In this document: positions 1 through 18,188 of the stretch, one piece after another
Position numbering within the stretch: position 1 is the stretch's first letter
Layout: each line of letters starts with the position of its first letter
IMG/VR virus record: IMGVR_UViG_2671181094_000006
Strand: one strand, 5' to 3'
DNA length: 18,188 bases
Source: a virus
Lineage: Duplodnaviria > Heunggongvirae > Uroviricota > Caudoviricetes
Program-made: the position numbers and the translations under genes
Notes under the pieces: model-generated
Databases searched by the model: none
What the model was told of the DNA's origin: nothing
Seen by the model: the letters and a program-made list of their open reading frames with translations, nothing else

Positions 1-537
1 TTACTCGTCCAGCAGAATCACTTTGCCGATATACGGCAGATGACGGTAACGCTGTGCGTAATCAATGCCGTAACCCACCACAAACTCATCCGGGATCGAG
101 AAACCGATAAATTCTACCGGGACGTTCACTTCACGACGGGACGGTTTATCCAGCAGCGTACAAATCGCCAGCGACTTCGGTTCGCGCAGGCTTAAGATCT
201 CACGCACTTTCGACAGTGTATTCCCCGAGTCGATGATATCTTCAACAATCAGCACGTCCTTGCCACGGATATCTTCATCCAGATCTTTGAGGATTTTCAC
301 ATCACGGGTGGTGGACATGCCGCTACCGTAGCTGGAGGCGGTCATAAAGTCGACTTCATGAGATACCTGAACTTCACGGCACAGGTCCGCCATAAACATA
401 AATGAGCCACGCAGCAGACCAACCAGCACCATATCGCTGCCGCTGTCTTTGTAACGCTCAGTAATCTGACGACCCAGTTCGGCGATACGCGCTTTAATCT
501 CCGCTTCGGGGATCATTACTTCTACAATATGTTTCAT
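1..537 (-). CDS. hpt: hypoxanthine phosphoribosyltransferase
   Basis: 178-aa ORF with ATG at 537 and TAA at 3-1. The product ([24 protein letters not shown]...[14 protein letters not shown]...) carries the PRPP-binding motif of type I phosphoribosyltransferases and matches enterobacterial Hpt as I recall it. An in-frame GTG at about 552 could be an alternative start. Confidence 0.9.
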
Positions 538-717
538 AATCTATATATCTCACTGATTTTAATCAGTTAAATTCAATCTCACACTATGCAATTCAGTAAA
601 TATTGATACACCGATTGATATACGGATTATCGCACAGAGCCGAAATCACGCATAAGCATGAGCACATTCCAAAGAGCTGGGGATTATAGCAAGGAAATAT
701 TGTAGGGGTAATGAATA

Positions 718-745
718 CCATGCCTGCTTACGATTGCAGGCATGG
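718..745 (-). terminator. perfect 10-bp inverted repeat hairpin (CCATGCCTGC-N8-GCAGGCATGG), possible terminator of the 755-1294 gene or an island-boundary palindrome
   Basis: Read directly from the sequence. It lies 9 nt downstream of the TAA of the 755-1294 gene on the minus strand; the trailing U-tract is only moderate (UAUUCAUU). Confidence 0.35.
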
Positions 746-754
746 TGCAGACAT

Positions 755-1294
755 TTAATCCATGAGGCTGTTCAGTGCTTGCTCAACACTTTCATACTTC
801 TGCGTAGTTGGTTTACCTGTTGCGTTTTTAACCATTGAGAACAAAACCACCTCGCCGCTTAGGTCTGAAACACCAGTTGACTCTAAATACGGCAATAATT
901 CTTTCTCATAGAACTCAATTTCTTTTAGTAGCATTTCATCAGGCCTACCAGCCCAAGAATTACGCTCCGGGGACTTTCCACGTTTTATAGAGTAATTAAG
1001 CGAAAATTCTTTATTTTCATATTTGAACTCAACTGCACCATCACAACCAAAGAAGCTTCCTGTGAGTTTTGAGAAATCAATGAGAGTATCAAGGCCGCCG
1101 TTATAAGTGGCTTTCAACTTAGGAGTCTGGCCTGTAATTGTAAATCCTTTAGATTTAAAAAATTCCAAAACATCTTTCTGAATAGCGGTAGCAGCATCAT
1201 TTATTTGTTTATTCAACAACTCGCGCCGAGGAGCGCTGAATTCTTCAATTTTTGCTTTAAGATCTTGTAGTTTCATTTTGTTAGCTAATGACAT
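755..1294 (-). CDS. hypothetical protein, AT-rich orphan cargo gene (179 aa from ATG 1294; the ORF track extends to 1369)
   Basis: Preferred start MSLANKMKLQDLKAKIEEF is preceded by AAGGAA at about 7 nt spacing. Codon usage is visibly AT-rich compared with hpt and the island backbone. No motif recognised. Confidence 0.6.
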   Translation of the reverse strand: MSLANKMKLQDLKAKIEEFSAPRRELLNKQINDAATAIQKDVLEFFKSKGFTITGQTPKLKATYNGGLDTLIDFSKLTGSFFGCDGAVEFKYENKEFSLNYSIKRGKSPERNSWAGRPDEMLLKEIEFYEKELLPYLESTGVSDLSGEVVLFSMVKNATGKPTTQKYESVEQALNSLMD

Positions 1295-1502
1295 ATAAAT
1301 TCCTTGTATATCCAGAGTAATAGCTGTGCATAGTCTATGCGATTTCATCCTACTGCTATAAAACATCAAATTCCATAAACATAACCATCAATTAGTTATA
1401 AATGCCTCGATGTTGAATGCGTCCCCCATACTCAACCGGGAATGGGCTGAGCACATTTATCATGACTGTGACCACCAGCCATGACGGCGGATTGTCATGA
1501 AT

Positions 1503-1547
1503 TACTAATGTATGATAGCACTGTCATACAATAAGGAATCTCCCACT
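1503..1547 (+). promoter_or_regulatory. conserved promoter/operator of paralog A (TATGAT -10-like element inside the inverted repeat TGTATGA-N8-TCATACA, then AAGGAA RBS)
   Basis: About 45 bp upstream of the start is conserved with the equivalent region at 5885-5929 (tgtatgatag..ct.tc..acaataaggaa). Confidence 0.45.
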
Positions 1548-1907
1548 ATGAGACTAACCAGCCGCAAAAAGACGATACTCAGCTACTTCGAACCGGATAA
1601 CCGCGACTGGGTGACGGGTGAGATCGGCGCACCTCCCCTTGATGTATCCGGCGTGGCGTACCTGCTGTATGGGACAGGCCTCGAAGACAACCGGCACTGG
1701 CTCGAATCCACCAGACGAACGCTGGAAGCAATGGTGAAAGATGGGTTGCTGGAGAGGTACCGGAGCAGGGAGGCGCGGAGTATCGTTATGGGCGGCGAGA
1801 CGACCGCTACCGTTGTCCGTTACGGCCTGCCGGGTACCGTTTCAGTGGTACGCGATACGGGAGGTGCAGACGGCACGATAGAAGGCGAATATGTGCGGGT
1901 CGTTTAA
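1548..1907 (+). CDS. conserved hypothetical protein, paralog A1 (119 aa), possible winged-helix-like regulator
   Basis: MRLTSRKKTILSYFEPDNRDWVTGEIGAPPLDVSGVAYLLYG... aligns along its whole length with the 5930-6289 product (MRMTSRKKEILSYFEPDNRDWVTGEIGAPPFDVSGVAYLLHG...). Start and upstream region are conserved between the two copies. Confidence 0.7.
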   Translation: MRLTSRKKTILSYFEPDNRDWVTGEIGAPPLDVSGVAYLLYGTGLEDNRHWLESTRRTLEAMVKDGLLERYRSREARSIVMGGETTATVVRYGLPGTVSVVRDTGGADGTIEGEYVRVV

Positions 1908-2095
1908 CGACGTGGATTATCTGGCCTCTTCCACTGGTAGGCTGGTGCCGTCATCCTCCGGCGGTGCCGTTCTTTAGCAGCGAGCGTTCCCGCAACCCTG
2001 CAACGTAACTCCAGCATATCGGTGGCATTCAGCTCATTCCCCTGCAGGCGGGCCAGCTCTTCAATTACCGCCTCGATTTTCTTCTGTTTTAACAC
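1904..2095 (-). CDS. small hypothetical protein A2 (63 aa, GTG start) with C-terminal APAYQWKRP...RR motif
   Basis: Convergent with A1, with the stops overlapping by 4 nt. The C-terminal motif is shared with the 6945-7130 product (RAPAYQWKKPAPRR). AGGAA lies 8 nt upstream of the GTG. Confidence 0.5.
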   Translation of the reverse strand: MLKQKKIEAVIEELARLQGNELNATDMLELRCRVAGTLAAKERHRRRMTAPAYQWKRPDNPRR

Positions 2096-2201
2096 GCTAT
2101 ATCTTCCTGCTCTATAGGCTCACCGGCTACGCCCTGAGCATCGTTATAAAAAGCCAGCCCCGGAGGGCTGGAATAACAGGAGCCCGCTGGCACACTTTGC
2201 T

Positions 2202-2789
2202 TTAATCGGTATCGTCGGCCAGGGCATACAGCAACGAAGGGATCACTCTCCGCATGGCTGTTTCTTCGGTTTCATCGCTCATGAGAGTCAGGGTGTAATC
2301 CCGGCACTCGTAAATCACATCATATGCAGACAGGCCGAACGCGCCGCCCGCAATGATCTGCCCAATTTCAACATCTGGCGTTTCAACAATCGACAGCCGG
2401 TAGCCGCCGAACGTCACAGGAGGGTTATAAGGCCCTTCGCTTACAAACAGCTCTACGGCCTTTGCAGCAACCTGGGCTCGTTCGTCCGGGTCCACCCCGG
2501 ACACCTTACCGGCACCTGACACCATGATGCGCTTAATCTCCGCAACACTCATTTCCACCAGCGTATACCCCTGCACCTCACCAGCTGGAGCAGGCTTGGT
2601 TTTACCCCTGGCATTCTTCGTACGCGGGTCACTGGCGCTGCGGTATCGTGCCAGATAAGTATCACAGGCCTCCTGGTCAATCTTCCCGTCAACCCGCGCC
2701 GGAAATCCTTCATGACTCTCCCAGTTATACAGTGCCTGCCGGCTCATTCCGGCATGTTTTGCGTACTGGCTGACGCTCATTAGTGACAT
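2202..2789 (-). CDS. HTH DNA-binding protein, phage Nu1-like (small-terminase-like N-terminus) / packaging-associated candidate
   Basis: N-terminus VSQYAKHAGMSRQALYNWESHEGFP resembles the lambda gpNu1 winged-HTH pattern (KKQLADIFGASIRTIQNWQEQGMP). AGGAG lies 7 nt upstream of ATG 2789. The gene sits beside a dense TGTCAA repeat array. Confidence 0.6.
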   Translation of the reverse strand: MSLMSVSQYAKHAGMSRQALYNWESHEGFPARVDGKIDQEACDTYLARYRSASDPRTKNARGKTKPAPAGEVQGYTLVEMSVAEIKRIMVSGAGKVSGVDPDERAQVAAKAVELFVSEGPYNPPVTFGGYRLSIVETPDVEIGQIIAGGAFGLSAYDVIYECRDYTLTLMSDETEETAMRRVIPSLLYALADDTD

Positions 2790-2825
2790 AATTTTTCTCC
2801 TGCCTCATTGTCACCGGCTGGCCAG

Positions 2826-3040
2826 TGTGTCAACCCGCCGGCGGGAAACTGTCAATCAAACGTCAAGGGATCAACCGCTTGACACTTTTTTCTGTCAACT
2901 TGACACTTTTCGGGCTGAAAGTGTCAATCAAACTGTCAATCAAAACTTTCACGAATTCCCCTGCATCACGCGCCGCCTCTGGACCTTAACAACCTGACAA
3001 CAAAAAAGTGTCAAGTGTAAAGTGTCAATCAAATTGAAAA
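2826..3040. repeat. array of TGTCAA / TTGACA motifs (four copies of TGTCAATCAAA, several GTGTCAA/TTGACAC, palindrome TGTCAAnTTGACA, 12-bp palindrome CCCGCCGGCGGG); candidate protein-binding (cosB-like or operator) region
   Basis: Read directly from the sequence in the 350-bp non-coding gap between the tfa stop (3138) and the Nu1-like gene start (2789). Confidence 0.6.
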
Positions 3041-3137
3041 CCTGCAGCTACAAAAACACTGCGGCGCGCAATGCCCGTGCCTTACAAAAGTCTCAGGAAG
3101 GACCCATTTTTTCTGAGGGCCATTCCATAGTTATCAC

Positions 3138-3563
3138 TTAATGAACTTCCGGCATCACAGGCCATTCAATATCTGGGGCATCATCAGGGTTAACACGACT
3201 GAGCAGAACGGAGTATTTTTCCCAGTGTTCCAGTCGCGTTTTTTCATCCAAGGTAGCCATTCCGTATTTCACAGCACGCGCTAAAGGGACGATAACGTCC
3301 TCAGCCTTTGTACGTTGCCGCTCTTTTTCAGCCCCAGCCAGCCTGGATAACTGTGCTTTGGTCTGTGGAGGTACATCGACCCACGAGGGCAAGCCATCAG
3401 CCCCTACCCCCCTTTGCTTACCTTCTGGTGGAACCCTGGTGAACTCGTGAAAAACGTTATCACTGACTGCTATAAGGTCCGCTGGTAGAGAATTGTTGTC
3501 CCGATAAGCTGGTAATAATTCATCAGGGTAAAAACACGCCGTTGACGCACTAAAATGATACAT
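3138..3563 (-). CDS. tail fibre assembly protein (Tfa-like chaperone)
   Basis: Start MYHFSASTACFYPDE and C-terminus HWEKYSVLLSRVNPDDAPDIEWPVMPEV match the conserved ends of phage Tfa chaperones (...W.KYR.LL.RVD...APDIEWP..P). Its ATG at 3563 follows the upstream TAG at 3566-3568 closely. Confidence 0.7.
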   Translation of the reverse strand: MYHFSASTACFYPDELLPAYRDNNSLPADLIAVSDNVFHEFTRVPPEGKQRGVGADGLPSWVDVPPQTKAQLSRLAGAEKERQRTKAEDVIVPLARAVKYGMATLDEKTRLEHWEKYSVLLSRVNPDDAPDIEWPVMPEVH

Positions 3564-3565
3564 GA

Positions 3566-4099
3566 CTATTCCCCTATAGCTAACCATCCAAAATTATCTG
3601 CATTACCCGAACTGCCGCTGATCCAGCCATATGCACGGAAACCGGAATTGGAATCATTGGTTACGGACACGTAACGATTTCCATCTGCGTACTTCGTAGC
3701 AACAATAGCAATAGCCCGCTTAGGAAAAGGTATCGGATACTGAACATTACCTGATGGTGAATTAATAGTGGCAGTTCCCATTTGAACAATAATATTTTTC
3801 TTTTCACCTGATGGTGTTCGGGTAGGAATAATACAGTAACCCTGTGAAGTAAGGGCACCTACGATGGGTTCAGATAGAAGGGCGGTGATCCTCAACTCAT
3901 CAATAACTTCGTTTAACTGACCATCATTTTCAGGCTCAAGCTGGCGGCCAGAACCCTCTACCACGCCCACCATCTCACGCTGCCAGGTATTAAAAATATC
4001 GGCAACAAGAATTGTTGGTGATACCCCATTAGCAACATTACCTTGTGTAAATTCCCCATTACTATCAGCAGTATCAGTGACTGAACTTATCTTACGCAT
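3566..4099 (-). CDS. tail-fibre-tip-like protein (177 aa), too short for a full fibre
   Basis: Directly upstream of and coupled to tfa, which is the usual fibre-chaperone arrangement. The C-terminal half is Gly/Ser/Asn-rich and looks beta-rich (...GWISGSSGNADNFGWLAIGE). The call is mainly positional. Confidence 0.45.
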   Translation of the reverse strand: MRKISSVTDTADSNGEFTQGNVANGVSPTILVADIFNTWQREMVGVVEGSGRQLEPENDGQLNEVIDELRITALLSEPIVGALTSQGYCIIPTRTPSGEKKNIIVQMGTATINSPSGNVQYPIPFPKRAIAIVATKYADGNRYVSVTNDSNSGFRAYGWISGSSGNADNFGWLAIGE

Positions 4100-4127
4100 T
4101 ATGCATATCCTTTAATTGATATCTTCG

Positions 4128-4586
4128 CTATATAGAAAGCGTATCTGCCATACTCACCGGCTCGATATACTTCTCAAGCGCTAACAGAGCGGCGTTAAAA
4201 CCAGCACGATAGCCGTTTGTGTCACCGTTAATCATGCTGTGTTGAAATGCCGCCATGTTCTGGTCTTCGGCATCAAGGAACTCCCAGCCAGGATAAACTT
4301 TCTCCATAGCCCGCCGGGTAAAACGACTGAGCTGGCGAGCGCTGCCTTTTAGTCTGGCAATAGCCTTCTGATGTGGGATCCCTTCCGCGATAAGATGAAA
4401 TGCCTGTATCGGATTTTGTTTTGCCGCTTTGCTCACCGCTATCAGATGCGCATCAGAATGGGGGCATTCAGGGAGTTCCTCTTCTTCAAGCGATTGCTGA
4501 AGCTGGTGCATACGCTGCATACGGCGCCCGGAAAAGCCATATGCATGCGCATCAGGTTGCTGCTTGTTGAGGTGCTGAAAGTTCAT
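4128..4586 (-). CDS. hypothetical protein, paralog of the 4607-5290 product (start taken at MNFQHLNK)
   Basis: Shares N-terminus (MxFxHL) and the central block WEF.D.E...NGY.A...AL.AL.K..EP with the upstream gene. GGAG lies about 9 nt upstream of ATG 4586. Confidence 0.6.
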   Translation of the reverse strand: MNFQHLNKQQPDAHAYGFSGRRMQRMHQLQQSLEEEELPECPHSDAHLIAVSKAAKQNPIQAFHLIAEGIPHQKAIARLKGSARQLSRFTRRAMEKVYPGWEFLDAEDQNMAAFQHSMINGDTNGYRAGFNAALLALEKYIEPVSMADTLSI

Positions 4587-4606
4587 AACGCTCATCTCCG
4601 CAGCTC

Positions 4607-5290
4607 TCAGAGAGGAACCTGCGATTTTAGGAGTTCGGCTTCTCGTGCCGGCCCTTCAATCTTGCCATTCACCCGACGGGTATCCCCCGGCAGGCTCACA
4701 CCAGATGCCCGGATACGATCGTTACGGCGTGCAGCAGCCTGCGCGACCTCTTCCCGGTACTCTTCGTCAGCCTTACGGCGAGCATTCACATTCTGAGGTG
4801 ACATAGGGTCATAGTCGTTTTGCATCTTAGATGCCTTGCTGGCTAATGCCTTAATCTCGTCTTCTGTCAGAGGCTCTTCCATCTTCTTCAGCGCCTTCAG
4901 AGCGCTACTCTGGGCAGCAGAGTAACCATTTGCATCACGGTTCTGCGTTGAAAACGTTAGCGCCGAGCGAGCTTTCTCTTCGTCATCCTGAAATTCCCAG
5001 GTCGGGTCATTCTCTTCCATAAACTTTTGGGTAAACACAGAAAGCGCCATCGGCGACGATGCCAGTTGCAGCTTTATTTTCTTCGAAGAAAGTTCCGTTT
5101 CCTTCAGCAAACGAACCGCCAGAACCGGGTTATTTTTTGCCTCCGGGGAAACCGCGACATTGTGGCCGCGACTGTGCTGCTTAGGTCTGGCGATCCGGGC
5201 GTCGTCACTGTCCAGTTTCAGTGGCACATTCCCGTTATCAGACTCGCCTTTCGTTTTGGTTTTGCCTGACAGATGCGAGAAATCAAACAT
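4607..5290 (-). CDS. hypothetical protein, longer paralog with Lys/Glu-rich C-terminal extension (start taken at MFDFSHLSGK; the ORF track extends to 5383)
   Basis: Paralogy with 4128-4586 supports the internal start at 5290 (GAGGAA upstream). The alternative start at 5383 also has a GAGGAAA RBS. Confidence 0.55.
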   Translation of the reverse strand: MFDFSHLSGKTKTKGESDNGNVPLKLDSDDARIARPKQHSRGHNVAVSPEAKNNPVLAVRLLKETELSSKKIKLQLASSPMALSVFTQKFMEENDPTWEFQDDEEKARSALTFSTQNRDANGYSAAQSSALKALKKMEEPLTEDEIKALASKASKMQNDYDPMSPQNVNARRKADEEYREEVAQAAARRNDRIRASGVSLPGDTRRVNGKIEGPAREAELLKSQVPL

Positions 5291-5327
5291 GGATGGGTTT
5301 TCCTCAGATAGTTGGGGCTGTTTTTTC

Positions 5328-5528
5328 TTATCTTTCGTACCGAACGCTCTTAGCGCCCATGCGGGTAACGTCATTAACGGCATGGCATGCTTTCCTCTGG
5401 TTGGCGATTATCCGGCGGAGCCACATGAGTTTTTTCTTCTGCTTTCTGAACAGGCGCTCTCTCTTCGCCGCGGCAAACCATTCCGGTAACACCCAGCTTG
5501 TTTTGCTCCTGCACTCCTGGCACGGCAT
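5328..5528 (-). CDS. small basic hypothetical protein (66 aa)
   Basis: Its ATG overlaps the stop of the upstream 58-aa gene as TAATG, suggesting translational coupling. No motif recognised. Confidence 0.35.
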   Translation of the reverse strand: MPCQECRSKTSWVLPEWFAAAKRERLFRKQKKKLMWLRRIIANQRKACHAVNDVTRMGAKSVRYER

Positions 5529-5704
5529 TACTTTTTATTTGTTTCATGTCTACTAATCCCCTGACGTAAAAGGTGACGCGCCAGCTCCTGAATACTCGGG
5601 GCTGCGCCTACGGTAGAACGTCGGCATTCATCCTCACGGAGGCGCTGTAAACCTTCGAGAATCGGCTGATCAACAAGAATCGGCTTTTTGTTAGTGACTG
5701 CCAT
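5528..5704 (-). CDS. small putative DNA-binding protein (58 aa, ribbon-helix-helix/Arc-like pattern); not in the ORF track because it is under 60 aa
   Basis: Translated by hand: MAVTNKKPILVDQPILEGLQRLREDECRRSTVGAAPSIQELARHLLRQGISRHETNKK. A strong AGGAGG RBS lies 7 nt upstream of ATG 5704. It is the first gene of the leftward operon, divergent from 5930-6289. Confidence 0.45.
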   Translation of the reverse strand: MAVTNKKPILVDQPILEGLQRLREDECRRSTVGAAPSIQELARHLLRQGISRHETNKK

Positions 5705-5884
5705 TTCCTGACCTCCTGATACTGGTTAAACGTACATACTTCTTCTGTATGGGGTTAACTTATGATCAATAAAATAAATCGTCAAGATAAAATATTTTAA
5801 TTAAAAGGGTTGCGGACTACATGAGGGGGTACTGATTGCGTTACAAAATGGAGGGGAAAGTTAAGTAGCCATTCCTCACCGCTT

Positions 5885-5929
5885 CTTATTGTATGATAGT
5901 GCTATCCCACAATAAGGAACCTGCCAGCC
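5885..5929 (+). promoter_or_regulatory. conserved promoter/operator of paralog B (TATGAT -10-like element, inverted repeat GATAG-N2-CTATC, AAGGAA RBS)
   Basis: Conserved with 1503-1547. Confidence 0.45.
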
Positions 5930-6289
5930 ATGAGAATGACCAGCCGCAAAAAAGAGATACTCAGCTACTTTGAACCGGATAACCGCGATTGGGTAACAGG
6001 TGAGATTGGTGCGCCGCCGTTCGATGTGTCGGGTGTGGCCTACCTGCTTCATGGCATGGGATCATTCGGTAAACGCCACCAGCTCGAATCAACCCGGCGT
6101 ACGCTCGAAAGCATGGTTGCCGGTGGACTGCTTGAGCGAATGACAGTGTATGAATCCCGTCAGGTACGGCGCGGCGGTGAAACCAGCGCAACAGTCGTGC
6201 GCTACGGTTTACCGGGACAGTGTGCCGTTGTGCGAGATAGTGGCGGCGCTGATAACGCAATACCAGGTGAATACATGCGGGTCAGTTAA
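5930..6289 (+). CDS. conserved hypothetical protein, paralog B1 (119 aa)
   Basis: Full-length similarity to the 1548-1907 product; about 80% nucleotide identity over the first 130 nt by eye. Confidence 0.7.
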   Translation: MRMTSRKKEILSYFEPDNRDWVTGEIGAPPFDVSGVAYLLHGMGSFGKRHQLESTRRTLESMVAGGLLERMTVYESRQVRRGGETSATVVRYGLPGQCAVVRDSGGADNAIPGEYMRVS

Positions 6290-6824
6290 GAGCCTGCAAT
6301 CTGTCGTTGATGCGGCTCAGGTCGTAAACCCGGCGTTCAATATCCAGCATCAGGAAATTGTGGATCTCGGCCTGCTCAGGATTATCAGACTCTCTGGCCT
6401 GTAATAGCAATTCATTGTATCCATGCAAGCCGCCTGAGTTTTCCGCCGGGGTGGTGCCTTTCCCACGCAGGCAGCTAATGGGCTGATTACTCGTATCGTG
6501 TGTTTGCTTCTCCAGCACAATGACGCAATCCCACCAGTCGCCAAAGTCATACGTGTAAACCAGCTTGTCACCCTCATTCTGGAGCGCTGCCCATAGTGGT
6601 GTGATTGCCGCGTTACCCATGCTTTCACCCTCACCCCATACGCGATACTCGCTACCTAGATCACCTTTACGGCCTTTCTCGAACATATACAGATGTTCGT
6701 CATTCCAGCCAAAAGCCAACTGGATCACCGCGTGAAGTTCACTAAAGGGGATTTGCTCTGGAACCAGCACACGCCGCCATATTGGTGGTTTGCTGTCTCG
6801 GATGGTTATCTTTAGCTGGTACAT
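6282..6824 (-). CDS. pRiA4b ORF-3-like family protein (start taken at MYQLKITIRDSKPPIWRR)
   Basis: The N-terminal signature YQLKITIRDSKPPIWRRVLVP...LHAVIQLAFGWNDEHLYMF matches my recollection of the PRiA4b ORF-3-like domain. AGGA-containing RBS upstream of ATG 6824. Stop overlaps the B1 stop by 8 nt. Confidence 0.6.
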   Translation of the reverse strand: MYQLKITIRDSKPPIWRRVLVPEQIPFSELHAVIQLAFGWNDEHLYMFEKGRKGDLGSEYRVWGEGESMGNAAITPLWAALQNEGDKLVYTYDFGDWWDCVIVLEKQTHDTSNQPISCLRGKGTTPAENSGGLHGYNELLLQARESDNPEQAEIHNFLMLDIERRVYDLSRINDRLQALN

Positions 6825-6944
6825 GCAAATCCTGAATAAATGCGAATCGGAAGGATAACGATACTGACGCACTCACAATTCTGTAAAGGTGAATAAAGGT
6901 AATTTGCTTAATACGCATAAGTTACATGTGGAATAATCCCATAT

Positions 6945-7130
6945 CTACCTGCGCGGCGCTGGCTTCTTCCACTGGTAGGCAGGCGCTCGCATCATCTCCC
7001 CGAACCGTTTACGCCGGACTGTATCAGCTTCAATAATACGTTCCATCTCCCGAACCTCTACCGGGGTAAGCTGGTGGCCTTCATGCTCCATTTTGGCAGC
7101 GGTCAATAAAGCTATTTCGCGTGGTGTCAT
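6945..7130 (-). CDS. small hypothetical protein B2 (61 aa) with C-terminal RAPAYQWKKPAPRR motif
   Basis: Paralog of the 1904-2095 product by its C-terminal motif. ATG at 7130. Confidence 0.55.
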   Translation of the reverse strand: MTPREIALLTAAKMEHEGHQLTPVEVREMERIIEADTVRRKRFGEMMRAPAYQWKKPAPRR

Positions 7131-7266
7131 ACGCCATACCCTTTGGAAGGATGAAACACGCCCGGATTAAATTTTATTTTTCGCGGGTATAAACATTCGA
7201 TGAGGCGGGCAGTGCTTAAGGCTCAGGATTGCAGAGATTTGGCCTCCCCCTCCCGGTGATAGTTTA

Positions 7267-7363
7267 TTGCTTGATGTGGACGGCTTGCTATATTGGCGGA
7301 GAATGCAAATTGTCGCAGAAGTCTATCCCGCTCCCTGACGCCCCGTGCGGGCGTTTTGCTTTT
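7267..7363 (+). ncRNA. candidate small RNA (about 60 nt): sigma70-like promoter plus intrinsic terminator on the plus strand in a minus-strand gene context
   Basis: -35 TTGCTT (7267-7272), 16-nt spacer, -10 TATATT (7289-7294). GC-rich hairpin ACGCCC-CGTGC-GGGCGT (7338-7354) is followed by TTTTGCTTTT. No ORF of substance. Confidence 0.25.
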
Positions 7364-7973
7364 ACAAAGTCAGGCCAATGCCTCTGGCTGCTTTCCCCGT
7401 CTTACGCTCAATCACGCCCGTGATTCTATCTACTACCGGACTGAATGCCTGCCAGTAAGCCATCTCCATTGCTGACAACTCTGCCCGCTTCCTGTCAAAC
7501 GTAGCCCAGCGCATCCCCTTTGGTTTTGGGAACATGCGAATATCATTAAACAGGTTATTGGTAAGGTCATTGTTGCCCCATATCGCGCATCGCTGCTGGC
7601 GTATCTTCATTCGCATCCTGTCCAGTCTGTCGGCGCTCTGGCTTTTATAGTGGAGTTTCCAGCATCCCCGGCAGCCAATATCTTTTTTGCCGATATACAG
7701 CTTCGCTACCCGCTTTATGCAGTGGGGACAGACGTACCATTCCCGCACACCATACCCGGCTTGTGTGGTCGTGGTTCTGATTGCCCGTGTAACGCCGTTG
7801 ATTGTCATGGCGTAGCTGTCGGCTTGCCGGAAGGTATAAAACGTTCCGCTTTCGGTCTGGGTATAAAGCTGCGTCCCCGGTTCGGCGTCCGCCAGCCTGC
7901 TACGCATGTGCGCAAGGAATGGCAACCCTATGCGGGGCAGGTCGGTGGTATAGCTGCGTGTTCTGCCTCTCAC
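7362..7973 (-). CDS. conserved island protein with putative zinc ribbon (CPHC...CRGC); possibly YagK/YfjJ (inovirus Gp2-like) family
   Basis: 203-aa ORF with GTG start at 7973 preceded by AGGAGG at 7 nt spacing. Cys pairs lie in WYVCPHCIKRVAKLYIGKKDIGCRGCW. The family assignment is from memory and weak. Confidence 0.6.
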   Translation of the reverse strand: MRGRTRSYTTDLPRIGLPFLAHMRSRLADAEPGTQLYTQTESGTFYTFRQADSYAMTINGVTRAIRTTTTQAGYGVREWYVCPHCIKRVAKLYIGKKDIGCRGCWKLHYKSQSADRLDRMRMKIRQQRCAIWGNNDLTNNLFNDIRMFPKPKGMRWATFDRKRAELSAMEMAYWQAFSPVVDRITGVIERKTGKAARGIGLTL

Positions 7974-7989
7974 TGGCTGGCCTCCTGTG

Positions 7990-8260
7990 AATTACTGCGA
8001 ATCAAACTGCGAATGCGCAAAAATGAATACGAAATAATATGCGTATTTTACTGTAAATTGCGCACCAGTTTTGCAATTTCACATCAATAAAGCCAGTAAC
8101 CGCGCGGGTTGAGGATGGTTTGCGCATTGGTATCCGTTTCGTTTTGCGCAGATTTTTTGTGAACTGCGCAAATCGCATTGCCGCCGTTAGAATCCGTCAG
8201 ATGGTACGCACGCTGAATGCGCAGTTTTGCCGCGTACCTGACTGCGTACTGCGAACCAGT
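7990..8260. repeat. cluster of palindromic TGCGCA hexamers (at least 6 copies) and CTGCGAA motifs (at least 4 copies) in a 420-bp non-coding region
   Basis: Read directly: atgcgcaaaaa, attgcgcacc, tttgcgcatt, tttgcgcaga, ctgcgcaaat, atgcgcagtt; actgcgaa occurs four times. Lies between the PerC-like stop and the 7362-7973 gene start. Confidence 0.4.
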
Positions 8261-8395
8261 GGCGCGAACCAGAATATTATGGACAACCTAAATCACGTTC
8301 TGGCTTCCAGCCCGCGACTGGCGCGGTTCTCTCTTCATATCGGCTTTGAGTCTGTCCAGTACAGTCCAGAATTTACAGCCGTTTTAGTGCGAACA

Positions 8396-8707
8396 TTACT
8401 GCGAACAGTCGCCCCCGATGGTGGCCTGTCGTTGCTTCTTGCCGCCATTTAACCGGAAGGCGTTACCGTTCGGTTGCGCTATCCCCATGCGGTGTTGCGT
8501 TTCGGTAACAGCTTTATGCAGATCGCCAAAGTCCTCAACCTTCACGGGCGGGCGCTTCACGTTCTCCAGACACGTTTCACGGCGGCGCTTTATCCATTCC
8601 CGATCATCGTCCTCGGTGCATAACAGCATGACTTCCATCCATCGCGCGGCGGCGCGTCGGTACAGCCCTTTTGCTTCCAGATCCTCGGCTTTACTGTCGT
8701 TTACCAT
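8396..8707 (-). CDS. PerC-family transcriptional activator-like protein
   Basis: N-terminus KAEDLEAKGLYRRAAARWMEVMLLC...REWIKRRRETCL resembles the PerC pattern (AE.LE..GLWRRA..RW.EV). GAGGGGG RBS upstream of ATG 8707. Confidence 0.55.
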   Translation of the reverse strand: MVNDSKAEDLEAKGLYRRAAARWMEVMLLCTEDDDREWIKRRRETCLENVKRPPVKVEDFGDLHKAVTETQHRMGIAQPNGNAFRLNGGKKQRQATIGGDCSQ

Positions 8708-8718
8708 GTGTATCCCCC

Positions 8719-9180
8719 TCAGAATGGATCTTCATCATCAAACGGCGGGCGCTGGTCAAAATCATCAGGGGTGTTATATAGCTCCCATCCCGGCGCGGAT
8801 TGTGTTGCGTGGCCTCTGCTGGCTCCGCTTGCTTTGACTGATTCGGCCCGCTTCCCGCCAGGGCGTACCGTTCTGGCGCTGATTACACTGTCGGCTACTA
8901 CCTGATAACCTTGCTGTATACCGCCATCCTTGCCCGTCCACTGATTGACCTGCATCGCTCCGGCAACACTGACTAAATCGCCTTTAACGTGTCCTGCCAG
9001 TGCGTCGGCCTGTTTGCCGAATGCCACCACGCCCAGCCAGAAAGTAACCTCTCCGCCCTCTGCTGCATGGCATGGCAGTGCCACCGCTAAACGCCCCATT
9101 GCCATGCTTGTACCGTTTGCTGTGGTGCGGGTCTGCGGGTCTGCGACTAAACGCCCGTAGGCTGATATCTGTGCTGTCAT
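8719..9180 (-). CDS. ssb: single-stranded DNA-binding protein
   Basis: OB-fold pattern (GRLVADPQTRTT.NG...W..VVAFGKQAD...KGD.V.V.G....QW) and acidic C-terminal tail DDEDPF typical of SSB. Confidence 0.8.
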   Translation of the reverse strand: MTAQISAYGRLVADPQTRTTANGTSMAMGRLAVALPCHAAEGGEVTFWLGVVAFGKQADALAGHVKGDLVSVAGAMQVNQWTGKDGGIQQGYQVVADSVISARTVRPGGKRAESVKASGASRGHATQSAPGWELYNTPDDFDQRPPFDDEDPF

Positions 9181-9283
9181 TTTGCGAATACCTCGAATTA
9201 TTAGTTTTGCTAATGAAGATTACCCGGCTCCGTCTTATTGTGGGACACCTTCGCCAGATTTTTTTGTATATAAACAAAAAAGT

Positions 9284-9545
9284 TGGTGGTTCAGGTGGTT
9301 CAGTGGTTCAGTACCCCTCTAGGCCGCGCCATCTCTGGGTTTTGCTGAACCACCTTTTAAATTTATCTGGTGGTTCAGTCGCCCTTCTTGGTGGTTCACT
9401 GCCAGCCAGTGAAAATAATCCGTTTCTCTCTGGTGGTTCAAAATACCCGTTTGGTGGTTCAGTGGTGGTTCACTTTCTTACAAAAAAACATTATAAATCA
9501 ATAACAATTACTTACTGAACCACTGAACCACCTGAACCACCACAA
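9284..9545. repeat. iteron array, putative satellite origin of replication (about 12 copies of GGTGGTTCA(G/C) in both orientations, flanked by A/T-rich stretches)
   Basis: Read directly, for example tggtggttcaggtggttcagtggttcag and ctgaaccactgaaccacctgaaccacc. Lies immediately downstream of the primase-helicase gene, analogous to the P4 ori/crr iterons. Confidence 0.7.
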
Positions 9546-9567
9546 AAAACCTCGCACGTGAAAAAGA

Positions 9568-12345
9568 TTATTGCTCTGGCTGGCTTTCCTCCCCATCCGG
9601 CAGGAATTGCAAAACGTAAACGTTAATCTGCCTCCCCTGAATGCGCGGGCTTTTCCTCTGAAATTTTTTTCCGTCTGCCGAAGGGGTAAGCATCCCCGAT
9701 TCTTTCAGGACGCGGGCCACCTGCTGCCTGTTAAACCCCTTAGCAATATCCTTATCGAAAGTGTCGGGGAACGTGTAAAACGTTATCGGTGAATCGTCAT
9801 GATTTCCGCGCTGCCTGTATCCAGCCAGATTATGAATCGGCAGGCTGGCGGGGTCGTAAGGCAGCGGCGCGAATCGACTCAGGCCATAGGCATTTAAAAA
9901 TGCCTCCGCCTGCTCGATGATCTGCTGGTGCTCTTTGTTCCCCGTGCCGAACTCTTTTAGCCATGCGTTATAGGCGTGCTGTATCGCATCCCGGCACGTT
10001 TGAGCATCCCAGCCAGTAACCACGCCACCCATCAGTAAAGCGGCCTCCAGAATGGCAAATCTTGCCCCTACACGGTGAACCTGTTCCCCATAGTCGGCAG
10101 GAATTAGACTGCGCCAGCGGGCCTCACACTCACGAACGGCATCAATCGCCTGTTGCTGGTGGTCTGAAAGCCATCTGATCCACTCCCTCCCGGCAGCGCC
10201 ATGATGGTTCTGGTAAGCGTCTTTCAGCGCGTCGGCGTGGTCTCTCCCTGTCTGGTACTCATGAAAGCGCACCGCCTTACTCAGCGGGATATTCAGCAGT
10301 CGCACCAGTTGCCCCGCTTTTGTCTTGCGTCCTGCGGTGGAGATGAACGTTTCTAAATCCATTTCCCCGGTGCTGATTGCCACGGTGCGCCAGCGTTTCA
10401 GATCCCGGTTGCCTCCTTCCTTTGCTCCCTGCAATTTCCCCACGCCGTTAAACAGGGCATAGGCAGACTGAGCAACGCTTATCGGGTCTGCGCCCTGTCC
10501 GACTTCATCCAGTGGCATCAGCCCGTCATTGTGGGCGGCGGCCTCGTTTATCAGCCCCAGCGCCGTTCCGTACCACGTCAGGCGCAAGGCATCAGGGTTG
10601 CCATAAAGACTGCTCGCCACGTTCTGCGTGGTTGTTTTCCCGGCGCTCGATTGCTCGTAAAAATGAATCCCGAAGCCGTCACGCTCCGCCAGCCCGATTA
10701 ACGGTGCTGCAAGTGCGGCGGCAATGCCTGTCATCATCGCGTAGTTACCGTATGCCAGACGCGCAACACTCTTACGCCAGCTCTCTGAGGTTCCCGCCAC
10801 GGTGTACCCGGCAGCGGCAGAACTGCGGCCACTGAATAAAACGGGTTGTGCAGGTGCGCCGATAATCTCCCCGTCCGGCATGATGTATGCCCCGCACTGC
10901 CAGCCAGTAGCGTGAGCAACACGCCACAATTCACGTGAGCCGCTACGCTGTAACCAGTCAGCCAGAATCGCCCGCAAGCTGCTTTTGGTGGTGACGTTAA
11001 CCCCGCCCGCTTTCAGGGTGCGCCAGCCTTCGCGCTCCCCGATATCAGCCAGGGGGATAGCCGCTGTTGTCGGTATGCCTGCGCCAAAGGCCAGCCAGCG
11101 TAATATCAGATACTGATCCTTGTCGTCCCGCCCGGTGCCGATAACGTCCATCGGTGAGGCCAGCCAGCTTTCATTGTTGATAATCTCGCCGCTTTCCTTG
11201 TCCACTTTAGGCGTGATCCAGTAAACGCCATCTTTGCGGCTCTCAATGCGGGGTTTTAGCGGGTCTTTCTCTGGCTGGTCAGTTTTACCGCCCTCAATGG
11301 CCTGTAGTTGTGGTTTCACGCATTCCCCCTGCGGCTGGTACATCGAATCATTAAACGCAGCCGTAGCGACTTCCAGCCCGTGTTGCTGGTGGTAGTCGTT
11401 CCAGTCAGCTTTGCTGTCAGTCGGTGGCAGCGATACCCAGCCAGCCACGGATAAAGCCGCTTTCTCTGCGGCCTCCTTCCCGATGTTGGTGGCTCCGGTT
11501 TCGGAGGCTGCTGTAGGGTGGTCGTTATCTGCGGCGATAATAATTTGCGACTGCGGGTGTTTCCGGCGCATTACTCCGGCAACGTGGATCAGGTTCCCGG
11601 CGTCAATTGCCGCCACTGTGAGCGCGTCAGGCCGCATCTGGTGAACGGACAGGGCGGTAGCCAGCCCCTCGGCAATCACGACGCTTTGAGGCCGTTCCAG
11701 CGCGTTTACGGCGTAATATGCCCCGCGCTTTGCCGATCCCTTAATGAGTCGCTTTTCTCCCTGCGGGGTGATGGTCTGCGCGGCTGTGACTGCGCCGGAT
11801 TCATCCACCAGCTCCAGCAATAACGAACCATCGGGCATAAGCGGGTATTTAAACCCGGTCAGCCCTTTTGATTGCAGGTACTCAGATTCTCCCTGTATGG
11901 ATCTCAGGCGCATTCCGGTATACAGACGGGCAAACGTAGCCCTTCGCTGATCTGCGTCCTCTGCTGCCTGTTTCTGGCGCTCCTGCTCACGCTGCTGGCG
12001 GTCTGCGGCTAACTGCCTCTGTCTCTGGCTGGCAGCGTCTGGTGCTGATTCTGCGGCCCGGTAATCAATACCCAGCACATCAGCGGCAAGCTGTGCCGCC
12101 TCCGTGGTGTCGCAGTTGTTCACCTTCTTAATCAGGTCTAAGCCATCGCCCGCGCCGCACTGGTTGCAGATAAAGCTGCCGCGCCCGTTGTCGTCGAATC
12201 TGAAACGGTCTTTCCCACCACATGCAGGGCAGGGGGCATGGCGGCGCGATGAATCAGGAACGTCGATAGACAATCCGGCCAGCACATAAGGCCATCGCCC
12301 TGCTGCGGCGCTGGTCACTTCGCGGATAAGGTCGATATTACGCAT
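9568..12345 (-). CDS. primase-helicase (P4 alpha-like: N-terminal zinc ribbon, TOPRIM primase, C-terminal P-loop NTPase)
   Basis: 925 aa. Zinc ribbon CPACGGKDRFRF...CNQCG, TOPRIM acidic motifs (VVIAEGLATALS ... IIIAADND), Walker A-like SSAGKTT. GGGAGG RBS upstream of ATG 12345. Confidence 0.9.
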   Translation of the reverse strand: MRNIDLIREVTSAAAGRWPYVLAGLSIDVPDSSRRHAPCPACGGKDRFRFDDNGRGSFICNQCGAGDGLDLIKKVNNCDTTEAAQLAADVLGIDYRAAESAPDAASQRQRQLAADRQQREQERQKQAAEDADQRRATFARLYTGMRLRSIQGESEYLQSKGLTGFKYPLMPDGSLLLELVDESGAVTAAQTITPQGEKRLIKGSAKRGAYYAVNALERPQSVVIAEGLATALSVHQMRPDALTVAAIDAGNLIHVAGVMRRKHPQSQIIIAADNDHPTAASETGATNIGKEAAEKAALSVAGWVSLPPTDSKADWNDYHQQHGLEVATAAFNDSMYQPQGECVKPQLQAIEGGKTDQPEKDPLKPRIESRKDGVYWITPKVDKESGEIINNESWLASPMDVIGTGRDDKDQYLILRWLAFGAGIPTTAAIPLADIGEREGWRTLKAGGVNVTTKSSLRAILADWLQRSGSRELWRVAHATGWQCGAYIMPDGEIIGAPAQPVLFSGRSSAAAGYTVAGTSESWRKSVARLAYGNYAMMTGIAAALAAPLIGLAERDGFGIHFYEQSSAGKTTTQNVASSLYGNPDALRLTWYGTALGLINEAAAHNDGLMPLDEVGQGADPISVAQSAYALFNGVGKLQGAKEGGNRDLKRWRTVAISTGEMDLETFISTAGRKTKAGQLVRLLNIPLSKAVRFHEYQTGRDHADALKDAYQNHHGAAGREWIRWLSDHQQQAIDAVRECEARWRSLIPADYGEQVHRVGARFAILEAALLMGGVVTGWDAQTCRDAIQHAYNAWLKEFGTGNKEHQQIIEQAEAFLNAYGLSRFAPLPYDPASLPIHNLAGYRQRGNHDDSPITFYTFPDTFDKDIAKGFNRQQVARVLKESGMLTPSADGKKFQRKSPRIQGRQINVYVLQFLPDGEESQPEQ

Positions 12346-12359
12346 TCGTGTTACCTCCC

Positions 12360-12986
12360 TCAGTGCGCCGCTGGCATTTCAGGCAAGCCGTTTTCATTCA
12401 GATCGGCAATGAATCCATCGTGTAGCTCTGCCAGCGTTTCACGCCCGAACGGGGTCAATTCCCCGCGCTCCGTGTCGATCATGGCCTGATAAAAAACAAT
12501 GGCGTTCGCTGTTCCCTGCTCAATGCCGTAGCGCTCAATCATTGCGCCCTCCATGTTGTTAGCCATCGCCAGACGTTCCGCGAACGGGTAAACCACAATC
12601 CCCGCCGTGCCATTTGAATAAAACGTCACCAGCGACGATTTGCCGTCATCCTCCGTGATGGTGGTTGTGCCGTTTTCGCGCTTCATCTCAGAAATGAACG
12701 TCGCAGCAATCAGCCAGCGCCACATAGTGACGTTATGCTGCGCGGTAAAGTCGAACCAGCCACGCGCCCCGCCATCAGCAACGGCAAAATGTATGGCGTA
12801 TCCGATATCTGGCTTGTCGTCGTACTCTCCGGCGTCAAGGCCGTTCACGGCGCTCTCGTAGCTGATAAGAGCAACCAGCTCAAATCCCCCGGCATCATTG
12901 CGGGTCATGATATTGACGCCGTGCGGTGTGGCTTCGGCGCGTAATACGTCGTCATTTCCCGGTGTGAATTTCTCTACGTTGCTCAT
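12360..12986 (-). CDS. hypothetical protein (208 aa), last gene of the small-gene operon upstream of the primase
   Basis: ATG overlaps the upstream stop as ATGA. No motif recognised. Confidence 0.6.
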   Translation of the reverse strand: MSNVEKFTPGNDDVLRAEATPHGVNIMTRNDAGGFELVALISYESAVNGLDAGEYDDKPDIGYAIHFAVADGGARGWFDFTAQHNVTMWRWLIAATFISEMKRENGTTTITEDDGKSSLVTFYSNGTAGIVVYPFAERLAMANNMEGAMIERYGIEQGTANAIVFYQAMIDTERGELTPFGRETLAELHDGFIADLNENGLPEMPAAH

Positions 12987-13195
12987 GCTTTGCCGTCCAG
13001 ACTCAAATCCATATCAACTAACTCGCCTTCTACTGAATCCATCAGCTCGGGGATACCATCCAGAAGGGTAATGACTGCGCCAATAAGATGATCCGTGCCG
13101 CTATCTTTTTTAATCGGTGCTTCAAGCCAAAGAGAAAGAACTTGCTGCGCTTGCTTGATACGGCAGGCTGAATCAATCAGGGATAACTTGCTCAT
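12983..13195 (-). CDS. hypothetical protein (70 aa)
   Basis: Translationally coupled (ATGA overlaps at both ends). Confidence 0.55.
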   Translation of the reverse strand: MSKLSLIDSACRIKQAQQVLSLWLEAPIKKDSGTDHLIGAVITLLDGIPELMDSVEGELVDMDLSLDGKA

Positions 13196-13452
13196 GCGCT
13201 GCCCTCCCGATACTCGCGCATCTTCGTTAGTTCATCAGCCAGGCGATTAACTTTGCGCTCGGTTCTAATGGTTGCGCATCTCAATTCGGTGATTAATGTC
13301 GCAAGTCTGGCACCATAAAGCGGATTGGCGGCACGTAATGGCCCGTCCAGATAAAGATTCCATAACTCAAGCAATTCACTGGCATAGCGCACCGCTGCCG
13401 TTGCGTCACCTGTCGGGATTGTTTCTGGTTCAATTACGGCGACTGTATTCAT
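13192..13452 (-). CDS. hypothetical protein (86 aa)
   Basis: Translationally coupled (start/stop overlaps). Confidence 0.55.
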   Translation of the reverse strand: MNTVAVIEPETIPTGDATAAVRYASELLELWNLYLDGPLRAANPLYGARLATLITELRCATIRTERKVNRLADELTKMREYREGSA

Positions 13453-13712
13453 GCGCTGCCCTCCGCATCAATACGGGCTATATCGACAATCGCCAGGACT
13501 TTATCCAGCCAGCAATGCACGATGGCCGCCTGCTCATCGTCGAGGCGTGGTGCCAGCTCAGTCATAACGTAAGCCAGACCATTACGGGCGCGGGTCATGC
13601 GTTCCGCGGTACGCTCTGCCAGCGTAAAATCTTCCGGGTAGGGTTGTTCACGGGATAACATCGCCTCGGCCTGAAGCACTGCAGGATGGAGATAGATAGT
13701 GTGAATGTTCAC
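13449..13712 (-). CDS. hypothetical protein (87 aa, GTG start)
   Basis: GTG at 13712 overlaps the upstream stop as GTGA. AGGAGG lies 7 nt upstream. Confidence 0.55.
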   Translation of the reverse strand: MNIHTIYLHPAVLQAEAMLSREQPYPEDFTLAERTAERMTRARNGLAYVMTELAPRLDDEQAAIVHCWLDKVLAIVDIARIDAEGSA

Positions 13713-13888
13713 GCTGCCACCTCCTGAACACGGGTGATGCGAACGTGTTTATAACCGCCCTGCTGCGCCAATAACTGAGCGGTCGATTTGGCTGTATCCG
13801 GGCTGGCACCGGTCAGGGTGTAGTGAATGCCGACGGTGTTACCGCGCTTATTAACCGCGTATCCGTCAATCTGGAAGGTTTTACGCAT
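13709..13888 (-). CDS. hypothetical small protein (59 aa; start taken at MRKTFQIDGY, the ORF track extends further)
   Basis: GGAGGTG RBS lies 4-5 nt upstream of ATG 13888. The longer ORF-track start lacks an RBS. Confidence 0.55.
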   Translation of the reverse strand: MRKTFQIDGYAVNKRGNTVGIHYTLTGASPDTAKSTAQLLAQQGGYKHVRITRVQEVAA

Positions 13889-14084
13889 GACGCACCTCCG
13901 ACACCGGCAGGCGAGCAGCCAGAGAGAGGATAAAGTGCGGCGCCAAAATGCGGCGGGCGTCACGTTCGGTTGCGGCCTCGACGGACAGGCGGCAGGGAGT
14001 GGCCTTTTTGTCGTGACGGTTGAGCGCCAGAAAGCGCCAGATGTAGTTGTTCCGCCCTTGCGGGTGTGTGATATGATCGTTCAT
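13881..14084 (-). CDS. hypothetical small protein (67 aa, MNDHITHPQG...), first gene of the leftward operon
   Basis: This is the C-terminal 67 codons of the 391-aa track ORF 13881-15056. GAGG RBS upstream of ATG 14084. The rest of that long ORF crosses a promoter region, an opposite-strand gene and terminators. Confidence 0.5.
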   Translation of the reverse strand: MNDHITHPQGRNNYIWRFLALNRHDKKATPCRLSVEAATERDARRILAPHFILSLAARLPVSEVRHA

Positions 14085-14190
14085 AGCTGCCTCGTTATCT
14101 ACGCTAACGTTGGTGGTTAGAGGCCCGTTGGTGTTGTCGCACCTGCGGGCTTCGCTGTTTTTGTGCCTTACCTGTGCTTTAGCTGTGGAT

Positions 14191-14253
14191 AAGGTGTTTA
14201 AATACCTTATATCAAGGTGTTTAAATACGTCAAGCCAAAAGTATTTAAACACT
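14191..14253. promoter_or_regulatory. operator-like repeats: AAGGTGTTTAAATAC twice in direct orientation plus one inverted copy (GTATTTAAACAC), in a divergent promoter region
   Basis: Read directly. The repeat is centred on the palindrome TTTAAA. Lies between the leftward operon start (14084) and the rightward small gene (14317). Confidence 0.55.
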
Positions 14254-14316
14254 TCACAAATCTGTAGAGATGATTTATTTTCTCTAGTGTTAAAACACCA
14301 ACAGGAATCATCTTCA

Positions 14317-14520
14317 ATGGCTACAGGGCACAGAAACAACAAGTCTGCATACAAGGGAATCAGATTCCCATATGAATTGGTTGAGGAAATTGACGCCAGC
14401 GTAGAGCGAGAGAAAGCCGAAAACTCCGGGGCCAATTTCTCCGCATGGGTGCTGGATGCCTGCGGACGTAAGCTCAAATCAGAGCAGCGCAAAAAATCCA
14501 AAGCTGAGCCAGAGGCATGA
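14317..14520 (+). CDS. small putative DNA-binding regulator (67 aa, ribbon-helix-helix-like), candidate island repressor
   Basis: MATGHRNNKSAYKGIRFPYELVEEIDASVEREKAENSGANFSAWVLDACGRKL... The only plus-strand gene in this region, divergent from the replication operon across the operator repeats. The ORF-track N-terminal extension from 14110 looks non-coding. Confidence 0.5.
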   Translation: MATGHRNNKSAYKGIRFPYELVEEIDASVEREKAENSGANFSAWVLDACGRKLKSEQRKKSKAEPEA

Positions 14521-14662
14521 GTTATGCCTGACTCAACACGGTGTAAATGGCGAGACGCAATCGCTGTTGTTTTTTTAGTTGCAACTGCGTATTCCTCATA
14601 CTGGATAGTTAAGGCTATCGTGTCGCTAATCAGGTAACTGAGTTGGAAAAGCATAAAGCAGA

Positions 14663-14690
14663 GGGTAGGATTCGGAATCCTGCCCTTTTT
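14663..14690 (+). terminator. rho-independent terminator (8-bp stem GGGTAGGA/TCCTGCCC with one G-U pair, loop TTCGGAA, then TTTTT)
   Basis: Read directly, downstream of the 14317-14520 gene. Confidence 0.5.
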
Positions 14691-14807
14691 CCTCAAAGTG
14701 AGGACTGGTGGAATAATCAATGACTTAGGCACAAAGCGCCATTTTACGCTTTGCCATAAAAACAATGAGAAATCTACCAGAATGCAAATTTGCACTCTGT
14801 TCAGACT

Positions 14808-14894
14808 TTGACCATCAGCATTAACCCTGGTATGCTTAATCTGTTTCGGTTTTTCGTAGTGACATTGGCAGCTCTGCAAAGCTGCCTTTGTTTT
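14808..14894 (+). ncRNA. candidate short antisense RNA (about 50 nt) convergent on the 3' end of the Bro-N gene
   Basis: -35 TTGACC (14808-14813), 17-nt spacer, -10 TATGCT (14831-14836). Hairpin GGCAGC-N8-GCTGCC (14867-14886) followed by TTTGTTTT, which overlaps the Bro-N stop codon. Confidence 0.25.
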
Positions 14895-15510
14895 ATGCAT
14901 CATCTTCAACGCCCTCCAGCAATCCGGGTTGATACTTTCTCCATAATCCAATTTCTTCCATCTCAAGACGGGCTTTCTCTCCTTTGCACGCCTGTAGGTC
15001 GCTACCGCACTTACTGGCTTTCTTTGTGTACTGATCCTTGCGGCGACTGAAGTCATTTAGGAATGAGAACGGGACGCCGTATGAACCGGTTTTACGTATT
15101 GACGGGATTACTTCGCGGAACACCCAGTTTGTAAATCTGTGGGCAAACGAGCCTGTAGTAGAAGCTTTACGACTACGGGCAATCAGTTTATAAAAGCCTG
15201 ATTCTGCGGCCATATTCCAGCTACGTGCTCCACCACGTTTACCCGAATGACCCTCAGTTAAAGTTAGGGTCATTACCTCGTCGCCATCCAGAGAGGCAAC
15301 GGCACTGGTTGGATTGCTGATTTCCAGCGCCTGGCACACATCAGATACAACGAACCACGGCTCACCGAAAACATTCACGATCCTGACCGTGCGGCCTTCA
15401 AATTTAATTACTGAAATATCATTTTCACTTGCCGTGAAATTAGCCTTTTTGCTGGCTTCAGGGTGAGTCTTGCCGCTGCCAGTTAAGGCAGTAAATTTTT
15501 TCTGAGTCAT
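14893..15510 (-). CDS. Bro-N domain protein (phage antirepressor-like)
   Basis: N-terminal region FEGRTVRIVNVFGEPWFVVSDVCQALEISNPTSAVASLDGDE matches the Bro-N/antirepressor N-terminal signature. GGAG RBS upstream of ATG 15510. Confidence 0.75.
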   Translation of the reverse strand: MTQKKFTALTGSGKTHPEASKKANFTASENDISVIKFEGRTVRIVNVFGEPWFVVSDVCQALEISNPTSAVASLDGDEVMTLTLTEGHSGKRGGARSWNMAAESGFYKLIARSRKASTTGSFAHRFTNWVFREVIPSIRKTGSYGVPFSFLNDFSRRKDQYTKKASKCGSDLQACKGEKARLEMEEIGLWRKYQPGLLEGVEDDA

Positions 15511-15648
15511 TTCTATCGCTCCAAAAGTTGTTATTCAGAGCTGCCGCGACAGCGTTAGGTATGCTGCAATATTTCTAACGCAACACCACGCAACAAATTT
15601 TCTTTTCGCTGATCAGACGAAGTTGCGTGTGGTTGCATTGGCCTTGTG

Positions 15649-15933
15649 TTAGGCCGATTTACGGCTATATGGGTTATTGACGTTAGGTACAGCAGGGGGA
15701 TTACGAACCCACCAGAGCACATCGGACAAAAGCCAGGCGCAGCTATTGCGGCCAAAGTGGCAGCGCGGAGGAAAGCGGCCCTCTTGCTCCATCTTCCAAC
15801 GACTGGAGCGGGAAAGGCTTGTGATTTCGCCACATTCATCTTCACGAATCCGGCGATCAAACTTGAAGCCGTACTCCTCAAGAAGGTTACGGCGTTGTTC
15901 GGGGTTAGGTGGGGTAAAGATAATATTGTTCAT
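15649..15933 (-). CDS. alpA: AlpA-family phage transcriptional regulator (HTH)
   Basis: ...ITSLSRSSRWKMEQEGRFPPRCHFGRNSCAWLLSDVLWWVRN is typical of the AlpA HTH. Start taken at ATG 15933 with GGAGG 4 nt upstream; the ORF track extends to 15981. Confidence 0.75.
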   Translation of the reverse strand: MNNIIFTPPNPEQRRNLLEEYGFKFDRRIREDECGEITSLSRSSRWKMEQEGRFPPRCHFGRNSCAWLLSDVLWWVRNPPAVPNVNNPYSRKSA

Positions 15934-16029
15934 ACTGCCTCCACTGTTTCTAGGTTTGTGGAGGTTATTGTTATCAATCAAAAAGAACTTGTCTGAAATA
16001 TTCCGGAAAATTAACGGAATTTCCGCAGA

Positions 16030-16869
16030 TTACTCATCGACAGAGAAAGGGATATCAACATTATCAACCCATCCCTGAACAGCCCTTCCTGAGGGTGCCA
16101 CGATGTTAAGATTTTTAAAATCTTTGCTTATATCACTGTCATTTTTATCAAGAAATCGGCGCGGATTTTCTGCCACCTCGTTTCCATAATGAATGCGCAA
16201 AAGCGACTTTATAAACTGAGCACGTTTATTTATGGTTTTTGCTGAGTGAGCTTCATCGGGATTTTTTGACGGTTCTATCTTTTCTTTTTCACCATTAATA
16301 TAACTTGGAAATTCATCACCATCATTACATTTTTTAATTGAAACAAAATCAGATTTAGAAATATAGAGATCTTCAACCTCGAAATTAAGAAATTCATCCG
16401 TTTCAAAAGAAACAAACATCTTGCTTTCTGCCGAAAACCAAAAATCATCCAAGCTTGGTTGGAAACTGTAAAGTGCGGTCATTCCGTATGCATTTTGCGG
16501 TAAAGCCCATAATCCGCTAAATGAGCAGGGATAAAACCTTTCTTCGCGTGGGAGGTTATCTAAATCTATATCTTCATATCTCATTAATGAGACAACTCTG
16601 GAAAATTTATCGATGGTATATTTTTCTTTAAAAAGTTCATCTCTGAGACGTTGAGCAGATTCAAATTGTTCCTCTGTGAATCTCTTTAAATTCCTTTCTT
16701 CTTTTTCTACACCATCACCAATAAAACGGACATATCCGCGGCCTTCCTCAAAAGAAACATACAACTTGATTGCTCCAATCGAAGCCCAATGAAGCAAATC
16801 TTCAACTTTACATCCGAGCAACTCAGCAGCGCGAACTACTGAGTAATATTCCCGTAATGGCATTCCCAT
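16030..16869 (-). CDS. hypothetical protein (279 aa): N-terminal HTH-like segment fused to an acidic domain of unknown function; AT-rich orphan between int and alpA
   Basis: N-terminus YYSVVRAAELLGCKVEDLLHWASIGAIKLYV resembles MerR/excisionase-type HTH. GAGGGTG RBS 5 nt upstream of ATG 16869. The gene is visibly AT-rich compared with int and alpA. Palindromes TTCCGGAA and CGGAATTTCCG lie just downstream (15996-16028). Confidence 0.7.
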   Translation of the reverse strand: MGMPLREYYSVVRAAELLGCKVEDLLHWASIGAIKLYVSFEEGRGYVRFIGDGVEKEERNLKRFTEEQFESAQRLRDELFKEKYTIDKFSRVVSLMRYEDIDLDNLPREERFYPCSFSGLWALPQNAYGMTALYSFQPSLDDFWFSAESKMFVSFETDEFLNFEVEDLYISKSDFVSIKKCNDGDEFPSYINGEKEKIEPSKNPDEAHSAKTINKRAQFIKSLLRIHYGNEVAENPRRFLDKNDSDISKDFKNLNIVAPSGRAVQGWVDNVDIPFSVDE

Positions 16870-16961
16870 ATCGTCACCCTCAACGCCCCTAAATAACTTG
16901 CGGGCCAGGCGGGTAGGGTTTCCCGCTTTTCGGTTGGCCGACCTAGACCCGCAATATCAGT

Positions 16962-18188
16962 TTAATCTCTATTCGCTACAGGTAACAGAACCACATTTTT
17001 ATGATTACCCGCAAGAAGTTCTAAACGTTCATGCCATTTGTTCAGCGCATCCAGCTTCTCCGGCAAGTACAGGCTACGGTTATATATAGCCATGACGCCC
17101 GGTAGAGCATGACCCAGCAGCAACTCTACAATATGCGGTGCTATGCCCATATTGTTTAACCCCGTGGAGAACGTGCGCCGCAGATCGTGAAGTGTCCACG
17201 GCTCGTTATGATGGAAATCTTTAAAAAGCCGTCGCCCTTTCAAAGATACAGCTTGCCGGGTGCGCTCTTCTCCCAGCAGCAGGCCTGTTTTACCCGTCTC
17301 GCGTTTTAACTCTTCCAGCCACGGGCGTATAGCTTCAGGGATTGATCTCACGATTTTCTCGCGGGTTTTGCTGTGCTCTTTCGGGACTGTCCAAATCCAC
17401 GAGGTAAAATCCCACTCCGACCATCGAGAGAGGCGAACTTCCATCGTTCGAGCGCCAAACAGCACCAGCATTTTGAGAAGACGTGAATAATACGGCTGCT
17501 GATCATCGCTGTCTGTGCAGCGCCATACATCGGCCAGCTCGCTATCTGACAATACGCGGTCACGTTGACCGGATGGCTGGCCTACATCCTGAATGGTGAG
17601 AAAGGCTAGAGCATCACTGGCGGCATAGCGGCGAACCTTGCAGAAGCGTAACGCCTGTTTAGAAATCTGGAACATGCGGCCGGCGGTCATGGGTTTGGTC
17701 AGATTTATTTCATCAAAACAGGCCACCCAATGACGGGTTTCACATCTGGTGAGGGGATAACGACCAAGGCGCGGGTAAATATGCTTGCGTAGCTGTGCCC
17801 TTACCAGCTCCTCATCGCTGCGCTTTCTCCTGGCGTAGTTCACCAGCCAGTATTCGAGAGCATCCTGTACTGTCACAGGTTTAAGCGTTTCTTCGGTGCT
17901 CAGTTCAAGCTCTGTTTTTGGATCAAGACCACCAGCCAGCCACTGGCGACACTTTTCCCGCTTTTCTCTCGCCGCTTTTAGCGACAAATCCGGGTAACGG
18001 CCAAGCGTTAAACGTTCGAGTTTGCTACCCCTTCCGCCCAATCGGTAAGCGAACACCCAGCTAACGTTACCTTGCTTCGAAACCTTAATGCTCAGTCCTT
18101 CACCATCGGCAATCATGATCGGTGCTTCACGCTCAGAACCCTGCAGCGCTTTTAGCTTTTTGTCGCTCAGTTTGTTTGTACCAGCCAT
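16962..18188 (-). CDS. int: tyrosine recombinase, P4-type integrase (N-terminal arm-binding domain plus catalytic domain)
   Basis: 408 aa. N-terminal DGEGLSIKVSKQGNVSWVFAYR resembles the P4-family arm-binding motif. C-terminus has HDLRRTFST and LLGHA...AIYNRSLY (catalytic R, H-x-x-R, Y). The start codon sits exactly at the window edge, so the true N-terminus could lie beyond it. Confidence 0.9.
   Translation of the reverse strand: MAGTNKLSDKKLKALQGSEREAPIMIADGEGLSIKVSKQGNVSWVFAYRLGGRGSKLERLTLGRYPDLSLKAAREKREKCRQWLAGGLDPKTELELSTEETLKPVTVQDALEYWLVNYARRKRSDEELVRAQLRKHIYPRLGRYPLTRCETRHWVACFDEINLTKPMTAGRMFQISKQALRFCKVRRYAASDALAFLTIQDVGQPSGQRDRVLSDSELADVWRCTDSDDQQPYYSRLLKMLVLFGARTMEVRLSRWSEWDFTSWIWTVPKEHSKTREKIVRSIPEAIRPWLEELKRETGKTGLLLGEERTRQAVSLKGRRLFKDFHHNEPWTLHDLRRTFSTGLNNMGIAPHIVELLLGHALPGVMAIYNRSLYLPEKLDALNKWHERLELLAGNHKNVVLLPVANRD

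Follow-up and report, generated by a model that had tools for sequence, protein, structure and literature searches.

Gene content of the locus and the YlcI protein

The window analysed here, by which we mean the whole 18,188-nucleotide stretch of IMG/VR record IMGVR_UViG_2671181094_000006, carries co-oriented int and alpA genes, a Bro-network gene, a D5/DUF5906-type primase gene and captured late genes, and an int-alpA RNA motif is present. This arrangement agrees with the four-zone plan of Gram-negative phage-inducible chromosomal islands (PICIs), which runs from int-alpA through a Bro zone and the primase to a late zone (PMC10111431). The elements described below, their conservation, and the co-variation both of the YlcI N-terminal arm with its operators and within an antisense RNA were obtained by computation on this window and on related loci. 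Ninety-eight such loci were collected from genomes and viral contigs, and four more were later added from metagenomes.

To the right of alpA, on the minus strand, lie a gene encoding 279 aa and the integrase gene. Leftward of these, alpA itself encodes an AlpA-family regulator (15649..15981, minus strand; Pfam Phage_AlpA, E 4.3e-10) and is followed by a gene of the Bro-N / anti-repressor family (14893..15510, minus strand, 205 aa; Pfam Bro-N, E 1.6e-15; phrog_2593, anti-repressor), which lies upstream of, and co-directional with, the leftward replication operon. The first gene of that operon is an Icd-like gene (13881..14084, minus strand, 67 aa; NCBIfam phage_ICD_like, E 1.4e-21). Its product is a homologue of P4 Kil, with 43.5% identity to P4 8171-8344, and also matches N15 cA/gp32. 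Further leftward on the minus strand are five more ORFs of 59-208 aa and the primase/helicase gene (9568-12345, 925 aa).

A ylcI-like gene encoding 67 aa faces this operon on the plus strand (14317..14520; ATG at 14317, TGA at 14518-14520). An earlier note on this DNA had described the gene as divergent from the replication operon, and the position of the Icd-like and primase genes bears this out. The same note called it the only plus-strand gene of the core, which is essentially right for the region from 9.5 to 18.2 kb, the exception being a 37-aa ORF at 14524-14637. Small corrections to its coordinates are also needed: the Icd-like gene begins with its ATG at 14084 (minus strand), and 14085 lies one base beyond it. 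The 37-aa ORF is hydrophobic and lies 3' of ylcI. Since it is confined to close relatives, we rejected it as a conserved partner of ylcI; a small ORF found 3' of lambda-type ylcI genes is unrelated to it.

YlcI belongs to the DUF3950/YlcI-YnfO family, scoring 28.6 bits against Pfam PF13132 (cut-off 25) and 48.3 bits against NCBIfam NF041551 (curated cut-off 30). DUF3950 was matched by all 41 aligned YlcI relatives, and YlcI also matches phrog_949, to which no function is assigned. An identical protein is present in Klebsiella pneumoniae, where the contigs that carry ylcI have the same order of int, alpA, Bro/Ant, ylcI, small genes and primase. The DUF3950/YlcI-YnfO family also occurs in E. coli K-12 prophages and in phage lambda, and we found no functional study of DUF3950, YlcI or YnfO in the literature searched. 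YlcI homologues of lambda-like phages lie near cos and have no such operators as those described below, so the family may serve a different or a further function.

The earlier note had called the protein RHH-like. An AlphaFold2 model built with 41 relatives places an extended IRFP segment before two helices. Its confidence is modest (pLDDT 68) and the beta-strand is unformed in the monomer, but the predicted strand-helix-helix fold resembles that of solved ribbon-helix-helix (RHH) proteins, and RHH was the sole fold that it matched. Sequence profiles gave no such match: RHH Pfam families did not match the YlcI relatives at E up to 10, save for RHH_1 in one of 41 members at E 0.24, and a profile search of YlcI against the PDB returned a chance match and no RHH protein. 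A Foldseek search of the model against the PDB gave nothing significant, no helix-turn-helix family matched this 67-aa protein with its single RHH-like fold, and a repeat homologue search with the YlcI profile recovered close relatives only, leaving the alignment no deeper. The RHH assignment thus comes from the predicted fold, and we describe YlcI below as a predicted RHH protein and a candidate repressor.

Candidate operators, promoters and the N-terminal arm of YlcI

Between ylcI and the leftward operon, the 12-mer GTGTTTAAATAC occurs exactly on the plus strand at 14194-14205 (O1) and 14217-14228 (O2) and on the minus strand at 14241-14252 (O3, the inverted copy GTATTTAAACAC). The start-to-start spacings are 23 and 24 bp, which is a non-integral number of helical turns. 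The two direct copies and one inverted copy of which the earlier note spoke are thus present at 14194, 14217 and 14241, but its triplicated operator left out a fourth, degenerate copy, GTGTTAAAACAC at 14287-14298 (O4). Each 12-mer is itself near-palindromic (GTRTTT/AAAYAC), and because of this the 'direct' and 'inverted' copies differ at two positions only. With up to two mismatches allowed, GTGTTTAAATAC has 11 matches in the window versus 1.18 expected, a number that none of 200 dinucleotide-preserving shuffles reached.

These candidate operators coincide with the elements of two opposed promoters. The predicted leftward promoter, P_left (14204..14233, minus strand), which we regard as the counterpart of P4 PLE, consists of a -35 element TTGACG (14233..14228), an 18-nt spacer and a -10 element TAAGGT (14209..14204). 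It was left uncalled by a simple promoter scan, and its -10 element matches the consensus at three of six positions only. Its conservation across the related loci is marked: at least 53 of 55 unique loci retain TTGAC, and in the -10 element TAaNGT, which follows TTGAC after 18 nt, the first T is found in 51, the A in 55 and the last T in 55 of the 55. O2 fills the spacer of P_left, with a one-base overlap with the -35 hexamer at 14228, and O1, the core of a 22-bp near-palindrome at 14189-14210, covers the last two bases of the -10 element and the predicted start point. On the other strand, the candidate ylcI promoter, P_R (14253..14288, plus strand), reads TTCACA (14253-58), 17 nt, TATTTT (14276-81), with TCTAGT at 14283-88 as an alternative -10 element. 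O3 lies between the two -35 elements and is found in the TTTAAA-type lineage only; O4 lies at the -10/+1 region of the ylcI promoter and is a candidate autoregulatory site. O3 and O4 flank the TTCACA-17-TATTTT promoter (14253-14281). The ylcI promoter of the window itself is weak or ambiguous. In most loci the ylcI promoter mirrors P_left, with a -10 element TATnGT that overlaps the third site, and the alternative TCTAGT of the window is the counterpart of this consensus. Candidate operators lie over both divergent promoters, and this predicted geometry is the usual one for repression combined with autoregulation.

The positions of the sites recur in loci from Klebsiella, Pectobacterium, Xenorhabdus, Serratia, Enterobacter, Salmonella-type and E. 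coli sources. Relative to the ylcI start codon they lie at about -123/-100/-76/-30, or at -99/-76/-30 in other lineages. Common to all loci is a plan of two sites 23 bp apart, the second abutting an almost invariant GTCAA, and a third, weaker site lies 28-38 bp upstream of the ylcI start. Across about 100 loci the flanks are constant, (AAG)GTG...CAC (GTG-N6-CAC), while the six central bases vary between lineages. Within one locus, the centres of the copies agree with each other.

Regularly spaced repeats with an AT-rich core could also be iterons of a replication origin, with the RHH protein as an accessory. A perfect match to TTATCCACA, which we take to be the DnaA-box consensus, was read from the sequence on the minus strand at 14184..14192, one base from O1 and within the transcribed leader of P_left, and an unrelated metagenomic contig has a 23-bp tandem array of the same 12-mer. 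However, the DnaA box is present in just 12 of 63 unique loci, the repeats number only two to four and are placed exactly on conserved promoter elements, and the type of primase/helicase differs between loci whose repeats are the same. In addition, PICI origins are reported to lie downstream of pri (PMC6092414, PMC10111431). We consider it very unlikely that the repeats are iterons.

The variable centres have a counterpart in the N-terminal arm of YlcI. The arm GH[RK]NNKSxYKG goes with the operator centre TTTAAA (Klebsiella, Pectobacterium and Xenorhabdus), G[FY]KNN[RK]STTKG with CA[CT]A[AT]A, SGN[TI]NNKSAKKN with TGCGCA, K[SA][IV]NAKSA[TQ]KK with CGGCCA or CACCCC, and NNKSAKKH with TG[CA]ACC. 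When all YlcI columns were ranked by mutual information with the operator centres, the top ten fell within residues 2-14, with z values of 22.7 at position 5, 19.7 at position 12 and 15.3 at position 14, as against 1-5 for equally variable columns of the loop and tail. We also asked how well each feature predicts the operator class over 1830 locus pairs. Residues 2-14 of YlcI did so with an AUC of 0.93, compared with 0.56 for residues 19-58, 0.56 for the first leftward gene and 0.54 for the right-hand neighbour gene. Since the first leftward gene is as close to the operators as the arm codons are and lacks the association, simple linkage by distance fails as an explanation. As the association was drawn from related sequences, co-inheritance of a small recombination block could partly explain it.

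These comparisons bear on the proposal that some other factor, such as AlpA, the Bro-family protein, the Icd-like protein, DnaA or a helper protein, binds the repeats, and that YlcI has a different task, for example as the antitoxin-like partner of a toxic Kil/Icd protein. The AUC values of 0.56 and 0.54 led us to reject the idea that operator type follows the Icd-like gene or the neighbour on the Bro/AlpA side, and among pairs of loci with first genes at least 80% identical, 18 of 36 have different operators. AlpA, Bro and primase vary among loci that share operators; in a set of mosaic loci (L001-L008), YlcI is identical and the operators are near-identical, whereas the first gene, primase, Bro/Ant gene, AlpA and integrase differ. 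In addition, ylcI is monocistronic in most loci. Binding of the repeats by another factor is thus quite unlikely.

The match between arm and operator also held when the search was begun from the operators. A metagenome search with the operator pair alone led to four ylcI loci, all of which carried the predicted arm GH[RK]N[NS]KS[AT]YKG. Scans of viral and metagenome contigs with the operator pair returned ylcI loci and unrelated AT-rich matches only, with no helper-phage targets. Taken together, the results support the view that the repeats behave as YlcI operators, with variable centres that co-vary with the N-terminal arm and with nothing else nearby, and the comparative evidence for this pairing of arm and operator is strong; YlcI may bind its repeated or palindromic operators through its N-terminal residues. 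We believe that the YlcI of this Klebsiella phage satellite very probably acts as a small DNA-binding repressor, with an N-terminal end matched to four sites over back-to-back promoters. That it would also control itself is well supported by the position of these sites.

A predicted antisense RNA and the long antisense reading frame

A second, predicted layer of control was overlooked by the earlier note within its own coordinates. On the plus strand at 14072..14163 we predict a cis-antisense sRNA gene of SymR-like architecture, with a -10 element TATGAT at 14072-14077, a start near 14084 and a product of about 80 nt. The conserved RNA (14084-14163) comprises a first hairpin (14084-14119), a terminator hairpin (14120-14153) and a U-run (14158-14162), and is complementary to the 5'UTR, Shine-Dalgarno (SD) sequence and AUG of the Icd-like gene. 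The TAnnnT of its -10 element is invariant in 50 loci, although it lies inside two different kinds of coding sequence. Of 22 predicted pairs, 16 have compensatory changes, and 97% of cells pair on the plus strand versus 84% on the minus strand. The minimum free energy is -36.9 kcal/mol (z -4.9), as against -21.7 for the minus strand. The Rfam SymR model aligned over its full length at 32.4 bits (E 7.8e-4), below the gathering score of 61, and at the gathering score SymR had no match in 20 related loci.

The sRNA gene, the operators and ylcI are all contained, in antisense, within one long reading frame. The minus-strand frame that is in phase with the Icd-like gene stays open from 13881 to 15056, and its eta-like part (13881..14903, 340 codons) starts at ATGATG (14903-14898), near the Bro-N stop codon (14895-14893). 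It traverses two terminator-like hairpins downstream of ylcI, ylcI itself, all operators, both promoters and the sRNA gene. The 816 nt that separate the Icd start from the Bro stop contain no stop codon in this frame, whereas the two other frames of the minus strand have 17 and 23. About 80 of the 98 loci have a comparable open frame, 250-560 codons long; a minority, for example a Pectobacterium/Brenneria group (L025-L033), is without one. Among 55 unique ylcI sequences, 53 leave this frame open, whereas the remaining two minus frames are open in 4 and 0. In 36 of the 55 unique loci the frame extends as far as the upstream gene's stop codon, which shares bases with a start codon (ATGA/GTGA) in 17 loci and has a start within -5 to +8 nt in 30.

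A frame kept open to this extent raises the question of which strand encodes the protein. Were the minus frame the real coding unit, ylcI would be non-functional and DUF3950 an antisense artefact, and it is the case that the minus frame is open for 340-391 codons and that gene callers sometimes call it (in L008 and in vB_KppS-Ant). However, it is the plus frame of ylcI that varies by codon position as a coding gene does, least at position 2, and that has the higher amino acid identity (67% versus 59% for the minus frame) and mean BLOSUM62 score (3.5 versus 2.5). With this coding signature on the plus strand, ylcI is the frame that encodes protein in the overlap. In addition, DUF3950 proteins occur in lambda-like phages outside this context, the YlcI model folds as an RHH protein, and outside ylcI the long frame is open yet is not conserved in sequence apart from elements that act at the level of DNA. 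We therefore rejected the long minus ORF as a true protein gene in favour of a frame that is simply kept open, and an artefactual ylcI seems extremely improbable.

Of the hairpins that the frame crosses, the first (14660..14692, plus strand) resembles an intrinsic terminator followed by UUUUU (-18.1 kcal/mol, z -3.4), and the second (14867..14896, plus strand), followed by UUUGUUUU, lies directly before the 3' end of the Bro-N gene. The DNA of the second is conserved and corresponds to a 'KTKAAL/M' stretch that opens the eta-like frame.

Relation to known control regions and a proposed mechanism

The elements at this locus have parallels in phage immunity regions. The immI region of P22 encodes the small RHH repressors Mnt and Arc, whose specificity is set by N-terminal residues, together with the sar antisense RNA and ant; its operators overlap closely spaced, opposed promoters, and a short antisense RNA lies over the ribosome-binding site of the first gene. 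The present locus likewise combines a small predicted RHH repressor, putatively of N-terminal specificity, sites on opposed promoters and a predicted antisense RNA over a ribosome-binding site. It differs from immI in that YlcI has no detectable sequence relation to Arc or Mnt, one repressor gene is present instead of two, the anti-repressor-family gene (Bro-N) lies upstream and not downstream, and the controlled operon is one of replication. The sRNA resembles SymR of the E. coli SymE/SymR pair (Rfam RF01809), a two-hairpin RNA of about 77 nt which arises from within the 5' coding end of its target and is complementary to the SD sequence and start codon. Here the score falls short of the gathering threshold, as given above, and the target is an Icd/Kil-like gene and not symE. 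The immI region of P1/P7 (c4 RNA, icd, ant) and immA of N15 (cA, icd, antA) also share with this locus an Icd-family first gene, control at the level of RNA (here predicted) and an anti-repressor or immunity operon, and the cA/gp32 match of the Icd-like protein links it to N15 directly. In those phages, a C4-type RNA is processed from the same transcript, whereas here the predicted RNA is a true cis-antisense transcript and is joined by a candidate protein repressor.

The closest parallel is the left-operon control region of P4, with PLE, the CI RNA, the nested kil/eta genes and an upstream alpA-like gene, orf88 (PMC10111431). According to that article, which cites Forti et al. 1999, P4 eta begins ahead of PLE, is coupled to the alpA-like gene and, by being translated, allows transcripts from upstream to evade immunity-dependent termination. 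In the same order, the window has an alpA-like gene, a long frame with an internal promoter, a Kil/Icd gene, small genes and a primase gene. The first gene after the internal promoter is the Kil homologue, and in both cases the long frame is in phase with kil, begins before the internal promoter and is coupled to the gene preceding the frame (for P4, PMC10111431). What the locus lacks is the C4/CI RNA and the isrK/seqA element of P4. No member of the C4, isrK or c4-a1b1 families was found in the window (E up to 1 and at the gathering score) or in 20 ylcI loci, while P4 as a positive control gave all three (C4 at 74.9 and isrK at 60.8 bits), c4-a1b1 just below its gathering score. Instead, a predicted RHH protein gene encoded in antisense, its candidate operators over the internal promoter and a cis-antisense sRNA are present. 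It appears that the RNA immunity factor of P4 has been replaced here by a protein one.

The earlier note had likened the organisation to that of the Staphylococcus aureus pathogenicity islands (SaPIs), with a repressor of itself and of the replication operon as a possible switch sensed by the helper phage. Repression of both finds support in the arm-operator co-variation and in the overlap of sites with promoters. The analogy with Stl holds in part only: like Stl and the Rpr proteins of Gram-positive PICIs, YlcI is divergent and faces the replication module of a satellite, but the arrangement follows the left-operon control region of P4, with a Kil homologue first and an eta-like frame running from the Bro stop. 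The entire island is governed by Stl, a larger helix-turn-helix protein that includes a helper-sensing part (PMC6092414, PMC6695447), whereas YlcI is a predicted RHH protein of 67 aa, encoded downstream of int and alpA, has no Stl-like sensor domain and is probably bypassed instead of inactivated.

Could YlcI nonetheless be a single switch that silences the whole island until a helper-phage protein binds it? The divergent layout and the sites over both promoters would suit such a master repressor, as would the report that the global repressor of Gram-negative PICIs is unidentified, a contrast with Gram-positive islands that has been called a mystery (PMC6092414); Fillol-Salom et al. regard it as unclear whether Gram-negative PICIs have a global repressor at all. 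YlcI homologues of lambda-like phages could in principle form mixed oligomers with satellite YlcI, and cross-talk between those of lambda-like helpers and of the satellite is a further possibility. Against this, the 67 aa of YlcI provide one small, predicted DNA-binding fold and a basic tail with no second domain for sensing, and the upstream genes int, alpA and Bro are out of reach of the operators. The helpers of Gram-negative PICIs act through induction of alpA, which encodes an activator (PMC6092414), and the conserved eta-like frame argues for bypass. That YlcI is the component which a helper senses finds no support here; published sensing is at alpA (PMC6092414) and the anatomy of the locus suggests read-through. 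We therefore think a master repressor of the Stl kind unlikely.

Our preferred reading is that, in this Gram-negative PICI, YlcI is an RHH repressor that supplies a P4-like control region with its protein 'immunity' factor, and we put the probability of this reading at roughly 0.6. From the elements at the locus we infer binding and repression by YlcI, the bypass of repression and the involvement of Rho, and we propose the following model. In the quiescent state, YlcI oligomers would occupy the GTG-N6-CAC operators, with the invariant beta-strand (IRF) and the constant flanks providing the common part of the contact and the variable arm (residues 2-14) reading the variable centre. YlcI on O2, in the spacer of P_left, and on O1, at its -10/+1 region, would keep the Kil/Icd-like gene and primase operon off, and O3 and O4, on either side of the ylcI promoter, would provide negative autoregulation. 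The SymR-like antisense sRNA, made constitutively, would pair with the SD/AUG region of leaky P_left transcripts. Through this pairing, translation of Kil/Icd would be blocked and the RNA would be exposed to Rho-dependent termination.

Induction would not need to inactivate YlcI. The likely source of inducible upstream transcription is alpA: AlpA, triggered by the helper, would give rise to transcription through alpA and Bro-N, and translational coupling would carry ribosomes into the eta-like frame. Coupled transcription and translation, as for P4 eta, would then proceed through ylcI, operators and sRNA gene and enter the replication operon. Such read-through would silence ylcI and the sRNA by convergent transcription, and the switch would be locked on. 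We believe that induction probably bypasses the repressor in this manner, by AlpA-driven read-through. A more tentative possibility, to which we give distinctly less weight, joins these points into one: DUF3950/YlcI proteins would be diversifying satellite immunity repressors with arm-coded 'immunity types' (TTTAAA, CAYAWA, TGCGCA and CGGCCA), the gene being nested in antisense within an eta-like anti-termination frame such that a single helper-triggered read-through bypasses the repressor, silences ylcI and the sRNA by convergent transcription and expresses the replication genes.

With 98 loci across the Enterobacterales, the ylcI locus offers a concrete and widespread candidate repressor for Gram-negative PICIs and a testable function for DUF3950/YlcI-YnfO. 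What is new here is the setting of a predicted RHH repressor and its candidate operators in a P4-type control region, both kinds of system being already known. In the literature searched, we found no report of an RHH repressor in PICIs, of a link between DUF3950 and satellites or of this nested arrangement. If the nested read-through switch proves true, it would be an architecture undescribed for any satellite and would supply the missing repressor of Gram-negative PICIs. The locus also suggests that the kil/eta anti-termination device of P4 is general and that its RNA immunity factor has been swapped for a protein one in the same scaffold. Furthermore, the correspondence between arm and operator can be tested by swaps and may be of use for the design of orthogonal repressors.

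A near-identity search of the complete E. coli genomes did not recover this exact module. Sequence similar to the Icd/sRNA segment next to ylcI is present in 1251 of 5426 complete E. coli genomes, and ylcI itself was confirmed beside that segment in two E. coli loci.

Predicted antisense RNA and DnaA box near the leftward promoter

Opposite the 5' untranslated region, SD sequence and AUG of the Icd-like gene, the P4 Kil homologue that opens the leftward replication operon, lies a cis-antisense sRNA gene of SymR-like architecture (window 14072-14163, plus strand). This gene is kept across related loci, where its -10 element is invariant and its covariation strong. Of 5426 complete E. coli genomes, 1251 contain copies 75-85% similar to the segment comprising the Icd 5' end and the sRNA. 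A single base from the predicted operator O1 is a perfect match to the DnaA-box consensus, TTATCCACA (window 14184-14192, minus strand). This box is contained in the conserved block CCTGTGGATAAGG and was found in 12 of 63 unique loci, spread over several operator types.

Coding and terminator-like features around ylcI

On the minus strand, an eta-like open frame (window 13881-14903; the mechanical ORF extends to 15056) shares its phase with the Icd-like gene and runs without stops through the operators and promoters and antisense to ylcI, the gene of the candidate repressor. The stop of the Bro-N gene is coupled to this frame, and most related loci share it. On the plus strand, an ORF for a 37-aa hydrophobic peptide, MPDSTRCKWRDAIAVVFLVATAYSSYWIVKAIVSLIR, starts 4 nt past the ylcI stop with a good SD sequence (window 14524-14637); it is found in close relatives only and is not family-wide. 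Two terminator-like hairpins with U-runs are predicted on the same strand (window 14660-14692 and 14867-14896), and these would halt ylcI transcription before Bro-N. The second hairpin falls where the eta-like frame begins, and its DNA is conserved.

Immunity modules, homologues and satellites elsewhere

Neither C4 nor isrK RNA reached the gathering score in any of the 20 ylcI-bearing loci scanned, whereas P4 carries both; the two kinds of immunity module, protein and RNA, may be mutually exclusive. YlcI/YnfO homologues of about 40% identity also occur in lambda-like phages (phage Lambda_ev243, locus L099, 201-395, and many lambda and Stx phage records), where the gene adjoins the right cos end, points away from the late genes and is without GTG-N6-CAC operators. 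According to PGAP annotation, YlcI/YnfO stands beside Icd-like genes in int-alpA-BRO islands of E. coli (loci L101 and L102), one such island being O157-type and beside roxA. In five Klebsiella loci (L001, L003-L006; about 8565-12204), lambda-type portal, gpW and terminase genes directly adjoin the satellite integrase and thus the satellite sits inside the late operon of a helper prophage, as in the published HE-PICIs.

An unrelated metagenomic contig (L108, 4270-4610) carries about 14 tandem 23-bp units, GGTGTTTAAATACACCTGTGGCT, each including a 12-mer identical to the operator 12-mer of the window. No ylcI lies near this array, which may be an iteron array.

Other features of the window

Between the integrase and a 279-aa gene, Rfam places the int-alpA RNA motif RF02996 (window 16886-16953, minus strand; 62.6 bits), which is likewise present in three comparison loci (L013, L017 and L040). 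The late zone (window 2202-2789 and 3138-4099, minus strand) encodes a protein whose N-terminus is similar to terminase small subunit, together with tail-fibre and tail-fibre-assembly genes.

Follow-up and report, generated by a model that had tools for sequence, protein, structure and literature searches.

The window analysed here (the whole stretch of 18,188 nucleotides) contains on its plus strand, between positions 14808 and 14896, a compact unit that is very probably a functional promoter–terminator cassette, as indicated by its pattern of conservation, and that likely yields a stable small RNA. By analogy with known antisense systems we propose, with a probability of about 0.5, that this ~52-nt cis-antisense RNA represses the translation of an eta-like long ORF and the read-through into the icd–primase operon. 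Since the unit lies opposite the start of this long ORF, which ends in a cell-division inhibitor, and not opposite the Bro-N domain gene, it would probably gate the read-through into the replication genes. Gram-negative PICI/P4-like satellites occur widely in Klebsiella, Enterobacter, Citrobacter, Yersinia and E. coli, and their cargo includes defence and virulence functions; to our knowledge, the way in which they are silenced and switched on is poorly understood outside P4.

The window is itself such a Gram-negative PICI/P4-like satellite (Table 1). It is strongly mosaic with respect to the loci fetched for comparison, and its closest relative differs from module to module: the integrase matches three loci (L003, L004 and L033) at 90–92%, the stretch 13449–13890 matches L003 at 99.5% and the immunity region matches L050 at 84%. 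The int-alpA RNA motif is also present in L081. The first 9500 nt represent the late or accessory zone of the satellite, with its tail-fibre genes on the minus strand; besides the five genes listed for it in Table 1 (SSB included), several ORFs of 150–260 aa gave no match to any family. Between the Icd-like start and the promoter-like site of ylcI (14253–14281), the segment 14170–14260 contains GGTGTTTAAATAC three times, twice in direct and once in inverted orientation; these copies look like operator repeats of a divergent control region. The 37-aa hydrophobic ORF that follows ylcI is flanked by plus-strand terminator-like hairpins and has a 45-aa counterpart annotated in the E. coli relatives L003 and L004 (WP_157921956.1); it may encode a small membrane protein or a toxin.

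Table 1. Features of the window discussed in the text (positions are those of the whole window).
Feature	Position	Strand	Remarks
-35 hexamer TTGACC	14808–14813	plus	
Extended -10, TGg (14828–14830) and TATGCT (14831–14836)	14828–14836	plus	spacer 17 nt, contains TGn
Predicted single-stranded, U-rich 5' RNA body, 24 nt	14843–14866	plus	+1 at about G14843, placed by the distance to the -10
Predicted terminator hairpin GGCAGCT-CTGCAA-AGCTGCC	14867–14886	plus	7-bp GC-rich stem, loop CTGCAA
T-tract TTTGTTTTAT	14887–14896	plus	overlaps the Bro-N stop (14893–14895) and codons 3–5 of the eta-like ORF
TTTGTTTT portion of the T-tract	14887–14894	plus	
Eta-like long ORF	13881–14903	minus	340 codons; ATG at 14903 or 14900; SD GGAGGG 14917–14912
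Nested Icd-like/Kil-like gene	13881–14084	minus	67 aa, own SD and ATG; C-terminus of the long ORF; NCBIfam phage_ICD_like, E 4e-20
Second candidate cis-antisense RNA	14085–14170	plus	opposite the SD/ATG (14084–14082) of the Icd-like gene
Integrase	16962–18188	minus	
Rfam int-alpA RNA motif RF02996	16886–16953	minus	62.6 bits, E 3.6e-11; between integrase and 279-aa ORF
279-aa ORF		minus	between int-alpA motif and AlpA
AlpA	15649–15981	minus	
Bro-N domain gene	14893–15510	minus	Pfam Bro-N, E 1.6e-15; TAA stop 14893–14895
Immunity-like region			between Bro-N and Icd-like gene
YlcI/YnfO (DUF3950) gene	14320–14520	plus	inside the immunity-like region
37-aa hydrophobic ORF MPDSTRCKWRDAIAVVFLVATAYSSYWIVKAIVSLIR	14524–14637	plus	directly after ylcI
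Terminator-like hairpins	14546–14575 and 14663–14695	plus	3' of ylcI and 37-aa ORF
Small genes		minus	between Icd-like gene and primase
DUF927/Toprim primase	9568–12345	minus	
SSB	8719–9180	minus	
ANR-family regulator-like ORF	8396–8707		late/accessory zone
PRiA4_ORF3-like gene	6282–6872		late/accessory zone
Tail-fibre C-terminal gene	3566–4099		late/accessory zone
Tail-fibre assembly (Caudo_TAP) gene	3138–3587		late/accessory zone

The earlier note had described a plus-strand promoter (TTGACC, a 17-nt spacer and TATGCT) followed by a hairpin and a T-tract that overlap the Bro-N stop codon, and all of these elements are indeed present, with the TAA lying inside the T-tract. Judged in the window sequence alone, the promoter and terminator motifs are no better than chance: 15 promoter-like and 30 terminator-like sites were counted in the window against 17.9 ± 4.7 and 20.7 ± 4.7, respectively, expected from shuffled sequences, and the -10 hexamer TATGCT is weak without its TG extension. 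At the level of sequence comparison, it is not the motifs alone that rise above chance but the fact that related elements conserve the unit in its entirety.

The candidate gene is the reverse complement of approximately codons 3–32 of the eta-like ORF, and it was therefore necessary to test whether its conservation could be due merely to coding. The loci used for this test were fetched by protein similarity and are hence unbiased at synonymous sites; there were 80 of them, and the N-terminus of the ORF was present in 49, corresponding to 46 unique DNA sequences. In this set the -35 element TTGAC(C/G) and the -10 element TAnnCT were each found in 45 of the 46 unique loci, the TG extension of the -10 was retained in 41, and the spacer measured 16 or 17 nt in all 46. 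The hexamers of a sigma-70 promoter, separated by a spacer within the 16–18 nt range, are thus kept across the homologues. The RNA body is very variable among the elements, while promoter and terminator are unchanged. The end of the T-tract lies at a constant distance from the -10, so that the predicted transcript measures ~52 nt in 41 of the 46 loci.

The predicted 54-nt RNA (14843–14896) folds at -16.7 kcal/mol (z = -3.67 relative to shuffles), and among 36 distinct sequences 99.6% of the stem cells are paired, four of the seven stem pairs showing compensatory changes on both sides. The covariation score of the stem was reached by none of 500 shuffles, and sliding the partner columns led to much lower pairing; the hairpin covariation comes from few haplotypes, however, and so reflects few independent events. 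The TTTGTTTT portion was unchanged in all 36 sequences. A GC-rich covarying hairpin is thus followed by a U-tract, as in intrinsic terminators, the U-tract being broken by one G.

An alternative is that there is no small RNA at all and that the block simply encodes an N-terminal peptide (M..KTKAA..AGGQ), with the hairpin acting in the mRNA, for example on translation or stability, and with the promoter and terminator likeness being incidental. Several features agree with this idea: KTKAA is invariant in the protein, locus L044 carries an in-frame 6-nt deletion, the QCHY block differs between close relatives by substitutions that are silent in the minus frame, and initiation can profit from an A-rich stretch behind the AUG. 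We nevertheless consider it rather improbable, since synonymous change is absent beneath the -35, the -10 and the T-tract but occurs freely in the adjacent Lys and Gln codons. For the Gln at the -35, CAA is used in 28 cases and CAG in none, compared with 11 CAA and 10 CAG at the control Gln codon 17; under the T-tract, Lys is AAA and Thr is ACA in 46 of 46 loci, compared with free variation at Lys codon 16 (13 AAA, 13 AAG). Codon 20 of the ORF specifies six different amino acids (H, I, N, D, L and V), but its third base, which is the A at position -11 of the promoter, is T in all 31 loci. The reading frame crosses the -35 in either of two phases without any change in the motif: the '..AGGQ' class reads it as GGT CAA, and the Yersinia-type '..LIDQVN' class, with one base less in the spacer, as caG GTC AAt. 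The codon pairs that form the stem covary perfectly (GCG/CGC, GCA/TGC, GCC/GGC, GCT/AGC and ACC/GGT), and the closing pair, which is G.U in 15 of the 36 sequences, pairs only on the plus strand and would be an A.C mismatch on the mRNA strand. Outside KTKAA the rest of the N-terminal peptide is hypervariable. These patterns indicate selection on a putative plus-strand promoter and terminator that are superimposed on a coding region otherwise unconstrained in its peptide. The invariance of KTKAA is confounded with this conservation, so that for the hairpin and the T-tract the direction of the constraint is not fully separable.

Two other explanations of the same block were tried and rejected. 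The hairpin does not fit a minus-strand terminator of Bro-N, because no U-tract follows it on that strand (AAUGUCACUAC) and its G.U closing pairs turn into A.C. A plus-strand hydrophobic peptide resembling a type I toxin (MLNLFRFFVVTLAAL...), which would start in the -10, was discarded because many relatives have TATCCT or TATTCT there and hence no ATG; this frame also ends at differing positions, after 86 aa in the window and after 32 aa in L005, and the substitutions in it are mostly non-synonymous.

The unit recurs in related elements as a discrete entity. A covariance model of the RNA, built from the sequences compared above, gave exactly one match per element in 60 of 91 related Enterobacterales satellite loci, and every match was antisense to the 5' end of an eta-like ORF. 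The same model gave no match in P4, where a homologous antisense unit at the eta start was sought and is absent, nor in a remnant, located in a BREX island, that retains the promoter alone. Copies of the 94-bp stretch spanning -35 and T-tract in E. coli genomes are 97–98% identical, with homology lost beyond either edge, and the homology breakpoints between mosaic elements fall at the -35 and at the end of the T-tract. The copy of E. coli 873.10 occupies 525695–525788 of NZ_CP061754 and that of E. coli HZ13 467721–467812 of NZ_CP128609; Klebsiella likewise has carriers. When a DNA pattern limited to the promoter, with the hairpin and T-tract left out, was searched in genome contigs and in IMG/VR contigs, it matched two species representatives (Raoultella and Pluralibacter) among the former and 41 contigs among the latter; the hairpin and T-tract followed at the same distance in all of them except the BREX-island remnant. 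In this remnant (L002, E. coli Ec1120, positions 4118–4160, in a BREX island by an integrase) the -35 and -10 are kept, the RNA body and terminator are replaced, and the minus-strand ORF is fused to another N-terminus (MKKRFSDEQIISILREAEAG...); it represents the scar of a recombination event that broke within the unit.

The neighbours of the unit bear on the question of its target. It lies 3' of a KilAC antirepressor gene in E. coli 873.10 (L001), 3' of an AntA/AntB gene in E. coli EC09 and VG1046 (L003 and L004), and directly 3' of an AlpA-type HTH gene in E. coli SCU-125 and HZ13 (L005 and L006), where no antirepressor is present. The unit is therefore not tied to Bro-N. Its constant partner is the minus-strand ORF that starts beside the T-tract and ends at the Icd-like stop. 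According to the earlier note, the short antisense RNA would control the Bro-N antirepressor-like gene, to which it is convergent at the 3' end. The plus-strand candidate RNA gene in this proposal is strongly backed by the comparative evidence; Bro-N as its target is not, because the overlap is limited to the stop codon, so that 'antisense to Bro-N' holds only trivially. Regulation of Bro-N through its 3' end would follow the example of lambda OOP acting on cII, which is likewise a short convergent RNA ending at a gene junction. The T-tract does overlap the Bro-N stop, a Bro-N mRNA running past this stop would be complementary to the RNA, and RNase III cleavage triggered by the duplex could in principle destabilise the upstream cistron. 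OOP, however, reaches tens of nucleotides into the coding 3' end of cII, whereas the coding overlap here is 2–4 nt at most, and the identical unit follows the unrelated KilAC and AntA/AntB genes and occurs without any antirepressor, its invariant partner being the start of the downstream ORF. Control of Bro-N by this RNA is thus, in our opinion, very improbable.

The proposed target, the eta-like ORF, starts at ATGATGCATAA, overlapping the stop of Bro-N, its upstream neighbour. A conserved SD and ATG are located immediately to the right of the T-tract on the minus strand in every carrier of the unit, and in the relatives the SD overlaps or abuts the stop of the upstream gene; P4 is arranged likewise. 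The ORF crosses the entire immunity region and ends a short way before the primase operon. Its frame has no internal stops, the two remaining minus frames containing 19 and 24, and none of 20,000 shuffles remained open. In every locus with the unit, an open ORF of 160–560 codons extends from the conserved start to the Icd stop. The databases contain 526 homologues, many of them 300–590 aa long, for which NCBI uses such names as 'host cell division inhibitor Icd-like protein' in some cases and 'Ash family' in one; the public annotations of the gene range from 70 to ~590 aa, so that it is evidently called inconsistently. The alignment falls into four segments, namely the conserved N-terminus with the invariant KTKAA, a hypervariable middle, the opposite-strand shadow of ylcI and the Icd-like C-terminus.

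By tblastn, this C-terminus is homologous to the end of the P4 'cI/ash' ORF (the eta/kil region) and to N15 gp32. In the P4 sequence as we read it, a 199-codon ORF with three ATGs overlapping the stop of ORF88 (the alpA homologue) ends as Kil, and in the window as well as in all carriers of the unit the terminal part of the long ORF is a Kil/Icd homologue that can be started separately. Because the same design is seen in P4 and the C-terminus is homologous to P4 Kil, the long ORF is, judged by its sequence, an eta/kil-type nested pair. P4-type internal CI/seqA RNA elements were not found in it (no C4 or isrK match in the window and 12 relatives); the plus-strand ylcI cassette and the antisense RNA candidates occupy the long ORF in place of CI/seqA. 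As described in PMC10111431, which cites Forti et al. 1999, translation of P4 eta, which is coupled to the upstream alpA homologue, prevents termination and shields the read-through transcripts from Rho. From the open yet hypervariable ORF and from this P4 precedent we infer that translation of the long ORF may likewise prevent Rho-dependent termination in the present satellites.

The interval may thus be regarded as a self-contained gene that would consist of a sigma-70 extended -10 promoter, a 24-nt U-rich 5' tail, a hairpin and a U-tract. The RNA is perfectly complementary to approximately +7 to +58 of the eta-like ORF, comprising the third base of codon 3, codons 4–19 in full and part of codon 20; the SD and the AUG are not covered, and the pairing begins ~4–6 nt past the AUG, inside the first five codons. 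In the mechanism that we propose, the RNA would pair with leaky transcripts arriving from the int/alpA/Bro side. First contact could be a loop–loop kiss between the RNA loop CUGCAA and the loop of the complementary mRNA hairpin, facing complementary loops being the usual geometry for the start of kissing in cis-antisense systems. By pairing, the RNA would keep ribosomes from loading at the eta-like start or lead to cleavage of the duplex by RNase III, and the untranslated downstream RNA would then be stopped by Rho before icd and primase. The involvement of Rho is extrapolated from P4. Under these circumstances icd and primase may stay silent until strong AlpA-driven transcription outruns, titrates or occludes the antisense promoter. 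The variable RNA body fits either element-specific recognition or a simple lack of constraint.

The same RNA could be real and act mainly in trans, on mRNAs of helper phages, the host or co-resident satellites in an Hfq-type manner, or the unit could serve as a plus-strand terminator or insulator shielding alpA and int from convergent ylcI transcription. The layout with a U-rich 5' part, a GC hairpin and a U-tail is of the Hfq type, and the variable body could set the specificity between co-resident satellites. When the 24-nt 5' tail was scanned by RNAduplex against 9500–14835 (minus) and 13900–14800 (plus), however, no target in the satellite operon exceeded the shuffled controls, the best pairing being -20.5 kcal/mol compared with a shuffled-sRNA mean of -21.1, and the simplest assumption is a cis target, namely the perfectly complementary 52 nt at a translation start. 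As an insulator the hairpin would be the third plus-strand terminator 3' of ylcI, but two are already there, and the conserved promoter would be left unexplained. Together, these possibilities seem to us to have a low probability. It is also conceivable that the promoter matters and not the RNA, the convergent transcription interfering by collision or occlusion with that of int, alpA and Bro, given that the promoter, which is conserved and of reasonable strength, points against the incoming operon and lies only ~90 bp away from the gene junction. The conserved covarying terminator, however, is predicted to end the transcript after ~52 nt, which makes the collision zone small and argues for selection on the RNA product, and pure interference is in our view quite unlikely. 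Cis-antisense repression of the eta-like ORF continues to be our preferred reading.

The earlier note had drawn its precedent from P1, where an antisense RNA controls antirepressor expression. This precedent is inexact: the P1 c4 RNA runs in the same direction as its target and is processed out of their common transcript, and closer structural precedents are P22 sar, IS10 RNA-OUT and SymR. No C4-family RNA is detectable in our material. The C4 model (RF01695) had no match in the window at the gathering threshold, none at E ≤ 10 in 13900–15600 and none at E ≤ 0.1 in 12 relatives, and isrK was found neither in the window region nor in these relatives; in P4, used as a positive control, C4 and isrK were recovered with 74.9 and 60.8 bits, respectively. 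Both the model match and the co-orientation having been tested and found absent, the candidate RNA does not belong to the C4 family. The lack of C4 and isrK immunity RNAs here and in the 12 relatives makes an alternative RNA control plausible. More generally, Rfam searches at the gathering threshold in the window, and at relaxed E-values in 13900–15600 and in 12 related loci, placed no family over the candidate, the sole match over 14808–14896 being a chance-level PsrR1 (16.9 bits, E 4.7). No report of the RNA was found in the literature searched, the exact hairpin sequences included. The candidate RNA thus matches no Rfam family, is unreported in the searched literature and is uncurated.

A second candidate cis-antisense RNA was noticed opposite the start of the Icd-like gene. 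Its parts are the extended -10 TGaTATGAT at 14069–14077, two hairpins and, after these, TTCGCTGTTTTTG, and it yields sub-threshold Rfam matches to SymR on the antisense strand (32.4 bits in the window, 42.5 in L052 and 30.5 in L079). Its conservation extends over 43 unique loci, in which compensatory and U.G substitutions preserve pairing on the plus strand alone. The presence of this second conserved candidate opposite the icd/kil start suggests that cis-antisense control is a theme of this satellite family. A broader and clearly tentative conjecture, to which we would attach a limited likelihood, is that in a large group of Enterobacterales PICI/P4-like satellites the co-oriented CI/c4 RNA has been replaced by two convergent cis-antisense RNAs, at the eta-like start and at the kil/icd start, which jointly gate the translation-dependent read-through into the replication operon, and that the hypervariable body of the first RNA is an element-specific determinant of immunity or incompatibility among co-resident satellites.

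If our preferred reading, cis-antisense repression of the eta-like ORF, is true, the junction of the integration and replication modules harbours an RNA switch that is testable by a single nucleotide change. It would explain the existence of a long, hypervariable and always open ORF that is annotated as 'Icd-like protein' at anything from 70 to 590 aa, and it would add one more, so far uncurated, sRNA family to the catalogue. The unit also appears to be a clean case of promoter and terminator signals superimposed on a reading frame, in which DNA-level and protein-level constraints can be distinguished, with the proviso that the hairpin and T-tract are not fully separable from the coding constraint on KTKAA.

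Among the known systems, RNA-OUT of IS10/Tn10, which acts on RNA-IN, offers a near parallel. It too is a short cis-antisense RNA with a stem-loop, transcribed outward from a promoter inside the 5' coding region of its target, and it represses translation initiation of a mobile-element gene in what amounts to copy-number or threshold control. Unlike the candidate RNA, which stops ~4–6 nt short of the AUG, RNA-OUT covers both SD and AUG; there is no sequence similarity between the two, and Rho termination of a replication operon is proposed only here. The sar RNA of the P22 immI region is also a small antisense RNA that is made from a convergent promoter inside an immunity/antirepressor operon and blocks translation of the next cistron. 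However, sar targets the ribosome-binding site of ant, whereas in our case the antirepressor-like gene is upstream and dispensable and it is the eta-like ORF that we propose as the target; there is no homology between the two RNAs. SymR, which acts on SymE, and other type I antitoxin RNAs (RF01809) are cis-antisense RNAs opposite the 5' end of the mRNA of a harmful gene. The candidate RNA (14843–14896), in contrast, gives no SymR match, and its proposed target, the eta-like ORF, is hypervariable and is probably important as a spacer that is translated, not as a toxin.

With P4 eta/kil and its CI RNA, and with the P1 c4–icd–ant arrangement, the proposed system shares the principle that an RNA, and not a protein, gates translation. 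The P4 long ORF is likewise coupled to an upstream alpA-type gene and ends in Kil/Icd, and its translation protects the read-through transcripts, as stated in PMC10111431 (citing Forti 1999). P4 differs in having no plus-strand ylcI cassette of the kind that this satellite family carries inside the long ORF. The P4 CI and P1 c4 RNAs are co-oriented with the target, processed from its transcript and pair with short sites, as is partly described in PMC10111431. The candidate RNA, unlike them, would be produced by a separate convergent unit with its own promoter and terminator and is fully complementary to its putative target. From this point of view, the candidate RNA resembles IS10 RNA-OUT, P22 sar and SymR in its proposed function, and P4 CI and P1 c4 in its presumed logic.

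What the first reader, a model, noticed from the sequence alone, without database searches (positions are those of the whole stretch)
14893..15510. Bro-N antirepressor-like protein as a possible helper-derepression factor
The product has a clear Bro-N N-terminal domain, as found in phage antirepressors, and sits between alpA and the RHH regulator. Satellites such as P4 encode a factor (epsilon) that inactivates the helper repressor. A Bro-N protein could play that role here, or act as the island's own anti-repressor.
Basis: partly seen in the sequence, partly recalled or inferred. Interest (0 to 1): 0.5.

Follow-up and report, generated by a model that had tools for sequence, protein, structure and literature searches.

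The report
Swappable Bro-N gene of a phage satellite
The gene is a real Bro-N protein in the already described, exchangeable "Bro zone" of a PICI-type phage satellite; nothing here shows that it switches on a helper prophage, but its stop codon overlaps the start of a long phage-P4-like leader reading frame that leads into the satellite's replication genes.

Summary
ORF 14893-15510 (-) encodes a 205-aa protein with a full Bro-N domain (Pfam E 1.6e-15). It lies downstream of alpA and convergent to a YlcI/YnfO-type RHH gene.

The window is an EcCIMP1-like Gram-negative PICI satellite: int, alpA, DUF927 primase, SSB, PerC. "Bro-network gene after alpA" is a published general feature of these satellites (the Bro zone, PMC10111431), and I found no functional test of such a gene.

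The protein has a disordered leader, a KilA-N/APSES-like Bro-N fold and a family-specific C-terminal helical hairpin. It is basic (pI 9.2). It has no KilAC, P22_AR_C or P4-epsilon domain.

It behaves as a portable cassette. A near-identical backbone carries an AntA/AntB gene in the same slot, and a 95%-identical Bro sits in a different backbone. Its variable "wing" assorts independently of the RHH type. This points to a target outside the island and against an island-own anti-repressor.

Unexpected: the bro stop overlaps the start of a 340-codon ORF that ends in a homologue of P4 Kil/Icd. This holds in 35 of 56 loci and suggests a P4 vis-eta-like translational relay.

Helper derepression is neither shown nor excluded. 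Verdict: new member of a known kind.

The parts
14893..15510 (-). bro: 205-aa Bro-N protein. Disordered leader aa 1-21, Bro-N domain about aa 24-141, family-specific C-terminal helical hairpin aa 148-193.
15649..15933 (-). alpA (AlpA-family regulator/excisionase), upstream of bro on the same strand. The mechanical ORF extends to 15981.
   Evidence: Pfam Phage_AlpA E 4.3e-10; phrog_2790; 94-aa gene call in assemblies that carry the identical locus.
15577..15639 (-). Imperfect 18-nt inverted repeat (hairpin) in the 138-nt alpA-bro spacer. No promoter-like or terminator-like site was found on this strand in the spacer.
   Evidence: the repeat finder I2; RNA fold z -2.65; two compensatory double changes relative to L001; promoter/terminator scan.
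13881..14903 (-). eta-like long ORF (340 codons). Its ATG (14903, preceded by GGAGG at 14917-14913) overlaps the bro stop codon (14895-14893). It runs antisense through ylcI and through the operator array. Its last ~67 codons (13881-14084) are the Icd/Kil-like gene.
   Evidence: sequence; C-terminal 62 aa are 44% identical to the C-terminus of the P4 eta ORF, E 3e-11; the same arrangement in L001, L002, L004, L060 and in 35 of 56 family loci.
14317..14520 (+). YlcI/YnfO-family (DUF3950) small protein with an RHH-like sequence, convergent to bro and embedded antisense in the long ORF.
   Evidence: Pfam DUF3950; NCBIfam NF041551, 46 bits against cut-off 30; phrog_949; a homologue on the opposite strand downstream of bro in 32 family loci.
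14194..14298 (.). Operator-like array: four copies of the near-palindrome GTRTTTAAAYAC, around a + strand promoter-like site (14253-14281) in front of ylcI and upstream of the icd-like start.
   Evidence: the repeat finder D1/I3/I5; 11 matches against 1.2 expected, 0 of 200 shuffles reach 11; promoter scan.
14808..14896 (+). Candidate cis-antisense small RNA gene: promoter-like TTGACC-17-TATGCT (with TG) followed by an intrinsic terminator that abuts the bro stop. It would pair with codons ~3-20 of the long ORF.
   Evidence: promoter/terminator scan; the 87-nt block 14806-14892 is 98.9% identical in L002 although both flanks differ; a related terminator with compensatory stem changes in L053 and L054. 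No Rfam family.
16886..16953 (-). int-alpA RNA motif (Rfam RF02996) between int and orf279, at the head of the orf279-alpA-bro gene string.
   Evidence: cmscan 62.6 bits against gathering score 35.8, E 3.6e-11.
16962..18188 (-). Tyrosine integrase of the island.
   Evidence: Pfam Arm-DNA-bind_3, Phage_int_M, Phage_integrase.
9568..12345 (-). Primase-helicase (Zn-ribbon, Toprim_3, DUF927). This is the replication module that the alpA-bro-long-ORF string leads into.
   Evidence: Pfam; phrog_1139 E 8.8e-180; 78% identical to the EcCIMP1 primase.

Best explanation
bro is the exchangeable 'Bro-zone' gene of an EcCIMP1-like Gram-negative PICI satellite.

Shown:
- It encodes a basic two-module protein: a Bro-N domain with a KilA-N/APSES-type fold and a hypervariable beta-hairpin 'wing', followed by a family-specific helical hairpin.
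- It lies directly behind alpA on the same strand, with no promoter-like or terminator-like site found between them on that strand.
- It moves as a cassette between unrelated satellite backbones.
- Its stop codon overlaps the start codon of a ~340-codon leader ORF that ends in a P4 Kil/Icd homologue and leads into the replication genes.

Inferred:
(1) The gene is expressed only when the helper phage activates the alpA promoter.
(2) The protein is a sequence-specific nucleic-acid-binding regulator, probably dimerised through the C-terminal hairpin. Its target lies outside the island, most probably helper-phage DNA or transcripts, and it tunes phage gene expression for the satellite's benefit. 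The wing would set which phage is recognised.
(3) Apart from what the protein does, translation of bro feeds ribosomes by stop-start coupling into the leader ORF. This would keep induced transcripts from being terminated in the immunity leader, as translation of eta does in P4, and so link alpA activation to icd and primase expression.
For: Satellite identity: int, alpA, DUF927 primase, SSB and PerC are all co-oriented. The primase is 78%, PerC 87% and PRiA4_ORF3 98% identical to those of the experimentally mobilised PICI EcCIMP1. Published zone scheme Integration/Bro/Replication/Late: PMC10111431.

Family context: 37 of 56 loci have both an integrase upstream and a primase downstream on the same strand, and 48 have at least one. 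No sequenced phage has a homologue above 60% identity.

Variable wing: aa 60-101 have mean pairwise identity 0.41 against 0.83 for aa 102-141, with several discrete types.

Cassette behaviour: L001 has int 96%, alpA 92% and orf84/orf87 97-98% identical but an AntA/AntB gene in the slot. It shares only the 25-aa leader and the 3' flank. L004 has Bro 95% identical with a different integrase, HTH_17, a different RHH and a D5-type helicase. The identical Bro is joined to at least three different downstream modules. L060 has three stacked Bro-network genes. Wing type and RHH type assort independently.

[quoted passage not shown] In many loci alpA and bro are only 15-40 nt apart.

Coupling: SD GGAGG, then ATG 14903 overlapping the bro stop. 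35 of 56 loci have at least 200 open codons from the bro stop, and 31 of those have an ATG within -13..0 nt of it (21 as TAATG/TGATG). The other two frames carry 0.065 stops per codon. The C-terminus is homologous to P4 eta/Kil, E 3e-11. P4 mechanism as summarised in PMC10111431.

Precedents for regulator rather than antirepressor: the AriS N-domain, which alternates with Bro-N among AriS-like proteins, down-regulates its own phage's genes (PMC9043618). PLE CapR represses a helper gene.
Against: No target site or partner was identified, and DNA binding is inferred from fold and charge only. Some Bro-N/AntA-type phage proteins are reported as true antirepressors (N15 AntA, P1 Ant; from memory and secondary citations). 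The wing could equally recognise a protein. The conserved C-terminal hairpin could be an effector rather than a dimerisation module. The long ORF has a non-protein-like sequence and no direct evidence of translation. 21 of 56 loci lack it, so coupling is not universal in the family. The probability figure for ORF openness is post hoc and the loci are related. No strong intrinsic terminator was found on the - strand of the leader, so termination there would have to be Rho-dependent, which was not tested.
Confidence: 0.4

Rival explanations
1. Helper-derepression factor. Bro binds and inactivates the repressor of a resident helper prophage, as P4 epsilon does with the P2 C repressor, so that a satellite arriving in a lysogen induces its helper.
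For: All best PHROG families are annotated anti-repressor. The slot alternates with, or is stacked with, AntA/AntB, KilAC and Rha genes, as expected for a set of phage-specific modules. The hypervariable wing and independence from the island backbone fit an external, variable target such as phage repressors. The window has no epsilon homologue that would otherwise fill this role. N15 gp30 (AntA), 43% identical in the Bro-N part, belongs to an anti-immunity operon.
Against: There is no homology to P4 epsilon (PF25738) and no KilAC or P22_AR_C domain. The protein is basic with a DNA-binding-type fold. It lies upstream of the immunity leader in the helper-activated alpA unit, so in the integrated state it would be made only after the helper is already active; P4 epsilon lies downstream of the early promoter. 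Highly conserved parts of the protein (aa 102-141 at 0.83 mean pairwise identity; 65 invariant positions, 22 of them in the C-terminal module, in the 27-sequence alignment) are odd for a binder of very diverse repressors. AriS shows that the annotation is unreliable. I found no report of PICIs inducing helpers in this way.
Confidence: 0.2
2. Interference or exclusion factor. Bro acts against the helper on superinfection, or against competing phages, for example by binding and silencing their DNA, and so gives the host population immunity.
For: The related PICI EcCIMP1 confers superinfection immunity to its helper without any known defence system (PMC11773190). Satellites commonly carry anti-phage functions. 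Cassette exchange and a hypervariable surface are typical of arms-race genes.
Against: No PADLOC match. Expression would depend on alpA activation. No toxin or effector domain is present. The EcCIMP1 slot holds an AntA/AntB protein, not this family, and the gene responsible there is unknown.
Confidence: 0.15
3. The island's own anti-repressor. Bro inactivates the YlcI-like RHH protein, or competes at its operators, to open the icd-primase operon.
For: A YlcI-like gene lies convergent to bro in 32 of 56 loci. An operator-like array sits between ylcI and icd. This would give a neat helper -> AlpA -> Bro -> derepression cascade.
Against: The same wing type, and even 95-100% identical Bro, is paired with unrelated RHH types and different regulatory regions. 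The same RHH type is paired with at least five wing types. The near-identical backbone L001 uses an unrelated AntA/AntB protein in the slot. No repeat motif is shared among loci.
Confidence: 0.07
4. Translated spacer only. What matters is that some ORF is translated between alpA and the leader ORF, and the Bro protein itself has no role in the satellite cycle.
For: Unrelated genes occupy the slot while the 5' leader and the stop-start junction are kept.
Against: The protein is strongly conserved across Enterobacterales and Aeromonas: 65 invariant positions in the 27-sequence alignment and an intact domain structure. This implies selection on the protein.
Confidence: 0.05

Closest known systems
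'Bro zone' of Gram-negative PICIs and helper-embedded PICIs (PMC10111431, NAR Genom Bioinform 2023)
   Same: The position is the same: after int and alpA, before the replication module. It is occupied by domain-swapping Bro-network proteins (Bro-N, AntA, ANT/KilAC, Rha). The cassette exchange seen here is the dynamism that paper describes.
   Different: That paper gives no function for these proteins. It reports C4/isrK-type immunity RNAs in some Bro zones, and none is detected here. Going by its gene-content section and term searches of its text, it does not describe the stop-start coupling of the Bro gene to a long leader ORF ending in Icd, nor the antisense RHH gene.
Phage P4 left operon: vis (AlpA homologue) - eta/kil with the CI RNA immunity leader - epsilon - alpha
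   Same: Same order: AlpA-type gene, long non-protein-like leader ORF overlapping the end of the upstream gene, Kil/Icd-like C-terminus (44% identity, E 3e-11), then small genes and a primase. The logic of P4 (translation of eta prevents immunity-specific termination; Forti et al. 1999 as summarised in PMC10111431) is the model for the relay proposed here.
   Different: In P4 eta overlaps vis directly. Here a Bro-N gene is interposed. The P4 leader is Pfam Phage_ASH and encodes CI RNA/seqA. The window's leader has no Phage_ASH or Rfam hit and instead carries an RHH gene on the opposite strand. P4 epsilon (PF25738) has no homologue here. No match to Psu, Sid or Delta families.
EcCIMP1, a PICI of E. 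coli MP1 mobilised by phage Kapi1 (PMC11773190)
   Same: Closest experimentally studied element: primase 78%, PerC 87%, PRiA4_ORF3 98%, orf208 64% identical. Same order: int - HTH - 'antirepressor' - ash/Icd-like - primase.
   Different: A different integrase (26%) and integration site. The slot holds an AntA/AntB protein plus DUF4222, not this Bro family. The antirepressor was not tested in that study.
Listeria phage regulator AriS and AriS-like proteins (PMC9043618)
   Same: [quoted passage not shown] The proteins are annotated as antirepressors. The AntA/AntB N-domain of AriS regulates genes of its own phage.
   Different: [quoted passage not shown] The window protein has no KilAC domain but a short family-specific helical hairpin. 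Gram-positive prophage rather than satellite.
Phage antirepressors with Bro-N-related N-domains: N15 gp30 (AntA), phiKO2 gp27, P22 Ant
   Same: Bro-N part 43-46% identical to N15 and phiKO2. N15 antA lies in an operon with icd. Weak P22_AR_N similarity (12 bits).
   Different: The similarity stops at about aa 145, and the C-terminal modules differ. P22_AR_N is below threshold and P22_AR_C is absent. Those are phage genes; this family is found in satellites and not in sequenced phages above 60% identity.

Membership tests
Bro-N domain family (Pfam PF02498) | Match to the family HMM above the curated gathering score, over the whole model | tested here: met
   57.9 bits against 25.6, model positions 2-96 of 96, E 1.6e-15.
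Bro-N / KilA-N / APSES DNA-binding fold | Alpha/beta fold similar to KilA-N/APSES DNA-binding domains | tested here: met
Antirepressor (functional class) | Binds a phage repressor and relieves repression | not testable with these tools
   Only annotation by homology (PHROG names). Needs induction assays and interaction tests.
P1 Ant / AriS-type two-domain regulators | C-terminal ANT/KilAC domain (PF03374) | tested here: not met
   No hit at E <= 1. The C-terminus is a 2-helix hairpin found only in this family.
P22 Ant | P22_AR_N and P22_AR_C domains | tested here: not met
   P22_AR_N 12 bits against cut-off 30.7; no P22_AR_C.
P4 epsilon helper-derepression protein (Pfam PF25738 'Derepression') | Sequence membership in the epsilon family | tested here: not met
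   P4 epsilon hits PF25738 at 9.2e-51 as a positive control. Bro and the scanned small ORFs downstream of icd (13709-13963, 13449-13712, 13192-13452, 12983-13195) do not.
Gram-negative PICI 'Bro zone' gene | Bro-network gene between the int/alpA integration zone and the primase replication zone, co-oriented | tested here: met
   Gene order in the window. Same order in 37 of 56 family loci and in annotated E. coli islands.
Gram-negative PICI 'Bro zone' gene | Domain or cassette swapping between related islands | tested here: met
   Window against L001 (AntA/AntB) and L002 (KilAC), with shared flanks. The same Bro occurs in different backbones.
PICI-type phage satellite (whole island) | int, alpA and primase co-oriented, about 10-20 kb, without a full set of phage morphogenesis genes | tested here: met
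   Only a tail-fibre C-terminal fragment, a tail-fibre assembly gene and a weak TerS-like hit were found.
PICI-type phage satellite (whole island) | Induction and packaging by a helper phage | not testable with these tools
   Inferred from relatedness to EcCIMP1 (PMC11773190).
P4-like satellite | Psu, Sid, Delta, epsilon and alpha-type primase | tested here: not met
   No Pfam match to Psu/Sid/Delta/Derepression in the ORFs scanned. The primase is DUF927-type.
P4 eta/kil-type nested leader | Long ORF overlapping the end of the upstream gene and ending in a Kil/Icd homologue | tested here: met
P4 eta/kil-type nested leader | CI/C4-type immunity RNA and seqA target (Rfam C4, isrK); Phage_ASH leader | tested here: not met
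   No Rfam hit at E <= 1 in 13500-16200. No Phage_ASH hit for the long ORF, while P4 eta hits at 4.5e-23.

The most novel reading that the evidence does not exclude
These PICI-like satellites run a P4-style immunity switch rebuilt from different parts. In this reading a helper-activated alpA-bro message is carried through about 1 kb of leader by stop-start translational coupling (bro -> eta-like ORF -> icd). The leader is guarded by an antisense-encoded RHH protein, and in this lineage also by a ~50-nt cis-antisense RNA, in place of P4's CI RNA. Bro itself would be the exchangeable, helper-specific derepressor that lets the satellite wake a resident helper prophage on arrival. That would make helper induction by satellites, so far a P4 speciality, a general property of a large class of Gram-negative PICIs.
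Probability: 0.12. Interest if true: 0.65.

Novelty: new member of a known kind. Interest (0 to 1): 0.35.

Why it matters
Bro-network genes fill a fixed slot in thousands of Gram-negative satellites, yet in the literature I could search none has a tested function. How these satellites sense and manipulate their helpers, beyond "the helper activates alpA", is still open. This analysis narrows the question for one widespread family. The protein's target is outside the island. It is not an epsilon-type or KilAC-type protein. Its reading frame is physically coupled to a P4 eta-like leader. If the coupling is real, it gives a directly testable link between alpA activation and satellite replication. 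It would also explain why very different genes can be swapped into the slot as long as the two junctions are kept. It also flags an annotation problem: gene callers either call the 340-codon leader as a protein and miss ylcI and icd, or the reverse.

Tried and rejected
1. Solved structures by sequence: no Bro-N relative in the PDB. The TonB and eL30 hits at E 0.005-0.05 are noise.
2. C-terminal module alone: the search for homologous proteins returned only 5 fragments (uninformative). The exhaustive HMMER search found 12 representatives, the ten strongest of them short proteins or fragments. The module is therefore not shared with other Bro-network architectures.
3. Rfam search for P4 CI/C4/isrK-type immunity RNA in and around bro: nothing. 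The only sub-threshold hit is symR-like, 32 bits against 61.
4. PADLOC on bro, orf279 and late-region ORFs: no defence family, only a meaningless 16-bit mad1 hit.
5. Bro binding the operator array, or pairing with the RHH: rejected as a specific partnership because wing types, RHH types and upstream repeats assort independently.
6. Capture of the Bro-N domain from a sequenced helper phage: no phage record above 60% identity.
7. An antisense terminator abutting the bro stop as a general family feature: found in only 11 of 57 loci, so it is lineage-specific.
8. Primary papers on P4 eta (PMC94026), N15 antirepressors (PMC1951935) and Iyer et al. 2002 (PMC88810) are not held. These points rest on secondary summaries and memory.
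9. The island end beyond the integrase lies outside the window (it ends at the int start codon), so I did not look for att sites. There is no tRNA gene in the window.
Full report

Yes. The ORF 14893..15510 (- strand, ATG, 205 aa) is present as described, with a GGAG ribosome-binding site 8 nt upstream. Pfam Bro-N matches aa 42-136 over the full model at 57.9 bits against a cut-off of 25.6, E 1.6e-15. The only other hit, P22_AR_N, is far below threshold.

Upstream on the same strand is an AlpA-family gene. Downstream and convergent is a 67-aa YlcI/YnfO (DUF3950) protein with an RHH-like sequence at 14317-14520. The gene is intact and common: 676 homologues, the best 97% identical, in many Enterobacterales. 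The identical protein is indexed in 55 blocks of public assemblies.

**2. What is the element?**

The co-oriented genes are:
- tyrosine integrase, 16962-18188
- an unannotated low-GC ORF, 16030-16869
- alpA, then bro
- an Icd-like gene and several small ORFs
- a Zn-ribbon/Toprim/DUF927 primase, 9568-12345
- SSB, PerC and a PRiA4_ORF3 protein
- a tail-fibre C-terminal fragment with a tail-fibre assembly gene
- a weak TerS-like ORF

The next gene is hpt. No match to Psu, Sid, Delta or P4-epsilon families and no tRNA gene was found.

The primase (78%), PerC (87%), PRiA4_ORF3 (98%) and orf208 (64%) resemble those of EcCIMP1, a PICI shown experimentally to be mobilised by phage Kapi1 (PMC11773190). 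The window is therefore a PICI-type satellite.

The literature already describes a general four-zone plan for Gram-negative PICIs: Integration (int, AlpA), Bro, Replication and Late. [quoted passage not shown] A 2026 survey lists BRO, AntA/AntB and Rha "putative antirepressors" in Enterobacter PICIs (PMC13612085). In my literature searches I found no paper that tests one of these genes.

**3. The protein**

An AlphaFold2 model built on 27 family members (pLDDT 78, pTM 0.72) shows three parts:
- a disordered leader, aa 1-21
- an alpha/beta Bro-N domain, about aa 24-141
- two long C-terminal helices (148-166 and 172-193) that follow a third helix (122-141)

The C-terminal module has no Pfam or NCBIfam family. 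An exhaustive search of 1.84 billion representatives found only 12 matches, the ten strongest of them short proteins or fragments of this family. It is family-specific, not a shuffled domain.

The protein is basic (pI 9.2; the family mostly 8.3-9.9). The most conserved stretch, aa 102-141, has pI 11.5.

Across 53 family members the segment aa 60-101 is hypervariable: mean pairwise identity 0.41 against 0.83 for aa 102-141. In the model this segment is mainly a beta-hairpin with a low-confidence loop. It falls into several discrete types that do not follow host taxonomy.

**4. The family is a satellite gene and a portable cassette**

In one genome per species, 56 loci carry the family, from Enterobacterales and Aeromonas with two distant outliers. 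Of these, 37 have both an integrase 2-3 kb upstream and a primase 1.5-4 kb downstream on the same strand, and 48 have at least one. No sequenced phage carries a homologue above 60% identity. The best phage matches (N15 gp30/AntA, phiKO2) cover only the Bro-N part.

Three comparisons show cassette behaviour:
(a) The E. coli island L001 has int 96%, alpA 92% and orf84/orf87 97-98% identical to the window. Yet it holds a 270-aa AntA/AntB protein in the slot. The two genes share only the first ~25 codons (MTQKK.T.LTGSG.T.PE) and the DNA that starts at the stop codon. L002 holds an AntA/KilAC-type protein between the same 3' flank and an AlpA gene.
(b) A 95%-identical Bro lies in a Raoultella island with a different integrase, an HTH_17 excisionase, a different RHH type and a D5_N/DUF5906 helicase. 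The 100%-identical Bro is joined to at least three different downstream modules.
(c) An E. coli island carries Rha, AntA and this Bro family stacked in the slot.

A YlcI-like gene lies convergent to bro in 32 loci. Its sequence type, and the repeats in front of it, assort independently of the Bro wing type.

Together these results say that Bro does not co-evolve with any island component. Its target is most simply outside the island. This weakens the reading "island's own anti-repressor".

**5. The unexpected feature around the gene**

On the bro strand, an ATG at 14903 overlaps the bro stop codon (TAA 14895-14893). It is preceded by GGAGG with a 9-nt spacer, and a second ATG lies at 14900. 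This ATG opens a 340-codon reading frame that ends at 13881. The frame crosses the "intergenic" DNA, runs antisense through ylcI, and crosses a cluster of four GTRTTTAAAYAC operator-like sites.

Its last 62 residues are 44% identical (E 3e-11) to the C-terminus of the P4 eta ORF, that is, the Kil part. Related islands annotate this part as "Icd-like". The rest of the product looks non-protein-like.

The same arrangement holds in L001 (417 codons, ATGA overlap), L002 (269), L004 (359) and L060 (396), although the middle parts are unrelated.

Across the 56 family members analysed (55 loci plus the window):
- 35 have at least 200 open codons from the bro stop.
- 31 of those 35 have an ATG within -13..0 nt of the stop, 21 of them as TAATG/TGATG.
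- The other two frames of the same stretches carry 0.065 stops per codon, while 7,780 codons of this frame have none.

The naive probability (10^-228) is post hoc and the loci are related, but the excess is not subtle.

In P4 the AlpA homologue vis is overlapped by eta. Eta is a long leader ORF (Pfam Phage_ASH) that contains the CI immunity RNA and ends in kil. According to PMC10111431, summarising Forti et al. [quoted passage not shown]

The window has the same layout, with two differences. A Bro-N gene is interposed between alpA and the leader. The leader carries no C4/isrK-type RNA but has an RHH gene on the opposite strand.

In this lineage there is also an 87-nt block, 14806-14892, that is 98.9% identical in L002 although both flanks differ. 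It holds a + strand promoter-like site (TTGACC-17-TATGCT with TG) and a + strand intrinsic terminator that abuts the bro stop. It is a candidate ~50-nt antisense RNA over codons 3-20 of the leader ORF. Related terminators with compensatory stem changes occur in L053 and L054, but only 11 of 57 loci have such a terminator.

**6. How it most likely works**

Shown: the domain structure, the basic charge, the position, the cassette exchange, the independence from island modules, and the stop-start overlap with a conserved open leader ORF ending in a Kil/Icd homologue.

Inferred: bro is made only in the helper-activated state. No promoter-like or terminator-like site was found on its strand between alpA and bro, and in many loci the gap is 15-40 nt. 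The protein would be a nucleic-acid-binding regulator whose wing sets specificity for a phage target. Its translation would also load ribosomes onto the leader ORF and so carry induced transcription into icd and the primase operon. I put about 0.4 on this composite. The coupling part is stronger, about 0.6; the DNA-binding regulator part is weaker, about 0.35-0.4.

**7.

Helper derepression remains possible (about 0.2). The slot is filled by proteins of antirepressor-annotated families. The target is external and variable. The island has no epsilon homologue.

Against it:
- No relation to epsilon, KilAC or P22_AR_C.
- A basic, DNA-binding-type protein.
- Strong conservation of much of the protein, whereas phage repressors are very diverse.
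- Its place upstream of the immunity leader in the late, helper-activated unit. P4 epsilon sits behind the early promoter.
- The AriS precedent. [quoted passage not shown]

An exclusion role (about 0.15) is suggested by the unexplained superinfection immunity of EcCIMP1. There is no PADLOC match.

**8. Novelty and score**

The finding as written is a correct but ordinary annotation: a new member of a known kind (a Bro-zone gene of a Gram-negative PICI), with a reasonable but unsupported functional guess.

What adds some interest is the conserved coupling of the slot to a P4 eta-like leader, with a protein-coding antisense gene and possibly an antisense RNA in place of CI RNA. As far as I could find, this is not described for PICIs, and it is directly testable. 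Interest 0.35.

Noticed in passing
window 13881-14903 (-): A 340-codon ORF starts at the bro stop codon (SD GGAGG, then ATG 14903). It runs antisense through ylcI and ends as the Icd/Kil-like gene, whose C-terminus is 44% identical to P4 eta. It is conserved as an open frame in 35 of 56 family loci, mostly with TAATG/TGATG stop-start overlap. It looks like a P4 vis-eta type translational relay.
   Followed up: partly
window 14806-14896 (+): A promoter-like site (TTGACC-17-TATGCT, TG) plus an intrinsic terminator that abuts the bro stop: a candidate ~50-nt cis-antisense RNA over the start of the long ORF. The 87-nt block is 98.9% identical in L002 although both flanks differ. No Rfam family matches. 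Only 11 of 57 loci have such a terminator.
   Followed up: partly
window 14194-14298: Four clustered copies of the near-palindrome GTRTTTAAAYAC (11 matches in the window against 1.2 expected) around the ylcI promoter-like site, in the divergent ylcI/icd region. The binding protein is unknown. The motif is not shared with other family loci.
   Followed up: partly
window 16886-16953 (-): A full-length match to the Rfam int-alpA RNA motif (RF02996, 62.6 bits), lying between int and orf279 rather than directly before alpA. It may mark the start of the orf279-alpA-bro transcription unit.
   Followed up: no
window 15577-15639: An 18-nt imperfect inverted repeat with a conserved 27-nt loop in the alpA-bro spacer. 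Two compensatory double changes relative to E. coli island L001 keep the pairing. There is no U-tract, so it is not a classical terminator. It is absent from loci where alpA and bro are adjacent.
   Followed up: partly
window 16030-16869 (-): A 279-aa ORF between int and alpA with markedly low GC (0.33-0.37 against about 0.5 around it). It has no hit in Pfam, PHROGs, NCBIfam or PADLOC. Related islands carry DUF6387 or other genes here. It is probably accessory cargo in a known hotspot.
   Followed up: no
window 14085-14156 (+): A sub-threshold SymR-like Rfam hit (32 bits against 61, E 0.0013) with a terminator-like hairpin, on the strand opposite the icd-like gene just upstream of its start codon. 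It could be a second antisense RNA or chance.
   Followed up: no
L061, L064, L065 (public assemblies with the identical locus); L001, L002, L060 (RefSeq): Annotation conflict. Some gene callers call the 340-aa leader ORF as a protein and omit ylcI and icd. PGAP calls ylcI and a short Icd-like gene and omits the long ORF.
   Followed up: partly
L066 (phage P4) 8168-8812 (-): The Pfam family Phage_ASH ('Ash protein family') matches aa 37-161 of the P4 eta ORF. This is the translation of the immunity leader that holds the CI RNA region, so hits to this family mark eta-like leaders rather than a conventional protein.
   Followed up: partly
L006-L012, L017-L028 and others, about 420-450 bp immediately upstream of bro: In many family loci the gene before bro is not alpA. 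It is an unannotated protein of about 140 aa with a conserved C-terminal half (..ERIDEPNPDGIGSHYRYRF..V..LVN..GGY.GLS...I..ILSLYPD) and no Pfam hit. It may be an alternative regulator of these satellites.
   Followed up: no
window 3138-4099 (-) and 6282-6872 (-): The late region carries a 177-aa tail-fibre C-terminal fragment (Gp53-like_C) with a lambda gpK-type tail-fibre assembly gene. It also carries a PRiA4_ORF3 protein 98% identical to that of EcCIMP1. This may be host-range cargo of the satellite.
   Followed up: no
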